This document shows positions 1-64,000 of a DNA stretch of 64,000 nucleotides, piece by piece. The stretch covers positions 121,523 to 185,522 of the forward strand of contig CAXXWX010000013.1 in NCBI GenBank assembly GCA_963675745.2. Direction: 5' to 3'. Positions within the stretch are counted from its first letter, which is position 1; each line of letters opens with the position of its first letter. Under the pieces are notes generated by a model. It had not been told where the DNA came from. It saw only the letters and a list, made by a program, of their open reading frames with translations, and searched no databases. The DNA comes from Phycisphaerae bacterium (GTDB lineage: Bacteria; Planctomycetota; Phycisphaerae; UBA1845; Fen-1342). The position numbers were made by a program, and so were the translations under genes.

Positions 1-1515
1 GTGGGTCCCGATTGGTTCTCAGCGGATACGCAGTTCAGCACCGGGGCCGCACTGGTTGACATCGACCTGGACGGTTTTGTCGACCTTGTCGTCGCCAACG
101 GCAACGACATGGCCTCACAGCACGTGGTCGTCTATTACAACCAGGGCGACGGTACGCTGCCCACCCTCCCTGACTGGCAATCCGCCGATACGTTCTATCA
201 CGGTCACCTCGATGTCGCGGATGTCAACGGAGATGGCTGGCCCGACGTGGCCGTGGCGAACCTCGGCAAATCCTCGACCGTGTCCAACGCCGCCAAGGTG
301 TACATGAACCAGGCGGGAACGCTCTCGGCGACGCCCGATTGGGTCTCGGACGAGCTGGCCAACGCATTCGGGGTTGCGTTTGGTGACATGAACAACGATG
401 GCCGACCCGACCTGGCCGTGGCCACCGGCTGGCCATACAGCAACCCGGACACCGATCACAACTACGTACACCTGAATATCGGTGGAGCGCTCGAGTCGAC
501 GGCCAGTTGGCAAAGTGATGACACGCGCGACTACATGAACGCGCTGTGGGTCGACGCCGATGACGACGGCTGGCTCGACCTGCTGCTGCTCGGGGCCAAC
601 CACAACAGCTACATCCACCGCAATCTGGGTGGGGTGCTGGAGACCACGGCGAGTTGGCACACTACCGACAACCCGGCGCAGTTCAGCATCATGGCCGCGG
701 TCGGCGATGTCACAGGTGACGGAAGGCGCGACCTTATCGCAACCGACAACGCCCAGCTTTTTGGCGGTGTCGGCGACCTGCGCCAGTACGACGGTCAGTC
801 AACGGGGCTGTTCTCGACGTCGCCCAACTGGACCTATTTCAACGACTCACACGACTACGGATCGGCGGTCGCGCTGGCGGATGTCAACGATGACGGCCTC
901 CTCGATCTGGCCAGCGGCGCCTGGTGGAGTCGCCCACGCATATTCCTGAATGGTGGAACCGGGTTCGGCAGCGATAGTGACTGGCAGTCGACGCGCTCCA
1001 CCGTGGTCGAGCGCATCGTGTTCGCGGATGTGAATAATGATGGAATACTGCTGACACGCGATGTCTTCTCGGGGGCACAAGCCGCCGGACAACTGTTCCA
1101 TCTGGCACATCAACCCGTACAGGAAGTCTACCGGGTCTGGCGTGACGATACCGAATTGGGGCCGAGCGAGTACACGATTAACCGTGTTGGTGGGTGGATC
1201 ACTGTCGCGGCGCCGGCCGGCGACGTAGTGGTCGAATACAGCTACTCGCGCAAGCCGGACATGGTCATGACCAACTGGGACTCCACGGTCGGCAACTTCC
1301 TGTATCTCAACCGGAACATCGTGGCTGGTGATATGAATTGCGACGGTTGGGTCAATAGCGGGGACATCGATCTGTTCGTCATGGCGCTGCTCGACCCGTC
1401 GGCATATGAGCTGGCCAACCCTGACTGCGCGCTTGAACTGGCCGACTGTAGCCGCGACGGCTGGGTAAACAACGGGGACATCGACGCCTTCCTGGTGTAC
1501 CTGGTGGGAAGCTGA
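1..1515 (+). CDS. FG-GAP/VCBS repeat protein with C-terminal dockerin-like domain (5' truncated by window edge)
   Basis: Repeated DxNxDGxxDL motifs (DIDLDGFVDL, DVNGDGWPDV, DMNNDGRPDL, DVNDDGLLDL); C-terminal GDMNCDGWVNSGDID...DCSRDGWVNNGDID duplicated EF-hand-like motif. Confidence 0.85.
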   Translation: MGPDWFSADTQFSTGAALVDIDLDGFVDLVVANGNDMASQHVVVYYNQGDGTLPTLPDWQSADTFYHGHLDVADVNGDGWPDVAVANLGKSSTVSNAAKVYMNQAGTLSATPDWVSDELANAFGVAFGDMNNDGRPDLAVATGWPYSNPDTDHNYVHLNIGGALESTASWQSDDTRDYMNALWVDADDDGWLDLLLLGANHNSYIHRNLGGVLETTASWHTTDNPAQFSIMAAVGDVTGDGRRDLIATDNAQLFGGVGDLRQYDGQSTGLFSTSPNWTYFNDSHDYGSAVALADVNDDGLLDLASGAWWSRPRIFLNGGTGFGSDSDWQSTRSTVVERIVFADVNNDGILLTRDVFSGAQAAGQLFHLAHQPVQEVYRVWRDDTELGPSEYTINRVGGWITVAAPAGDVVVEYSYSRKPDMVMTNWDSTVGNFLYLNRNIVAGDMNCDGWVNSGDIDLFVMALLDPSAYELANPDCALELADCSRDGWVNNGDIDAFLVYLVGS

Positions 1516-1527
1516 CAGCGAGGCAGC

Positions 1528-1556
1528 GGTCAGCTATCAGCCATCAGCACTCAGCC
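1528..1556. repeat. Short degenerate heptamer tandem repeat (TCAGCnn) between convergent genes
   Basis: tcagcta-tcagcca-tcagcac-tcagcca. Confidence 0.6.
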
Positions 1557-1613
1557 ACGGAAACAACAGAGTCGCCCAGTGCGCGTTCGGTGGTTGTTGC
1601 TGACCGCGGTACT

Positions 1614-2504
1614 CTAAATCACGTCCGCGAAAGCGCGTTTGCTCTTCATGAAGAACGCATAGCCGCCGATCGCGATCGGTATCGACGCCGCCATAAGCAC
1701 GCCGATCCACACCCAGTCTTCCCAGGTAAGCTGTCCCTCGATCATCACAGCGCGGACGGCCTCGACGGCGTACGTCAGGGGGTTGGCCAGCAGGGCGTAC
1801 TGAAACGCCGGCGGCACCATGTTTATCCCGTAAAAGATCGGTGTGACAAAGAACAGTGCCTGGGTCGCCAGCGCCACGCCGTGCCCGACGTCACGGACAA
1901 ACACGCCCAGCGACGCCAGGGCCCACGCCACGCCCGCCGTGATCAGGCACACCGGCAGCACGACAACCGGCAGCAACAGGATGGTCAGCGGCGGCAGGGC
2001 CATGCGGATGGCGAACCAGAAGCAAAGCCAGGCCACGTATCCGATCGCCATGTTGAACAGCGCCGAGAGCAACGCGGAGACCGGGAGAATCTCGAGTGGA
2101 AACACCACCTTCTTCACGTAGTTCGGGTTGGCCAGCACCATCGAGGGGGCGCGGTTGGCCACTTCGGAGAAGAGGCTGAACAGCAGCATGCCGCAGAAGA
2201 GATAGAGGGCGAATTCGCCATGGCTGGTGTCGGCCACACCCGCGGCGCCGGCCGTCTTCCACTTGGCTTTGAAAACCACGGAGAAAACAAACGTGTAGAT
2301 CGCCAGCAGTACCAGTGGCGTGATGACCGACCAGATCAGCCCGAGGTTGGTCGCGCGGTAGCGCAGAGCGATGTCACGCCGAGCGAGTTGCAGCGTCAGT
2401 TCGCGGTGGGTCCACAGGTTTTTTGCCATCGCCACGGGGTTAAGAAACGCGCTCATCGGGCGCGCTGCGACGGCCGAGTAATGTGCCACTATTTCTTCCG
2501 CCAT
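1614..2504 (-). CDS. ABC-2 type polysaccharide export permease (Wzm/TagG-like)
   Basis: RRDIALRYRATNLGLIW, NYVKKVVFPLE, FFVTPIFY, NPL and C-terminal KRAFADVI motifs; about 6 TM segments. Confidence 0.9.
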   Translation of the reverse strand: MAEEIVAHYSAVAARPMSAFLNPVAMAKNLWTHRELTLQLARRDIALRYRATNLGLIWSVITPLVLLAIYTFVFSVVFKAKWKTAGAAGVADTSHGEFALYLFCGMLLFSLFSEVANRAPSMVLANPNYVKKVVFPLEILPVSALLSALFNMAIGYVAWLCFWFAIRMALPPLTILLLPVVVLPVCLITAGVAWALASLGVFVRDVGHGVALATQALFFVTPIFYGINMVPPAFQYALLANPLTYAVEAVRAVMIEGQLTWEDWVWIGVLMAASIPIAIGGYAFFMKSKRAFADVI

Positions 2505-2632
2505 GCCAGCCCTCTCGTCGCGTGTGCGCGGTTTTCAGAGCCCGCGCCCCCGTCTGTGTTTCCTGTGCACGATATCTTCAGAACGTCGAGCGGGAGCGTC
2601 AACCCGGCGTCAACCGGTGAGGCCGGCCCAGC

Positions 2633-2971
2633 CTAGCCGTTCGCGGATTTGTCTCCGCGCGCGCCGACGCGCCGCGCATAACGTGGCGAAATTTCGACAT
2701 AGGGCCGGCCCAGCCACTTCTTGATCAGGATCAGCTCACCAAGATCGTTGCCCTCAACAGCGTGGCCGATCCACTGGAGCACATATCCCAGCACGATCAG
2801 CCCGATCGGGCGCCACCACAATCCCCAGAGCGAAGCATCCCAAACCGCTCCGGTTATTTGCACAGCCCCCAGAATCAACCCAGCGACAGCCAGGGGAATA
2901 CCGACCATGTGCAGCCAGAAAGACACCGGATGTTGGTGGCGTTGGCGCCAGTTGTACAAGATGTCAGACAT
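2633..2971 (-). CDS. DUF962/Mpo1-like membrane protein
   Basis: HQHPVSFWLHMVGIP and LQWIGHAVEGN motifs. Confidence 0.8.
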   Translation of the reverse strand: MSDILYNWRQRHQHPVSFWLHMVGIPLAVAGLILGAVQITGAVWDASLWGLWWRPIGLIVLGYVLQWIGHAVEGNDLGELILIKKWLGRPYVEISPRYARRVGARGDKSANG

Positions 2972-3058
2972 TTCAGTCGCGAGTCACCGGCATGATTTGC
3001 GCGGGTCTGTGCGTTGGTGGTCGTAGCGTCCGATAGACTCCCACAAGGGAGGATACGC

Positions 3059-3679
3059 ATGATCGTAACGCTCGATGGCGACAAAGTCGAAACGAGTTTT
3101 CCAACCGACGCAACGCTCCAGGCCATAATCGACCAGGTACGCGCGGAACAGCCGTCAGATCGGCTGGTTGTCAGTGTGGCCATTGATGGCCACACGTGCG
3201 ACGAGGATGAGCTTGGCGCGCAGCTTGGCGCCCCGCTCGACGGTGCAACACAGATCGACCTCGAATCGGCGGACCCGGTCACGCTTGCCGCCGACGCGTT
3301 ACGTACGGTGGCGGACAGGCTGGACACCATAGGTGCTCAGCAACCCGATATCGCCCGTCAGATCAACGCCGGCGAGGTTGCCGCCGCCGTGCCGCGTATC
3401 AACGGGTTTGTGCAGACCTGGCAGACGGTGCAGTTGATCATCGAGCAGATCAGCCGATTGACCGGGCGTGACCTGACCACGGAGAACTTCGCCGGCCAGC
3501 CCATCGGCGAGCACGTGACGGCCCTACTCGACCAGTTACGCAACATTCGCGACGCGCTCGATGCCCAGGACATGGTCACCTTGGCGGATCTGATGCACTA
3601 CGAGGCGCCGACCATCTGTGAAACCTGGCGTGACCTGCTGCGTTATTTCGCGGACGAGCTGAACCCTCAATCCGACTGA
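3059..3679 (+). CDS. Hypothetical protein (small beta-grasp-like N-terminus, helical C-terminus)
   Basis: ATG at 3059 preceded by GGAGG; ends in D..TLADLMHYE helix; coding-like composition. Confidence 0.7.
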   Translation: MIVTLDGDKVETSFPTDATLQAIIDQVRAEQPSDRLVVSVAIDGHTCDEDELGAQLGAPLDGATQIDLESADPVTLAADALRTVADRLDTIGAQQPDIARQINAGEVAAAVPRINGFVQTWQTVQLIIEQISRLTGRDLTTENFAGQPIGEHVTALLDQLRNIRDALDAQDMVTLADLMHYEAPTICETWRDLLRYFADELNPQSD

Positions 3680-3746
3680 TTCACCTACCGATCCCGCTTA
3701 CCCGTCCGAGTACTGCCCGAGTTGGCGGTTATAGGACCTTGGGGGG

Positions 3747-3775
3747 TTGCAATGGGGCCCGGGCCGCGTCATACT
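3747..3775 (+). promoter_or_regulatory. Putative sigma70 promoter of rpmE
   Basis: TTGCAA-N17-CATACT about 60 nt upstream of the rpmE ATG. Confidence 0.55.
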
Positions 3776-3835
3776 ACGGAACTCACGGTTAACTGTCGCG
3801 CGCCCACTTGCGAGAAGGGCCATAGGAAAGCGGTC

Positions 3836-4072
3836 ATGAAGAAGAAGATTCACCCGGAATACGTTGAAGCCAAAGTCACCTGCGCCTGCGGAAACGCCTT
3901 CGAGACCCGCGCGACCGTGTCGGAAATCAAGGTCGATATCTGCAACGCCTGTCACCCGTTCTACACCGGCAAGCAGAAGTTCGTTGACACCGCTGGCCGC
4001 GTCGAACGTTTCCAGAAGAAATTCGGCGGCAATTACTTCGCCAAAAAGGACGCCGCCGCCGGCGCCAATTAG
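3836..4072 (+). CDS. rpmE: 50S ribosomal protein L31 (Zn-binding type A)
   Basis: MKKKIHPEY...CACG...[33 protein letters not shown]. Confidence 0.97.
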
Positions 4073-4096
4073 CTGCGTGCAGACCGATTTCGCGTG

Positions 4097-4125
4097 AGGG
4101 CTGAGCCGCAGGGCTTGGCCCTTTT
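4097..4125 (+). terminator. Putative intrinsic terminator after rpmE
   Basis: 11-bp stem agggctgagcc/ggcttggccct (two G-U pairs), 4-nt loop, short T run. Confidence 0.55.
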
Positions 4126-4170
4126 CCGTGGCTGTTCCCGGCCAATTCACCCGATTGAGAGACGCTGAGA

Positions 4171-5271
4171 ATGGTAGCCCTGCCCAAGGACCCGACCTGG
4201 ATCAGGCGTGTCGAGGAAATGGTTGCGCGGGCCGACGAGATCGCCGGCGAGATGAACAAGCCGGAGGTGGCGGCCAACGGTGCGCGCCTGGTTCAATTAG
4301 CGCGCGAGCACGGGCAGCTCTCGAAGATCGCCAAACCATACCGCGAATATCGCGGCGTGATGGATCAACTGGTCGAGTCACATGAGATCGTCAGCGACGC
4401 GGAGTCGGACCCGGAGCTGCTCGAACTCGCTCAGCAGGAGATTCCCGGGCTGGAGCAGAAACGCGAGACGCTGCTGACGCAACTTCAGGAGAAACTGGTC
4501 ACCGGCGATGAAGCCTCGATCCGGTCGGTGATTCTGGAAGTGCGCGCCGGCACCGGCGGTGATGAGGCCGCGTTGTTCGCCGGTGAGCTCGTCAACATGT
4601 ATCAGGCGATGGCGGCCAGGCATGGCTTCAAAGTCGAGGTGATGTCGCTATCGCCCTCCGATCTTGGTGGCGTGAAAGAGGCAATCCTGAACATCACGGG
4701 TGAGGAAGTCTATCTCGCGTTCCGCTTTGAGGCCGGCGGGCATCGCGTGCAACGCGTTCCCAAAACCGAGGCCCAGGGCCGCATTCACACCTCGGCGGCG
4801 ACGGTGGCGGTCTATCCCGAACCCGAGGAGATCGCCATCGACATCGATTGGGACAAGGACGTTATCGAGCACGTCAGCCGGGCTGGTGGTCCGGGCGGTC
4901 AGAACGTCAACAAGGTCTCAAGTGCCATCAAGCTCGAGCACACGGCGACCGGGATCACGGTGTCGATGCGCGATGAGAAGAGTCAGCACAAGAACCGCGC
5001 GAAGGCCCGACGGATCATGATGTCGCGCGTGTTCGAGCATCACCAGCAACAGCAGCGCAGCAAGATAGAGGCCGACCGCCGTTCGATGGTCGGTTCCGGC
5101 GACCGCAGCGATCGTGTGCGTACCTATAACTTCCCTCAGAACCGGGTCACCGACCACCGCATTAACAAAGACGTGTTCGCCCTGCAACGAATTCTGGTTG
5201 AGGGGAACATAGACGAGTTCATCACGGAGTTGGCGGAGCGCGAGCTGAAACTGAGACTCGAAGCGCTTTAG
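4171..5271 (+). CDS. prfA: Peptide chain release factor 1
   Basis: EVRAGTGGDEAALF, HRVQRVPKT (PxT motif of RF1), GPGGQNVNK (GGQ), RTYNFPQNRVTDHRI. Confidence 0.97.
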   Translation: MVALPKDPTWIRRVEEMVARADEIAGEMNKPEVAANGARLVQLAREHGQLSKIAKPYREYRGVMDQLVESHEIVSDAESDPELLELAQQEIPGLEQKRETLLTQLQEKLVTGDEASIRSVILEVRAGTGGDEAALFAGELVNMYQAMAARHGFKVEVMSLSPSDLGGVKEAILNITGEEVYLAFRFEAGGHRVQRVPKTEAQGRIHTSAATVAVYPEPEEIAIDIDWDKDVIEHVSRAGGPGGQNVNKVSSAIKLEHTATGITVSMRDEKSQHKNRAKARRIMMSRVFEHHQQQQRSKIEADRRSMVGSGDRSDRVRTYNFPQNRVTDHRINKDVFALQRILVEGNIDEFITELAERELKLRLEAL

Positions 5272-5352
5272 CACGTTTCTGCTCAAGAACAGTGGCACAC
5301 CGGACTGTTTCCGGAGACGCTCTGACCAGGACGCCGCCGCACTACAGGTGTC

Positions 5353-6207
5353 ATGTCGCTCACGAGGATTTCACCGGCGAAGATCAACCTGACCCTGCGC
5401 GTGGGACATGCGCGCCCAGACGGTTTCCACGAACTGGAATCGCTGGTGGCACTGCTTGACCTGGGCGACACGATCACGGTCTCGCCACGGGGGGACGAGG
5501 CGATCAGCCTCAAATGCAGCGATCCGACAATCCCGCAAGATGAGCGCAACCTCGCATGGCGCGCCACCGCCGCGCTGCGGGAGGCAACGACCACCGCACA
5601 CGGCGTTGACATCGTGATCGACAAGCGGATTCCCGCGGGCGGAGGGCTGGGGGGTGGAAGCTCCAATGCGGCGACGACGCTGGAGCTGCTGAATGAGTTG
5701 TGGCAGCTTGAACTGCCCGCGGCGCGCCTTGCGACGATCGGCGCGACCATCGGATCTGACATCCCGCTGTTTTTCCACGGGCCGCTCTGCGTCATGCGCG
5801 GGCGTGGCGAAATCGTCGAACCGCTGGACCGCAAGCTCGACGGATGGGTGGTTCTGGTCATGCCCGATGTTCACTGCGATACGGCGGCGGTCTATCGCGC
5901 ATTTGATGAGCTGTCAGCGCCGACACCCGGCCGAGCGGTTGAAGACGTCCTGGCGGCCGACACACCCGCGGCGATGATGCCTCTCCTGTTCAACGACCTG
6001 GAGCGAGCGGCTTTGGACATCAGCCCCGACCTCGCAAGTCACCGCCTGTGTCTGGAAGACACGCTGGGTGCCGCCGTGCGCATGACCGGGTCGGGGGCGG
6101 TTTTTTATCACCTGTACGATACGCAATCCGCCGCCGAGAGCGCCGCCCAGGCGACGCGTGAGACATTCGCCGTACGCGTCGAGGTCACGCGACTGGCAAG
6201 CTCCTGA
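5353..6207 (+). CDS. ispE: 4-diphosphocytidyl-2-C-methyl-D-erythritol kinase
   Basis: PAKINLTL, DGFHELES, KRIPAGGGLGGGSSNAA, GSDIP, NDLE, MTGSG. Confidence 0.95.
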   Translation: MSLTRISPAKINLTLRVGHARPDGFHELESLVALLDLGDTITVSPRGDEAISLKCSDPTIPQDERNLAWRATAALREATTTAHGVDIVIDKRIPAGGGLGGGSSNAATTLELLNELWQLELPAARLATIGATIGSDIPLFFHGPLCVMRGRGEIVEPLDRKLDGWVVLVMPDVHCDTAAVYRAFDELSAPTPGRAVEDVLAADTPAAMMPLLFNDLERAALDISPDLASHRLCLEDTLGAAVRMTGSGAVFYHLYDTQSAAESAAQATRETFAVRVEVTRLASS

Positions 6208-6229
6208 GTGGCACGCACATCCGGCGGCG

Positions 6230-8275
6230 TTACAGCGGTGCCAGAACCTGCGCCGTGCGCGCCGGTAGATACGCCTGTACGCTCTCGTGGCGATGATCCC
6301 AGCCGACTGGTTGGCAAGGGTACACGTCACCGGTGACGACGTTTGCGTGGCCGCCGAAGAACAGGTCATCGGTGCTCAGGACAATCCGGTAGTCCTTCTT
6401 TTCAGGTACGCCGAAGCGCACATCGGTGTATGACTCGGTGGGGTGGAAATTAAACGCGAAGACCAGCGGTCCGCGATGGAACACCAGCAGCTTGCGGTCC
6501 TCGTGCACCTGGATCATCGCGTAAAGCGGCTCGTGCAGCAGGCTGAATTCCGCGTCCAGCTTCATCATGGCGCGGTCAAACTCGGCCAGGTCACGATAGC
6601 GCAACAGCGGGTCGTCGACGAGCTGCCATTGGCGGCGCGCATACTTGAACGACCAGTTATTGCCCTCGCGCGGGAAATCGACCCATTCCGGGTGCCCGAA
6701 TTCGTTGCCGATGAAGTTCAGATAGGCCTCGCCGCCGAGCGCAAAGGTGATCAGGCGGATCATCTTGTGCAGCGCGATGCCGCGCTCAATAACCAGGCTC
6801 TCGCTGTCCTTGTTCATGTGCCAGTACATCTCTTTATCCATCAGCCAGAAGGCGATGGTTTTGTCGCCGACCAGCGCCTGGTCGTGGCTCTCGGCATAGG
6901 CGACGTGCCGCTCGCCATATCGGCGGTTGATCAGCGTGTTGTATAGCTGCTCGATGGGCCAGGCGTCGTCGGCAGTGTGCTTGAGCAGCCTGATCCAGTT
7001 GTCAGGGATGCCCATCGCCAGGCGGTAATCGAACCCCAGGCCGCCCTCGGATACCGGCCGAGCGGTGCCGATCATGCCGGAGACGTCTTCGGCAATCGTG
7101 ATCGCGTCAGGGTCGAGGTCGTGAATCAGCCGGTTGGCCAACTGCAAGTAAGTAACAGCATCATCGTCGGTGTGCGGCGGGAAGTAATCGTCATACGAGT
7201 TCACGCCGGCGCCGATGCCGTGATGCAGGTACAGCATGCTGGTGACGCCGTCGAAACGGAAACCGTCAAAGCGATACTCCTCCATCCAGAACCGTACGTT
7301 GCTGAGCAGGAACTGAAGCACCTCCCACTTGCCATAATCGAACAGCAAAGAGTCCCAGGCCGGGTGCTGCCCGCGACCGCCGCTGTGAAAGTACTGATGG
7401 TCCGTACCATCGAAGTGGTTCAGCCCCTCGTTGATGTTCTTGACGGCGTGGCTGTGTACCAGATCGAGAAAAACGCGCAGGCCCAGTCCGTGGGCCGTGT
7501 CAATCAGTGATTTCAGCTCTTCCGGCGTGCCGAAACGCGACGAGGCGGCGTACAAGCTGCTGACCTGGTAGCCGAACGAACCGTAGTAGGGGTGCTCCTG
7601 GATCGCCATGAGCTGGACGGCGTTATAGCCGGCGCGGGCGACGCGCGGCAGGATCTGCTCGGCGAACTCGCGATAAGTGCCGATGCGCTGCTCGGCGAGG
7701 GCCATGCCGATGTGGGCCTCGTAGATGCGCAGGCCGCCGTCGAGCGCGGGCCGCTTGTTCTTCCATTTGTACGGCTGTGGCGGGCACCAGTACTGGCCGC
7801 AGAAGTCGTGCGTTTTATCGTCATATTGGGTGCGCTGAATGTACGCCGGAATGCGGTCGCGCGGGCCGAAGGCGCTTTGCACATGCACCTTGACCTGGCC
7901 GCCGTGTATCAACCGCTCGCCAAACTCATCGTCTGGCAAGAAGACTGCCCAGACTCCATGCTCGCCTCTGGTCAGCGGATTGGCGTCGCGATTCCACTCG
8001 TTGAACGTTCCAACCAGGGCGAGCGCGTTGGCTGCCGGCGCCCATTCACGGTACCAGACACCAGGCTTGCCATCGCGGTCCCCGCGATTGAAGCCGAATA
8101 CCTTGTGGCCACGACTGATATCCGCCAGCGAACCGGCGTTATCCTCGATGCGCGTCAGCGTCTTCAGGAAGCGCTGGTAGCGCGCGCGTAGCCGATCGGC
8201 GTATGGTTCGAGCCACGGGTCCAGCTTGATCAGCCCCGTGCCATCGGTTATCGCTTCCGGGTCGTGTGGCTTCAT
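6230..8275 (-). CDS. glgB: 1,4-alpha-glucan branching enzyme (GH13, GBE1/GH13_8-like)
   Basis: IYEAHIGM, YYGSFGYQV, FDGFRFDGVTSM (nucleophile), IAEDVSG, YAESHDQALVGDKT. Confidence 0.93.
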   Translation of the reverse strand: MKPHDPEAITDGTGLIKLDPWLEPYADRLRARYQRFLKTLTRIEDNAGSLADISRGHKVFGFNRGDRDGKPGVWYREWAPAANALALVGTFNEWNRDANPLTRGEHGVWAVFLPDDEFGERLIHGGQVKVHVQSAFGPRDRIPAYIQRTQYDDKTHDFCGQYWCPPQPYKWKNKRPALDGGLRIYEAHIGMALAEQRIGTYREFAEQILPRVARAGYNAVQLMAIQEHPYYGSFGYQVSSLYAASSRFGTPEELKSLIDTAHGLGLRVFLDLVHSHAVKNINEGLNHFDGTDHQYFHSGGRGQHPAWDSLLFDYGKWEVLQFLLSNVRFWMEEYRFDGFRFDGVTSMLYLHHGIGAGVNSYDDYFPPHTDDDAVTYLQLANRLIHDLDPDAITIAEDVSGMIGTARPVSEGGLGFDYRLAMGIPDNWIRLLKHTADDAWPIEQLYNTLINRRYGERHVAYAESHDQALVGDKTIAFWLMDKEMYWHMNKDSESLVIERGIALHKMIRLITFALGGEAYLNFIGNEFGHPEWVDFPREGNNWSFKYARRQWQLVDDPLLRYRDLAEFDRAMMKLDAEFSLLHEPLYAMIQVHEDRKLLVFHRGPLVFAFNFHPTESYTDVRFGVPEKKDYRIVLSTDDLFFGGHANVVTGDVYPCQPVGWDHRHESVQAYLPARTAQVLAPL

Positions 8276-8426
8276 GTGCGGTTTCCTGCGGCACTGGTCC
8301 CATAGTGTGTGGGCTCGGCTCAGGCGGCGCGACGCGCACCTTGCGGATCGGTGCCGCCGTGCTCACGTCCCAAGCCGAGCCCACATTGTCATGGGCGCGT
8401 TACTCTGTGGCTCCGCGGTGTCCGCT

Positions 8427-9857
8427 TTACGGGAGCCGGTCGATCACGATGAATCCGAGCACCCACGTGTCGGTTGCTATGCAACCCGAGCTGACCTCCT
8501 GCTTCAGGGCTCTGAACGCCACGGTGTCTGCCGAGCAGCCCACGTCGGTTGCCATCACGCGCCCGGTGAGCGTCTGCCCGTCAGTAAACAGCTCCCAGCC
8601 GGCGCCGCTGTTCATCTGCAAGTACTCCAGATCGTTGTCGATCGGGCCGATACCGGAGATGAACCAGCGTGCTCCGTTTGGTGTTATGGCGATCCTGCTG
8701 CCATAACCGACGCGTCCTATCTCGCCGCCACACTCCGTATTCGGCGTGATCTCATCGACCTGGCTGGCCAGCGTCGCTCCCGGCGCATCTCCGACGGCAC
8801 CGACCGCGACGCGATTCACAGCGCTGGCGCCAAAGATGCTGTCCGCGGTCTCTTCGGCCACGAAGAATCCGAAGCTCGTACCGTTCAATGCCACCGGTGA
8901 GTTGACGGCGAATTCGCACCCGTTGGTGAACGGCGTTACCGTGCCGTCGCTCAGGTTCAGCAGGGCTGTCTTGTCCTCGAAGCCCTGGCGATAGATGATG
9001 TATCCACCGCCCATCTGAATCTGCACACTGTCCTTGAGGCCGTCGCCGAACAGGTCGAATTCGGTCGGCTGGTCCGTGGGGCTGTCGAGATCCCAGAGGA
9101 AGATCGATGAACCCGGGTTCTGCCCATACGCCGCGACCTGGCGCGTCTCCGCATCGATGGCCACCTGGTCAAACGTTCCCTCGAAGCCGGTCGGGAAGGC
9201 ACAACTTATCACGGTTGGGGTAACGCCGCTGACGTCAATCACCTTGATGGCGTTACCATCGGTCACCTCGTCAGTATCGTTGACGGTCGCAACCAACTGG
9301 CCGTCGGATACCATGTGCCCGGTGTCACCGGCGTCTGACGGCAGCGCGTGCAACGTGATATCGCCGCCGGGAACATCCACCGGCGCAGCGCCGGTGTCGG
9401 TGTCGAACACGGCAACTCGGTTAGTGCCGCGTACCAGGACGACCTTTTTGCCGGCGACGGCAAAGTCGCGCGCCCCGAACAACAGGTCACTGTCCGGGAT
9501 CATGGTTCCGGCGGTGGTATCGCTGGTTGCGCTGGATGGCGTCAGGTAGTAGACGCCTGCGCCGGGTATGCCCCAGACGATCAGATCAGCGCCGACGGCC
9601 AGATGCCCGCTGGAATCCGTGAAGACGATGGCCGTCTTGATCAGGGCATCGAGCGTAACACCCCCGTCACCCCCGTCACCCCCGTCACCTCCGTCACCTC
9701 CGTCGCCGCCGTCACCACCATCGATTGCGCCATCTCCGCCATCAACCGGTGTGGTGGTTCCCTGTGGGCATCCGGCGATCAACGCGAGTCCCAACAACCC
9801 CAACAGGCACAGGTAGACCGGGTGCCTCAGCGGATACGTACACGTGTCAGCCTTCAT
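8427..9857 (-). CDS. Secreted lipoprotein, probable beta-propeller, with (GGD)n linker
   Basis: GGAGG RBS; LLGLALIAGC lipobox; acidic beta-rich body. Confidence 0.75.
   Translation of the reverse strand: MKADTCTYPLRHPVYLCLLGLLGLALIAGCPQGTTTPVDGGDGAIDGGDGGDGGDGGDGGDGGDGGVTLDALIKTAIVFTDSSGHLAVGADLIVWGIPGAGVYYLTPSSATSDTTAGTMIPDSDLLFGARDFAVAGKKVVLVRGTNRVAVFDTDTGAAPVDVPGGDITLHALPSDAGDTGHMVSDGQLVATVNDTDEVTDGNAIKVIDVSGVTPTVISCAFPTGFEGTFDQVAIDAETRQVAAYGQNPGSSIFLWDLDSPTDQPTEFDLFGDGLKDSVQIQMGGGYIIYRQGFEDKTALLNLSDGTVTPFTNGCEFAVNSPVALNGTSFGFFVAEETADSIFGASAVNRVAVGAVGDAPGATLASQVDEITPNTECGGEIGRVGYGSRIAITPNGARWFISGIGPIDNDLEYLQMNSGAGWELFTDGQTLTGRVMATDVGCSADTVAFRALKQEVSSGCIATDTWVLGFIVIDRLP
9661..9745. repeat. 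9-bp tandem repeat encoding a Gly-Gly-Asp linker
   Basis: ccccgtcac/ctccgtcac units; protein DGGDGGDGGDGGDGG. Confidence 0.85.
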
Positions 9858-10055
9858 CGCAAGACCTCCTCGATTCATAGGTGGGGCCAGACCCTGCCCG
9901 GAATGGTGACTTCCTCGCCACGGCGCATTATCACCGCGGCCCACGAGGCGTCAACCGAGGGGGTCGTCTGGGGGAAGACTGAGGGGGCGGACAGGCGGCG
10001 TTGGGCGGCGGGTTGCATTCGACAGGCCGAAGAAGGGCGGTTCCACCGGGCCGAT

Positions 10056-10084
10056 TTGACACGATTCCCCCATGCCGCTATTAT
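10056..10084 (+). promoter_or_regulatory. Putative sigma70 promoter of the DEAD-box helicase gene
   Basis: TTGACA-N17-TATTAT. Confidence 0.65.
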
Positions 10085-10452
10085 CCTTCTGTATCCTGTG
10101 GACGATAAAGCCATTGGAGCAGCCAGGTTCCGATGGCTCAGCCAGACGCGTCGCGCGTCGAACACATCCACGCCTGGGGTTACTTAAGAGTGATATTGAA
10201 TGCGTTTTGAAGACCAGCGGCTTTGTGAGCCGCTACGCCGTTTCCCCATTCCCATCCCCATTCCGACCAGAACAGTTTCCGCCGCGCCCGCCGCTATTGG
10301 GCAGCGCATCCTGGAGCAATCCCGGCCAGCGCAATGCCTGGAAGCCAAATTGCAGGCGGCTGAATGACCCAGCGCGCGTCGCGCAGCGGGCAGATTCACG
10401 ACTTACCAAGCCAACAAGCGGTCGAGGCACGGCCCGACCGATGGAGCGTCAA

Positions 10453-11895
10453 ATGACACAAGCAGTAAGTAGTTACACGGCAGCACCAGCGTCGCCGGAT
10501 GAGCGACGATCACAGCAACGGACCTCCGGCAAGCGCCGCCACCTGCGGCGTCCTGAACGGCGGTCCACAAGCATCAGGAATGCCCCGCGGCGTGCGGAGT
10601 CCGTCGGGGCAGCAGGGGCGTTCGCCGATTTGGGATTGTCCCGCCCGCTGCTCGCCGCGTTGGAACGCGTCGGATTCGAGACGCCGACGGACATTCAGCG
10701 CGAACTGATTCCAGCCGCACTCACGGGCCGGGACTGCCTGGGACAGGCCCGTACAGGCACCGGCAAGACCGCCGCGTTCACCTTGCCCATGCTGCAACTC
10801 GTGCAGCCTGGTCTGGGGATTCAGGCACTGGTGTTAGTACCGACCCGCGAACTCGCGGCCCAGGTTGGCGAGCATGTGCAGATGCTGAGCCCCCAAAGTC
10901 CGCCGCGTACATTGGTTGTCTATGGCGGCACCAGCGTGGGATCCAATCTGCACAGCCTCCGCGAGCGAATCGACATCGTGGTCGGAACGCCCGGACGCAT
11001 CCTTGATTTGATTCAACGCGGAGCGCTTGACTTGAACGGCGTGAAACTCGCGGTGCTTGATGAGGTGGATCGAATGCTCGACATCGGGTTCCGCGACGAT
11101 ATTCGCCGTATCATGGCGAAGGTGGCCCGCGAGCGTCAGACGATCTTCGTCTCGGCCACGCTTACCGAGGACATCCGCCGCCTGGCGCAAGGCATCATGC
11201 GTAACCCGACGGAAATCAACGTTTCGGCAGACTGCCTGACGGTCAGCGATGTCAAGCAGGACTACATGAGCGTTGATGCGCTCGACAAGTTTGAGGCCCT
11301 GCGCAAGTTCCTGAAGCGCACCAGCCCGCACCTCGCCATCGTCTTCACCCGAACGAAACACGGGGCAAGCAAAATAGCGCGCAAACTGGGGCGGGCGAAC
11401 GTGGCTTGCGCCGAGATTCACGGCGGCCTCGCGCAAGCGCGGCGCACGCGAGTGCTCAACGACCTGCGCGCGGGGCGGCTGAAAGTGCTCGTGGCGACCG
11501 ATCTGGCCTCACGCGGTCTCGATGTGACAGGCGTCTCACACATCGTGAATTATGATATCCCCATCGACCCGGCCGTTTACGTCCACCGCATCGGCCGCAC
11601 GGCCCGCATGGGCAACAGCGGCCATGCGCTCACCTTGGTGACGCCGGAGCAAGGCCGCGAATTGACCGACATCGAGACGCTGATCAACCAGGAGCTGACC
11701 CGGGTCGATGCGTCCGTTCATGGGCGCACGAAAGACCAACCGGCTTGTGGTTCCTCGGTTAGTGGTGAAGCGCCAGCGGCCGCAGTGGGATCGCCGTGCG
11801 TGGTGCAGAGTGAACCAACGGATGCGGTGCCTGCCGGCAAGCGCCCACGTCGGACACTTGGAAGCAAGTTCCCGCGTTCGCGTCGCCGGCGCTAG
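10453..11895 (+). CDS. DEAD-box ATP-dependent RNA helicase
   Basis: Q motif (PTDIQ), ARTGTGKT, PTRELA, TPGR, DEVD, SAT, RGLD, HRIGRTAR; GGAG RBS before the ATG at 10453; basic N- and C-terminal tails. Confidence 0.93.
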   Translation: MTQAVSSYTAAPASPDERRSQQRTSGKRRHLRRPERRSTSIRNAPRRAESVGAAGAFADLGLSRPLLAALERVGFETPTDIQRELIPAALTGRDCLGQARTGTGKTAAFTLPMLQLVQPGLGIQALVLVPTRELAAQVGEHVQMLSPQSPPRTLVVYGGTSVGSNLHSLRERIDIVVGTPGRILDLIQRGALDLNGVKLAVLDEVDRMLDIGFRDDIRRIMAKVARERQTIFVSATLTEDIRRLAQGIMRNPTEINVSADCLTVSDVKQDYMSVDALDKFEALRKFLKRTSPHLAIVFTRTKHGASKIARKLGRANVACAEIHGGLAQARRTRVLNDLRAGRLKVLVATDLASRGLDVTGVSHIVNYDIPIDPAVYVHRIGRTARMGNSGHALTLVTPEQGRELTDIETLINQELTRVDASVHGRTKDQPACGSSVSGEAPAAAVGSPCVVQSEPTDAVPAGKRPRRTLGSKFPRSRRRR

Positions 11896-11948
11896 TGCCG
11901 TTTCTGCTGGCCGCATTTCGTGCTTTGCCCCGCGCCTCATCGTAACAC

Positions 11949-11973
11949 GTAGCGGCCGGCGCCTCGCCGGCCG
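11949..11973 (+). repeat. GTAG-type REP-like palindrome
   Basis: gtag-cggccggcg-cct-cgccggccg; related copies at 16101, 18543, 27452 and 27507. Confidence 0.75.
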
Positions 11974-12177
11974 CGCGGTATCGGAGACGCCGTTGGCTCA
12001 TTCCGCCCGGCAATGGCATGGCGCCGCCGATTGACGCATCTGGTTGGGGGACGGGGCCACAGACGCGCTCTTGTGTGGCCCGCGGCTCTCGGGGAAGATG
12101 GATGGTGGTAACCGCTGCCCCGATTGGAACGGGTTGCGGCTGACGCGCCTCGGCCCACGGCCACGGATCTGGCAATC

Positions 12178-12654
12178 ATGTCGACACCGGCCTCGGAGCA
12201 TCGTGAGATCATTGGGTGGCGCGAGTACGTTTCGTTTCCCGAGTGGGGCGTCGACAGAATTGAGGCCAAGATCGACACCGGCGCCCGCACGAGTGCAATC
12301 CATGTGAAAGATGTCGTGAAGCTGAAGGGCGGCCGTGTGCGCTTTCATCTCGTGACCAGACGCGGCAAAGCGGGCAAGCCGGACAAGACCGCCGTCGTGA
12401 GAGCCGACCTCGTTCGAACCACGCGCGTGCGTTCGAGTATCGGGCACTCGCAGGAGCGCTACGTGGTGGCAACAACGATCCGCATCGGAGGCACGCGCCG
12501 GCGCATCGAGCTCAGCCTGGTATGTCGCGCTAGAATGATCTGTCGGATGCTGCTCGGTCGCCTGGCCCTGGAGGGCTTCCTGATCGACGCCTCGCGCAAG
12601 TACATCTTTCCGCGTCCGGCCAAGACCACAGCCAAGCCGAGGGAACGACGATGA
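12178..12654 (+). CDS. RimK-associated retropepsin-like protease (RimB / 'ATP-dependent zinc protease' family)
   Basis: IIGWRE..., AKIDTGARTSAIH, VRSSIG..QERYVV, MLLGR; overlaps the rimK start (ATGA). Confidence 0.9.
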   Translation: MSTPASEHREIIGWREYVSFPEWGVDRIEAKIDTGARTSAIHVKDVVKLKGGRVRFHLVTRRGKAGKPDKTAVVRADLVRTTRVRSSIGHSQERYVVATTIRIGGTRRRIELSLVCRARMICRMLLGRLALEGFLIDASRKYIFPRPAKTTAKPRERR

Positions 12655-13862
12655 AAATTGCCATTCTATCCCGCAGCCCAAAGGCCTACAGCACCGCACG
12701 CTTGAAGCAGGCCGCCCGTGCGCGGGGTCACAAGGTCTTCGTGCTGGATACGATGAAGTTTGCCATTTCGCTTGAGCAGCGCTACCCGAATCTCTACTAC
12801 AAAGGCAAAACGCTCAGCAGTTACGACGCGGTTGTTCCGAGAATCGGGGCCTCGGTCACGCACTTCGGGACGGCGGTCGTGCGACAATTCGAGCAGATGG
12901 GAGTGTTCTGCGCCAACTCCGCGCTCGGTATTGCTCACTCCGGCGATAAGCTGCGCAGTTTGCAGATTCTCAGCAAGCACGACGTCGGCATCCCGGAGAC
13001 CGAGTTCGTACGCGCCAAAACCGATGTGCTTCCCGCGATCGAGAGAGTGGGCGGAGCACCGGTTATCATCAAACTCCTCGAGGGAACGCAAGGTGTCGGC
13101 GTGATTCTGGCCGAGTCGCGCAAGGTCGCCGAGGCGATCATCGAGACCCTTCAGAGCGCCAAGCAGAACGTGCTGATCCAGAAATTCGTGGCCGAAAGCA
13201 AGGGCACGGACATTCGAGCCTTCGTGGTCGGCGATCGGGTAGTGGCCGCCATGCGCCGCACGGCGCAAGGCCAGGAGTTCCGCAGCAACGTACACCGCGG
13301 AGGCACGGCCGAGTCGATCACACTCGACCCGGCCTACGAAGAGACCGCCGTCAGGGCCGCACAGATCATCGGCCTGCGGGTGGCTGGCGTCGACATGTTG
13401 GAGGGCAAAGACGGGCCACAGATAATGGAGGTCAACTCATCGCCCGGACTCGAGGGCATCGAGCGGGCAACCAATGCGGATGTGGCGGGGGCCGTCATCG
13501 AGTTTGTGGCCGACCAGATCGCCTTTCCCGAGATGGACATGCGGCAGCGCCTGACGGTGAGCCGAGGTTACGGGGCCGCGGAGATACTGGTTTCATCGAA
13601 GTCGGATTTATGCGGCAAGGCCATCGAGGAAACCGGCCTGCGCCTCATCGATGTTGTCGTGCTCAGCATAACGCGCGGCAGGAAGGTGATTGCGAACCCC
13701 CGTGGCGCAAGGAAGCTGCGCTCCGGCGATCGGCTGCTCTGCTTTGGCAAGCTCGAGGCCATGCGCTCGCTGATCCCGCAGCGGAAGCGCCGACGAATCA
13801 GACGGCTGACCAAGAAGGCAATTCAGGAGGCGGCCAGCCCGGAGACGGCGGCGGGGGTGTGA
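12651..13862 (+). CDS. rimK: RimK-family alpha-L-glutamate ligase with C-terminal TrkA-C (RCK_C)-like domain
   Basis: MKIAILSR...YST.RL, PRIGAS, DKLRSLQIL, KLLEGTQGVGV, FRSNVHRGG, EVNSSPGLEGIE; extra ~100-aa C-terminal ..GKAIEE..LR..DVVVLSITRG....NP....L..GDRLL. Confidence 0.92.
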   Translation: MKIAILSRSPKAYSTARLKQAARARGHKVFVLDTMKFAISLEQRYPNLYYKGKTLSSYDAVVPRIGASVTHFGTAVVRQFEQMGVFCANSALGIAHSGDKLRSLQILSKHDVGIPETEFVRAKTDVLPAIERVGGAPVIIKLLEGTQGVGVILAESRKVAEAIIETLQSAKQNVLIQKFVAESKGTDIRAFVVGDRVVAAMRRTAQGQEFRSNVHRGGTAESITLDPAYEETAVRAAQIIGLRVAGVDMLEGKDGPQIMEVNSSPGLEGIERATNADVAGAVIEFVADQIAFPEMDMRQRLTVSRGYGAAEILVSSKSDLCGKAIEETGLRLIDVVVLSITRGRKVIANPRGARKLRSGDRLLCFGKLEAMRSLIPQRKRRRIRRLTKKAIQEAASPETAAGV

Positions 13863-13875
13863 GCGTGTGGCAACG

Positions 13876-14952
13876 ATGAGGCCAATCCGCATCGGCACAA
13901 CTCAGATCGAGCCCGGTCAACGGTGCGACACCGAGCTTACCGCGACCGAAAGCTACAGCGGCATACCGGTGCGCATTCCGGTTACCGTGTGGTGCGCGCG
14001 CAAACCGGGACCGTGTGTTTTCGTGACCGCCGCTGTCCATGGTGATGAGCTCAATGGCGTGGGAATCGTCCGCGAGCTACTGCTGAACCCGCCATTCGAG
14101 CTCGACGCCGGCGCGCTGATTCTCGTGCCCGTCGTCAATATGCTGGGGCTGGATCGGCACCAGCGCTATCTGCCTGACCGCCGAGACCTGAACCGCTCGT
14201 TTCCCGGGAACTCGACGGGAAGCCTGGCCAAGCGCTTTGCGCATGTGCTGTTCGAGGCGGTTGTACCTCAATGCGACTATGGGATCGACCTGCACACCGC
14301 GGCACTGCGGCGCACCAACTACCCCAATGTCCGGGCTGACTTGCGGCAGTCGGAGACCAAGCGCCTGGCGTTTGCGCTGGGCAGTGAGCTCGTCATCAAT
14401 GGCAAGGGCCCCGAAGGTTCACTACGCCGGTCGGCCTGCGCCGTGGGGTGCCCGACTATAGTGCTCGAGGCCGGCGAGGTGTGGAAGATCGAGCCGACGG
14501 TGGTCGAGTTTGGCGTGCGCGGCATCCGCAACGTGCTGATCGAGTTGGGAATGATTGCCGGTGCGGTCACGCCGCCGTCGTATCAGGTCCGCATCGACAA
14601 GACCAAGTGGATTCGCGCGGAAGTCGGGGGAATACTACAGTTTCACGTGGCCCCGGGAGATGTCGTCGAGGAAGGACAGGCCTTGGCGACGAACTCTGAT
14701 CTGCACGGTCGCGAGAAGAACGTCATCCGTTCGCCCGTGGAAGGTGTTGTCATCGGTATGACAACACTTCCCGCGGTCACGCCGGGTGATGCGATCTGCC
14801 ACGTGGCGATTCCGCCGCGGCGTGGTATCCGAGCTATCAGGCGCGCGCGGTCACGTGCCCCGGATGAGGCACTCGATGAACGGGTCCGCGATGAGCTATC
14901 GACCAGCGTCTCGGTAACCGAACCTCGCGCGGGACATGCAGCGCGAGAGTGA
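13876..14952 (+). CDS. Succinylglutamate desuccinylase/aspartoacylase family (M14-like) hydrolase
   Basis: AAVHGDELNG, RDLNRSFPG, IDLHT, LEAGE. Confidence 0.9.
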   Translation: MRPIRIGTTQIEPGQRCDTELTATESYSGIPVRIPVTVWCARKPGPCVFVTAAVHGDELNGVGIVRELLLNPPFELDAGALILVPVVNMLGLDRHQRYLPDRRDLNRSFPGNSTGSLAKRFAHVLFEAVVPQCDYGIDLHTAALRRTNYPNVRADLRQSETKRLAFALGSELVINGKGPEGSLRRSACAVGCPTIVLEAGEVWKIEPTVVEFGVRGIRNVLIELGMIAGAVTPPSYQVRIDKTKWIRAEVGGILQFHVAPGDVVEEGQALATNSDLHGREKNVIRSPVEGVVIGMTTLPAVTPGDAICHVAIPPRRGIRAIRRARSRAPDEALDERVRDELSTSVSVTEPRAGHAARE

Positions 14953-15048
14953 CATCCTCAGAGACGGCCCGCCGCACGACGAAACTCGGCGACATCATGA
15001 TGCGCGATCCGCGATCGCGCATTCGGGACGCTACACGCTGTGGGTGCG

Positions 15049-15363
15049 CTATCCGCTTGCGACAGGCTTGGAACAGCACGCGTGGTCGCCCGCCGGGGCT
15101 GTCTTTTCCGCCGGCTTGCGCAGCCTGGCTTGGCGGGTGCCCGCATTGAGGACGTTCACGATCTCGTCGGCTGTGAAACCGCGTTCGATCATCTGTTCCG
15201 TCAGGTCCGCCTCGCGCCGCGTCTGTTGAACCTTCCGCCACTCGATGGCGATGATGGACCCCAGCACGACGACTCCCACCACAAACCAGACGGCCACCAC
15301 GACCAGCAGATCTCGATCACCCAGCAGTGTGTTCCAGTCCATTTCAGCCAACACCGGCGACAT
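15049..15363 (-). CDS. Small single-TM hypothetical protein
   Basis: One TM segment followed by L..QMIERGFTADEI..VL motif. Confidence 0.65.
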   Translation of the reverse strand: MSPVLAEMDWNTLLGDRDLLVVVAVWFVVGVVVLGSIIAIEWRKVQQTRREADLTEQMIERGFTADEIVNVLNAGTRQARLRKPAEKTAPAGDHACCSKPVASG

Positions 15364-15564
15364 GCCAATTCTCCATTTGAGAAAGCGAGCGGCACGCTTC
15401 GCGGACGAACCGTACGTAAGCGTATTCAGTATCGCCGAGCGATTATTGCGGTCCGGCGGGGATATTGTACGGAAATCAGGAGTGGGCGCGGGAAGTGCCG
15501 ACGTGGGTCGTCACGCCGTGCCGAAAAGCAGCACCGCGCGTCAGCGACCAGCCCGATTTGGCAG

Positions 15565-16020
15565 CTATTCGAGAATCTTGATCGGTCGCCCGGTGTGCGA
15601 TGCTCTGGGAAGCGGTAGTAGCCGGCCGATGGCGTAATGGCCCGGGCCGGCGATCAGGATGGGTGCCGACAGGCCGATAAGTGCCAGGTTGTATTCAAAC
15701 CCGCCGGCGCTGAGGAAGAAGCCGTTCTTGCCGTGTACGGTGGCGATGGCGCCGATCATGATCACGATGAGCGAGGCCGACGAGAATCGGCAGAGGAAGC
15801 CGATGATCAGCCCCGCGCCGCCGAAGAACTCACCGATGGCGACCGGATAGCCGATCGGCCCCATGTGCTCGACGGTTGCGGCCAGCCCCGAACCGCCGAA
15901 CGCCCCGAACACCTTCTGCGCGCCGTGGGCGGCGAAGATGACTCCGACAACGACCCGCACGACGAGCAACGCGAAATCCACCGCCGGCCGATCCAGCGAC
16001 ACGGTTGGTCTTGCATTCAT
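15565..16020 (-). CDS. DoxX family membrane protein
   Basis: RVVVGVIFAAHGAQK.FG, EFFGG, GGFEYNL, GPG.YAI. Confidence 0.9.
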   Translation of the reverse strand: MNARPTVSLDRPAVDFALLVVRVVVGVIFAAHGAQKVFGAFGGSGLAATVEHMGPIGYPVAIGEFFGGAGLIIGFLCRFSSASLIVIMIGAIATVHGKNGFFLSAGGFEYNLALIGLSAPILIAGPGHYAIGRLLPLPRASHTGRPIKILE

Positions 16021-16100
16021 GTTCGCACCTGCCTACTCAATCTGTCTTCACAGCCAAACGCGCTCGTAAACGCCGCGCATTCTCTGATTGTAGTGGCCAG

Positions 16101-16126
16101 GTAGCGGCCGACCCCCGAGTCGGCCG
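16101..16126 (+). repeat. GTAG-type REP-like palindrome (variant)
   Basis: gtag-cggccgac-ccccga-gtcggccg. Confidence 0.6.
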
Positions 16127-16204
16127 TAGCGCCGTCGCTGCAAGCCCCGAGGGCGTAGAGTACTCGGCCAGAGCGGTTTCAGAGACGATCTGTCACGTGG
16201 CAGT

Positions 16205-16264
16205 GTGCCACGGCTCTGTGAGCCGTGAGATTCACATGGCCGTGCCACGGCTCTGTGAGCCGTG
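16205..16264. repeat. Direct doublet of a 23-bp palindromic element
   Basis: gtgccacggctctgtgagccgtg at 16205-16227 and 16242-16264; each folds as cacggctc-tgt-gagccgtg. Confidence 0.85.
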
Positions 16265-16327
16265 CGATTAGTGTCCAGGCCGCACTGCTCGAGAGCAGTG
16301 GCACACGGGACCGTTGCCGGAAACGCC

Positions 16328-16939
16328 CTAGGCCGGCTTCTCGAAGACTTGCAGGTAGAAGTGCTCGCCCGCGCGCTCCAGCGCCGTCGGGATCAGCGGA
16401 ATCCGCTGCTGTAGCTCCGCGGGGGAGAACCGCAGTTCCATCGGCGGTCCGAAAGGTGTGTCCTGCTTGTCAATCTCGACAATAGCCAGCCGCGCCCGCG
16501 GTTTCAGGATGCGGATCAGCTCGTTTTGAAAGCCGGCCATCTGGCTCGGCGAGAAGCCGTGTACGACGGTGGCGAGGTAGACCAGGTCGATCGACGCGTC
16601 GGGCAGGGGGGTTCGGGTGGTGATGTCGCCGACGAGGGCCTGGATGTTGCTGTATTTCGTGTCGCGCTGAAGTTGGGCGATGGCCTCTTCGTCGGGGTCG
16701 AGCGCATACACGACTCCCTTGTTGTCCATCGCCGCGGCGAAGGCCCGGGACATGTACCCATCCCCGCAGCCGGCGTCCAGAATCGTCTGGCCGGGTGTGA
16801 TCTCCAAGGCCGCCAGTATCGCGGTCTTGTCGAGCAGGCTCTCGGATGATTTGCCTTTGTGGTGATGCTCGGCCGCCGCGCACTCTCTGCCGGCGTCATC
16901 GTGGTCGTGCGTTGATTCGGGTGCGGGTCGATCGCTCAT
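16328..16939 (-). CDS. Class I SAM-dependent methyltransferase with His-rich N-terminus
   Basis: ILDAGCGDG, VYALD, DLVY...VVH, RILKP; GGAAGG RBS. Confidence 0.88.
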   Translation of the reverse strand: MSDRPAPESTHDHDDAGRECAAAEHHHKGKSSESLLDKTAILAALEITPGQTILDAGCGDGYMSRAFAAAMDNKGVVYALDPDEEAIAQLQRDTKYSNIQALVGDITTRTPLPDASIDLVYLATVVHGFSPSQMAGFQNELIRILKPRARLAIVEIDKQDTPFGPPMELRFSPAELQQRIPLIPTALERAGEHFYLQVFEKPA

Positions 16940-17301
16940 ATGGCCTTCCTCTACATCAATCGGCGGACCAAGATTATACGCGCAGCAAGGTTGACCGCAC
17001 GCAGAGCACAACCGCCGGCGCTTGACTCGCATGGAATGTGACCGGATGCAAACGAATGGTTACAGGCGACCACTTGCGCCCGCCACGGCGCCGCACGCGA
17101 GTGGTGTGCCAGACAACACCCGATGTCGCACCACGATTAATGATTGGCCCATGTGGCTCACGTACACCGCTCAAGTACATTGGCACCGGGCGCTTCATAA
17201 CGTGCTCAAGGCCGTCGATGTCGAGCCGGACGACCCTCTCCGCCGCGACCATAGCCCTTATGCACCAGTAGTACCCAATGCCAGCGAGGTGTTACCGGTC
17301 G

Positions 17302-18150
17302 TTATGCTCCGTCGCGCTTCTTGCATCGCTTGCTTCCTTTCGGCGAGCCTTGCGGCAGGGCTGCGAGAGCGAATCCACAGAACCACACCAGGAATGACTC
17401 TATGTCGTAGCTCAATCGAAGAGCATTTACCCGGATCACCGTTGGCGTCGCCAGGGGCGCATGCTGAGCGTCTTGGTCTGGGACGATTAGGCTGAGGTCA
17501 AGCTCGAACCCACCATCGGGATAACCCATGCACCGCCAATGCTTTGGCCCCGCGTGAACGATGAACTTGTCTCGAACAGCTTTCAGGGGCATCTCAAACC
17601 AACCGGTGTGATCACGAATTCGTTCAGCGTACTTCGGCCATCCCGCCGTCTGCGCCGGTACCTTGCAGAAAAACTTCCTATGCTCGCTGAAAGAGGTGAA
17701 GCTCGGAAGCTGCTCGCCGACGAGGAAGAATCGCGATAACCCCACCGCGCGATCCAGGAGGATACGGCTGTGGAGGAGAAGGTTGATGATGTCATATTCA
17801 AGGAACTTGGCGATGCCTCTTCGCTGCTTTGCCAGCGCTCGCTCCCTTGGTGTGAACTGGCGCCGACCGACTGTCTCGCGCAGACGTGAATAGCGAGCCG
17901 CGATCGACATGCCCTTCAGATAACGTTCAAAGGACAGGTAGTAGAACCGGTACGCGTCCTGGTATCGAGATTGAATCGTGCTGAGGATGGACGGCCCTCT
18001 GTCGTCAATCGCTTCAAGGAGCGGGCCAATAGGGTCGTGGCGAATGCGCTTCAACTCGGCGCGGATGTTCGGCCGGCGGCCAATCGGCTCGTGCCCCAGC
18101 AGCCATGTAGGTTGTCTGGTCGACGCAGACAAGTGTCGCACTCCTGACAT
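17302..18150 (-). CDS. Hypothetical protein, candidate HEPN-domain RNase
   Basis: Helical protein with ..SRILLDR.. and an Rx5H motif (RDKFIVH); codon usage differs from flanking genes; GAAGGA RBS. Confidence 0.55.
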   Translation of the reverse strand: MSGVRHLSASTRQPTWLLGHEPIGRRPNIRAELKRIRHDPIGPLLEAIDDRGPSILSTIQSRYQDAYRFYYLSFERYLKGMSIAARYSRLRETVGRRQFTPRERALAKQRRGIAKFLEYDIINLLLHSRILLDRAVGLSRFFLVGEQLPSFTSFSEHRKFFCKVPAQTAGWPKYAERIRDHTGWFEMPLKAVRDKFIVHAGPKHWRCMGYPDGGFELDLSLIVPDQDAQHAPLATPTVIRVNALRLSYDIESFLVWFCGFALAALPQGSPKGSKRCKKRDGA

Positions 18151-18542
18151 GGTCCTTCGGCTGCCGTGTCGCTAGCCTCGCCGCTCGCGCTCGGACTCAC
18201 ATGGCACTCACGGTTGTAGTACAGGCTGTCAGCCACTGCAGCTTGCGCGGTTGGTCCAGTTAGCAACCGCAGTAGACGACGCGCGTATCACGCAAGGCCG
18301 GCGGACGGACGCGATCCGAAGCGCCCATAATAGTGATCGGCGCGTTTACTTTGCCTTGACAGTTCCGCGCGCGGTCACGGGATGTTTCACTCGACGGCTG
18401 TTTCTCCCTCGTGCTCTTGCGCAGCATGGACAACAGGATGACGCGCCGGCGGGGTTCGGTCAATGCGCGCGCAGGGTGAGGTGGACGTAGACGAATGGCG
18501 TCTCGCGAGTTGTTTTCAGCGAGCGGCGTTGAATGCCGCCAT

Positions 18543-18567
18543 CGGCCGGCGAGGCGCCGGCCGTTAC
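18543..18567 (-). repeat. GTAG-type REP-like palindrome (GTAA variant)
   Basis: Reverse complement reads gtaa-cggccggcg-cct-cgccggccg. Confidence 0.7.
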
Positions 18568-18678
18568 CGGGGCGCACGGTGGATGTAGCGCATCCTCGGC
18601 CGACGGGGCCGTCGGCCACCACGGCGGCGTGCGGCGGGCTGTTGTGTGTTCTTGGCCAACGGGGCGTTGGCGGCCGCG

Positions 18679-19365
18679 CTATGGCTTGCGGAGGCGCATG
18701 GCCAGGAGCATTGGCCAGCCGAGGTATTTCTCGGCGCGCGGGGCGCGGGCGGCAAGGTCGGCGTCGGCGCGGCGTTCGATCAGCTCGTCGATCGTGAAGC
18801 CGGCGCGCAGCGCGGACAGGACGTAGTCGGCGTAGGTGTGCTCAAACGCCGCCACGCGGACTTCTTCGCCGGTGTGCGGGTCGGCGAAGCGGGCGGTGAT
18901 GCCGCGCAGGTTCATCGCCGGGTGCAATACCGTGAAAATCAGCGACCCGCCGGGGCGCAACACGCGATGCAGGTCGCGCATTGTGACGACGAGATCGGTG
19001 AGATGGTCGGCGACCAGGGCCAGCAGGACCAGGTCGTACGCCCCGTCCGGCGCGGGAAGCGCGTCGGGCAGCGTGTGCTCGATGAAGCGCGCGCCGCTGT
19101 CGCCGAGCTTGGCGCGGGCCCGGGCCATCATGCCGGTTGAGGTGTCATAAGCGTCCACGTCAGCACCGGCGCCGGCGAGCCAGACGCTATGGCGTCCGGT
19201 GCCACAACCCACGTCCGCCACACGCAGCCCGCGAACCTGGCCGGCCCATTCGCGGACGACCGGCTCTTCGAGAACGATGAGCGGGTTGAGCTCGCCGTCA
19301 TAGATTTCCGCCCAGCGTTCGTAGCCGGCGCTCACATCGAGATGAAGTGGTTCCGCCATCTGCAT
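18679..19365 (-). CDS. Class I SAM-dependent methyltransferase
   Basis: GYERWAEIYD, VADVGCGTGRH, RVLRPGG. Confidence 0.9.
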   Translation of the reverse strand: MQMAEPLHLDVSAGYERWAEIYDGELNPLIVLEEPVVREWAGQVRGLRVADVGCGTGRHSVWLAGAGADVDAYDTSTGMMARARAKLGDSGARFIEHTLPDALPAPDGAYDLVLLALVADHLTDLVVTMRDLHRVLRPGGSLIFTVLHPAMNLRGITARFADPHTGEEVRVAAFEHTYADYVLSALRAGFTIDELIERRADADLAARAPRAEKYLGWPMLLAMRLRKP

Positions 19366-19658
19366 ATCCCCAAGTGGTCATGGCACGGCCTGGACGCGAA
19401 CCGCCGTGCCCAAGCGCCGCGAGTGTAACACATCCGCCCGGGTATGTGGTCAGGTGGCGGCGATGACTGGAAACCGGGGGGCTGTGGCAGCTCCGGCGGG
19501 ACTCAGCTTTCACGTGGCCACGATCACCCCAGCACTTCGTGCCGGGCTATGCTCATCTCGTGCGGGACGGCATGGCTGCGACCGGCCGATTGTGTCGCGG
19601 AACTGGGAACCGGGCACGGCCGGGCGTGGCCCTGTGGTTGCAATGCTGTCTGCACCAT

Positions 19659-21590
19659 CTATCTCGAATTGGCTCGTTGGTGCTCGGCGCGCACGTTCAC
19701 AGCACTATCGGCGCACGACGCTGCAAGGGGGTCCGACGACGTATGAGCAAACGCGGCACTTCGCCGTGGTGACTGGAGTTTCGGCGACGGGAGATGCTCG
19801 ATCGCCCAATTGATCTCCTCGCCGCTGGCTGCATCGATCATCGGGATGCGGGCCACGCGGAGGCCTTCGTAGACTTTCACCGGACCGTGTTTGAGCCGCC
19901 AAGCCCAGGTGAGCATCCTGGGGATAGTCAGCAACAGCCCGATCTGTCCGATGAACTGGTACAAGAGACGTCTCGAGGATACAGCGTCCTTGCGGATTCT
20001 CAGCAGTGCGCGGGCGGCATTGACCGGGTTGTAAAACGTGAAATAGGCGCGCAGCAGGTTCAACTGCTGCTGCCAGGGCTGCGGGTGTTGTGACGCCACG
20101 ACGTGATTACCGTCCTGCAACGCATTCGGCACAGGCTTCCTGCCCACACATTCAAACACGGACCCGGAAGTCAAGGCCGGCTCCAGGATGCGCGTGCCGA
20201 TGGCGGGGCCCAGGTAGGTGCATTGATAGCTCACCGCGCCCTGATCGAACACGTAACGCGCCTGGTTCAGCAGGCCGGAAAGATTGGTCGGGCCCGAACG
20301 CAGCGGCTGCGTGTCGCTGTGGATCATCATCACGTGCGCCTGAATACCGAGATTGTGCATCAACGCAAAGAGCTGTCCGGTACGGTCCGCGCTCTGGCCC
20401 TTCTTCACGAGTTTGCCGGTGAGGTCTTCAATCCCAAACCACAGCCCGCGCAGTCCGGCCTTGCGACACAACGGCAGCAGATCCCGGTTCTTGAATACGT
20501 CCGCCTGAGTCGCTTCGGTGTAAAACCTGATCCGTTTGCCGAGCGGTACACCGTCGGTGGTGGACCGGTCGAGTTCGCGCATCAGCGTTTCGACCGTATC
20601 GCGATCGTTAAAGAAGTTGTCATCGGTCCCAAAGAAAGCACCGATTCCGAAGCTCTCGTGGATGTGCTTGATCTCTCCCGCAAAACGTCGCGGGCTCTTG
20701 TGTCGCCGTGTGCGCTGGTTTGCGGCGGGAATCGGGCAGTAGGGGCAATTGAAGCGGCAGCCCTGCGTGGCGATTACCGAGGCGATGGGCGATAGCCTGC
20801 CGATGCGCTTTGGTGTGCAAGGCTGCGCGGCCAGCGTGTGGCGGCGGTGCGGCGGCTCGATCATGCGAAAGCCGGCGTCAGGCATCGGCAGTTCATCGAG
20901 GTCGCGCAGGAGCCGCTGCACGCCCGTGTTGACGGCGACCGGTTCGCAGCTATGCGCGTCCGGCGACAGATACACCAGTCCCGGCACACTCTTGAGCCGG
21001 CCACTCAGCCGGGCGTTGTCGAAAGCAGCGCGCGCGGTTTGATGATCATGCCGATCCGCCAGGATGGTATGCAGCAGGTCCAGGAGCACGAAGGCTTCGC
21101 CGGTGGCGACACAGTCGGCACCGATGCCCGGCTGTGGACCGATCTCGAAGAAGTCGGTCGGCTCGTAGATGGCCTTGGGGCCTCCCGCGAGTATCAGCGG
21201 GCGCTCATCACCCATGCGGTGCGCATCTCGAACCAGCTCATACGCCGGCTTGACGTGTACCTGCATGGACGACACCAGCAGGATGTCCAACGGTCTGCCG
21301 TTGAGCTGCATGCGGCTGGGCAGAACATTCGGCGACCACTGCTGCAACACGATGCGGAGGTTGCGGAAACCGGCATCGTGCAGCACGTCCCCCAGCAGGC
21401 GAACCGAGCAGGGCGCCATCCGCTTGTCCGCGTACCAATAAGGCAGCATCCGCGTGCGGAAATCAAACGCGTTGACTATTCCGATCGCCAGCTCGTGAGC
21501 ATGCTTGAACTGCCGCAGGGCGTCGACGCGCTCCCGGAATCGGTCGTCCGGCAGGTAGACATCATCACGGTCTCTTCGTGGAAGTTCCAT
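19659..21590 (-). CDS. B12-binding-domain radical SAM protein
   Basis: QGCRFNCPYC (CxxxCxxC), GTDDNFF, WFGIE; N-terminal cobalamin-binding-like region (ILAGGP, GEA). Confidence 0.85.
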   Translation of the reverse strand: MELPRRDRDDVYLPDDRFRERVDALRQFKHAHELAIGIVNAFDFRTRMLPYWYADKRMAPCSVRLLGDVLHDAGFRNLRIVLQQWSPNVLPSRMQLNGRPLDILLVSSMQVHVKPAYELVRDAHRMGDERPLILAGGPKAIYEPTDFFEIGPQPGIGADCVATGEAFVLLDLLHTILADRHDHQTARAAFDNARLSGRLKSVPGLVYLSPDAHSCEPVAVNTGVQRLLRDLDELPMPDAGFRMIEPPHRRHTLAAQPCTPKRIGRLSPIASVIATQGCRFNCPYCPIPAANQRTRRHKSPRRFAGEIKHIHESFGIGAFFGTDDNFFNDRDTVETLMRELDRSTTDGVPLGKRIRFYTEATQADVFKNRDLLPLCRKAGLRGLWFGIEDLTGKLVKKGQSADRTGQLFALMHNLGIQAHVMMIHSDTQPLRSGPTNLSGLLNQARYVFDQGAVSYQCTYLGPAIGTRILEPALTSGSVFECVGRKPVPNALQDGNHVVASQHPQPWQQQLNLLRAYFTFYNPVNAARALLRIRKDAVSSRRLLYQFIGQIGLLLTIPRMLTWAWRLKHGPVKVYEGLRVARIPMIDAASGEEINWAIEHLPSPKLQSPRRSAAFAHTSSDPLAASCADSAVNVRAEHQRANSR

Positions 21591-21593
21591 CGC

Positions 21594-21878
21594 TCAGTCT
21601 CGATGACGTTCGTTGCGGTACAGTCTGAGTCCCGACTTCGGGTCGCTCTTGCGAACATCCAGCGTCGTGTTTGCCAACGCCTTCGATACGGCCTCATCCA
21701 GCAGCAGCACCTTGCGGCCATCGTGCGTAAACGCTGTGTCGTCAGCGGATTCGTGATCGAGGCGCAACGTCCAACCACCTTCGCGGCGTGTGAACCTCAG
21801 GGCCATGCCTTGAGCGGCCTTCTTGCGGGCCAGCCGGTTGGATAAGCGACCAAGTGCGGTTTTCGTTACGGTCAACAT
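21594..21878 (-). CDS. HesB/IscA-like small protein lacking cysteines
   Basis: MLTVTKTAL..L......ALR.......L.LD.....D......GRKVLLLD pattern; 3 nt upstream of the radical SAM start. Confidence 0.7.
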   Translation of the reverse strand: MLTVTKTALGRLSNRLARKKAAQGMALRFTRREGGWTLRLDHESADDTAFTHDGRKVLLLDEAVSKALANTTLDVRKSDPKSGLRLYRNERHRD

Positions 21879-21975
21879 GTTCCACCATCCATTCTTCCAT
21901 CGATTGGCCGCGGCGCGGCGGGCGCTCCGACCTGGCAACGCTAATACCGACCACGCCGCGCCCTTCCGAAGCGCC

Positions 21976-22407
21976 TCATGTTCCGGCCGAGTCCTCTGCG
22001 GAAGGATCACCGTTGCTCCAAACGTCGGTTTCGACGTTGTCTGCAAGCAGGAAGACCTGCACGACCGTGCCGCTCGCGAACGTTCTGACCACTGCACCGG
22101 TACTCGGCTCGACCTCAGCGGTCGCCTCACGCACCTTCGCGCCGGTAATCCGTTCAATGTCGCGCCGGAGTGTGCCCGCGGCGCTGGCGAAAAGCTGCCG
22201 GTGATACTCCTGTACCCTGGCGGCGCCGTCGGGACTCTTGGCCAGGGCCTTCTCGGCTTCTGACATGGCTCCATGCAGCGTTATGACCAGCGCATCGTTG
22301 CTCAGCACGACCGTAGCGGACGTTGGGGCATGGCCGGTTCGTTCGCGCTCGAACGTCTTGGCCGCTTGGGCAATCTGCTGCGCCATGCTCGATTTGGGCT
22401 TGTCCAA
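21976..22407 (-). CDS. DUF2294 (MpsC-like) protein, paralog 1
   Basis: FERERTGHAP, LVITLHGAMSEAEKAL, QEYHRQLF, IERITGAKV; TTG start with AAGGA RBS. Confidence 0.85.
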   Translation of the reverse strand: MDKPKSSMAQQIAQAAKTFERERTGHAPTSATVVLSNDALVITLHGAMSEAEKALAKSPDGAARVQEYHRQLFASAAGTLRRDIERITGAKVREATAEVEPSTGAVVRTFASGTVVQVFLLADNVETDVWSNGDPSAEDSAGT

Positions 22408-22454
22408 AAGAGCTTATCCTTGTCGGTTGCTGCCGTCCCTGAAATTGAAGCCAT

Positions 22455-22504
22455 AGAAAAAGCCGATGTGGTCGAACACGCGGTGTGTTCGACCACATCG
22501 GCTT
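22455..22504 (-). terminator. Intrinsic terminator (attenuator) in the leader of the DUF2294 operon
   Basis: Perfect 20-bp inverted repeat 22460-22479 / 22485-22504, ending in a UUUUUCU tract on the minus strand, about 50 nt upstream of the start codon. Confidence 0.85.
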
Positions 22505-22562
22505 ACTCGTCAACGAGCCCTCCGGCCGTAGCCGGGTTGCCCTTCAAATCGTCATCCGACGT
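22455..22562 (-). ncRNA. Candidate cis-regulatory leader RNA (riboswitch/attenuator-like)
   Basis: CCGGC-UACG-GCCGG tetraloop hairpin (22522-22535); 5' ACGUCGG (22556-22562) can pair with CCGAUGU (22495-22501) in the terminator 5' arm. Confidence 0.65.
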
Positions 22563-22599
22563 CTGAGCGCCAATTCACGAGCGGAACATTGCACGGGCT

Positions 22600-22650
22600 T
22601 TGCGCTCGCATGCACTGAGATTATTATAACACACCGCCGGTGGGAGGCAA
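22600..22650. promoter_or_regulatory. Overlapping divergent sigma70-like promoters
   Basis: Minus strand: TTGCCT (22650-22645)-N16-TATAAT (22628-22623) with TGn extension. Plus strand: TTGCGC (22600-22605)-N16-TATTAT (22622-22627). Confidence 0.65.
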
Positions 22651-22764
22651 GCGAGTGTCCCCCGGCAGGGCAGTGTGCAACGGGCCGCGTGAAAGAGAGC
22701 GGCGCACATCCGCATGGTCTCGCCTGCGGCCGTAGCCAGCTTGACGAAACGCGTTGAGGGCATC

Positions 22765-23145
22765 ATGAAGACCCAGGGAGAAATCGAAGCCGCGATTTGT
22801 GAAGGTGTCCGGCGTTTTGAGCAGGAGTACATGGGCCGAGGCCCCAAGGACATTCACACGCACTTGATTGGCGATCTTCTCGTCGTTCGACTTCTGGGGG
22901 TTTTGACCGCAGCCGAGCAGCAGCTCGTCGACTCGCTTCCGGCGGACAAAGGGCGAGGACTGCTCAAGCAGGTCAGAACGCAGTTGATCGAAACCGCCCG
23001 CCCGGTCCTCGAGACCACGGTTCAGGAAGTCACCGGCAGCGAGGTCGTCAGCCTGCACCACGATATCAGCACACTCACCGGTGAGGAAATCGTGCTCTTC
23101 ACTCTGGCCAAGCCTCCCGCGTTTCGCGAGAAGAAGTCCAAGTGA
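22765..23145 (+). CDS. DUF2294 (MpsC-like) protein, paralog 2
   Basis: MKTQGEIEAAIC..RRFEQEYMGRGPKDI, GVLTAAEQQL, LHHDISTLTGEE..LFTL; GAGG RBS. Confidence 0.9.
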   Translation: MKTQGEIEAAICEGVRRFEQEYMGRGPKDIHTHLIGDLLVVRLLGVLTAAEQQLVDSLPADKGRGLLKQVRTQLIETARPVLETTVQEVTGSEVVSLHHDISTLTGEEIVLFTLAKPPAFREKKSK

Positions 23146-23173
23146 GAAGCTACTGGACAGTGCCGGCCCGCCG

Positions 23174-23416
23174 CTAGTGCTCGCTTGAGTCGGCGCTTCC
23201 CTCGTCCGCACCGCGCACACCCTCCCCAACATCGTGCACACCCACGCCATCATCGCGCATGACCTCGCCGTTTTCATCGAGCGTTGCGGCATCGGCATCG
23301 GCGCGGTTCTGGCGGCGTTCACGTTTCTGGGCGGCTTTCTCGGCTTTGTCGAGTTCGCGCTGCCGCTTCTGATACTCGCGTTGGCGTTTCTGAACGGACG
23401 GTCGCTTTCGTGCCAT
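23174..23416 (-). CDS. Small protein with basic coiled-coil N-terminus and acidic tail
   Basis: MARKRPSVQKRQRE...KAAQKRERR; AAGGGAG RBS; downstream of the RRM gene. Confidence 0.7.
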   Translation of the reverse strand: MARKRPSVQKRQREYQKRQRELDKAEKAAQKRERRQNRADADAATLDENGEVMRDDGVGVHDVGEGVRGADEGSADSSEH

Positions 23417-23786
23417 CTTGACTCCCTTACGGGTTAGATCGGCGGCGTATGGTCGGGTTGCCATCACCATCGAGCAAACATTGAGAACGCCGACCGCAGC
23501 TCGGGCGAGTCACGTGAACGCCGCCAGCCGATGCCCGCGCCGCGTCCCAGCGAGCTGTTCGCCGAGTTGCCACCGTGCGAAACCGGCGTCGCCTCGACCT
23601 GCTCACGCGGCATATCGATCGCGTATCGCGCATGGGCCAATCTACGGCCCGTCGCTTGCAGATTCCGCACGCTGCATACGCCCGAAGCGCGCGCTGGCCG
23701 CTGTGTCACGGCCGGCATGTCGAGCTACCCTGCGCCGCGCACGCCCGGCGTGGCCGGCAGACCGGCGCGTGTTGTCAGCGTAAGGC

Positions 23787-24077
23787 CTACCAGCGTCCGC
23801 CGCGTCGGCCACCGCTGTTGCCGGCCGGGCGTGGCTTGGCTTCGTTGACCTTGATCGTACGGCCACCGCACTCCGTGCCATCCAGTGCCGCGATCGCCGC
23901 CTCAGCCTCCGCGTCCGAGCTCATTTCGACAAACCCGAAGCCCTTGCTGCGGCCGGTATCGCGGTCGTTGATCACGGTCGCGCTGTCCACGGTCCCATGG
24001 TCGGCGAACATCTGCTGAAGGTCATTGCCGGTAACGTCATAGCCAAGGTTTCCCACGTACAGTTTCCTACCCATCAT
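23787..24077 (-). CDS. RRM (RNP-1) RNA-binding protein
   Basis: KLYVGNL (RNP2), DRDTGRSKGFGFVEM (RNP1), VNEAKPR, Gly/Arg-rich tail. Confidence 0.95.
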   Translation of the reverse strand: MMGRKLYVGNLGYDVTGNDLQQMFADHGTVDSATVINDRDTGRSKGFGFVEMSSDAEAEAAIAALDGTECGGRTIKVNEAKPRPAGNSGGRRGGRW

Positions 24078-24613
24078 GAATCTCCAATTGTCCCAATGAC
24101 CGTGATCTCCCGCCTCGCCCTGACCGCGTTGGGTCCGCTATTGGCCAACCGGACGGCGGTTCGTGCCGGCCGGGCCGTCTGGCAGCCCCTGAGATGCGGG
24201 CCCAGCCGGACGGTGTCCTCTTTCCCACGGAAATCAGGCCGGTATCGAAGTGGCAGTGCTGGGGAGGCGTGAACTCGGATTCTCGGGCTCTCTAAGTTAC
24301 CTGCGGCGCGTTCGCCGCTGCTTGCTGCCCAACGACGTACAGCGCAGACCGGGGCAGATCTGCATGCTGCGCATGCGTCGGGCCATCCATCGAGCCTCAG
24401 TGATCTATCCCGTTTCGGGAAAAGGCACCCGCTGACCCCGGGCGGACGCTCAGGAAGAGGGAGGATCATAGAAGATCGCTACAGTGGTAGCGTAGCCGGG
24501 TGGGCCCCGGCGGGCAACCGCGATTCCCGATATATCTGCCACCGCCGAGCGGAGGCCCCGCGGCCGGGCATCCGCGCGGCATGGAGAGTGTGTTTTTTGG
24601 CGCTCGGTGAGGC

Positions 24614-24670
24614 TTGACTTCAGCGGGAGATATGTTACACTCCCGTAGGAGTGTGTTGGGGGTGTAATGG
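24614..24670 (+). promoter_or_regulatory. Putative promoter with overlapping palindromic operator
   Basis: TTGACT-N16-TACACT with TGn; inverted repeat acactcc-cgta-ggagtgt (24637-24654) over the -10/+1 region. Confidence 0.55.
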
Positions 24671-24679
24671 GAGTGCCGT

Positions 24680-24919
24680 TTGGCGAAAAAGAAACACGGT
24701 GCCGGCAAGAACGTGACGCTCAAGATCCCCGCCGCGTTATATCAGAACCTGGCGCAGCTCATCGAGGGGACGGGTTTCAGGAGTGTCACCGAGTTCGCGG
24801 TGCATGTGCTTCGTGACGTGGCCAGTGGCGGCAGCCTGGATCTGGGCGCCACCGGGTTTACGGCTCGCGAAGTGCAGTCGGTCCGCGAGCGGCTCCGGGC
24901 TCTGGGTTACATCGAGTAG
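24680..24919 (+). CDS. CopG/ribbon-helix-helix regulator
   Basis: VTLKIP..LY..L...IEGTGFRSVTEF...VLR; ends RLRALGYIE; GGGAG RBS with TTG start. Confidence 0.8.
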   Translation: MAKKKHGAGKNVTLKIPAALYQNLAQLIEGTGFRSVTEFAVHVLRDVASGGSLDLGATGFTAREVQSVRERLRALGYIE

Positions 24920-25029
24920 TCGTAGCTTTCCGCAATTTTAACAGGCGACCAAGCCTCCGCGGGGAGGGTCTGCGCGCTTCGCGCGCTGGTCACCGGCTTG
25001 CGCGTACGAACGAATCAGGAGACGCCTTC

Positions 25030-25953
25030 ATGTGGAAACAGAGATCGCGCGAGTTTCTTCTTGAACTCGGCAAGGCGAGCATACGCAGTCGACGGGTCCG
25101 GCTATGGTCGGCGGCCGTCCTGCTGATCGTGTTGGCGCTGGTGGTGCAAACGGTCTGGCCGCAGTTCAGCCTGTTGCCCCGGCGCGAGGGTTCACTGGGG
25201 GCTGGTGTCGTACTCGTGGTCTTCCTGGCGGCACTCATGTGCGAATACGTCGACTCGACGCTTGGCATGGGCTACGGAACGACGCTGACGCCGCTCTTAT
25301 TGCTGGCCGGCTTTGCGCCGCTCCAGATCGTTCCGGCGGTTCTGCTGAGCGAGTTCATTACCGGCATCAGCGCCGGCCTGCTGCACCACCGCGACGGCAA
25401 TGTGGATTTCCTGCGTGATCACAAGGTGAGAGGTACCGCGATTCTGCTGTCGGTGCTCAGCGTTGTCGGGGCCGTGGCCGCCGTAACGCTTGCCATGCGC
25501 ATCCCGAAGTTCTGGCTGTCGGCGATCATCGCCACCATCGTGCTGTCGGTCGGCGTGGTGATTCTGGCGACGGTTCGCCAGCAATTGGCTTATCGGCGCA
25601 GTCACATCCTGGTGCTGGGGGCAGTGGCCTCGTTCAATAAGGGGCTGAGCGGAGGTGGGTATGGCCCGCTGGTAACCGGCGGCCAACTGGTTTCGGGCAT
25701 ATCGGCAAGGCAAGCCGTGGCGATCACCTCGCTCGCGGAGGGCCTGACCTGCTTCGTCGGCTTGACCGCCTACTTGTGTATGGGCGGCGGCCTGTACTGG
25801 TGGCTCGCCGTTCCGTTGACATTGGGCGCGGTGCTCTCGGTTCCGATTGCCACGCTGACCGTGCGCGCGCTGCCCGAGAGATTCATGCGCGCGAGCGTGG
25901 GGGTGGTCACTTGCCTGTTGGGTGTCCTCGCGTTTGCAAAGCTGCTTTGGTGA
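25030..25953 (+). CDS. Sulfite exporter TauE/SafE family protein
   Basis: DSTLGMGYGTTLTPLL and NKGLSGGGYGP internal repeat; multi-TM. Confidence 0.88.
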   Translation: MWKQRSREFLLELGKASIRSRRVRLWSAAVLLIVLALVVQTVWPQFSLLPRREGSLGAGVVLVVFLAALMCEYVDSTLGMGYGTTLTPLLLLAGFAPLQIVPAVLLSEFITGISAGLLHHRDGNVDFLRDHKVRGTAILLSVLSVVGAVAAVTLAMRIPKFWLSAIIATIVLSVGVVILATVRQQLAYRRSHILVLGAVASFNKGLSGGGYGPLVTGGQLVSGISARQAVAITSLAEGLTCFVGLTAYLCMGGGLYWWLAVPLTLGAVLSVPIATLTVRALPERFMRASVGVVTCLLGVLAFAKLLW

Positions 25954-26004
25954 CAGCATCGCGGGCTGCGGAGATTCGCAGTCCCGCTTGTCGGAGGAAG
26001 ATGC

Positions 26005-26382
26005 ATGAATGTGACACGCCTGGCGGTGAGCGCTCTGCTCTTGTTGCTGGTCTGCGGCTGCGCGCTGCAGGAGATTCGCAGCAAGACCCGGGGCGGGCCG
26101 GAGTATCGGCATAGCGGCGCAGCCGACACGAACAGCGATCGTTGGATGATTGAGCAGGGGGTCGAGTTCAGGTGGGACAACGGCGTGAACACCGGAGTGA
26201 GTTACCGCCGCCGCGACGTGGATGACGGCAACGGGGACAACGAGAACCTCGTGATGCTCGAACTCTCCTTTCCGCTGTGGAAAGCAAAGCCCAAGCCGTC
26301 ACAACTCGCGCTGCGTGTTGAACGGCTTGAACAGAAACTGGCCGAGTTGGAAACCGGCACATCGCATGGAGAAACGCAGTGA
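26005..26382 (+). CDS. Secreted hypothetical (lipo)protein, beta-rich with C-terminal coiled coil
   Basis: GGAGG RBS; LLLLLVCGC signal/lipobox. Confidence 0.65.
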   Translation: MNVTRLAVSALLLLLVCGCALQEIRSKTRGGPEYRHSGAADTNSDRWMIEQGVEFRWDNGVNTGVSYRRRDVDDGNGDNENLVMLELSFPLWKAKPKPSQLALRVERLEQKLAELETGTSHGETQ

Positions 26383-26555
26383 GCAATACAGGGAGATGGT
26401 ACGCGTGGTTCATCATCACGGCCGCTGGTGTCTTCACGGGCGGCTGTGTGGACGCCGTACGTGACGGCGTTACAGAAGGCGTCTCCGGCGGCCTCGCCGG
26501 ACTGATCGAGTCGATCATCACCGACATCGCGGACACGGCGCTCGGAAGCGCGTAA
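26379..26555 (+). CDS. 58-aa predicted lipoprotein (below the ORF track length cutoff)
   Basis: GTGA overlap with the upstream stop, GGAGA RBS; MSNTGRWYAWFIITAAGVFTGGC-VDAVRDGVTEGVSGGLAGLIESIITDIADTALGSA. Confidence 0.7.
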   Translation: MSNTGRWYAWFIITAAGVFTGGCVDAVRDGVTEGVSGGLAGLIESIITDIADTALGSA

Positions 26556-26894
26556 CGCATGGCGCGAATCCGGCGCGCGGTCGTCGTGCCGCCGCCATGC
26601 TCAGCATCGCAACATGGTCCTCGCCATGGCGGGCGGCCCACCGTTCAGCGTGAAACGACAAAACGGTGGGCCGCGCCGGCTACCTGAAGTTTCCGGCGGG
26701 AAATGCCAAGGTCGAGCGGTCGGGGGTACACGCCACGGAGCTCCGATGTTCCTTGACACTGTCGGCCCGGCAAAGCGACAATGCGGGCCGAACGCCGTAG
26801 CGACGGTCAACTCGCACAGGGGCAAGCTGTTATGACTGACGAATTGTCTCCGGGTGCGGCGGCTATGTGAACACATGTTGAGACTGAGCAGAGC

Positions 26895-27455
26895 GTGAAG
26901 GCAGTCTTCGTCATCGCCGTCTTTGGCCTGATTTCAAGCGCGGTCGCGCACTTCAGCACTTTCCTGGGCGTCAATCCGCGACCCGTGTTTCCTCTGGTCT
27001 GGGCACTTGGTGCTCTCCTCATCGTGGTCTGGACTACGGTGGTTCTTTGGCTGCGCCGAATCTGCACCGCCGACAACCAGATGGACATTTGGAAGATCGC
27101 AACGCGTAATGCTCCCGCTTGGATGAAAGTCCTGCTGATTGCTTTCGTTGCATACGGCATCTTCAGTTTCTTCTTTACCGTTTTTGTCCTGACCGAAGGT
27201 GGCGTGGCCTCGGAACGGGATGGCAGGAAGGTGCTCGAGAGTCACGGCGAGATTATTCGAACATTGACGGATGAAGAGTACGAAACGCACCATGCGTACA
27301 CTGTGCGGATATTCTCAGGGCATTTCATGATCTTCTATGCCGTCGGGACGACCGTGCTATTCTCGCGGCTGAAAGAGGAATCCAGCCAAGAGCGCTGGAG
27401 CCGACGTCCTAGACGCCGCGTCGAGTTCTGCTCTGTCGCGTGCATGGCACTGTAA
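26895..27455 (+). CDS. Hypothetical membrane protein (about 4 TM)
   Basis: Hydrophobic segments; more AT-rich than flanks. Confidence 0.65.
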   Translation: MKAVFVIAVFGLISSAVAHFSTFLGVNPRPVFPLVWALGALLIVVWTTVVLWLRRICTADNQMDIWKIATRNAPAWMKVLLIAFVAYGIFSFFFTVFVLTEGGVASERDGRKVLESHGEIIRTLTDEEYETHHAYTVRIFSGHFMIFYAVGTTVLFSRLKEESSQERWSRRPRRRVEFCSVACMAL

Positions 27456-27573
27456 CGGCCTGCGCCTCGCAGGCCGCATGACGCGGGCAGGGCTCTCTCG
27501 CTGCGCCGGCCGGCGAGGCGCCGGCCGCTACATTGCCGCCGGCAATGCGCCGGTCGCTACATTGCCGCCGGCG
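27452..27573. repeat. Inverted REP doublet (REPIN-like) plus partial tandem copy
   Basis: gtaa-cggcctgcg-cct-cgcaggccg (27452-27476), an inverted copy at 27507-27531, then cgccgg(c/t)cgctacattgccgccggc twice. Confidence 0.75.
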
Positions 27574-27679
27574 GCCATGGCGGATAAACATCGCGCCCCG
27601 TTCCTTGGCGGGACGGGGCGCGCTTGGGAGCTTGTTTGTGGGGAGGTCGGCCGGTTGCCAACCTCACGTGGCCGGCCAA

Positions 27680-27958
27680 TCACCAGCCTGAGGTATAGGT
27701 GAATCCGTCGCCGGCGATGTAGAAGCCGGTGTCGTCACCGTTGACGGCGGTGTCGGTGTACCAGTTGTAGTAGCCGGAATCGTCGCCGTAGCCGGTATCC
27801 CAGCCGTAATCGTCGCCCCAGCCACCATCGTAACCCCAGCCGTCAAAGAGGCCGCCGAGGTCGGGGAAAAGCTCGTCGCAGCCGGCGCTGGCGAGCAATC
27901 CGCCGGCCAACAGGGCCGCAATCAGCACGCGTCGGAGAGTGATCATCTGCTTGTTCAT
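27680..27958 (-). CDS. Small secreted lipoprotein rich in Gly/Asp/Tyr/Trp
   Basis: AAAGGA RBS; MNKQ..RRVLIAALLAGGLLASAGC lipobox; low-complexity mature part. Confidence 0.75.
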   Translation of the reverse strand: MNKQMITLRRVLIAALLAGGLLASAGCDELFPDLGGLFDGWGYDGGWGDDYGWDTGYGDDSGYYNWYTDTAVNGDDTGFYIAGDGFTYTSGW

Positions 27959-28120
27959 GGCTTGTCCTTTCTGCGTGAAGCACCCGGCGATTCCTGGCTC
28001 CAGTCGAGTAAACGGTCGGCCGGCCGGCCGATTAGCCCGCTGGCGGATTTTTCTTTTGCACCTCACGCTCGTAAAATAGGATCTTGTTCGGACGCTCCCG
28101 CGATCATCCGTGGAGTCGCC

Positions 28121-28768
28121 ATGTCTGAGTTGAGCGAATCCGAAGTGCTCGCCACGATTCGGGCGGCGATCGGGGGTGACGATCAGGCCTTCGATCACCT
28201 GGTCGGCCATTATGCCGCCCGGCTGCGCTGGTTGATTCAAGTGCGGCTGCCGGCGGCCATTCAAGCGCGCGTCAGCCCCGATGACGTGCTTCAGGAAGCG
28301 ATGCTCGTGGTGCATCAACGGATCAAGGCGCTCGAAGTCGAAGCCGAGCCGGCGTTCTGGAGTTGGCTGTGCCGGGTTATCGAGCAACGCATCGCCGACG
28401 TGAAACGCGCGCACCTGCGGGCGGCGGCCCGTGATGTTCGTCGCGAGCGGAAGCCGACCGCCGGCGAGCCCCAATCCACCAGTATCCGCATGGAGCAACT
28501 ACTACCCGATGCGGGCACGTCGCCGAGCGGGCGTTTGAAGAACATCGAGCAGCGCGCGGCATTGGCCGCGGTGCTCGCACAGCTTCCGGAGTCGTATCGC
28601 GAGGTGATCGTGTTACGCATTCTCGAAGGGCTTAGCGTGGCCGATACGGCCGAGTTGATGCAGCGCAGCCCCGGCGCGGTCAGCGTGGTGCTGAACAAGG
28701 CGGTAAAGCGGCTCGGCGCGATCATCGCGGCGGGCGGGATGCAGTCCGAATTGAGACCCAGTTCGTGA
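28121..28768 (+). CDS. ECF sigma-70 factor (planctomycete kinase-associated type)
   Basis: DDVLQE, FWSWL.RV, TSPS linker, LPESYREVIVLR.LEGLS..TAE.M; GGAG RBS. Confidence 0.92.
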   Translation: MSELSESEVLATIRAAIGGDDQAFDHLVGHYAARLRWLIQVRLPAAIQARVSPDDVLQEAMLVVHQRIKALEVEAEPAFWSWLCRVIEQRIADVKRAHLRAAARDVRRERKPTAGEPQSTSIRMEQLLPDAGTSPSGRLKNIEQRAALAAVLAQLPESYREVIVLRILEGLSVADTAELMQRSPGAVSVVLNKAVKRLGAIIAAGGMQSELRPSS

Positions 28769-28785
28769 GCAATTGAGGGGCGCTG

Positions 28786-31266
28786 ATGGAGCCGGACACA
28801 TCCGCATCCTCAGGCGACGCCGGCCTGCTCGATGAGATTCTGGAGCGCATGCGCCTCGAGGGTTCCATCGATCTGGAGCGCCTCGTCGCGGAATATCCCG
28901 ACCGGGCGGAAGAGATCCGACAACTGGCGGCCGTGGTCCAGTTTGTGCAGTCGAACGCACAGCCGGATGACCCGGGCAGCGCGCTGGAAGCACGTGTTCG
29001 GGCCGGACGCCGGCAGACAACACTGGGTGACTTCCGCATCGAACGCGAGATTGCCCGCGGCGGGATGGGGGTGGTCTACGAGGCCGTCCAGCAATCGCTC
29101 AACCGACGCGTGGCCCTGAAGGTGCTGCTGCCGGGTGTGACTTTCTGCGATGACGCCATTGAACGGTTCGGCCGCGAGGCCAAGACCGCCGGTGGCCTCA
29201 GCCACCGCCACATCGTTCCGGTATACGCCGTCGGCGAAGAGAACGGCGTCCCCTACTACGCGATGCAGTACATCGAGGGCCGGTCGCTGTCCGAGGTGAT
29301 CAGAGAGCGGGCGGAACGGCGGCAGGCGCCGGATGCCGAGTACGTGCGCCGCGTGGCGAAGTGGGGCCGGCAGGCGGCCGACGCCCTCGACCATGCGCAT
29401 CGGGCGGGCGTGGTACACCGCGACATCAAGCCGTCGAACATGCTGCTGGGCAACGATGACAACATCTGGCTGACTGACTTCGGCCTGGCGCGCCAGGACA
29501 CGAACGCCACCCTCACGTTCAGCGGGGATCTGCTGGGAACGGTTCGCTACATGTCTCCCGAGCAGGCGCGCGGCGGCCGGGCGGTCGATGAACGGACCGA
29601 CGTGTACTCGCTGGGCGTGTCGCTCTACGAGCTGGTCGGCCTGCGTCCGCCGTTTGACGGCCCTGAACGCGAGACAGTGCTGAAGCAGTTGCTGCTCGAT
29701 GAGCCCAGTTCGCTACGGCAGATCGCCACCGGCATCCCGCGGCCGCTTGAGATCATTATCCATAAAGCGATGGAGAAGGACCCTCAGCGCCGCTACCCGA
29801 GCGCGGCTGTGTTCGCCGAGGAATTGCAGCGTTTTCTGGACGGTCGGCCGCTACTCACCCGTCCCGCCGGCCCGTTTGAGAGATTCGTGCGTCTCGTCCG
29901 CCGACACAAGTTTGTCTTCGGTGCGTTGGCAGCGCTATTCCTGATCGTGGCGGGTTTTGGTGTCTGGATGAGTGTGCTCTATGCCGAGTCCGACCGACTC
30001 CGCCAGGCCGCGGAAGATGGGCGATCGGCCGCTCGGCAGGCGGAGGGCATCGCTGAGCAGCGCCGTGCCGAAGCCGAGGCCGCCGCCGAGCTGGCTCAAC
30101 GGCAAGCACGCAAAAACGCGCGCATCCAGGAGTTTCTGGAGAGCATGCTCGGCTCCGTCGACCCACGCACCGCGCAGGGCCGCGACGACACCTTGCTGCG
30201 CGAGATACTCAACGGGGCGGCGCTGCGCGTTGATAGCGAGTTGGCCGAAGAGCCCGATGTGCAGGCCGCCGTCCGCGAAGTGATCGGCAACACATACACC
30301 GGTCTGGCCCGCTATGACGATGCCATCCCGCTGCTGGAGTCGGTTCTGGCATACCGCCGACAGGCTCTGGGCGGCGAACACCGTGACACACTCGTGACGC
30401 TGGTGAGCCTCGGTGACGCATATCGCCACATCGGGCGGCTTGCCGAGGCCGAAGAGGCCTGTGGCCAGGCGCTGGAGATCATGAAGCGGAGCGAGTTGCG
30501 CGGTGACACGGACGTTGCGGCGCTGTTGAACAACATGGCGGTCATGTACGCGGAGCAGGGCGAATTCGACGGGGCGCAGCGCATGCTCGAACAGGCTATC
30601 GAGGCACTGGAGTTCAGCGTCGGAGCAGAGAGCCCTTACGTGCTCGGCGCAAAGCAGAACCTGGGGCAGATGCTCTATTCAGGCGGCAAGTACGCCGAGG
30701 CGGAGAGCGTGCTGCGCGAGGCACTCGAAACCAGCCGCCGCGCGCTGGGCGATACCGATCCGACGACATTCTGGATCATGACGGCGCTGGCGGACTCGTT
30801 GCTCAAGCTTGACCGGGCGGCTGATGCCGAACCGCTGGCCCGCGAGGCTGCTGAATTGCACCGTCGCGTGTTGGGCGAGGATCATCCTGAGTATTTGTAT
30901 TCACTGAGTTGTCTGGCCAAGACGCTGGAAGCACAAGGGCGCTGGGATGAGAGTGAGCCGATCCGCCGGGAGTGCTATGAGGGCGCGCTTCGCACATCTC
31001 CTCCCGGCCAGCGCGGCATCGCCGTCGCGCAGAGCGCGTACGGCGTATGCCTGGCCCGGCTGGGTCGTTTTGAGGAGGGTGAAACGCACGTGCTGGCGGC
31101 GTTTGAGGCGTTGCGCGCGAAGCTGGGAGTCGAGAGCAGGCACACGCAATCGGTACTCGAGAGGGTGATCGACGTGTACGAATTGTGGGGCAAGCCAGAC
31201 AAGGCGGCGGAATATGATGCGCTTCGCATAAGTGATCTGAATGAGTCCCCCGCGCCGCAGCCATGA
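28786..31266 (+). CDS. Ser/Thr protein kinase with TM segment and TPR repeats
   Basis: IARGGMGVVY, VALK, HRDIKPSN, DFGLA, YMSPEQ, DVYSLG; TM; kinesin-light-chain-like TPRs. Confidence 0.95.
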   Translation: MEPDTSASSGDAGLLDEILERMRLEGSIDLERLVAEYPDRAEEIRQLAAVVQFVQSNAQPDDPGSALEARVRAGRRQTTLGDFRIEREIARGGMGVVYEAVQQSLNRRVALKVLLPGVTFCDDAIERFGREAKTAGGLSHRHIVPVYAVGEENGVPYYAMQYIEGRSLSEVIRERAERRQAPDAEYVRRVAKWGRQAADALDHAHRAGVVHRDIKPSNMLLGNDDNIWLTDFGLARQDTNATLTFSGDLLGTVRYMSPEQARGGRAVDERTDVYSLGVSLYELVGLRPPFDGPERETVLKQLLLDEPSSLRQIATGIPRPLEIIIHKAMEKDPQRRYPSAAVFAEELQRFLDGRPLLTRPAGPFERFVRLVRRHKFVFGALAALFLIVAGFGVWMSVLYAESDRLRQAAEDGRSAARQAEGIAEQRRAEAEAAAELAQRQARKNARIQEFLESMLGSVDPRTAQGRDDTLLREILNGAALRVDSELAEEPDVQAAVREVIGNTYTGLARYDDAIPLLESVLAYRRQALGGEHRDTLVTLVSLGDAYRHIGRLAEAEEACGQALEIMKRSELRGDTDVAALLNNMAVMYAEQGEFDGAQRMLEQAIEALEFSVGAESPYVLGAKQNLGQMLYSGGKYAEAESVLREALETSRRALGDTDPTTFWIMTALADSLLKLDRAADAEPLAREAAELHRRVLGEDHPEYLYSLSCLAKTLEAQGRWDESEPIRRECYEGALRTSPPGQRGIAVAQSAYGVCLARLGRFEEGETHVLAAFEALRAKLGVESRHTQSVLERVIDVYELWGKPDKAAEYDALRISDLNESPAPQP

Positions 31267-31304
31267 CGTGCGTTAGATCATTCGCTGGCGCACGTCGGTT
31301 GTCA

Positions 31305-31577
31305 TCATTGTACGGTCTCGGCCCTGCGAGGTGCAGGGGCGCCCGCCAGCAACCCTTGCGTGCTTAGATCCTCGTCGATATCCGGCCAGTGAATCCCAAA
31401 GCCGCCGCCGCACGGTTGCCAGTTCTGGCGTTGGGCCGGCGTCGCAGCCAGCAGGCGTGGATACCAAGCCAGCGGAACGATGATCGTGCGACCATCCGCG
31501 AGATCCACACTCATCGTGTCGTCATCGCAGCGAACGTCCGTGACGCGCTCACCTGGTTTAGGCCCCGAAGTAGTCAT
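31305..31577 (-). CDS. DUF2442 protein (putative antitoxin)
   Basis: LADGR.IIVPLAWYPRL..AT..QR, GIHWPDIDEDLS. Confidence 0.9.
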   Translation of the reverse strand: MTTSGPKPGERVTDVRCDDDTMSVDLADGRTIIVPLAWYPRLLAATPAQRQNWQPCGGGFGIHWPDIDEDLSTQGLLAGAPAPRRAETVQ

Positions 31578-31794
31578 TCCACGCCTCCAGAAACTCGGGC
31601 GAGTGGTCGCGGACAATGCGCTCAATGTCGCGCAACTCTCTCGCGCGAAAGCCGATGTTGCCAGCCAGCGCCACCGGTGTCAGCCAGAATTTCGCCGTCT
31701 CGTCGTCACGATCCACGTGAACTTGAGGTGGCTCCTGCATGTCGTGGCTATAGAAGTATACTCGATACGGCCCGATTCTCGCGATTGTCGGCAT
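31558..31794 (-). CDS. DUF4160 protein (putative toxin)
   Basis: MPTI...GPYR.YFYS.D..EPP.VHV, AKFWL, EAWNDYF; overlaps the DUF2442 gene. Confidence 0.9.
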   Translation of the reverse strand: MPTIARIGPYRVYFYSHDMQEPPQVHVDRDDETAKFWLTPVALAGNIGFRARELRDIERIVRDHSPEFLEAWNDYFGA

Positions 31795-31935
31795 TTGAAC
31801 ATCTCGTCACGAAGTGGCCTCGCCGGCGGGGGCATTGCTGTTGCACAGGTATGGTAGGCCGCTCATCAGGCCCAGTAAAGCAGTCGTCTGACGGTGAGAC
31901 TTCGACGGACAAAGCGACGCAGATCACCCAGGCAG

Positions 31936-33373
31936 CTAAAGCGACCAGACGTGGACTACGGCGGCGTTCATTTCGCCTTCACCGAGGCCGCGCTCGATCA
32001 TGAACAGCCGCAGCGACTGGCCGTCGAAGGCCATGCCGCCCGCATCCCAGCAGGTTGAGCCGGTGAGATAGAATTCCGCCGGTCGCCAGATTGCATAGGG
32101 CACGACCACCCACGGATCCTGCGTGCCGGCGGCGCTGCGGCCGAGTTGGTGTACATCATAGAAGATGACCTGCCGCTCGTATGGATGGCAGTGATATCCG
32201 TGTGAATCGCTGCACGGATCGCCGCACTCAACGGGTGGTTCGTCGTAACAGTTGTCGCCGAGGCCCTTGAAGCCCAGCAGCATCACGGCGCGCCGTGCGC
32301 CGTCGTCGGCGAAGGCGCCGCCGGTCCATTCGTCACACATCGTGTAGTCGGGGTAGTCACATTCCGCCGGATCGCCCACGTTTGGCCCGGCACAGCCCGG
32401 AAAGGCCACGCGATAGTACAGCACGGGCAGGGCGTCCAGATTGCCGGACGGATCATCCGTATCCCAGGCGTGAAATGCGAACAGTGTCGGCCCTTGCGAA
32501 CCGCCGCGCGTCGTGATCGGCTCGACGCCGTCCAGCGGCGTGCCACGGGCGCGCCCGGTGACGAGTGTGCGGCCGCCGAGATAGCGGGCGGCGTACCAGT
32601 CGGGCACTGAGAACATATACGAGCCCATCTTGCGGCCGTGGTAGGGCGTTTCCTCCGGCCCGACGTGGAACATCCCGCGCGCGCCGGTCCCGTCGAGGTC
32701 AGCCATCCAGATGGTCGGAAAGCTGTCTTCGCCCGCGACACCCTCGGCGTACCAGAGATTCAGCGAGCCGTACAGCTTGTCGCCGGTTTGTGACCCGCGC
32801 TGGGGAACGTACTCAATGTCGCTGACATACACGTACTCGCGATGCACGGAAGCGGCCAGACCGCCGTCAAAGCTGGTCATGGGGGTGATCAGTGTGGCGG
32901 TGGGCAGGTCTTGCCAATCAGCCTCCTGCGCTGGCGGCGGGATGGAGACCTCGCCGAAGTGGGCCTGACAGTCCCAGGCGGCGTCCCAGCATGACTCACC
33001 GGGATGCGCGGGATCGCTAAAGCAGCTCGAATCCCGTCACCAAGAGTGAGCCGGCGCCGCCGGCACCGTTCGGATAGAACGAGAGCCCGCGCGCCCCCCA
33101 GTTGAAATCATCGGGCAGCCGAAAGGCGCCCTGGTAGGTGAAGTCAGTTGGCTGGAGCCGCTCGGCCGGAACGGCGTCGATCGGCGCCGGATCGGCCGGT
33201 GTGTATGGGCCGGTTGGCGCCGGCTCAACGATGGGATCACCGGCGCCTTCGGTGGTTGTGGTGTCGCCGCCGCCTGGTTGGTTTGACGGCGGTTGTTGAT
33301 TACAGCCTGCGATCGTGGCGTGAATGACCAGCAACACGCAAACGCGAGACACTGCACGTTTTGGGCGAGACAT
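31936..33373 (-). CDS. Secreted Cys-rich lipoprotein, split by a 1-nt indel at 33019-33021
   Basis: IAGC lipobox; YQGAFRLP start of a propeller-like body; removing one T from TTT joins GFELL-SDPAHPGESCWD...TPMTSFDG into a 478-aa ORF. Confidence 0.75.
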
Positions 33374-33402
33374 GATGACCCCGCTTTCTGATGTGCCCCC
33401 AA

Positions 33403-35514
33403 TCAACACAGTAGTTCCAGGCGCAGCGGCTGATCCTCGCGGCCGGGCTTGACCACCGCCTGCCATGCCGTCGGTCCGATTTCAACGTGGCCATCGCCAT
33501 CGTCGGCGGTGATTCTGTCAACAATAGCGTGAGTGGAGCGCAGACCCCCGAGCCAGGCCCGTCGGTCGCCCACGTGGAGCAGATCGCCGACGTCAGCGCT
33601 GAGCGCTTGAGCCACCGTTTTCGAAAGACGGACCAACGGCAGTCCGGTGGCCGCGTGAACACGCTCTTCGCTCGCGCGCCGAACCGTCGCAAGCGCGCGT
33701 TGCCCGCGCCGCTCACGTCCGGGAGAGCCCTTGTAGTGTCTGATCGCATCGGCGACCGTGCCCCAGACCAGCCCGCGGCAGCGCGCCGCCGACTCGGGCC
33801 GTGTCAGCAACGTGACCACGACGGCGATGGTGCCGCAAACGCTCAGCCCGTATAGCGCGCGCATAAACTTGAATTGCCTCATACCCGCGAATAATCCCTC
33901 GCCGGCGTCGGTCATGGACACCCCGTGGGCGAACGGTGCGATCACCTGCGGGACAAACAGCGACAGGATGATCGCCGCCATTCCGCCGGCCAGCGTGGCC
34001 AACGCCGCAACCTTCGTGAACCGCCGCCAGAAGACGCTCAGCAGGAGTGTTACAACCAGCGGCGGCGTGACGGCGGCGGTGAATGCGCCATGGGCGGCGT
34101 AGATCGTCTTGAAATTCATGAACACCGGTACAAGCGCGATTCCCAGTATCGACACTCCCACGGCACCTATCCGCGCCACGCGCAGAAGCTGGCGCTCACC
34201 GGCGTCCGGGCGTATGTACGGCTTGTATATGTCGTTGACCACAATCGCCGAGACGGCCGTGATCAACGTATCCACCGTTGACATCAGGGCCGCGGTCAGC
34301 GCGGCCAGCACCAATCCAAATATGCCGGGTCGGCTCAGGAATTCGGCGGTGACAAAGAATGCTTCATCGGCCTTCACAGTCTGGGGCAGGACGCCGGCGT
34401 GAACCAGCGCCTTGCCGACCCAACCGCCCGACGCGACGACGCAAGCCGCCATCGGCATCAGCACCAACGGCATGAACAGCGCGGCCTTGCGCGCTTCGCC
34501 GACGCTGCGGGCCGCCATGAAACGCATGACCATGCCCTGGTTGAGAAAGTAGAACATGGCCGAGTTGGCCATCGCATCCTGCCAGAAGATCCCCACCGCC
34601 GGAAACGACGGGTCAGCGTTGAAGTGTGAAAAAGCCTGGCGATGGCCGCGTGGCAGGTGCTGCCAGAACACGTCAAACCCGCCCAGGTAGTCGATCCCGA
34701 GGATCAGCAGCACGAAGCCCACCGCCAGCAGCATCACACCCTGGAACAGGTCGGTCATGATCACGCTGGTCTGGCCGCCGAAGGTGACGTAACACGCCGA
34801 GACGCAGGCCACGATGAGTGCCGACGCGAAAATCGGCCAGCCGAGCAGAATGTTGAACACCTTGCCCATCGTGAACAGGTTGACGCCGACGTAGCCGACC
34901 AGGTAGATCAGAATGAACGCCGTCGCCCAGGCCCGGACCGAGCGGCCGAAGCGGCGTTCGAAGTACTCCGGAATCGACGTGATCCGCGAGAAGTAGAGGA
35001 TCGGCAGCCAGCCGAAGATCAACAGCGGGATCCAAAACCAGTCGTTGAGATACGTCTGGCTGCTGGACAGCCCGTGGTCGAAGGCGACCCGGCTGTATTT
35101 GACAAAGCTGTATGACCCCACGGTGGTGGCGATCAGGCTGAAGGCGATCAGCCACCAACTGAAACGCTGCCCGCCGAAAAAGAAATCCTTGCTGGTCCGC
35201 TGGTTGCGGCCGAACCAGGTGCCGATCACCAGGATCATCAGGAAATACGCGACGACGATGCCGTAGTCCAGCGGCGTGCCCAGTCGGTCGGCGCGTTCGT
35301 AGCCGCCCTCGTACGCCACCGGCGGGGCGGTTTTCATCGGTGCGTATTGCAGGTAGGCCTGCAAGCCGGCGAACAGCAACAGCCCGCCCACCAGGATCGC
35401 CAGGCTGATCGCCTTGCGGCCGGAAAACCCGACATACCCCTGTCGGGCGGCGTAGACGAGGCCCGCCAGAAAGACCAGGCCGCCGACTGTGTATTGGTAG
35501 ACATACGGATCCAT
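33403..35514 (-). CDS. Sodium:solute symporter (SSS) family protein with N- and C-terminal extensions
   Basis: DFFFGG, SIPEYFERRFG, FGG..SVIMTDLFQG, AALMSTVDT; extra N-terminal TM hairpin. Confidence 0.9.
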   Translation of the reverse strand: MDPYVYQYTVGGLVFLAGLVYAARQGYVGFSGRKAISLAILVGGLLLFAGLQAYLQYAPMKTAPPVAYEGGYERADRLGTPLDYGIVVAYFLMILVIGTWFGRNQRTSKDFFFGGQRFSWWLIAFSLIATTVGSYSFVKYSRVAFDHGLSSSQTYLNDWFWIPLLIFGWLPILYFSRITSIPEYFERRFGRSVRAWATAFILIYLVGYVGVNLFTMGKVFNILLGWPIFASALIVACVSACYVTFGGQTSVIMTDLFQGVMLLAVGFVLLILGIDYLGGFDVFWQHLPRGHRQAFSHFNADPSFPAVGIFWQDAMANSAMFYFLNQGMVMRFMAARSVGEARKAALFMPLVLMPMAACVVASGGWVGKALVHAGVLPQTVKADEAFFVTAEFLSRPGIFGLVLAALTAALMSTVDTLITAVSAIVVNDIYKPYIRPDAGERQLLRVARIGAVGVSILGIALVPVFMNFKTIYAAHGAFTAAVTPPLVVTLLLSVFWRRFTKVAALATLAGGMAAIILSLFVPQVIAPFAHGVSMTDAGEGLFAGMRQFKFMRALYGLSVCGTIAVVVTLLTRPESAARCRGLVWGTVADAIRHYKGSPGRERRGQRALATVRRASEERVHAATGLPLVRLSKTVAQALSADVGDLLHVGDRRAWLGGLRSTHAIVDRITADDGDGHVEIGPTAWQAVVKPGREDQPLRLELLC

Positions 35515-35597
35515 ACCGCCGCGAATTGTAGCGGCTGTCGCGGTTAGTGCGAGAAGCACACCTTCCCGATGCCTGCCGCACCGGATAACCTGCGGCT

Positions 35598-37028
35598 ATG
35601 GAGACCATAGACTCGACCGATATTGCGAACATCAACGAGCGCGTGCGCGCCTGGTCGGCGGGTGGTGAACCGATGCAGCCGGTCCTCATCGACCGCATCA
35701 TCATCGCCGAGGACGCGCTCGACGCCCTGGTTGACGAGGTGCGCGGCGTGTCGGGCGGCGGGCGCGTGCTGGTCGTGGAGGACCACACGCCGATGCGCCG
35801 CGGCGCCGACGATCTGAAATCCCTGATAAACCAGGCCTTGTCACGCCGTTGTGTCGTGGAGACGCGCACGCTGCCCGAGCAGCCCGCGCGCGCCTTTCAT
35901 GCCGAGATTGAGGCCGGTCAGAAACTTGCCGGCGAGCTGGCGGCGTCCGGCGCTGACTTTGCCGCCGTTGTCTCGGTCGGTTCCGGCAGCATCACCGACG
36001 TCTGCAAATACGCGCGCCACCTGCACGCGGAGACCACCGGCCGCGAAGTCCCGCTCGTGTGCGTGCCGACCGCCGCCAGCGTGACGGCCTACACGTCGGC
36101 GATGGCGGCGCTGACGATAGCGGGTGTCAAACGCTCGGTTCCCACGTTGGCACCCGACGTCGTCGTTTGTGACCTGCGCACATTGGCCGACGCCCCGCGC
36201 GCCATGACGCAGGCCGGCTTCGGCGACGTGCTAGCGCGGAGCGTCTCTTACGGCGATTGGTATCTGGCCCACCAGCTCGGAATGGACAGGTGTTTCAGCC
36301 TCGTCCCGGGCCAATTACTGGAGCACGCGGAACACAACATGCTGCGTTGCGCGGCGGGCATCGCCGCCGGGCAAACCGAGGCCGTGCGCGCCCTGCTCGA
36401 CGCCTTGCTGCTCTCGGGCATGGCGATGTCGATCGCGCGCCAGACAGCGCCGCTGTCGGGGTGGGAGCACGCCATCAGCCACTTTCTCGATCTCACCGCC
36501 GACCCCGACCGGCGCGAACCGGCGCTGCACGGCGCGCAGGTTGGCATCGGCACGTTGATTTCCGCGCGGGGCTACGAGACGGCGTGGACTGCGCTCGACC
36601 TGGACCAACTGACCCGCGAGCACGACGACGACCATTATCGGAGCTTGCTGGAGAGTGTATGTCGGCGCTATGACGCCTCCGATGCGCTGGTCGCGGAGCT
36701 GTGGCGCGATTTCGCGAAGAAGCTGGGAACCTGGCGCGCCGCGCGCGATGCACGCCGGCGGTTCGGCGAGCGCAAACGCGCCGGCGAGTTCGACTCGTTC
36801 ATCGAACGCGCTGTCAGGCGCTCCGCCGCCATCGACCATGCACTGCGCGAAGTCGGCGCGCCTTGGCGTTTTGCCGACCTGGACCAACCTGTCGGTGCCG
36901 GCAGTGCCCGGTCGGCCGTGCGGTTTGCGCACCTGGTGCGAGCCCGCTTCACGTTGGGTGATCTGTTGTCCGAGTCGGCCTGGTTGGATGATGCCGCGAC
37001 CGAAGCCCTGCTCGCCGGCCTTCTGTAA
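35598..37028 (+). CDS. sn-glycerol-1-phosphate dehydrogenase-like (AraM/EgsA family)
   Basis: VGSGSITDVCKY, PTAASVTAYTS, AGFGD, SGWEHAISH, LHGAQVG. Confidence 0.85.
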   Translation: METIDSTDIANINERVRAWSAGGEPMQPVLIDRIIIAEDALDALVDEVRGVSGGGRVLVVEDHTPMRRGADDLKSLINQALSRRCVVETRTLPEQPARAFHAEIEAGQKLAGELAASGADFAAVVSVGSGSITDVCKYARHLHAETTGREVPLVCVPTAASVTAYTSAMAALTIAGVKRSVPTLAPDVVVCDLRTLADAPRAMTQAGFGDVLARSVSYGDWYLAHQLGMDRCFSLVPGQLLEHAEHNMLRCAAGIAAGQTEAVRALLDALLLSGMAMSIARQTAPLSGWEHAISHFLDLTADPDRREPALHGAQVGIGTLISARGYETAWTALDLDQLTREHDDDHYRSLLESVCRRYDASDALVAELWRDFAKKLGTWRAARDARRRFGERKRAGEFDSFIERAVRRSAAIDHALREVGAPWRFADLDQPVGAGSARSAVRFAHLVRARFTLGDLLSESAWLDDAATEALLAGLL

Positions 37029-37214
37029 CTATCGACCGCCTATGAGTGTTGAAACTGGCACGAGCATCTCGCATGATGTTCTGTCGGCGATCCGCCCAGG
37101 TTGCGGTCGCGCTCGACCAAGAGCGTGGTTTTCAGCGAACTGCGATTTGATGCATGTGCCGCGACATGGCAAAATCAGTAATCTCGGACAAGGATGACAT
37201 CGCGGAGGAGACAG

Positions 37215-38309
37215 ATGATCGTGCGATTTTTCCTGGCGGCCGCGCTGGTCACGGTGGCGGCCGCGACCGCTGTTGCCGGTGACCCGGAGCTGGAGTCGAT
37301 TCAGCAGGAATACGAGAAGTACCGCAGCCAATGGGTGCAGGCGGCCGGGCTGCAAGTCGCGCAGGGCCGCGGCGATGACCCGGCCCAACTTCCGCCCGAT
37401 CCGTTCGAACTCGTGGTGGCCCGTGTGCGCGACTACGCCAACGAGCATGCGGGCACGCCGGCGACCATTCCGGCGCTTGTAATGCTCGTGAGCGGCGGTG
37501 ACCGGAGTGTGGGGCTTCCGCGCAGCCAGTCGGACGGCCTCACAGCGATCAAGCGGCTGACGGAGTCTCACGCGGCCGACCCGACGCTGAAGGACCATCT
37601 GGCCGCCATCCGCTACAGTTGCTTGGCTCTAAAAAAAGAACCGTTCATCGCGTTTTACACACATGTGATCGCGGTCAACCCGGACAAGGAGGCCAAGGCC
37701 CAGGCTCTGTACAACCTCGGGCTCACGCACTATCTCGATTCGTCCAGTTGGTTCGCCGACAAACCCAGCGACGCCGACCGCGAAAAGGCCATTGCGGTCT
37801 TTCGGCGGTTCATGAACCAATACCCGACGCACGCGCTGGTGGGTGATGTACGCCGGCTGCTGTATGACCTGGACAAGCTGTGGGTCGGCGAGCCGGCACA
37901 GCCACTGGTGGCCAAGGATGTTTCGGGTATTGAAGTTGACCTGGCCAAGCTGCGCGGCCGCGTGGTGCTGCTGAATTTCTGGAACTTCGACGTGCCGGGC
38001 GGCATCGCGATGATCCCGCGCCTGCGTGACATGTCCGTGAAGTTCCAGTTCAAGCCGTTCAGGATGATCGGCGTCAGCTCCGACGCGGACCTGGACACGC
38101 TGAAGTCACGGCTTTCGCAATTCGAAATGACCTGGCCCGACGTCTGGGAAGGCAAGGGGCGCCACATCTCCCAACGCTGGAATGCGCGCATTCTGCCGAC
38201 CATCTACCTCATCGACCACAAGGGCATCATCCGGCATCGTCTCGGTTACGTCGCCGGTGAGCATCTCGAAAAGCTGGTTGGCGAATTGCTGGACAAAGCC
38301 GAGGAGTAG
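37215..38309 (+). CDS. Exported TPR + TlpA/redoxin-fold protein lacking CxxC
   Basis: Signal peptide; L..LRGRVVLLNFW-NFDVPGG, PTIYLID.KGIIR; GGAG RBS. Confidence 0.8.
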   Translation: MIVRFFLAAALVTVAAATAVAGDPELESIQQEYEKYRSQWVQAAGLQVAQGRGDDPAQLPPDPFELVVARVRDYANEHAGTPATIPALVMLVSGGDRSVGLPRSQSDGLTAIKRLTESHAADPTLKDHLAAIRYSCLALKKEPFIAFYTHVIAVNPDKEAKAQALYNLGLTHYLDSSSWFADKPSDADREKAIAVFRRFMNQYPTHALVGDVRRLLYDLDKLWVGEPAQPLVAKDVSGIEVDLAKLRGRVVLLNFWNFDVPGGIAMIPRLRDMSVKFQFKPFRMIGVSSDADLDTLKSRLSQFEMTWPDVWEGKGRHISQRWNARILPTIYLIDHKGIIRHRLGYVAGEHLEKLVGELLDKAEE

Positions 38310-38325
38310 AGAGGGGGCGAGCGAC

Positions 38326-39042
38326 ATGGGGGCACAACCCGCGACAGCGGCCGGCGCCAACGCGCCGACATGCGTCCTGTGTGGCCGCGTGTTCAATTGG
38401 CGCCGCAGACGCAAGCCACTGTACGGTGTGGACGTGTGCGGCAGGTGCCGTAACGCCTTCGCCAATCGACGGCAGCTTGCGTACATCATCGACGGTGTTC
38501 TCTGGATGATCCCCGTTTTCGCGATAGGGTTTGTGCTGGGGTTCGTGGCGGCACTGCTGCTGCTGCCAATCCCCAACCTGACGACGAATCCCGTTCTCGC
38601 CATTCTGGGTTTCAGCAATCCGATTACGATCGTGCTGAGTTGGGGCCTTCCGTGGTTGTTCCTCTGCAAGGACGGTTTCAACGGCATGTCGCCGGGTAAA
38701 TGGCTGATGGGCGTGCAGGTTGTCGATCGCCTCACTCGCGAGCCGATCGGGTTCTGGCAGAGCTTCAAGCGCAATCTGATTCTGATGGTCCCGGTCTTCC
38801 CTCTCATCATCGCGCTGAGCATGATGAGTGGAAAACGGCTTGGAGACGGCTGGGCCAACACAGCCGTCATCTGGCGGAAGCACCGCTACGAGGCGCCCTT
38901 CGAGCCGCGCGGCATGTTCTGTCATGGCTGCGGCTACAACCTGACGGGGAATGTATCGGGGCGTTGCCCGGAGTGTGGCTTGCCGGTGCCGGCGCGACGA
39001 CCCGCGGCGGGTCCGACCTCCCTGCCCAACGAGACGGCGTAA
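38326..39042 (+). CDS. RDD family membrane protein with N- and C-terminal zinc ribbons
   Basis: RRQLAYIID, SPGKWLMGVQV, RLGD.WANT.V; CVLC...CGRC and CHGCGYNL...CPECG. Confidence 0.85.
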   Translation: MGAQPATAAGANAPTCVLCGRVFNWRRRRKPLYGVDVCGRCRNAFANRRQLAYIIDGVLWMIPVFAIGFVLGFVAALLLLPIPNLTTNPVLAILGFSNPITIVLSWGLPWLFLCKDGFNGMSPGKWLMGVQVVDRLTREPIGFWQSFKRNLILMVPVFPLIIALSMMSGKRLGDGWANTAVIWRKHRYEAPFEPRGMFCHGCGYNLTGNVSGRCPECGLPVPARRPAAGPTSLPNETA

Positions 39043-39158
39043 CTAGGCGGATGCCGCGCACCAGCAGCTCATTCACTGGTGCGTCACCGGCGGTTTGTCC
39101 TCCGGCGCGGGCAAACCGCCAGTTGCGGGGCGGTCGATCAGTTGAGCTTTGACGGGCA

Positions 39159-42100
39159 CTAATCCTCCACGAGGATGGTGCGGCCGGTGAACACCTGGGC
39201 CAGCCCGACGGCGAGTCCCGAGCTGTTGGGGTCGAGCGAGATGCCGCTGATGTCGCCCTTGGCCGCGTAAGCCATCTCGTCGCCCATCTCCATATACCCG
39301 GCGCTGAGGCTGTACGAGCCCGCCGCCAGCGAGATCGAGCCGCTGATCGTGATGGTGCCCGTCAGGTAGGCCGGGTCGGCTTCGCCGCCGCTGCCCTTGG
39401 GCATGAGGCTTTCGAGCGTAATCCTGCCGGACGTGCCGCCGAACGAGATTCCAACGGTAGGCCCGCCAACAGCGCCACTCCAGGTGTACGTTTCGCCGCT
39501 GTCATCGTCCGGCGTCAGCACGACGCCCACCAGCGAGCCGCCGGCGATGCCGACACTGCCGCCGGCTGTGGTCAGGTTGCCCTCCCACTTGATCATCTTG
39601 ATGCCGGCGGCTTCCATGGTCTGTTTGCGCACGCCGGACGCCTTGACCAACCAGCCCAGGAACGTAACCAGCAGCATGGCCACGACGAGCGAGATCATGA
39701 TCTCCAGGAGCATCTCGCCGCTCGGGTCGACGTGGTTGACCGGGTTGTTCTTGGTGTACAGGTACTTGTGCAGGCTCGGCGGGTCGAAGACGCTGCCCTG
39801 ACACGGATCGGTGCTGATGAAGCGTCCGGCGGCCGGGTCGTAATAGCGTGCCCGCAGGTAGTAGAAGCCCACGTTCGGGTCGTATTGCTCACCCGTATAC
39901 CGGAACTCGTTGGGCGTCGTACCGGCCTGCGCGATCAAATTGCCAAATGCGTCGTAGACATAAGCATCGGTGACGTTGCCGGTGGAATCGGTCAGCATGC
40001 GCGTCGACATCTGACCGTCGTAGACATAGTAGCGCGGACTGGTGTCGGCGCGGCGCATGCTGATCAGGTCGTCGCCGTGGAGATACGTGGTAACCACGCC
40101 GCCGCTGTGTTGCTCGATGATCTGGGCATTGGCGCGGTTGCAGTCAACCAGGTAGTGCGTGGTCTGGCCGTCGGCGGTCTTGCTGACGCGCGTGCCGTCG
40201 GCGTCATAGACGTACGCGACCAGACCCGGTGCGGCACCGGTCTGGACGTCGGCGGACACGAGGCGGTCTTCGGCGTCGAACGTATACGTGTCCGTCGCGA
40301 CACCGTCGCTACGGCTGCTCAGGTTGCCGTTGTCGTCATACGCATAGGTGGTGGTGACCGGAGCCAGGCGCTGATCGTACAGCGTTGCCTTGGCATGCTC
40401 TTGCATGGCCTGGATGTCGGTGGCCTGTACGTGCTCGGCCCCCACGATCATCGTGGGCAGCATTACCAGGGCGATGGTCTGTACGATGACGCGGCGCCGG
40501 CGTGCGGCGCGACCGAGATTGGCCGGCCGACGGCGCAGCAGACCCAGCGGCAACAGCAACGGCCACAGGCTGGCGACCGAGAACCCGGTCAGCACTGCCG
40601 CGGGCACAATCGATGGCCGCTGGTCATAGCGCGTGAGCACTGTGCCATTAGGTGTGCGCGGGGCCGCCACCACCAGCACCGTACGCACCTCGCTCACCAG
40701 GCGGCAGTTGTCATCGTACGTGTAGGTCGTCTCTGTTACGGACCCATTATGGGTGACCACCTGGCGTGTACGGTTGCCCACGGCGTCATAGGAATGCTCG
40801 AATACGGTTTGACTGCCGTCGGGGTCATTGATCTCCTCGCGCACCAGGCGATAGAGCGCATCGTAGGTGTAGTCGACCGTCCGGCCGGTGTGCTCGACGA
40901 CGCGTGTGCGGTTGCCGAGCGGGCCGAGCTCGTACACGTATGCGGCGACGATCTCCGATGTGGCGACGCGAATCGTCTCCATGTAGGTCAGGCGATTCAG
41001 ATCGTCATAGAGATAATTCGTCTGCGTGCCGTTCGGATAGGTGATCGAGGCGCGGTTGCCGGCCGCGTCGTACGTGTATGTTGACGTGGCTCCGTTCGGG
41101 TCGGTGACCGTTTCGAGCCGATTGAGTGCGTCATACGTGTAGGTTGTCTCGCCGGATGGGGCCGTCAGCGATGTGCGATTGCCCATGGCATCATACTCGT
41201 ACACCAGCGTGGCCCCGTTCGGATCGGCGACGGTCAGCAAGCGCCCGTGGCCGTCATATGTATACGCCGTAACGCCGCGGCTGTCGGTGACAGACTCGCG
41301 CCGACCGATCGGCGTGTAGGTGTAGGTAACCTCCGCTCCACCGGGCAGCAGTTTGCGGGCCAACCGGTTGTTGCTGTCGTATTCGTAGGAGATCGTCGCG
41401 CCGTTGTAGTCGGTACGCGCGATCAGATTGCCTTCGGGATCGTACTGCCGGTCGGTATCCATGCCGAGCGGGAGCATGGTCGAACTGCGCCGGCCGAGGT
41501 TGTCGTATTCATACTCGGTGACATTGCCGAGCGCGTCGGCCTGTGTGAGCAGATGGCCGAACTCGTCGTAGGTGTAGTCCGCCGTGTTACCGAGCGGATC
41601 GGTAACGCGGACGAGCTTGCCGCGCTCGTCATATTCGAACTGCACCGTGTTGCCGCCGGGATCGGTACTGGAAATGCGCCGGCCGCCGGCATCAAAGACG
41701 CTGCTGAGCGACGTGCCATCGTGGAAAATGACCTGCACGTTGCGGCCGGCCGCGTCGCGGACGTAGGTGGTCGTGTGGCCGTTGGCATCGGTCGTTGTTT
41801 CGAGGCGGTCCGCCGCGTCGTACGTCTTCACGGTCTCATGGTCGAGCGCGTCGATGATGTGGGTCTGGCGTCCGGCGTCGTCATAGACGTAGTCGGTCGC
41901 GTTGCCGCGCGCGTCGATCTCGCTCAGTACCCGGCCCACTTCGTCGTAGACCATTTCGCTGAACGTGCCGTCGTAGTGCGTCTTGCGGGTCTGCCGGCCG
42001 ACCGGGTCATACGTATACGTGGTCGTGAAGCCGGCCCGGTCGGTTGCCTCGACCTGCTGCCCTTCGGCGTCGTAGCTCCACAGCTCCTCGGTGCCGTCGG

Positions 42101-45100
42101 CGTAGAGGGCGCGCGTTCGCAGGCCGCGAATCTCATATTCGTATTCCGTGCGCCGGCCGAGCCGATCGATAGTCGCCGCCAGTTGCCCGGTCTCGTTGTA
42201 CTCGTTGAACGAAGCAGCGCCGTTGGGGTCGACCGTCTGCACGACGCGGTTCATCGCGTCGTACACGTACGCGGTGGTCAGCACCTCGGGGCCGCCGTCG
42301 GTCTGGCGTGTGGTCGACTCGGTCAGGCGGTTGCCGTTTTCGTCGTAGGTGTAGGTGGTCTCGACGCCGCGCGCGTCGGTCTTTCGCGTCTGCCGGCCAA
42401 ACGTGTCATACTCGAAGACGACCACGTTACCGAGCTCGTCGGTGAGGCTGGTGACGTTGCCGTTGGTGTCATAGGCGATCAGCCGCTCATCGCCGAGCTG
42501 GTTCACCCGCCGAATCAGCCGGCCGAACGCGTCGTATTCGTTCGTGACCATGTGGCCAAGTGGATCGGTCTCGGTGAGCACCTGGTTGCGCGAGTTGTAC
42601 GTGTACGTCGTCGTGTGGCCGAGCGGATCGGTCTCGGTGAGCACGTTGCCGCGGCTGTCATAGGTCTGCGTCGTCGTGTGGTCGAGCGCGTCGGTGCGCG
42701 TCAGCAGGTTGCCGTCGTCGTCATACGTGAACGTCGTGACGTAACCGAGCTCGTCCGTCTCCTCGATAACCTTGCCTTCGTCGTTATACGCGTAGATGTG
42801 TGTGTGACCGAGGCGATCGGTGACGGTCTGCGTGTTGTTCTCGTCGTCGTAGGCAAACTCGGTGCGGTAGCCGGCGGCATCGACCGCGGCGATCAGCCGC
42901 CCCTCGTCGTCGTAGACGTTCCGCGCAATCGCGTTGCCGCGCGGATCGACGATCTCGCGCAACCCGTGGCGGTTGTTGTAGGCAAACTCCGTCGTGTAGC
43001 CCGCGGCGTCGGTTACGGCGACGAGGTCGCCACGCCCGTCGTACTCATACTCCCACGCGTTGCCGCGTGGATCGACGATGCGCGTGATGCGGCCCTGGCC
43101 GTCGCGCTCAAAGTTGACCGCCAGGCCGCAGGAGTGCGTGATGCCGTTTTCGGTGAAGCTGAGCACGTTGCCGCTGGGGTCCTTGAACTGCTGCAAGCGC
43201 GAGACCAACGAATTGGGCGCGCCGACAAACGTATACTGGCGCCCGTCGGGCCGCGTTACGCGATAGGTCTGAGGATCCCAGGGCTGGTTGCCGTTGACGA
43301 CCAGCTCGCCCGGACCGGGGGCCATGCCGTTGAAGAGCGTCGGGGCGGCATCAAGCACTTCGAGTGTCGATTCGGCACCATCGAGCGGTACAAAGCTGAC
43401 GCCGTCGAGGAACAGAATCTGCGACAGTGACTGCTGGTCGGGGTCGACGCGGAGCGCGAAGAACTCGGTGACGCCGTCTTCAAACGTGACGGCGACGTAC
43501 TTTCCGCGCGTCGGCTGAATGACGTAGGTGGGGAACCAGCCGCCGATGACGATCTGCTCCCAGTCGGCACCGAGCGTGCTCGATTCCTGGAGCTGAACGC
43601 GTTCGACCGTGAGCTTCCAGCCATAGCCGAAATCGCCGGGCGCACGATCGCGGCTGTCGTAGGCGCGCGTCACGCTTACGGGCACTCCGGCCACCGGGAT
43701 GTTCAGGTCGGTGAACATGAGCGTGAAGTTGCCGACACTCAGATCGGTATCGAGCTGGTGTGTCTGCGTCACTTCACTGACATGGCCGGCCGTGTCCATC
43801 GCGCGCAGGCGCAGCTCAAACACGCCGTTGGCCATGGTTGCCGGATCAAGCTGGCCAAGCACGCCGTTGGTGACAGTGTCATATCCCGCGGCGATCTGCG
43901 TGAACTCGCCCTCGCCGACCGGGCGATAACTCAGCGTGTAACGGTACAGGTTGTCGTCATCGACGGTGCCGATTACGTCCATACGTGTCGTGACTGTCGC
44001 ATCGGCCGTCGGCGCCGTGATGGCCACGGTCGGCGGCGTCACGTCGCCGGTAACCGACGCATAGAAGTCCGCCGTCGCAACCGTGCTGTGGCCGACGACA
44101 TCGGTGGCGGTGGCCTCGGCGACATAGGCGCCCGGTGCCGTAGTGGTGTACTCCGCCTGCTGCTCGGCATCGAGGGCCACCGGATCTCCGTTGACGGTCA
44201 GCGTCAGTGAGGCGATCGCGAAATCATCCGTCGCCGTCACGCTGATCGTGACAGTTTCGCCTGGTGCGACCGCCGGCGGATCAACCGTGATGCTGACTTC
44301 GGGCGCGTACAGGTCCTCATCGGCGGATTCGAAGACGTCCACCGTGAAGGGTTGCGTCGCCATCGCGCCGAGAATGTCGGTCACCGCGACTTCGACGCCG
44401 TGCGGGCCGACCTGGTCGGCCGCCGGTGTCCAGGTGACCAGGCCGGTCGCCTCGTTGATCGACATGCCGTCAGGTGCCACGATTAGCGCGTAGGTGCGCG
44501 GATGCCCGTCTGGATCGGTGGCAAGCACGTCATAGCGGTATTCATAGCCGACAATCGCCCGCGTCGGCGCCGTCGAGATGAAGCTCGGCGGCGAGTTGAG
44601 GCTGACTGTCAGCGTGAAGGTCTGCTCGGCCCAGGCCGACTGCGCATCTTCGACGTGTACCGTGACATCGTGTACGCCCAGGTCCGCTTCGATCGGCGTC
44701 CAGGCAATCAGCCCGGTCGCCGGGTCGATCGTCATGGCGGGCGGCGCGACCGGCAGCGAGAACAACAGCGGCTGGTTCGCATCGTCATCGGCGGCGACCG
44801 GGTAAATGTAGTCATCGCCCACAACAACCGTCGTCGGCGCGACCGAGATGAACCACGGCGCGCCGTTGAGCCCGTCGGCGGAGACGGTCAGCGTGTAACG
44901 CTGCGTCGCAATGCCGCCGCGGCCGTCGTCGACCATCAGCTCGACGCGGTGTGTGCCAAGGTCGATCGGCGAGGGGGTCCACTCGATGACGCCACTGACG
45001 CTGTCAACACCCATCGTAGGTGGTGCGTCGAGCAGCGCGTAGCTGAGCACGTCGCCGTCATCATCGCGGGCCTGCACACCGTAGGTGTACAACGTGTCGA

Positions 45101-48100
45101 ATGCGGCCTTGCGCGGCGGCTGCGACGTGATGTGCGGCGCGACGTTATCGCCGAGCAGCGAGACCGTCACGGCGTACTCCTGCGTCGCCCAACCGCCGCG
45201 CCCGTCATCAGCGCGCAACGCCACGTCGTGCGTGCCGAGCTGGCCGTCGATCGGCGTCCAGTTGATCTGGCCGCCGGCGTCGATGGACATGCCGGCCGGC
45301 GCCGTGTCGAGCGCGTAGCTCAGCGCGTCGCCGTCGTCATCCTCGGCGGCCACGGCGTATACGTACGGCGCGTTCAGCACCGCTGTGTACGTCGGCGCCG
45401 AGACGATCCGCGGAGCCGTGTTGTCGCCGAACAGTGAGACGGCGACGTGGAAGCTCTGCGTGGCCCAGCCGCCCTGACCGTCTTCAGCACGCACGACAAA
45501 CGCGTGGCTGCCGATCTGCGTCAGCGTCGGCGTCCAGGTAATCGTGTCGGTCGCGCCGTCGAGGGAGGCGCCCGCTGGCGCCTGGTCGAGCGAGAGCGCC
45601 ACCGGGTCGCCATCAGCGTCGCTGGCGGTCAGCGCGTACGTGTACTCGCTCTCCGCGGCGGCGGAGAAAGTCGGCGTTGAGGTGATCTCGGGCGGGTGGT
45701 TGCTCCCGGTCAGCGAAACCGTCAACGGATACGTCTGCGTGACGACCCATCCGCGGCCGTCATCGACGCGCACAATCACCTCGTGCGTGCCGATCTGCCA
45801 CGCCGCGGGCGTCCATTCGATCAGTCCGCCGGCACTGTCGATCGTCATGCCGAGCGGGGCCGCATCGAGCGAGAACGTCAATGTGTCGTTTTCATCGTCC
45901 TCGGCCTCGACGGCGTACGTGTAGAGCACGCCGACCTGGGCCGTAAACGGCGGGGTCGATGTGATGCGCGGAGCGGTTTCAACCAATACCTCATCGCCCA
46001 GCGCAATCGTCTGCGTCGTACCCCAGCCATCGGTCGCCAGCACCTCGGCGGCAAACGGCCCAACTTCGGCAATCCACTGCACGACACCGGTGGTGGGATT
46101 AATGATCATCCCATCAGGGTTCGTGAGCAGCTCGAAGCTCACCGGCGGACACGTCGCGTCAACCTGTGGCACAAACGTCGCCAGCCAGCCCGGCACGAGC
46201 GTCGGCTGGTGATATGTCACGGTCAAGGCGCACTCGCGGACGTCGATCTCAAACACCTGAGTGCTCGGGCAGACGCCGTCGCGCGTGGCGACGACCGTGA
46301 CATCGTGTACGCCGATCTGGCCGGCGGTGGGCAGCCAGGTGATAAGGCCGCTGGCGCCGTCAATCGCCATCCCGGCCGGCGCCGTATCGAGCGCGTACGT
46401 CACCGTGCCGGCCTGCGTCTCGGCGTCCACGTCATAATCATAGGCAACATCCGGGCGTCCGACGGTCACCGGATCGGTAACGAACACCGGCGCGTCGGCA
46501 CACGGCGCCACGTCGATCTCAAACGCCTGCTCGTCGAACAGACCCGCCGGGTCTGAAGCGACGACGGTCACCGACTGCGGCCCATCCTGGCCGGCGGCGG
46601 GCAGCCACTCGATCAACCCGGCGTTCGGGTCAACCGTCATACCCGCCGGCGCGTCGCTCAGCGTATAGTCAATCACGTCTCCGTCGAGGTCGTTGGCCAG
46701 CACCTGGTAAGCATACGCCGCGCCGACCGCGGCCTCGGTGACCGGTTCAGAGAAGATCATCGGCGCGACGTTGACGGCGTCGGCCGTGATTTCGTACGAC
46801 TGCGTGACGAGTTCGAGTCCATCGCTGACGCCGACGGTCACCGCGTGCGGCCCGGTGGCGGCGGCGGTCTGTGGTACCAGCCAGGTGATCAAGCCGGTGT
46901 CCGGATGGATGTTCATCCCGCCCGGATATTCGACCAATCCGAAGCTGAGCTCATCGTCGTCGATATCCAACGCCGTCACGAGATAGGTGTAGATTTCGCC
47001 CTCGGTCGCGGTTGTCACCGGCGTCGAGGTGATCGTCGGCGGGACGTTGCTGCTGTGGACGTGAATCTCGAACACCTGTGACGCCGTATGACCGGCCGGG
47101 TCGCTGACGTGCAGTGCGACGGCGTGCGGGTTGTACTGGGCCGCGGTCTGATCGGGCAGCCAGCGCAGGAGCCCGCTGTTCGGATCGAGCGTCATCCCGG
47201 CCGGCCCGCTGTCCAACACATACGTCAGCGTGCCGCCATCCGGGTCAACCGCTACGACCTGGTACTCGTACCAGGTGTCTTCCAGCGCGCCATACACTGG
47301 GTCGGACGTGATCTGCGGGCCAAGGTCGATCGTGTCAACCGTGAGCGTATACACCTGCTGGCCACTGGCGCCCGATGCATCCGACGCTGCCAGGATCACC
47401 GTGTACGGACTGCCCGCGCCCGCGTCCTGCGGCGGTAGCCAGGTCACACGCCCGACCAGCGGGTGTATCGTCAGCCCGGCCGGACCATCGACAACACTGT
47501 ACGCAACGACATCACCATCGGCGTCGCTCGCCACGGCGTTGTAGACATACAGCGCGCCTTCCGTCGCCGCCGTAATCGGCGTGGACGTGAAGACCGGAGC
47601 GGCATTTTCATCCGTCACGTCAAGCGAGTAGATCAACTCCGCCCGGCAGTTCGCCGTGCTGGAGACCATCACCTTGACGGCGTGTGTGCCGGCGGCTGTG
47701 TAGGGCACATCCCAGGTGATCAGGCCATCCGCGTCGATCGCCATCCCGCCCGGCCCGACGCTCAGCGCGTAGCTCAGCGCGCCCGTGCCGCCGGCCTCGA
47801 CCTGGTAGCTGTAGAGCGTACCTTCGCTGGTCGATTGCGGCGGCGGATCGATAATCACAGGCGGATCGGCGCAGTCATTGACGAGCAGCACGAATTCCTG
47901 CTCGACCGCGTTGTCGGCCGGGTCGCTCGCGCGCAACTTGACCGCGTGCGGGCCGACCTCGGGCGCCGGCCACTCGAGCAGGCCGCTGGCCGGGTCAAGC
48001 GTCATCCCGGTTGGGCCTTCCAGCAGCTCGAACGTCACGATGTCACCGTCCGGATCAAGCGCATCGACCGTGTATGCGTAGGGCTCGCCGACGAGGGCCG

Positions 48101-51100
48101 TCGTGAGCGGGGCTGAGTGGATCACGGGCGGCACATCAACCGCCTCGATCGCGATCTCGAATGCCTGCGTCGCCTCACCTCCGTCGTGATTGTCATAGGC
48201 GACGACCGCGACGGCATGCCCGCCGGCCGCGTCTTGCGCCGGCATCCAGTCAACCAGGCCGGTAAGCGGATGAATCGTCATGCCATCCGGCGCGACGGGC
48301 GCATCGGCCAGCGCGTAGCCGACAACGTCGCCGTCATCGTCCACGGCTTCCACGTGATAGCGGTAGCGCTGACCTTCGACACCGACCGTGATCGGCGTTG
48401 ACACGAACCGTGGCGGTGTGTTGAACAGGTATGGAATCGCATCAAACGTAAACGCGAGGTTCTGCGCGTCGGCGAACTCGATCCACAGCGGCCCGATCGC
48501 CTCGCCGGGCATGAGCGTGTTGTTGGTCAGCAGATGGCTGAACTCGATGTAGGGCAGCGTCTGCCCCGTCTCGGTCGGATGCGGGACGACGCCCGCGATG
48601 TTGAGCAGCGTGACGGACGCCGGCTCGATGTTGTCAAACGCGAGGCCGATGGGGCCGGTGATCGGGTCGTTGCAATCGCTGACCAGCGTGAACTCGCCGC
48701 GATGTACGCCGGCGGCCGCGTCATAGTCGCGGACGCCGATGATCACGTGCATGCGCTCGCCGGCCGGCACGCGCGGGCCTTCCGGCGGGGCCACGATTAC
48801 CTCGGTCGTCGCAAGTGCCTCGGACCCATCGCTGTCGATGACGCGCGCGGCAACCACGTAGTTGCCTTGCGCGCTATAGCTGTGCGTCTGCGTGGCGCCC
48901 GTGTCGCCGGAGGCGCTGAACACGACGCCGTTGTAGTCCCAATCCCACTCGATGGGATCGAGTTGGTCGCAGGGCGTCTGGGCGTCGGCCTCGAAGTTGC
49001 CGAGCTGGTCGAGGCCCAGCGCGCTCGGTCCGCTGACGCTGATCGTCGGCACGCCGTCGAGCACGGTAACGTCGGCAAACGCCGGCTCGCTGTTTTCGCC
49101 GCCGTCCGAAACAATCAGGCCGACCTGATAGACACCGTCCGCATACCAGGTATAGGTTGGGGCCGGGCCGGTCGCATCGTCGTATTCGCCATCTTCGTCG
49201 AGATCCCAGGCATAGGTGAGCGGGTTCGCGTCTTCGTCGTATGAGCCGGTGCCGTCGAGCTGCACCTGCGTGCATTCGATGACCACATCCGGCTCGGCGA
49301 TCACCGCAACCGGTGCGTGGTTTGTTAACACCAGGACCGTCGTGAAGTCCGGCAACGATGGCAGCTTCTCATTGTTCGGGTGCAAAACGGCGTTGTCCCA
49401 CACGCGCAGGCCGATGTTGTAGCTGCCCGGCGTGGTGTAGACCCACTCAACCTGCGGGCAATCGTCGGGCGGCGCGTTGCAATCGACGGCTGCGTCGGCG
49501 TTGTCGAAGTCATACCCATCGGCGCCGTTGAAATCCCACTCCTGGCGCGTGATGTAGTCGGTCGGGTCGATATCAAACGAGCCGCTGCCATCCGGATGGA
49601 ACGGCACGCCGACATTCGTCGTATACGGCCCGCCGATCACGGCAAACGGCGCGTGCGGCGGCTCGGCGATCGTCACGAGGCGCGTGTCAACGTCAGTCTG
49701 CCCGATGTCGTCAGTTACGCGCAGGCGCGACTGGTAAGTGATCGGGTAGACGACATTCGGGTCTTGCCAGAAGGTGTGCAGCACATTCGGGTCGGCGCCG
49801 ACGTAATCGTAGGTGCCATCGCCATCGAAATCCCACTCGTATTGCTCGAGGACGCGGACCGGGTCGGTGTGGTATGAGGCCGACGCATCAAAAACCAGCG
49901 GCCGGTCAAAGGCCCACACGATGTCGTCGCCCGCAACGGCCACCGGGGGCCGGGTGAACAATGTCGGCGTGAGAATGACGATCTGCCAGGCGGATGCGAA
50001 GACCCGGCCGCGGTGGTCCGGCCAGCCGCCGTCGCTAAGCTGCTGATTGAGAATGTGGCGGATCAAGCCGCTTTCGCTGTTGTACCAGTCCAAGCCGGTC
50101 GGGTTGAGCGTGGTGATGGGCTCCGGCAGGGCCAGGCGCATGGCCTTGGCGAACGCGTACCAGGCGTACACGAAGTTCGAGCCGTCCGCACTCAGGAAGC
50201 TCGACCAACTGTTCGCCAGATAGGTTTCGGCGGTTTGCCAGCGTGGATCGCTGCGGTCAAACCCGCAGAAGGCCAACTGGACCAGCCCCGAAGGTGTGGT
50301 GGCCCAGGATCCGCCGCTGCTGCTGGAGTACCCGAATCCCGTGCCGTTGTAGCTGTAGTTCAGCCAGATGTCGTTTTCGTCCTTGACCCATGTCGGCGCA
50401 TCGAGGCCGAAGGCGGTTTTGGTGCCCGAGAAGCCGATCGCCGCCCATTGGCAGGCCGAGTTGTCAGCATTGACGTTCCAGTCGTAGCGCCAGCCGCCGC
50501 GGCCGCCGCCGTCATCCTCCTGCCCCCATGAGTACATGTCACCCATGTCCTGGGCGATGTCACGGTACGTGCGGCCGACAACCCCGCCGCTGCCGGTGCC
50601 GGCCACCAGGTCGGGTTCACCGGCGGCAGCCAACGCGTCCATGACCATACCGCCCTGGTAGATCGGCTGGCCATCATTCACGCCGATGCCCAGCTCGTTG
50701 CCGTTCGAATCCGGATTGCCGTACGGCTGGCTGCCGATCGCGTAGGCCGTCAGATATGTGAACAGCCGCTCAAAGCCGTGGATCACATCCGCAACAAGCG
50801 GGTCCCTGGTCACTGGGCGCATGGGCACGTGCCCGTTGATCTCCATGGCGTGAATGGATGAGGCGGTCGATCCGGACCGGTAGCTGCTGTACGACGACCA
50901 CGAGCCGTCGGTGTTCTGCTGCTTGTGCAGCCACCACAGGCCGTCATCGATGGCCACGTTGACTTCGATGGTCAGGTCGCGGGCGTGGATTTGCAGCGGG
51001 TAGGTGTCGGTCAGGTCGCCATACACCGGGTCGTGTACGGTCAAGGTTGCGGTGTAGAGCGCCCCTGGGGAGCCGTTGTATATGTGTGTGGTTTCGATGA

Positions 51101-54100
51101 CGCGCGTGCTGCCGGTCGCGCCTGTTTCCGGGTCGCTGCCGTCGCCGAAAGTCCAGGTGTAGCTCAGTGGCTGGTTGGCATCGACGGGCGTGTCGGTAAA
51201 GACCACCGCCTTGAGCTGCGCGCTCATTCCGTCCCAGGCATTATGCGGAACCTCGAGCCCGCTGATGTTGTCATAGTCCCACGGCACGCACACCGCCATT
51301 GGCTGCACGTCCACCTGCGTCGTGTCGGTGTCGCTGCGCCCGGCGGCGTCGTAAACCGTGAGTGCCACCGTGTAGACGCCAACCGCGTCGTAGATGTGCT
51401 GCGCGAATTTCCCATAGCCGGTGTGGCCGTCGCCGAAGTCCCACTCGTATCGGACAATGCCGTAATCGTCGCTGGAGCCTGATCCGTCGAGAACCGCATA
51501 GGACCCGAGTGGGGCGATGTAAGGTCCGCCAACATCCGCCACCGGCGAATCACCAAGCGCGACAACCGTAGCCACGGCGCTGTCGCTGCGCCCGGCGGCG
51601 TCAAAGACGGTCAACGTGGCGTTCATCTGCCCCGTGACGCGATACGGAATCGGGTTTGTCAGGAACGTGTTGCGCAGGTTGTCGAACTCGAACGTGCCGT
51701 TCTGCACGGTGATGCCGCGCAGGAATTCGGTTGCGCTGCCGTAGCTGGATACATAGAGCAACGTCCAGTCCGGGTTGCTGGCGCCTCGTATCCAGTACGT
51801 GGCCCCCGCGGTCTCGCCCAGCACGATGCGGATGACGTAGGTTGCCCCGGTGCTGTAGCTGATAGCGCTGCCGCGATTGGTGCCATCCTCGTAGATCTCA
51901 ATGGTGCCGTAGTTGAAGTAGACCGCGTACGGCATTTGCGTGTAGTTGTAGTCGCCGCCGGTGTTCTTGAGGCCGCACATCGCCCGGTTACCGGTCGCGC
52001 CCACCTGACACTCGAATACCTGGTTCGCCGAGCGGTGCATCACCTGTCTGGAGAAAGCGTAGGCGCCGCCCCAGCCGCCGGTACCCGCGATGGACAGCTT
52101 GCCATTGAGTGTTGCGCGCTCGAAAGCCCACAGGCTGGAGTCCAGTTCCGCTGTATCAAACGTGTCGGTCGGAAAATCCCACTGATATCGCACGACGCCA
52201 AAGTCGTCGGTCGAAGCGCTTCCGTCGAACGTGACTTCCTGGAACTTGTTGGCCAGCAACTCGGCCTCGTTCAGCACGTATGGCCCGCCGGACGCCGCCA
52301 CGGGCGGGTCGCCAACAATGTCGAGTACGGCGGTTTCGGACGAGGTCTGGCCGGCGGTGTCGGTGACCGTCAGCGTCACCGGGGTCGGCTCGTGCACCAC
52401 GTGCGTGGCCGATGGACCCCAGTTGCGCAACATGAGGTCGTCCATCACGAACCGCCCGGTGTTCACATCCGCACCAACCAGAAACTCGTCATTCGTCCCG
52501 TACACAGAATTGTAGATCAGGTGCCAATCGGTCTCGTCGGCGCGCCTAACGTAATAGCGCGCTCCACACGGGCTATAGAGCTCGATTCGCACGTCATAGG
52601 CCACGCCCTGCGTGTACTGGTAGAGGTACCCACGGTTATTGCCGTCTTCGTAGACATAGATCCAGCTGTTGTCGCGGAAGTACATCGCGTACGGCATCTG
52701 GGTGTAATGGTAGACGTCGCTGGTGTTCTTCAGACCCCACATGGAATTGCTGCCATTGGTGGGGACGATGCGCGCCTGGATCACTGCGCCGCCGGACCGA
52801 TGAGTTACCTCCCGGTTGAACGCATAGGAATTGCCCCAACCCGCGCCGAGCACCATCAGGCGGTCGCTCTGCCCGGCGCGCGCCGTGGCCCAGCGCAGCG
52901 GGTCTAGCACGACGCCGTTAAACGTGTCGATGCCGAAATCCCACTCATACCGCTCGATGTCCTGACCACCCGTCGTGCCGGAGCCGTCCAGCGTGAACGT
53001 CCACGCGTTCGAATTGGGGTCCGGATCACCCTCCGAGCGTGTGTATGGTCCGCCCGCATCGGCTGTCGGTGTGGCCGGATCGGCAGTAACGTCAAACGTG
53101 ACTGTCTCCTCCTGTCCACCCAGATCACGCACCGTCAGCGTCACCGGGCCGGCCACAAACGTCTTGCGCTCCAGCGGCGACCCCCAATGCACCTCGCGCA
53201 CCGACTCTATGATAAAGCTGCCGTTATCGCCGGTCGCACCGCATAGAAACTCGGTGTCGCTGCCGTGGGTGGAGTTGTAGAGAAATGTCCAATTCGGCTG
53301 TCCCGTTGGGCGAATCCAGTAGCGCGCCCCACGGCCGGGCTTCAGCTCGATCCGAACGTCGTACTCCACACCTACCGTGTACTGGTAAAGATACCCGCGG
53401 CTCTCGCCGTTTTTCGTAAACATAGATCCAGCTGTTGTCGCGGAAGTACATTGCGTACGGCATCTGGTCATAGCTGTAGTTGCCGCTCGTGTTCTTGAGC
53501 CCCCACATGGCGTTGCCACCCTGTGAGCGCACGCGCGCTTCGTAGAAGCGTCCCGGGCCGCGGACCAGCGGCTGGCGTGAGAACGCATAGCCGCTGCCCC
53601 ATCCGGAGCCGCGAACGTAGGTTCCGTTGTCCTGGTACGCACGCGCATGGAACCACTGGCCGGGGGTGAACAGCTGCCCGGCGAAATCGTCCTCGCCGAA
53701 ATCCCACTCGTAGTCGACAATCTCATACCCGCTGGTCGATGCGCCGGCGTCAAACGTAAGTGGCCAGCCGCCGTCAACCAGGTCGGCCTTGGTGCCGATG
53801 TACGGGCCGCCTTCATCAACGATCAGCGCGGGATCGGTGACCGTGACCGTTGTCGCGGCCGTCGCCGACGCGCCGTCGGCATCCGTGACCGTCAACGTCA
53901 CGGGGCGGTCAAAGTAGACTTGTGCGTGAAGGTCTCCCCGCCGAACGCTTCGCGCACTTCATCCATGGCAAACAGGCCGTTGTCGACCGTTGCCCCCGCA
54001 GAGTAACTCTGCCTCGGTCGAGTAGTTGGAGTTGTATACCAATGTCCAGCTACTGGAATCCGTTCGTCTTGAAGTAGTAGCGCGCCCCGCCGGTGTCCTT

Positions 54101-54796
54101 CAGCTCAATGCGCACGTCATAAGCCACGCCGGCTGAGTACTGCTGGTAATAGCCGCGATTGGAGCCATTCTCGTAGATGTAGATCCAGTTGTTATCGTTG
54201 AAGTACATCTCGTAGACCATTTCGCCGCGGTGGAAGCTGGCGCTGGTGTTCTTGAGACCCCAGGCCGCGTTGCCGGAGTGCCGTGTGACGCGGGCCTGGA
54301 ACGCGGCTCCCGGCCGCCGTTGGAGCGGCTCGCGGGTGAACGCATAGCTGCCACCCCAGCCCACTCCCAGAATGTACAGTGCATCGTCCTGATAGGTGTT
54401 GGCGGTCTGCCACTTGAACGTGTTGAGTTGCTTGCCGGGGAGCGAATCCGCGCCCAGATCCCATTGCCAGCTCACGAGATTGACGTCACTGCTCGAGCCG
54501 CTGCCGTCAAACAGCACATCCCAACCGCCGTCGATGCGATCAGCCGCATAGAGCGCATACGGCCCCCCGGGATCGGCTGTCGGTGTGCTGCGCGGGACAA
54601 GCTGCCCGACTTCGGCGTCGAGATCCCCGATCATACCGGGCTCTTGGCCGCCGCCCGCGGGCGCTGGCTGCGTGGCGTCAAGTTCCCAGTGACCCGACTG
54701 GGCGCGGGCCGGACCTGACCCCGCGCCGGCCGCCACCATGAGGGCCAGCAGCGCGGGCAGAACATGCAGCGGCAATGTGGCAAACGTGCGCATCAC
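39159..54796 (-). CDS. Giant secreted PKD / prenyltransferase-like / putative Ig / YD-Rhs repeat protein (~5,200 aa; four 1-nt indels near the 5' end)
   Basis: Signal peptide; PKD motifs (GGPY, YEWDFGD); Q..DG.W repeats; 15 Ig/cadherin-like repeats; YD repeats; Rhs core FRYTGEQYD...YYLRARYYDP..GRF...DP...NNPVNHVDPSG. ORFs 54050-54796, 53224-53901 and 39159-53819 join after indels at about 54057, 53995, 53920 and 53412. Confidence 0.88.
44330..48423 (-). repeat. About 15 tandem putative Ig (He_PIG/cadherin-like) domains
   Basis: Recurring N.PP.ITS.P...A....Y.Y.V.A.D.DGD...Y.L...P.GM.ID...G.I.W.P units. Confidence 0.85.
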
Positions 54797-55300
54797 TCTC
54801 TCCTGGCAATCGGAGTTGAGGTGAGAAGGTTGGCGTCAGAGGTGAGGGGGGATGGCGAAGCGTGCATTGCTGACAACGTTGACGGAGCAAGGGCTGTGCC
54901 CGGACTTGTGGCCGCCGGTCTTCCAGGTGTCTCTATCGACACCCCGTCTGATCGGCACCAGGCTGATTCCCGCGCTGCCCCGCTGGTCTGATCCACAACA
55001 CACCAACATGCCGCAGTGGTTCGTCTGCTGCGCCGGATTGCGAGGCCCACGTGGGATGTTGTCACGGACGCCCGCCCAATGAAGCGCAAATCACCCCCTG
55101 CAAAGCCGGCCGTTTCGCGCGACGGCCGTCGCGCTTCGCAAGCAGGGTGGTCTGCATCGCAGTCGAACCGAGGCTCTCTTCCGAACTCCTGCGTCCCTCG
55201 AACCACGTCTCCTAATCTGACCTTCGAACTCCAGATTCGTTGGCGCGGCTGTTGCAGAGATGCCGCGCCGGCTCGTGTCGTGAGTTGTGCCCAGGGCCGG

Positions 55301-55976
55301 TTAGTTTTGTAGCCGGCGCCGGAGGGCCGCGACGGCGGACATGCCGAGCGTGCCGAGCAGGGCGGCGGTTGGTGCCGGGATGGCGGCAACTGATAAATTG
55401 TCAATCGCGGCGATGCTCGACTGTCCGTTTTCCCCGCGGAGCAACCCAACGCGGAAAAGCACGTCCATGCCACTTAGGGAAGTCAGATCCACCGTCACGT
55501 CATACCAGCCCGGCCGGTTGGAGTTTGCCGTCGCAGCCCACGTCACATTTGCGGAATCGTATAACAGGACCGACGGCGTGATCGGCGGGTCCGGTACCTG
55601 GTGGTAGAAGTAGTCGTTCCGGCCGCTGGTGCTCAGCAGCGGATCCTCTGAGACCGGGGCAAGCAGAAACGCCGCAAATGCGTCGCGAAGCGACCCGCCG
55701 CTGAATGTACCGCTGGCTTGCAGGAAGTACTCAAACGACAGCGATGCGTCGTTGCTGCCGACCGTGAACGTCTGGGCGATCGAGCTCCATCGCCAGCCCC
55801 GTGCCTTCCGCAAAGACGGCGGCGTTATCTCCGCCGAGTGCGAGTACAGACACGTCGCCGTTGACAGTCCAGCCGTCGAGCCCGAGGCCAAAATCTGGAT
55901 TCGTCAATCCCCCAAACGTCGCGAGTGGCGCGGCGGCCAATAGGCAAATAGCCGCTATCCCTATGCGGAAACGCAT
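55301..55976 (-). CDS. PEP-CTERM-like (IPAP) surface protein, split by a 1-nt indel at about 55797-55800
   Basis: Signal peptide, N.DF..GL.GW carbohydrate-binding-like start, IDNL + IPAPTAALLGTLGMSAVAALRRR tail; 224 aa after removing one base. Confidence 0.8.
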
Positions 55977-56350
55977 GCGTCGACCCTCCGGAATGTATAC
56001 AAATACGCCCCTCTAGCCAAGTATACCCCGGCGAGATTTGCCCGGGCAAGAACATTGTCCTGGCCGCGAACGATAGGGGGATATCAGACCGTGCGACAGA
56101 GGGTGTGCGACCCGCCCGCAAGCACCCCCATGGCGGCACGCCGCACGCTTAAACGCGTTCGGACCAGTGTTCAGCGTCCGCTAATAGACGTCAGCAGTCG
56201 CGCCATGCGCGCTGATGTCGCCGGCCACTCTATTTGCACCTTGCTCAAGGTGGCATAATGTGCTGCGCAGCCGACCCCCGAATTCGCGCTGTAATGGCGA
56301 TTCGACGGCCCGCGCGTTCCGGCACGACATATTCCGACCTGGAGCCCGAC

Positions 56351-58471
56351 ATGAAACTACTCGCCGTGCTGATCACGCTGCCCTTTGCTGTTGTGTGTGT
56401 CGGTGCTGACGGATCGCAGGTAGTGCTCGTCCTGCAAAGTCTCCCGACTGCTGATACGGCTCGAACCATATACGTTGGCCCGGACGGCGACGACGGGTGG
56501 TCGGGGAGTTTGCCAGCGCCAAACCGTGAACGCACAGACGGTCCGCTCGCTTCGCTGCACGGCGCCCGGACTGCGGTCCGCCGTCTGCGCGCGGACGACC
56601 AGAAACCGGTGACCATCGTCGTGGAGATCGCTGGTGGCGAATACGCAATGACTGAGCCGCTCGTGCTGACGCCCGCTGACTCCGGTTCGGCGCAGGCGCC
56701 CATTGTCTATCGTGCCCGCGCCGGTGACACACCGATCTTCGAGGGTGGCCGGCGAATCAGTGGCTTCTCCAAAGGGCCCGCGGGCACCTGGACCGCCACG
56801 GTGCCCGAAGTTGCGACCGGCCAGTGGTACTTCGAACAACTCTTCGTCAACGGTCGTCGGGCCGTTCGCGCGCGGACGCCGGATGAGGGCTACTTCCTCA
56901 TGCGTGGTGTGGAGGAGACGGTGATCACGCCGGGGGAGCGTGCCCCGCAAGCGGCACGTCAGCTTGTGCTGGCCGAGCCCGACGAGGTGCGCGTGCTTAA
57001 GGACCTGGATGCCCGGCAGTTCGCGGACGTGCAGTTTGTCGCCTATCACAAATGGGATGTAACGCGACGATTCATCGAGCGCTTCGACGAGCAGCGGCAC
57101 GCGTTCGTGACCCATGGGCAAGGGATGAAACCCTGGAACCCGTGGCGGGCGCAGACGCGTTATCACCTGGAGAATTTCGCCGCCGCGCTGACCGCGCCTG
57201 GCGAGTGGTTCCTCGATCGCACCGGCACCCTCTCGTACCTCCCGCGAGCGGGTGAGAGAATGAACACGGCGCAGGTCGTTGCTCCGGTTGTTGAGAGGTT
57301 TATCGTCGTTGAGGGGCGCCCGGACGCCGGCGCGTTCGTTGATCACGTTCGCTTCGAGGGGCTGACGTTTCGCCATGCCGCCTACGCGATGCCGCCGGGC
57401 GGATTTGAGCCGACCCAGGCTGCAGCGACCATTGACGCGGTTGTGACGATCGACGGTGCCCGTCACGTGGAGATTGTGGACTGCCGGTTCGAACACATCG
57501 GGCGCTATGGCATCTGGTTTCGGCGTGGTTGTCGGGATTGCCTGGTCCAGCGTACGCACATCAGCGACATGGGGGCCGGTGGCGTTCGCATCGGCGAGAC
57601 TGTCAATCGCGATCAACAGGCCGAGCAGACCGGTGGCAACACGATCGATAACAACATCATCCGTGCCGGCGGGCGGATTTTCCCGTGCGCGGTCGGTGTC
57701 TGGATCGGGCACAGCGGCGAAAACCGAGTCACGCACAACGACATCGGGGACCTGTTCTATACAGGCGTCTCGGTGGGTTGGCGCTGGGGCTACGCCGATA
57801 GCGCCGCGAAGAACAACACGATCGAGTTTAATCGTATACACGATATCGGGCAGGGTGTTTTGAGTGACATGGGGGGTGTCTACACGCTCGGACCGTCGCC
57901 GGGCACGGGCGTGAGCCACAACGTGATCCATGACGTGGACAGCTACGCCTATGGCGGATGGGGGTTGTACACGGACGAGGGCAGCACGGGCATCCTGATG
58001 GAGGGCAACCTGGTCTATGACACAAAGACCGGTGGCTTTCACCAGCACTACGGGCGCGACAATATCATCCGCAACAACATCTTCGCGTATGGCAGGTTGT
58101 ATCAACTCCAATGTACGCGTGTTGAAGATCACAGGTCCTTCACATTCGAGAACAACATTGTCTACTGGGACAGTGGTGTTCTGCTGAGCGGCCCATGGAC
58201 CAAGATCAACATTGCGATGGACCACAACTGGTACTGGCACAGTGGCGCGTCGCCATCCGACTTCGCCGGATCTACCTGGGAGCAATGGCGGGCTGCGGGC
58301 AGGGATGCCCACTCCATAATTGCCGACCCCGGTTTTTCTGATCCTGCCAAGCGAGATTTCCGTCTGCCAGAGGACTCCCCGGTCAGCAAGATCGGGTTCC
58401 AGCGCTTCGAGCCCAGCCGGGCCGGCGTGTACGGCAGTCGGCATTGGATCGAAAGAGCGAGATCAGAGTAG
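56351..58471 (+). CDS. Secreted right-handed parallel beta-helix protein (putative glycoside hydrolase/lyase)
   Basis: [11 protein letters not shown]...[53 protein letters not shown]. Confidence 0.88.
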
Positions 58472-58846
58472 AGCGGTGAGTAGCGGGATGACGACGGCCT
58501 TTGTCCACTATTCGCGTAGAAAAAGTCGGTATTGCGAACGTGCTCGGCGCGTCGGACAATTGAGCTACCGTGGCGAACTTGTAGCGTGCTGAGCCTTGAC
58601 GCGTCGGGTGGGGGGAACACGGCGGGGCGGCGTGAGACATCTCATGTCGGGGATTGTCGGTGTCCCCCGCAGTTCGGAAATCGCGCTCAGGCGGTGGAGT
58701 TCGTGCCAGTTGAGTCGGAGAGGCCGGTTTCGGTAAAGCCGGCGCCTCATCCGTATCCACATCGGTAGCGTGCTTCAACACCTTCGCGAATCCGGGCATT
58801 CACATCAATGGTCGCTGGCCGCGACCGGACACAAGGAGTGATTCCC

Positions 58847-60778
58847 ATGACAAAGCAGATGGCCGTTGTCCTGAGCTGCACCGTGCTCATGGCTGCATGT
58901 CCTATAGCCGGCTGGGCCTATCCACCGCCCCCGGCGCAACCTGACCCGATCTCCCTCGACCCGTTCAACTCGCCCTCGGTTACGTTCTGGGGCAATACGC
59001 CGGGTGATATCTACGGTGAAGTCGCCCTGACCGTCGGCCAAGGCTGGGACATCGGTGGCCCGGGGCCCATTCCGCACGTTTGGGAAGCCAACTACGGTCT
59101 CCAACCGGGTGACGATAACGACGCGCACTCCAACGGAGAGCGCGACCCGACCGCCCCGTTGTTCCTCTATTTCTCGGGTGATCTGAACTCAACCGGTGCC
59201 ATGTTCACGCATTACAACTGGCAGGCCGGCCTGGCCCAGGCCGCCGGGGACCGTTTCGTGGTCAACGGACTGCTGGTGCCCGACCCGGTGAGTGTGCTGA
59301 TGTCGGCCACGCCGGCCTGGCTGGTGCCGGCGGTGCCCGGTCCGCTCAATATGCTCAGCGCAAACCAGACCCGATACAACGAGATCCCGTCGGTACCCGC
59401 CCCGGCCATGAACATGTGGTCGTGGCCATACGACGAGTTGGATGCGCTGGAGCTGACACGTTTCGATGTGGACAACGACCAGGTACATGATCGGCCGATT
59501 TACTTCTCGCTCGGCCCGTCCAGCCCCAGCCTGTTGGCGGGATTCACGCCGGCGGACATCTTACTCTCGCCGCCGGCGTCCCTGGCGTTCAATCTCTTCG
59601 CCCCCGAGGCCGCGCTTGGGCTCCAGAGTGGGGATGACGTCAACGCGCTGGCCATCTGGGATCGCGGTCAGCGCTACATCCTGGATCCCGGCACTGACGT
59701 GGCACTCTTCTCGCTCGCGCCCGCGTCGCCGGCACTCGCCGGTCCGGACGGCGTGCCCGGCACGTTCGATGACTGGTCGGCCGCCGACATATTCGTGACC
59801 GACTTCACCGGCTGGTTCACTCTGTACGCGGACCATACATTGATCGGCATGCTGTTTGACGACAACGTCGATGGGCTCGATGTCGAATACCCGGCCGTGC
59901 CGCGGCCCGAGATCTTTGATTCCTGGTTCTGGCTGGTCAACATCGACTTCTGGGTGCCGCCATGGCCTCCCAGCATCCCGCCCGACAATTTCGAGATTGA
60001 GATTGACGGCGTTCCGCCTGAACTGGTGGGTGAGGTCTGGCTTGACGACTTCCCCGGGTTTGACATCCAGCCGTATGGCGAGGTGGGTTCGCTGCTGCGC
60101 TGGTTTGGCGCTGAAATCCAATTGGACGAGTGGGCCCACGTCGGGTTTGTCGTTCATCAACCGCTGATTCCCTCGTTCGTCAACTGGTACTGGACCTCGG
60201 GGGACGAGCGCATCTATGACACGCCGATACCATTCCAGCACTGGGAGTGGGCGGAAGTTGACCAGTACTGGTATCTCATTGACGTAATCACGAACTATGG
60301 CCAGGAACCAGTGGCGGTTATGCGATCCGAGTACACGCCCCACGCCACGGTCACGCTCGACGATCTCAACGTCGATAGCTCAGCCTGGCTGTACCGGATG
60401 CCGATTGACCTGATGCCGGTTGTGATCGATCCTGGTACATCACTGTACTACGAGTGGCCGGTCGAAGAATTCGGCCATGGTCAGATCATGATGTACGAGT
60501 TCTTCGACGTGGACATGACCGGCATAGCCACCGACTTGCGCGGCATCTCTTTCAATGCCGTCACGCGCGTCGCCCCGGGTGAGTACGAGCCCGGCGATAT
60601 GAACTGCGACGGGCTGATCAACAACGGCGACATCGACCCGTTCGTGGTGGCGCTGACCGACGAGGAGCTCTACGAGGAGATGTTCTACTGGTGTGATCGT
60701 ATGAACGGGGATATCAACGGCGACGGCCTGATTAACCATGGTGACATAGATTTCTTCGTGGCGCTGATCGGCAGTTAG
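58847..60778 (+). CDS. Secreted protein with D-x-D-A-L repeats and C-terminal dockerin-like domain
   Basis: AAGGAG RBS; signal peptide; GDMNCDGLINNGDIDPFV...GDINGDGLINHGDIDFFV. Confidence 0.8.
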   Translation: MTKQMAVVLSCTVLMAACPIAGWAYPPPPAQPDPISLDPFNSPSVTFWGNTPGDIYGEVALTVGQGWDIGGPGPIPHVWEANYGLQPGDDNDAHSNGERDPTAPLFLYFSGDLNSTGAMFTHYNWQAGLAQAAGDRFVVNGLLVPDPVSVLMSATPAWLVPAVPGPLNMLSANQTRYNEIPSVPAPAMNMWSWPYDELDALELTRFDVDNDQVHDRPIYFSLGPSSPSLLAGFTPADILLSPPASLAFNLFAPEAALGLQSGDDVNALAIWDRGQRYILDPGTDVALFSLAPASPALAGPDGVPGTFDDWSAADIFVTDFTGWFTLYADHTLIGMLFDDNVDGLDVEYPAVPRPEIFDSWFWLVNIDFWVPPWPPSIPPDNFEIEIDGVPPELVGEVWLDDFPGFDIQPYGEVGSLLRWFGAEIQLDEWAHVGFVVHQPLIPSFVNWYWTSGDERIYDTPIPFQHWEWAEVDQYWYLIDVITNYGQEPVAVMRSEYTPHATVTLDDLNVDSSAWLYRMPIDLMPVVIDPGTSLYYEWPVEEFGHGQIMMYEFFDVDMTGIATDLRGISFNAVTRVAPGEYEPGDMNCDGLINNGDIDPFVVALTDEELYEEMFYWCDRMNGDINGDGLINHGDIDFFVALIGS

Positions 60779-60839
60779 CCGAACCGCGGTTTCAAGGGCA
60801 ATTGCTGGACAGAGCCCCTCCCGAGTGGGGCGTCGGACG

Positions 60840-62264
60840 CTACGCATTGGCGAAGCGCGTCTCGCGCAATAGCCAGCGGATGTGCAGTATCCAAAGCAGC
60901 GCCGCGACGGCCGCCGGCACGAAGCAGGCGACCGCCAGACATGCGTCACCCGAGATAGAGCCGACGATCGGCAAGTGCAGCCAGAAGTGCGGATTCCACA
61001 CTTCGCTGACGAACCACGCACCCCAGACACCAGACAACACGATAAACGCCAGCAGCGGCAGCCAGCCACTTGCATAACACACGACCAGGCCGCGGTGGGC
61101 CGGCTTTGACCAGCCGAAAAGCGTAACCAATGCCATCGCGCCGGCGAGCAGGCCAAACGCACATAACCACGTCAGCAGCGCCGCATTAAGACCCTGCACG
61201 CCGAGCGCGATTACAGGATCACCGATGTCGCGGTACTGACGGTACCCGCGCTCCAGACGTTCGAAGTACTCGACAGCGCGTAACGGCACAAACATCAGGC
61301 CGCCCAGCAGCGCGGTCACTCCGCACGCGCACAGCGCGAACCGCCGTGCTGCGCGCCGTCCGCCGTGTACGGCCAGTGTTCGACCAAAATGTCGCGCGGC
61401 CAGTGACGCCCGCCATGTTCGAACGAATGAGGGCAGCCAGGCGAGAAACCCACGCCCGCCATTGCCGGGTATGCGTCGAAGTTGCGGCAGCGATTCGGCA
61501 ACCGGTGCCCCGCACTCCGGGCAACGCGCGTCGGCGGCCATATGTGTCAGGCGGTACCCACAGCCCGCGCAACGCGGCACGCGCGGTTCAAACCCGGGCC
61601 CGCGCGCCGGGCCGGCGTAACGCGCCCCCAACCGGATGACCGTCACTATGACCCAAACACTCCAGGTCAGAAACACCGTGATTGAAAGCGCTTCGGCGAA
61701 GGCGTATTGGCCGCCGAGAATCGCGTACGGCAACGCCACGGCAACCGGCAACGGCACGATGGCCGACGTAGCCCACAGCAGCAGGCGCACACACCGCAAA
61801 TACAGCAGCCGGCCCGTCTCCCCGGCCGAGGCCCAGGGCATCAATCCCAGGGCGGCGATCCACAATGCGCCGTGCCAGAAGACGGCGCCCGCGGCCACCC
61901 ATGCGATCGCCACCGGGTACCGTGTACCCTCCAGTGCCATGGCGACCAGCATGGTCAATGGAACTTGAACGACGGTTCGCCAAGTGAAATCCACGTCTCC
62001 CGACGATTGCCCCTCAAGATAGACCACCGTCAGCAGGCCGACCGCGAAACAGAGCAGGATACTGGCGGCGTGTACAAGATATGCCGCTCGCCAACCGGAG
62101 GCAGCCAGGTGCGGTCCGCACCGGCGCGGCATGATCAACCCCGCGATCGCCGCCAATGGTGCAAACAGCCAGTAGACGCGAAAAGGCGTGAGCGGCGCCG
62201 ATTCGCTCGGCGGATACGACTCGGGGACACTTGCAGATTCGTCGCTCAAGCGTGTCTCATCCAT
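60840..62264 (-). CDS. Multi-TM membrane protein with internal zinc ribbon
   Basis: About 10 hydrophobic segments in two halves separated by CAGCGYRL...CPECG. Confidence 0.75.
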   Translation of the reverse strand: MDETRLSDESASVPESYPPSESAPLTPFRVYWLFAPLAAIAGLIMPRRCGPHLAASGWRAAYLVHAASILLCFAVGLLTVVYLEGQSSGDVDFTWRTVVQVPLTMLVAMALEGTRYPVAIAWVAAGAVFWHGALWIAALGLMPWASAGETGRLLYLRCVRLLLWATSAIVPLPVAVALPYAILGGQYAFAEALSITVFLTWSVWVIVTVIRLGARYAGPARGPGFEPRVPRCAGCGYRLTHMAADARCPECGAPVAESLPQLRRIPGNGGRGFLAWLPSFVRTWRASLAARHFGRTLAVHGGRRAARRFALCACGVTALLGGLMFVPLRAVEYFERLERGYRQYRDIGDPVIALGVQGLNAALLTWLCAFGLLAGAMALVTLFGWSKPAHRGLVVCYASGWLPLLAFIVLSGVWGAWFVSEVWNPHFWLHLPIVGSISGDACLAVACFVPAAVAALLWILHIRWLLRETRFANA

Positions 62265-62287
62265 CGCGGGCGCGTGATCTCCTCTTA

Positions 62288-63817
62288 TCAGTCATACGCC
62301 GGTGCCGGGCGGTCCAACGAATACCGGCGGCAACCCTCGGGCGTGCCGAACTGAGTTTGGTAATCGGGGTCAAGCGCCGACCGCAGCGAGTGGGCCGGCG
62401 CAAGCTCATAGTCACCATCCGTTCGCAGTTCATACTTGAACGGCTCCAGCGTATGGGCATCCAGCGGCACCTGCGCCAGATACTCCGGCACGAGCTCATC
62501 AAGTGTCGACGGATAAGCGCCATGCTCAGAATGATGTGCCGCCAATGCCAGCATGACGACAACCGCGCGGCGTCGCATGACTTCGCCGGCAACCTGTGTG
62601 AACAGATCGCATCTCAGCCCGCGCAGGATCATGGCGGTGGGGCCCATGGGAGTGGCGGACGGATCGCCATACGAGATGCGCGCATTCTCGATGGTGCGAA
62701 TCGACATGAGACCCGCCTGGAATACCTGATCATCGAGCCCGAGCACGACCGTGTGCCAGCGTGTGAGTGCGGCGCGCGACCTGGCGCGCCCGTCGAATGC
62801 CGGTGACGACAGGTTCCAGAAGCCGCTGCGCGTGCCCGTGGAGCTGTCCGAATAAGAAAACGCGTTGCGCACTATGATAGGCGCCGCGTGGCTGACCACG
62901 AGCCATCCGTCGCCGTGGCCGTTGTCCGTGTAGTAGCGGTCGAGAAATGCATCGACGTCCGCCGGCATGCTCGCGGTCTCGCCGAAGGCCTGGCTGACCG
63001 AGAGCGTGAGCTCGTCGGTAAAGAACGCGATCAGCTCGCGCGCCAATTCGGGCGGCAGGTCGCGTTCGCGCAGCAGACAACTCCACTCGATGAGCGGCAC
63101 ATGGCCGATAGTCCTCTGATATCCCCACCATCTATCGAACTGAGGTTGAAGGCGCGCCTGCACGCGCCCGAGGCGCGATGCCGACACCAGGTCCGCGCTG
63201 GCGGCGAGCGGGTCGTCGTGTTCGGCATGCCAGTAGCGGGCCCGGGCGGTGAGCGCGTTCGCGGCCTCGGCGATCTCCGCGAGCAGGTCGCGCCCGCTAA
63301 CCAGATCGCCCAATTGCGATCCCGAGTAAAGCAGCGCCGTGATGTCGATTTCCGGATGAAGCTCCGTGAAGCTCCGCAGGTCGTCAAGCACCCGGTTGAC
63401 ATCCTTCGCGGTAATGTGGGCGACTATGTCGCCGAGAACCGCGCGCTCGTCAGGCGCCCATGGGCCGCGCGAAGCATCGCGCAGTCCTGACAGGCCGCGC
63501 CAGCCGGCGTTGCCCGCACTGGGAGATGAGAAAGCCGGCAGGCGGACGAGCACGTCGGCCAGTCCCCGCATCTGCTGCACTGCTTCCGTTTCCCCGTTTG
63601 CCTCACCACGCGCGATCGCCGCGGGCAGCGCCGTCCAGCGCGCATATGCGAAATACGCGAACCACAGCGCCGCCAGCGCATAAACTGTCCGCCGGATGCG
63701 CCGCACGCGACGCAGCCCTTTGGCCGATCTCAGCCAGGCAACCCACCCAATATGAACACGGCTCGCGGACATGGCATTCCAGCGGCTCAGCCTATCCGGC
63801 GTCCGAGCGATCGGCAA
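62288..63817 (-). CDS. Hypothetical single-TM protein with pseudopilin GspG-like C-terminal motif (start may be 63772)
   Basis: N-terminal TM; C-terminal HGAYPSTLDELVPEYLAQVPLD....PFKY. Confidence 0.65.
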   Translation of the reverse strand: MPIARTPDRLSRWNAMSASRVHIGWVAWLRSAKGLRRVRRIRRTVYALAALWFAYFAYARWTALPAAIARGEANGETEAVQQMRGLADVLVRLPAFSSPSAGNAGWRGLSGLRDASRGPWAPDERAVLGDIVAHITAKDVNRVLDDLRSFTELHPEIDITALLYSGSQLGDLVSGRDLLAEIAEAANALTARARYWHAEHDDPLAASADLVSASRLGRVQARLQPQFDRWWGYQRTIGHVPLIEWSCLLRERDLPPELARELIAFFTDELTLSVSQAFGETASMPADVDAFLDRYYTDNGHGDGWLVVSHAAPIIVRNAFSYSDSSTGTRSGFWNLSSPAFDGRARSRAALTRWHTVVLGLDDQVFQAGLMSIRTIENARISYGDPSATPMGPTAMILRGLRCDLFTQVAGEVMRRRAVVVMLALAAHHSEHGAYPSTLDELVPEYLAQVPLDAHTLEPFKYELRTDGDYELAPAHSLRSALDPDYQTQFGTPEGCRRYSLDRPAPAYD

Positions 63818-63831
63818 TGATCAGGAGAAGG

Positions 63832-63928
63832 GAATGCAGAATGCGGAATGATGAATGCAGAAGCATGGGAATTCCGCACCGCGACATGCGCGCAGTTTCC
63901 GCATTCTGCATTCCGCATTCTTCATTCT
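63832..63928. repeat. Heptamer tandem repeats arranged as an inverted pair
   Basis: gaatgca-gaatgcg-gaatgat-gaatgca ... cgcattc-tgcattc-cgcattc-ttcattc. Confidence 0.8.
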
Positions 63929-64000
63929 GTTCCCACCGACACTCCCAACTCGCCGCGCAATGCGCTTTCCAACTTCGGGTGCAGAAACTCGAATCCCAAC

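Follow-up and report, generated by a model that had tools for sequence, protein, structure and literature searches.

The window analysed here is a 64,000-nucleotide stretch of a Phycisphaerae contig (CAXXWX010000013.1), and the element under study is an RNA leader at positions 22407–22650 of its minus strand, flanked by two genes of the MpsC (DUF2294) family. The first gene that the leader would regulate is type-A mpsC (21976–22407, minus), a 143-aa paralogue of divergent sequence (PF10057, 72.8 bits) whose TTG start at 22407 is backed by homologues (MDKP...). It is followed by a small HesB/IscA-like gene (21594–21878, minus), which has a weak match to NCBIfam NF038090 (E = 5.5e-4, below the cut-off) and is present in 10 of 80 related loci, and by a gene for a radical SAM protein (19659–21590, minus) with weak likeness to the B12-dependent BchE, HpnR and HpnJ. 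Both are probably co-transcribed with type-A mpsC, and at locus L012 the radical SAM gene itself stands directly 3′ of a motif copy. Divergent from the leader is type-B, or canonical, mpsC (22765–23145, plus), which encodes 126 aa (PF10057, 119.6 bits) and is an addition to the earlier note on this DNA. For these two MpsC genes a profile–profile comparison gives a probability of 98.6, and PF10057 is the only domain found in either protein. A small Lys/Arg-rich ORF (23174–23416, minus) and the gene of an RRM protein (23787–24074, minus) adjoin type-B mpsC and recur in 3 and 13 of the 80 related loci, respectively. Farther off in the window (12124–14952, plus) is a cluster of three genes whose products, by eye, resemble an ATP-dependent zinc protease, RimK and a desuccinylase.

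Model R1 finds three motif copies in the window genome. A second module in the same genome (G000:C15:12134–14797; loci L002, L068 and L069) has one motif before a type-A mpsC and a second before a GlsB/YmgE gene, with type-B mpsC again lying divergent. The genome, which is 91% complete, has no DabA and gave no match for SbtA; its DUF4914 gene (C26) has no model R1 or R2 match, and there is one csrA gene.

Starting from the 5′ end, the leader is preceded by a sigma-70-type promoter, TTGCCT-N16-TATAAT with an extended −10 (TG), at 22623–22650 (minus; 10/12 match). This is the single promoter-like site between 21500 and 23500, where shuffled sequences average 0.3, and it suggests a transcription start near 22616. 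The distance from promoter to TTG start is 216 nt, close to the earlier estimate of about 210. Among subtype copies, 21 of 112 have a promoter site of at least 9/12 within 140 nt upstream, as against 3.8% of shuffles. The RNA then forms an irregular hairpin supported by covariation (22497–22560, minus), which consists of P1 (22560–22556 with 22501–22497), a core 3×3 loop (22555–22553 with 22504–22502), P2 (22552–22551 with 22506–22505), P3 (22544–22539 with 22518–22512) and P4 (22535–22531 with 22526–22522). An intrinsic terminator follows (22457–22504, minus), with a stem of 20 pairs at 22504–22460 and a U5 tail at 22461–22457. The terminator's 5′ arm also serves as the 3′ strand of the conserved hairpin core, and the segment ACGUCGG (22562–22556) is complementary to CCGAUGU (22501–22495). 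The promoter, the hairpin, the terminator and this complementarity all lie where the earlier note had placed them. The leader as a whole has a minimum free energy of −100.6 kcal/mol (z = −4.05), which none of 200 shuffles matches.

Both folds covary, as judged from an alignment of 30 sequences of the subtype that are related to one another. In the antiterminator fold, 94.1% of 597 cells are paired and 10 of 20 pairs show double changes, a result reached by 0 of 500 shuffles; in the terminator fold, double changes occur at 12 of 20 pairs (60 cells). Both outscore 500 shuffles as well as slid controls; the relatedness of the sequences applies to these comparisons too. A plain DNA search matched 23 of 201 class genomes, every time over the same 108 nt. 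The proposal that the two folds exclude each other, and that the layout is that of an ON-type attenuator, is borne out by this double covariation, by the conserved overlap of core and terminator and by the predicted leader folds described below. The cUNCGg tetraloop fared differently: it is present in the window copy, but the apical loop varies among homologues and cUACGg occurs in the window copy only, so the UACG loop is incidental and was dropped as a feature.

A wider family alignment of 49 sequences, for which the descriptor had already selected some of the pairs, reduces the element to its essentials. Two G–C pairs are invariant (48/48), and the stem next to them covaries, with pair 16–66 present as AU in 45, CG in 2 and GC in 1, pair 17–65 as UA in 25 and CG in 19, and a third pair in five different types. 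G15 faces A67, and both are invariant family-wide. The family core thus consists of two G–C pairs, a 3×3 loop, a G–A pair and a covarying stem, with about 7 invariant bases, and the outer P1 pairs are poorly kept outside planctomycetes. The segments AUGAC and GAGUAAG, once taken for unpaired junctions, in fact face each other and form this conserved core. A kink-turn reading of the GUU/GA segment was rejected because the following G and A vary (G 64/A 41 and A 88/G 17; n = 112).

Folding predictions show how the two structures would compete. When the leader ends at P1, the core pair is predicted to form, with probability above 0.5, in 46 of 48 family members; when the leader is complete, the terminator is predicted to form and the core to be destroyed in 48 of 48. 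The terminator thus wins once the whole leader is made, so that the default state would be OFF. One of the two members in which the core pair is not predicted is the window copy (core pair probability 0.03), because a private 5′ hairpin with GGAU in its loop (22544–22566, minus), another addition to the earlier note, is predicted by folding to out-compete the conserved fold. For this leader the ON fold is worth −27.6 kcal/mol (−45.0 including the residual top hairpin), as against −53.2 for OFF.

These predictions bear on the idea that MpsC binds the RNA for titration, with short terminated leaders acting as sponges that set the level of free MpsC or the ratio of type A to type B, and read-through being secondary. 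The many copies per genome (up to about 9) and the strong terminators would suit such a role, but a terminated RNA would not present an MpsC site, because the terminator, once formed, breaks up the core (48/48), and every copy lies 5′ of a co-directional gene (ORF called for 167 of 169). We consider this scheme improbable.

The GGA in the private hairpin raises the question of another RNA-binding protein, as GGA in a hairpin loop is the shape of a CsrA site; CsrA or the neighbouring RRM protein could regulate the planctomycete subtype. Of 111 subtype copies, 103 retain GGA, and in the window copy it does sit in a hairpin loop; csrA lies within 27 of 80 loci and an RRM gene within 13. As a conserved fold, however, the GGA-loop hairpin had to be rejected, since it dominates in 1 of 111 copies and shows no double changes. 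GGA is also not kept family-wide, and mpsC is found at 80 of 80 loci (by selection), with the RNA at 74 of them. Control by CsrA or an RRM protein appears slightly more doubtful still than titration.

By sequence and structure search the family is uncatalogued. In Rfam 15, the best hit for window 22300–22900 is a microRNA model on the terminator (19 bits, E = 0.39), below the gathering threshold, and the element in sets of 9, 3 and 17 loci gave no match, in agreement with the earlier statement that it fits no known riboswitch class. Term look-ups in the main texts of PMC11109978, PMC8632094, PMC5737381 and 10.64898/2026.09.15.751765 and in the supplements of PMC8632094 and PMC13714241 gave nothing on the family. 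We found no description of the RNA in the literature searched, and the motif-catalogue supplements of PMC11109978, PMC5737381 and PMC5314783 could list it under another name; nor did that literature yield a CO2- or bicarbonate-responsive attenuator. On the evidence of conservation and covariation, the leader is a real and conserved attenuator of the ON type, whose two folds exclude each other.

At E ≤ 1e-3, model R1 detects the RNA in 29 of 150 class genomes, with a score of at least 60 bits in 21; a single genome has up to about 9 sense copies. In a phylum sample it is detected in 6 of 150 genomes. Class genomes that bear mpsC but are missed by R1 have a similar leader, which possesses a promoter of its own, just 3′ of mpsC and before DUF4914 or PEPCK, and the same core occurs in Planctomycetota, Bacilli and Clostridia. 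In Anoxybacillus amylolyticus it separates mpsC from sbtA; in Acetoanaerobium noterae it comes after mpsC, and in Bacillus-type operons that end in mpsC it stands about 4.5 kb upstream, before a dabB/mpsA-like gene. At 80 metagenomic mpsC loci chosen by protein alone, some of them near-identical, the strict descriptor gives 46 matches as against 4 in shuffled sequence, and a relaxed one matches 54 of 80 as against 0–3 in shuffles, a few of the matches being spurious and many of the misses being short contigs. A locus whose MpsC falls in the S. aureus cluster (L267) escapes model R2 but has a variant core, with A–U replaced by C–G, whose fold agrees with prediction and gives way to the terminator. 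The same core, set over a terminator, is present in the S. aureus mpsA leader and in the Bacillus-type dabB/dabA leaders. Six loci (L248, L249, L252, L253, L256 and L266) have two core hairpins in tandem just after mpsC, before one terminator and a dabB-like gene, an arrangement that suggests cooperative control.

Several observations accompany this distribution. At the motif (window 22410–22591), summed contig depth rises sharply in two DNA metagenomes (465–895 versus 10–13 in X2), which would fit a sequence shared by many other organisms or copies. The one RNA run, where the share was small, gave no contig covering the leader. Another long structured leader, with a promoter and a terminator-like end, lies upstream of mpsC in Anoxybacillus (L125:8800–8995) and has no Rfam match at the gathering threshold. 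On a Staphylococcus pettenkoferi plasmid (L126:4180–4507), mpsAB-orf-mpsC sits between IS6 copies; a terminator is present in its leader, but the core cannot be recognised there. The planctomycete module also appears in records titled archaeon (L184), Deltaproteobacteria (L202) and Bacillota (L204); the latter two titles look wrong, since phylum searches centred on these records gave the Planctomycetota sample again, and the archaeal case, at a contig end, may reflect mis-binning or transfer.

The motif might also be a mobile repeat, or a site acting at the DNA level, that has no RNA function. Multi-copy, clustered occurrence would fit, but the covariation is strand-specific and tolerates G–U pairs in two exclusive folds, there is a U-tail, the orientation is fixed 5′ of genes, and the motif persists from planctomycetes to staphylococci. 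We regard this reading as largely refuted and the least probable of those considered.

The neighbour of the RNA is far more constant than its target. When loci are picked by type-B MpsC alone, the RNA is found divergent within 800 nt at 67 of 76 testable loci, and it is present at 74 of 80 loci selected for mpsC. In one sample of 150 Planctomycetota class genomes, whose kin are not independent and four of whose R2 matches belong to the training set, 22 genomes have both RNA and mpsC, 3 the RNA only, 6 mpsC only and 119 neither. Three of the six have variant leaders by eye, and in the other three mpsC is partial or at contig edges. Ten genomes with DabA lack mpsC and RNA alike, and since RNA-bearing genomes mostly have mpsC, the RNA follows MpsC and not the transporter. 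Because mpsC is usually upstream or divergent, it is as a rule not under the control of the switch. As is general for protein-dependent antitermination, a dedicated gene that would act in trans thus co-occurs with the RNA and stands outside its control, five orphan genomes excepted. Those five (G023, G026, G079, G123 and G255; 89–99% complete) have a single RNA copy each, and mpsC was not found in them; the copies (L084, L087, L085, L086 and L112) precede desaturase, P-type ATPase, cyclase-like or Ig-domain genes, and several are degenerate, while the G079 copy looks intact. Co-transfer of RNA and mpsC as a cassette, without binding, could also produce this co-occurrence.

Downstream genes divide the family in two. 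Of the 49 first ORFs, 37 were run against Pfam, the other 12 being near-duplicates, subtype-1 copies, mpsC or mis-calls; one of the 37 belongs to subtype 1, which leaves 36 outside the planctomycete subtype. Of these, 27 are carbon-uptake or (de)carboxylation genes: 5 SbtA, 15 MpsA/DabB-like, 5 PEPCK, 1 PEP carboxylase and 1 AIR-carboxylase-like. Three more match the gene at the ybcF position, and 6 are other or unnamed. For the window subtype, with 169 copies and heuristic ORF calls, type-A mpsC is next in 63 and no ORF is called in 2. The other 104 copies precede KaiC-like ATPases, GlsB/YmgE, ice-binding proteins, sigma factors, kinases, DUF892, BON, CsrA, desaturases and many unnamed proteins, among which there is no carbon-uptake family. 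SbtA, MpsA, DabA, PEPCK, DUF4914 and gamma-CA are found in 0 of 80 planctomycete subtype loci within the fetched flanks. As far as gene content can tell, the planctomycete subtype fronts paralogous mpsC and stress or envelope genes, not carbon genes. An HCO3−/CO2 signal, as once suggested for this leader, is hence reasonable for the family, with its 27 of 36 carbon genes, but nothing at the window locus points to carbon transport; bicarbonate transport as the local target was rejected, given a genome without DabA and 0 of 80 loci with carbon genes.

The MpsC proteins themselves also fall into distinct groups. The type-B proteins that adjoin subtype-1 RNA all fall in a single clade (99/99), apart from those beside the other subtype in the same class, though the rows were chosen by likeness to the window protein, so that the clade is partly due to selection. 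Type B keeps R25, R42, K68, R71, H98 and D100, and type A lacks all six. MpsC is not basic (pI 6.1). Its structure model is confident (pLDDT 93.3), but it has no PDB sequence match, no Foldseek match at E ≤ 1e-3 and no usable match in an Atlas feature search; the best VIA Z is 6.6, and RbfA, of KH type II, scores 5.5 (rmsd 4.1 over 89).

According to the accessible part of PMC6689103, an S. aureus ΔmpsC strain grows normally in air, mpsAB on its own suffices to complement an E. coli CA mutant, and mpsA falls 1.7–2.5-fold in 5% CO2. Because of the first two results, MpsC is not an essential activator in S. aureus; leaky read-through could explain why ΔmpsC has no growth defect. The third bears on the sign of the signal: given lower mpsA in 5% CO2, an ON riboswitch that binds bicarbonate would have the wrong sign for importers, while a protein inactivated by CO2 or bicarbonate would have the right one. 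The available text of the preprint on the B. subtilis bicarbonate importer operon states that its regulating mechanisms remain to be explored (bioRxiv 10.64898/2026.09.08.750065).

The earlier note had left a choice between a ligand and a protein as the thing sensed. A protein-free ON riboswitch might respond to a metabolite of carbon shortage or stress, such as PEP, pyruvate or acetyl-CoA as unfixed carboxylase substrates, or to Na+, with mpsC co-inherited. Such a switch would account for the classic overlap of aptamer and terminator, for the tandem copies before one terminator at six loci, as in cooperative riboswitches, for the orphan copies and the reported lack of a ΔmpsC phenotype, and for the coherent carbon regulon of 27 of 36 downstream genes. 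It is harder to reconcile with an invariant core that is very small, with an mpsC that stays adjacent though usually outside the control of the switch, with DabA genomes that lack mpsC and RNA together, and with a planctomycete regulon that is unrelated to carbon and yet keeps the core. A small invariant core and a poor outer P1 are what is expected of a site held by a protein. We therefore judge the riboswitch unlikely, if a serious contender, and the evidence favours protein-dependent antitermination.

Our best reading, to which we give a probability of roughly 60%, is that MpsC binds the hairpin and antiterminates, the signal probably having been CO2 or bicarbonate ancestrally. The nascent RNA would fold into the irregular hairpin, whose base takes up the terminator 5′ arm; on completion of the leader the terminator would win, leaving expression OFF by default. 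At the window locus the likely regulator is the divergent type-B mpsC at 22765–23145 and not the downstream type-A gene. Active type-B MpsC would hold the core of G–C pairs, 3×3 loop and G–A pair, perhaps together with a second, AA/GUU element higher up, and with the hairpin held, polymerase would go on to transcribe type-A mpsC and, behind it, the HesB-like and radical SAM genes. Type-A MpsC, with its conserved basic residues lost, probably modulates the system by feedback. Across the wider family, the protein would sense inorganic carbon and shortage would turn uptake and carboxylation genes ON; in the planctomycete subtype, one MpsC clade would drive many RNA copies before stress and envelope genes.

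A broader proposal, which we advance tentatively and at somewhat less than even odds, is that MpsC/DUF2294 is a hitherto unrecognised family of RNA-binding antiterminators sensing CO2 or bicarbonate. It would constitute the first cross-phylum attenuation system for inorganic carbon (SbtA, MpsAB/DabAB, PEP carboxylase and PEPCK, including S. aureus mpsABC), rewired in planctomycetes, through one clade and a disarmed paralogue, into a multi-locus, RNA-level general-stress regulon in which the window leader is an autoregulatory node. If true, this would offer a mechanism for the drop of mpsA in high CO2 described in the accessible part of PMC6689103 and for the regulation of the B. subtilis importer operon. 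It would also give DUF2294/MpsC a function, and the planctomycete subtype would show this switch extended to a stress regulon of dispersed loci. As family members occur in tractable hosts, protein control and ligand control are directly testable.

Among the closest parallels are protein-dependent antiterminators. In BglG, SacY and LicT systems, the RAT is an imperfect hairpin with internal loops over the terminator 5′ arm, the default is OFF and the regulator gene adjoins its target. The window hairpin is likewise imperfect and overlaps the terminator 5′ arm, with a putative regulator gene beside the target. BglG and SacY take PTS phosphorylation as their signal, which MpsC would not, and the RAT is not known to share its sequence with the window RNA. 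Unlike BglG and SacY, MpsC has PF10057 only, with no CAT or PRD domain and no PDB sequence match. HutP, PyrR and ANTAR exemplify ligand-gated attenuation by RNA-binding, in which a small protein turns a metabolite signal into a terminator choice, and ANTAR runs multi-copy regulons, as the MpsC-linked RNA does. Unlike them, MpsC has no sequence match or clear fold match to solved proteins, and the window RNA is a single irregular hairpin, with neither UAG repeats nor a dual six-base-loop hairpin.

The S. aureus mpsABC and B. subtilis ndhF-mpsB-canC operons carry the same MpsC family, and in the accessible parts of both reports neither a leader element nor a regulatory role of MpsC is described (PMC6689103; bioRxiv 10.64898/2026.09.08.750065); the words terminator, leader and riboswitch do not occur in the available text of the latter. 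Unlike those operons, the window subtype controls no carbon gene. The Na+-I riboswitch (DUF1646) has, in the accessible text of PMC9337991, two hairpins with conserved bases at the base of P1 and in the P2 loop. By that description the MpsC-linked RNA is set apart, having one hairpin and a variable apical loop; the two are alike in being ON switches in which a conserved fold excludes an intrinsic terminator, and in their association with ion-transport genes.

Follow-up and report, generated by a model that had tools for sequence, protein, structure and literature searches.

A conserved, optional hydrophobic hairpin in the beta-shell wall of an Rhs protein from a Phycisphaerae bacterium

The Rhs gene and its insert

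The window, that is, the whole stretch of 64,000 nucleotides analyzed here, carries a stop-to-stop open reading frame of 4,886 amino acids (39159..53819; this and all features below lie on the minus strand), which encodes a member of the Rhs family. On the amino-terminal side is a long stalk of PKD domains and at least 14 He_PIG Ig-like domains recognized by Pfam (43746..53819). It is followed by the N-terminal part of the shell, with DUF6531 and RHS repeats (40692..43745; Pfam, pLDDT 88.9, Z about 33), and YD repeats are found in 23 stretches (PF05593). The last YD hairpins and the Rhs core (39717..40364) were assigned from TIGR03696 (E 2e-21), the sequence itself and PDB relatives. The core holds the autoprotease motif R..D..DPSG, present as RYYDPAAGRFISTDP...VDPSG, that is, an Arg and two Asp ending in DPxG. 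The cargo of 185 residues (39159..39716) opens with a strongly hydrophobic helix and continues as a Gly-rich region; it belongs to no Pfam family, and its matches in the ESM Atlas were weak and unnamed. No same-strand immunity gene was found behind it, the place being taken by a convergent RDD gene. Small same-strand ORFs do occur downstream of the cargo at loci L009, L021 and L027.

The true start of the gene matters, because the topology argument developed below requires an N-terminal signal. Short-read contigs depart from the assembly by single-base indels at four places between 53410 and 54063, and at each of them the reading frame of the assembly is broken; the 5' pieces each read as open repeats of one N-terminal domain, and the four breaks were treated as assembly errors. 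The 5' end thus restored (53820..54796, out of frame in the assembly) starts near 54793, where a ribosome-binding site and a Sec-type N-terminal signal are present. Among 22 full-length relatives bearing the insert described below, 17 open with a segment resembling a signal; the remaining five look truncated.

Upstream of the Rhs gene, at a distance of 500 bases, is a partner gene (55301..55976, with one frame break near 55790). It encodes a signal peptide, a beta-sandwich and a PEP-CTERM-like tail, and Pfam assigns it no family. Modeled at a pLDDT of 78.5, the protein is similar in structure to carbohydrate-binding modules (Z 13.1, rmsd 2.5 Å over 120 aligned residues).

A preliminary description, made from the sequence alone, had proposed an in-frame insert of about 105 residues within the YD region, at 40361-40680. 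Alignment with homologues and the AlphaFold2 model now place it at 40365..40691 (residues 4377-4485 of the stop-to-stop frame), giving 109 amino acids, in frame, which take the place of a tight beta-turn between two YD strands, about 215 residues upstream of the DPSG autocleavage site. In the direction of translation, the insert starts with a strand extension and a flexible linker (40611..40691; pLDDT below 50 in parts) that ends at the position of a P-x-P-S motif defined by the alignment of 72 inserts. Then come helix 1, helical in the model and a putative stop-transfer anchor running from outside to inside (40536..40610), and an Arg-rich loop, putatively cytoplasmic, which would be both the basic tail of helix 1 and the n-region of helix 2 (40491..40535). 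Helix 2, the putative h-region of an internal signal peptide running from inside to outside (40440..40490), is followed by AEHVQA, a putative signal peptidase I c-region with a predicted cut after its final Ala (40422..40439). An Ala-rich amphipathic helix, seen in both the alignment and the model, returns the chain to the YD wall (40365..40421).

The two hydrophobic stretches, the loop with eight Arg in 15 residues (RRRPANLGRAARRRR) and the VQA after helix 2, all announced in the preliminary description, are present in the sequence. The 19-residue Kyte-Doolittle (KD) maximum is 1.77 for helix 1 and 1.84 for helix 2, and over the whole frame values above 1.5 occur only in these two helices and at the start of the cargo, which reaches 2.65. 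The cargo helix exceeds both insert helices in hydrophobicity, yet has to pass through Sec in the standard Rhs model; hydrophobicity alone is therefore no proof of arrest in the membrane.

An AlphaFold2 model of residues 3510-4704 has a pLDDT of 88.9, and its beta-shell is unbroken around the insert. The insert itself appears as a low-confidence linker and three helices with a strand on either side. The model matches Rhs and teneurin-like shells with Z scores of 29-33, the entry 9ifo giving Z 33.4 and rmsd 3.3 Å over 801 aligned residues.

Assembly errors elsewhere in the same gene raise the question of whether the insert is a chimera of the assembly or a recent foreign insertion. A short-read contig of 10,712 bases (from three runs of one study, possibly the source sample) runs across 38000-46541, insert included, with zero differences, which argues against a chimera. 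The codon usage of the insert is like that of its flanks (GC3 of 0.81, compared to 0.79 and 0.84), and 72 non-redundant proteins have homologous inserts, which are also found in named genomes. The contig and the homologues refute both possibilities, to which we assign next to no probability. No second copy of the insert was found in the source genome, and it has no usable match in the ESM Atlas and no Pfam family. The preliminary description had also pointed to the tetrapeptide YDQR near both ends. It does occur twice, but it is doubled in only 1 of 72 inserts, that of the window protein, and its two copies use different codons. A direct repeat marking recombination or splicing was therefore rejected; the doubling is due to chance and is not part of the design.

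The insert in homologues

A first homologue search returned 120 proteins. Of the 119 other than the query, 22 have an insert of the same build (82-131 residues) at the same site, a share that is inflated and is not a frequency, because the query scored the insert itself. Three others carry a comparable hairpin some 60 residues farther upstream, and all remaining proteins show a tight turn. Two further searches added sequences, so that the site could be anchored in 301 proteins, 100 with a long span and 191 with a short one (4-24 residues). Removal of near-duplicates reduced the long class to 89, and 18 anchor mis-calls without a hydrophobic segment were dropped; the remaining 71 and the query form the set of 72 inserts at exactly the same site, a set in which every insert has at least one hydrophobic segment by selection.

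Two segments of KD 1.6 or more are present in 68 of the 72 inserts, with family means of 2.14 for helix 1 (over 17 residues) and 2.03 for helix 2. The loop between them has at least four Lys or Arg in 69 inserts and is net positive in all 72 (on average 6.9 Lys/Arg compared to 0.5 Asp/Glu), with near-neutral flanks. This conservation gives good support to a reading as a membrane hairpin. The consensus runs P-x-P-S, a helix with Pro, G-R-R-A-R-R-R-R, a second helix with Pro, then G-P-E-N-V-x-A and L; the residues of the first motif are conserved at 63% (P), 70% (P) and 49% (S).

Named carriers are uncultured Planctomycetota and Binatia. The insert is rare: it was found in 2 of 401 genomes of the phylum, and in 5 of 61 relatives, two of these five being partial. 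Some records may have been reached through several tools, and counts from separate searches were not summed. On the best tree of the flanking sequence, presence of the insert requires 13 changes, compared to about 49 with shuffled labels, and a second analysis again gave 13; inserts are clustered and patchy, and do not form one clade. The insert is real and conserved, and it is optional, since most relatives do without it.

The five of 61 relatives in which the partner gene was found are exactly those with the insert, although the query alignment already contained two of them and the G429 matches are weak; the gene was absent from four genomes with related cores and no insert match. It adjoins the Rhs gene at loci L008, L009, L010, L027, L028, L058 and L059, and was not seen in the DNA examined at L002, L014, L021, L024, L025, L026 and L030.

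Cargos vary among insert-bearing loci. Directly after DPxG, the pattern x-[ST]-L-x-E is found in 62 of 277 cargos, compared to 1.4% in shuffled sequences, and the best offset of a pilin matrix falls one residue past the Gly in 129 of 277. Many cargos, with or without an insert in their protein, start with a pilin-like helix. No description of such an Rhs cargo was found in the literature searched, in which few subscription journals were covered. Raw counts relating the insert to hydrophobic cargo were 51/64 against 64/178, but a link is not supported on the tree, where there are six independent pairs and the median P is 0.5.

Hairpins were also encountered at other places. Those upstream of the insert site, in P0015 (Anaerolineae), P0072 and P0107, occupy another shell loop and align weakly with the window insert (28%), which suggests a separate origin. 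The insert-less proteins P0032, P0096, P0103, P0104 and P0120 have a hairpin near the N terminus, with which P0085 aligns, and which looks like an IPTL-CTERM signal with another signal peptide behind it. These five hairpins resemble the midcut-by-XrtH model NF033207 weakly, below its cut-off (E 5e-6 to 1.8).

Two genomes carry halves of the design, possibly noticed only because the query was centered on the insert. In G429 (99% complete), an ORF whose Met start lies just before the Arg cluster contains helix 2, the last YD hairpins, the core and the cargo. This stand-alone ORF sits behind a DNA-ligase-like gene, and the signal peptidase motif is absent from it at the conserved column. In G406, an N-half with helix 1 and the Arg run continues in frame into another exported protein. 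The insert-centered query found neither the N-half in G429 nor the C-half in G406, and both cases may be simple deletions. Two-gene splits with a stop inside the insert were not seen among 12 insert-bearing loci, recovered by pattern scans (7 of 22 and 5 of 6) that covered part of the length range, L024 having an assembly gap. Short database proteins starting inside the insert (for example P0233 and P0212) were left out of the count of stand-alone C-pieces.

Candidate processing signals

Helix 1 was compared with known C-terminal sorting signals and matched none of them. The NCBIfam sorting-signal models detected the PEP-CTERM tail of the neighboring gene, but found nothing in the window insert at E values up to 10; for an alignment of 23 inserts, the best matches outside YD proteins were single members at E 0.006 or worse. 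The order of tripartite signals, a helix and then a basic cluster, is present in the insert. The P-x-P-S motif lies about eight residues before helix 1 and is absent from the short inserts of Binatia type. Profile comparison of the insert with IPTL-type hairpins gave probabilities of 3-32%. The source genome, which is 91% complete, has three exosortase genes (PF09721); XrtH was not found in it.

Helix 2 has a basic n-region and a hydrophobic h-region, as expected of an internal Sec/signal peptidase I signal peptide, and the genome has two signal peptidase I genes. At the column of the VQA of this protein, which was the best of those tested, the (-3,-1) rule holds in 55 of 72 inserts, and P or G stands at -6 in 45 of 72. 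The site consensus has P at -6 (76%), V or A at -3 (69%) and A or G at -1 (78%), with a variable -2. The motif P/G..[AV]x[AG], chosen post hoc from the alignment of these related inserts and present in 31-33% of real N-terminal signals, follows helix 2 in 50 of 72 inserts, compared to 28% of shuffled tails; it follows helix 1 in 9 of 72, and internal helices of the membrane proteins of the genome in 86 of 425. Compared by hhalign with the N-terminal leaders of the family, the second half of the insert gave E values of 0.001-0.002 (probability 14-22%), a weak likeness that the first half, at 0.7-0.8, does not have.

Other results point the opposite way. A cleavage-site matrix was trained on this genome, but what it picked up was chiefly hydrophobicity (AUC 0.77 on its own control). 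With an AUC of 0.46 it failed to tell helix 2 from ordinary inside-to-outside helices, and it scored helix 2 above helix 1 in only 31 of 72 inserts. A position matrix built from helix 2 ranked the N terminus above the remaining protein in only 49 of 105 full-length relatives. The rule is missed at the conserved column in 17 of 72 inserts, and the +1 residue is most often Leu (46%), which is unusual for a signal peptidase site. Given the negative matrix, the post hoc motif, the off-rule inserts and the frequent Leu, we infer cleavage at this site from conservation and treat it as a proposal.

Interpretation and known systems

The reading towards which we lean is that the insert is an anchor-plus-signal cassette, which would turn the Rhs protein into a small polyprotein with a tethered N-half, a cut, and a shell closed again afterwards. 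The N-terminal signal would direct Sec export of the stalk and of the greater part of the YD shell, until helix 1 and its Arg tail halted the transfer and anchored the N-half in the cytoplasmic membrane. Helix 2, behind the same Arg cluster, would restart export as an internal signal peptide, and signal peptidase I would cut at VQA|T. The released C-piece, of about 420 residues, would comprise the last YD hairpins, the autoprotease core and the cargo; its first strand would pair with the last strand of the N-half and close the shell non-covalently. The product would be a shell whose tether sits near the core end and whose Ig stalk points away from it, with a polymorphic, often hydrophobic cargo inside. 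Besides the insert family itself, we count in favor of this reading the signal-like starts of the gene and of its relatives, the separate halves in G429 and G406, the hairpins at other places in the family, the two signal peptidase I genes and the two-chain shells of Tc toxins. The preliminary description had hesitated between a tether with both halves outside and an anchor fused to a second signal peptide. The conserved site makes the second option fit better than an uncut tether. The sequence, its conservation and charge pattern, the site, the optional presence and the intact predicted fold are observations; insertion in the membrane, cleavage (on which the matrix fails), re-assembly and purpose are the conjectural parts.

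The main rival, to which we give a clearly lower probability, is precisely that uncut tether: the hairpin would sit in the cytoplasmic membrane, the Arg loop on its inner side and the two shell halves on its outer side, and P-E-x-V-x-A would cap an interfacial amphipathic helix and form its first turn instead of being a peptidase site. All the topology evidence serves this explanation equally. It also agrees with the inserts that miss the site, with the negative matrix, and with the Leu at +1 and the conserved amphipathic helix that follows, and it leaves the shell covalently whole. It does not account so well for the small residues kept at -3 and -1, the Pro at -6 and the variable -2, for the enrichment of the motif over shuffled tails and helix 1, or for a natural ORF, in G429, that begins at the Arg cluster. 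Improbable, in our view, is double processing, in which signal peptidase would cut helix 2 while an exosortase or rhomboid cut helix 1, taken as P-x-P-S, helix and Arg tail, so that the hairpin would be excised and the shell re-anchored on lipid or moved to the cell surface. The layout of motif, helix and basic residues is that of the tripartite signals described in the available text of PMC11980579, IPTL-like internal signals are also used in the family, and a PEP-CTERM-like tail next door and three exosortase genes are at hand. The sorting-signal searches speak against it, however, both for the window insert and for the 23 aligned inserts, as do the distance of P-x-P-S from the helix and its loss in Binatia-type inserts, the failure to find XrtH in the genome and the low IPTL-type probabilities.

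Still less probable is that the helices have no role in the producer membrane and are instead shielded within the shell or on its surface, where they would serve as a plug or be kept for later insertion into a target membrane. Portions of PMC9935623 report that SGS1 retains predicted transmembrane helices within its Rhs/YD shell, and portions of PMC7773334 that Rhs effectors of T6SS have transmembrane domains for target membranes; the cargo helix itself shows that hydrophobic segments can be packaged. We keep a small probability for shielding because that cargo helix, more hydrophobic still, must itself cross the membrane. Against it stand the Sec-type signal at the start of the chain, the positive-inside rule that the loop follows in 72 of 72 inserts, and the room that the cargo also needs in the cavity.

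To return to the anchor-plus-signal cassette, a wider and more speculative proposal, which we regard as rather unlikely in its entirety, is that exported Rhs carriers use it as a movable element to cut their own beta-shell during export. The N-half, still open and kept next to the translocon at the membrane, would catch the separately exported core and its hydrophobic, pilin-like cargo. The design would have arisen more than once (in the other loop, of Anaerolineae type), and core plus cargo would form a module able to export itself and to be exchanged in trans from one shell to another.

According to the available text of PMC13018210, it is an open question by what means Rhs and teneurin-like shells exported through Sec are presented, filled and opened when there is no injection machine, and a conserved, optional hairpin in the shell wall gives a direct handle on this question. 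If cleavage is real, bacteria would here use a polyprotein strategy to divide a single folded domain, and the insert would mark a position at which the Rhs shell tolerates a break. For annotation, the case is a warning that current models miss anchor-signal cassettes in the middle of proteins.

Signal peptidase also cuts other polyproteins at anchor-signal hairpins within the chain, among them those of flaviviruses and, in bacteria, FbcH of Bradyrhizobium. Reviews report the same for the envelope precursors of bunyaviruses. The viral and FbcH cases share with the insert a stop-transfer helix, a short basic loop, a signal helix and a small-x-small site; their cuts separate distinct proteins, whereas a cut in the window protein would split one beta-shell that then needs to be closed again. 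A Rhs shell completed by two polypeptides is known from the B and C subunits of Tc toxins (PDB 4igl, 4o9x), and TcdB2/TccC3 and YenB/YenC2 are among the structural matches of our model. Those subunits come from separate genes, have no membrane hairpin, and join much earlier: YenC2 aligns from model residue 608, while the insert is at about 868-976.

Hydrophobic helices likewise accompany the Rhs shell in T6SS effectors (PMC7773334) and mosquito SGS1 (PMC9935623), where the sections available place them before the shell or after the core, and not within the wall as in the window protein. A membrane hairpin within an Rhs shell is apparently undescribed: none turned up in the literature searched, which included few subscription journals, in keeping with the preliminary description, which knew of no Rhs protein with this topology. 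Sorting signals between domains are known from NF033207 and, in extracts of PMC11980579, from the internal MYXO-CTERM of MXAN_5598; a title cited there names an ArtA substrate with a non-terminal tripartite signal. Both NF033207 (midcut-by-XrtH) and MXAN_5598 share with the insert a mid-chain signal of motif, helix and basic residues after which the protein continues. As far as those extracts go, the MXAN_5598 signal carries a known motif and stands between separate domains, whereas the window cassette splits one folded domain and corresponds to no curated model.

Close relatives in overall plan are the Sec-exported Rhs/YD toxins and teneurin-like proteins of PMC13018210 and PMC3482391. As presented in the accessible parts of these two papers, they share with the window protein the N-terminal signal, adhesion domains, YD shell, autoprotease core and variable, sometimes hydrophobic cargo. 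Their surface anchor, in the same parts, is an N-terminal lipoprotein or wall-binding element, with no membrane segment in the shell; unlike them, the window protein would have its anchor within the shell wall, near the core end.

Separated halves and variants of the insert

Two loci were found at which the parts normally joined through the insert lie apart. In genome G429, helix 2, the core and the cargo form a stand-alone open reading frame (locus L058, 5080-6741, minus strand), which sits behind Ku/ligase-like genes. In genome G406, the N-half continues into the partner gene as an in-frame fusion (locus L059, 387-3554, plus strand), which adjoins an IS-like transposase. The insert itself is partly duplicated in the short protein P0370, which carries two Arg clusters and two starts of helix 2.

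Other hairpins and leaders among related Rhs proteins

Three relatives carry a different helix-RRR-helix hairpin in the YD wall (P0015, residues 4800-4900; P0072, 2505-2610; P0107, 2745-2845), located about 60 residues upstream of the insert site; in P0072 and P0107 an additional domain, about 200 aa long, is inserted ahead of it. Among Rhs proteins devoid of the insert, P0032, P0085, P0096, P0103, P0104 and P0120 have a double signal near the N-terminus (residues ~150-300): an internal signal of IPTL-CTERM-like type and, after it, a second signal peptide. Five of these six proteins were scanned, and all five matched midcut-by-XrtH weakly. Extended leaders were present at the N-termini of P0008, P0022, P0026, P0027, P0036, P0037, P0044 and P0048; in these, a signal-like helix leads into an amphipathic segment about 25 residues long and then a P-x-x-A-E-A site. 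The end of the short Binatia-type inserts resembles that of these leaders, with a profile match between them that was not significant.

Stalk, partner gene and frame breaks

The stalk (44022-53819, minus strand) includes an N-terminal beta-rich repeat in five copies, with no family assignment, and, at about aa 950-1290, a helical region with W-x-Y motifs that is flanked by PKD domains and has no Pfam assignment. The frame breaks at the 5' end of the Rhs gene (53410-54063) coincide with single-base indels relative to short-read contigs and are taken to be assembly errors; the break near 55790, in the partner gene, is where two contigs join.

The partner gene (55301-55976, minus strand) encodes a CBM-like beta-sandwich matching no Pfam family. 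Homologues were found at L008, L009, L010, L027, L028, L058 and L059; some have a PEP-CTERM-like tail, and others Cys-rich repeats or a VWA-like region. Partner and insert-bearing Rhs gene occur together in 5 of 61 relatives.

Several further Rhs-core matches, none with the insert, were found on contigs C3, C5, C15, C17, C19 and C28 of this genome (G000). Those in short open frames are either orphan cores or long-read frameshifts.

Pilin-like start of the cargo

The N-terminus of the cargo, which is released at DPxG, often resembles a mature type IV pilin, with F-T-L-x-E followed by a hydrophobic helix. In the window, the start of the cargo lies at 39660-39716 (minus strand). Among the cargos of 277 relatives, 62 carry the motif, compared to 1.4% of shuffled sequences, and the pilin-like start is spread across the whole family, with or without the insert. 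No description of a pilin-like Rhs cargo was found in the literature searched. Such a start might send the cargo via a pilus or type II system.
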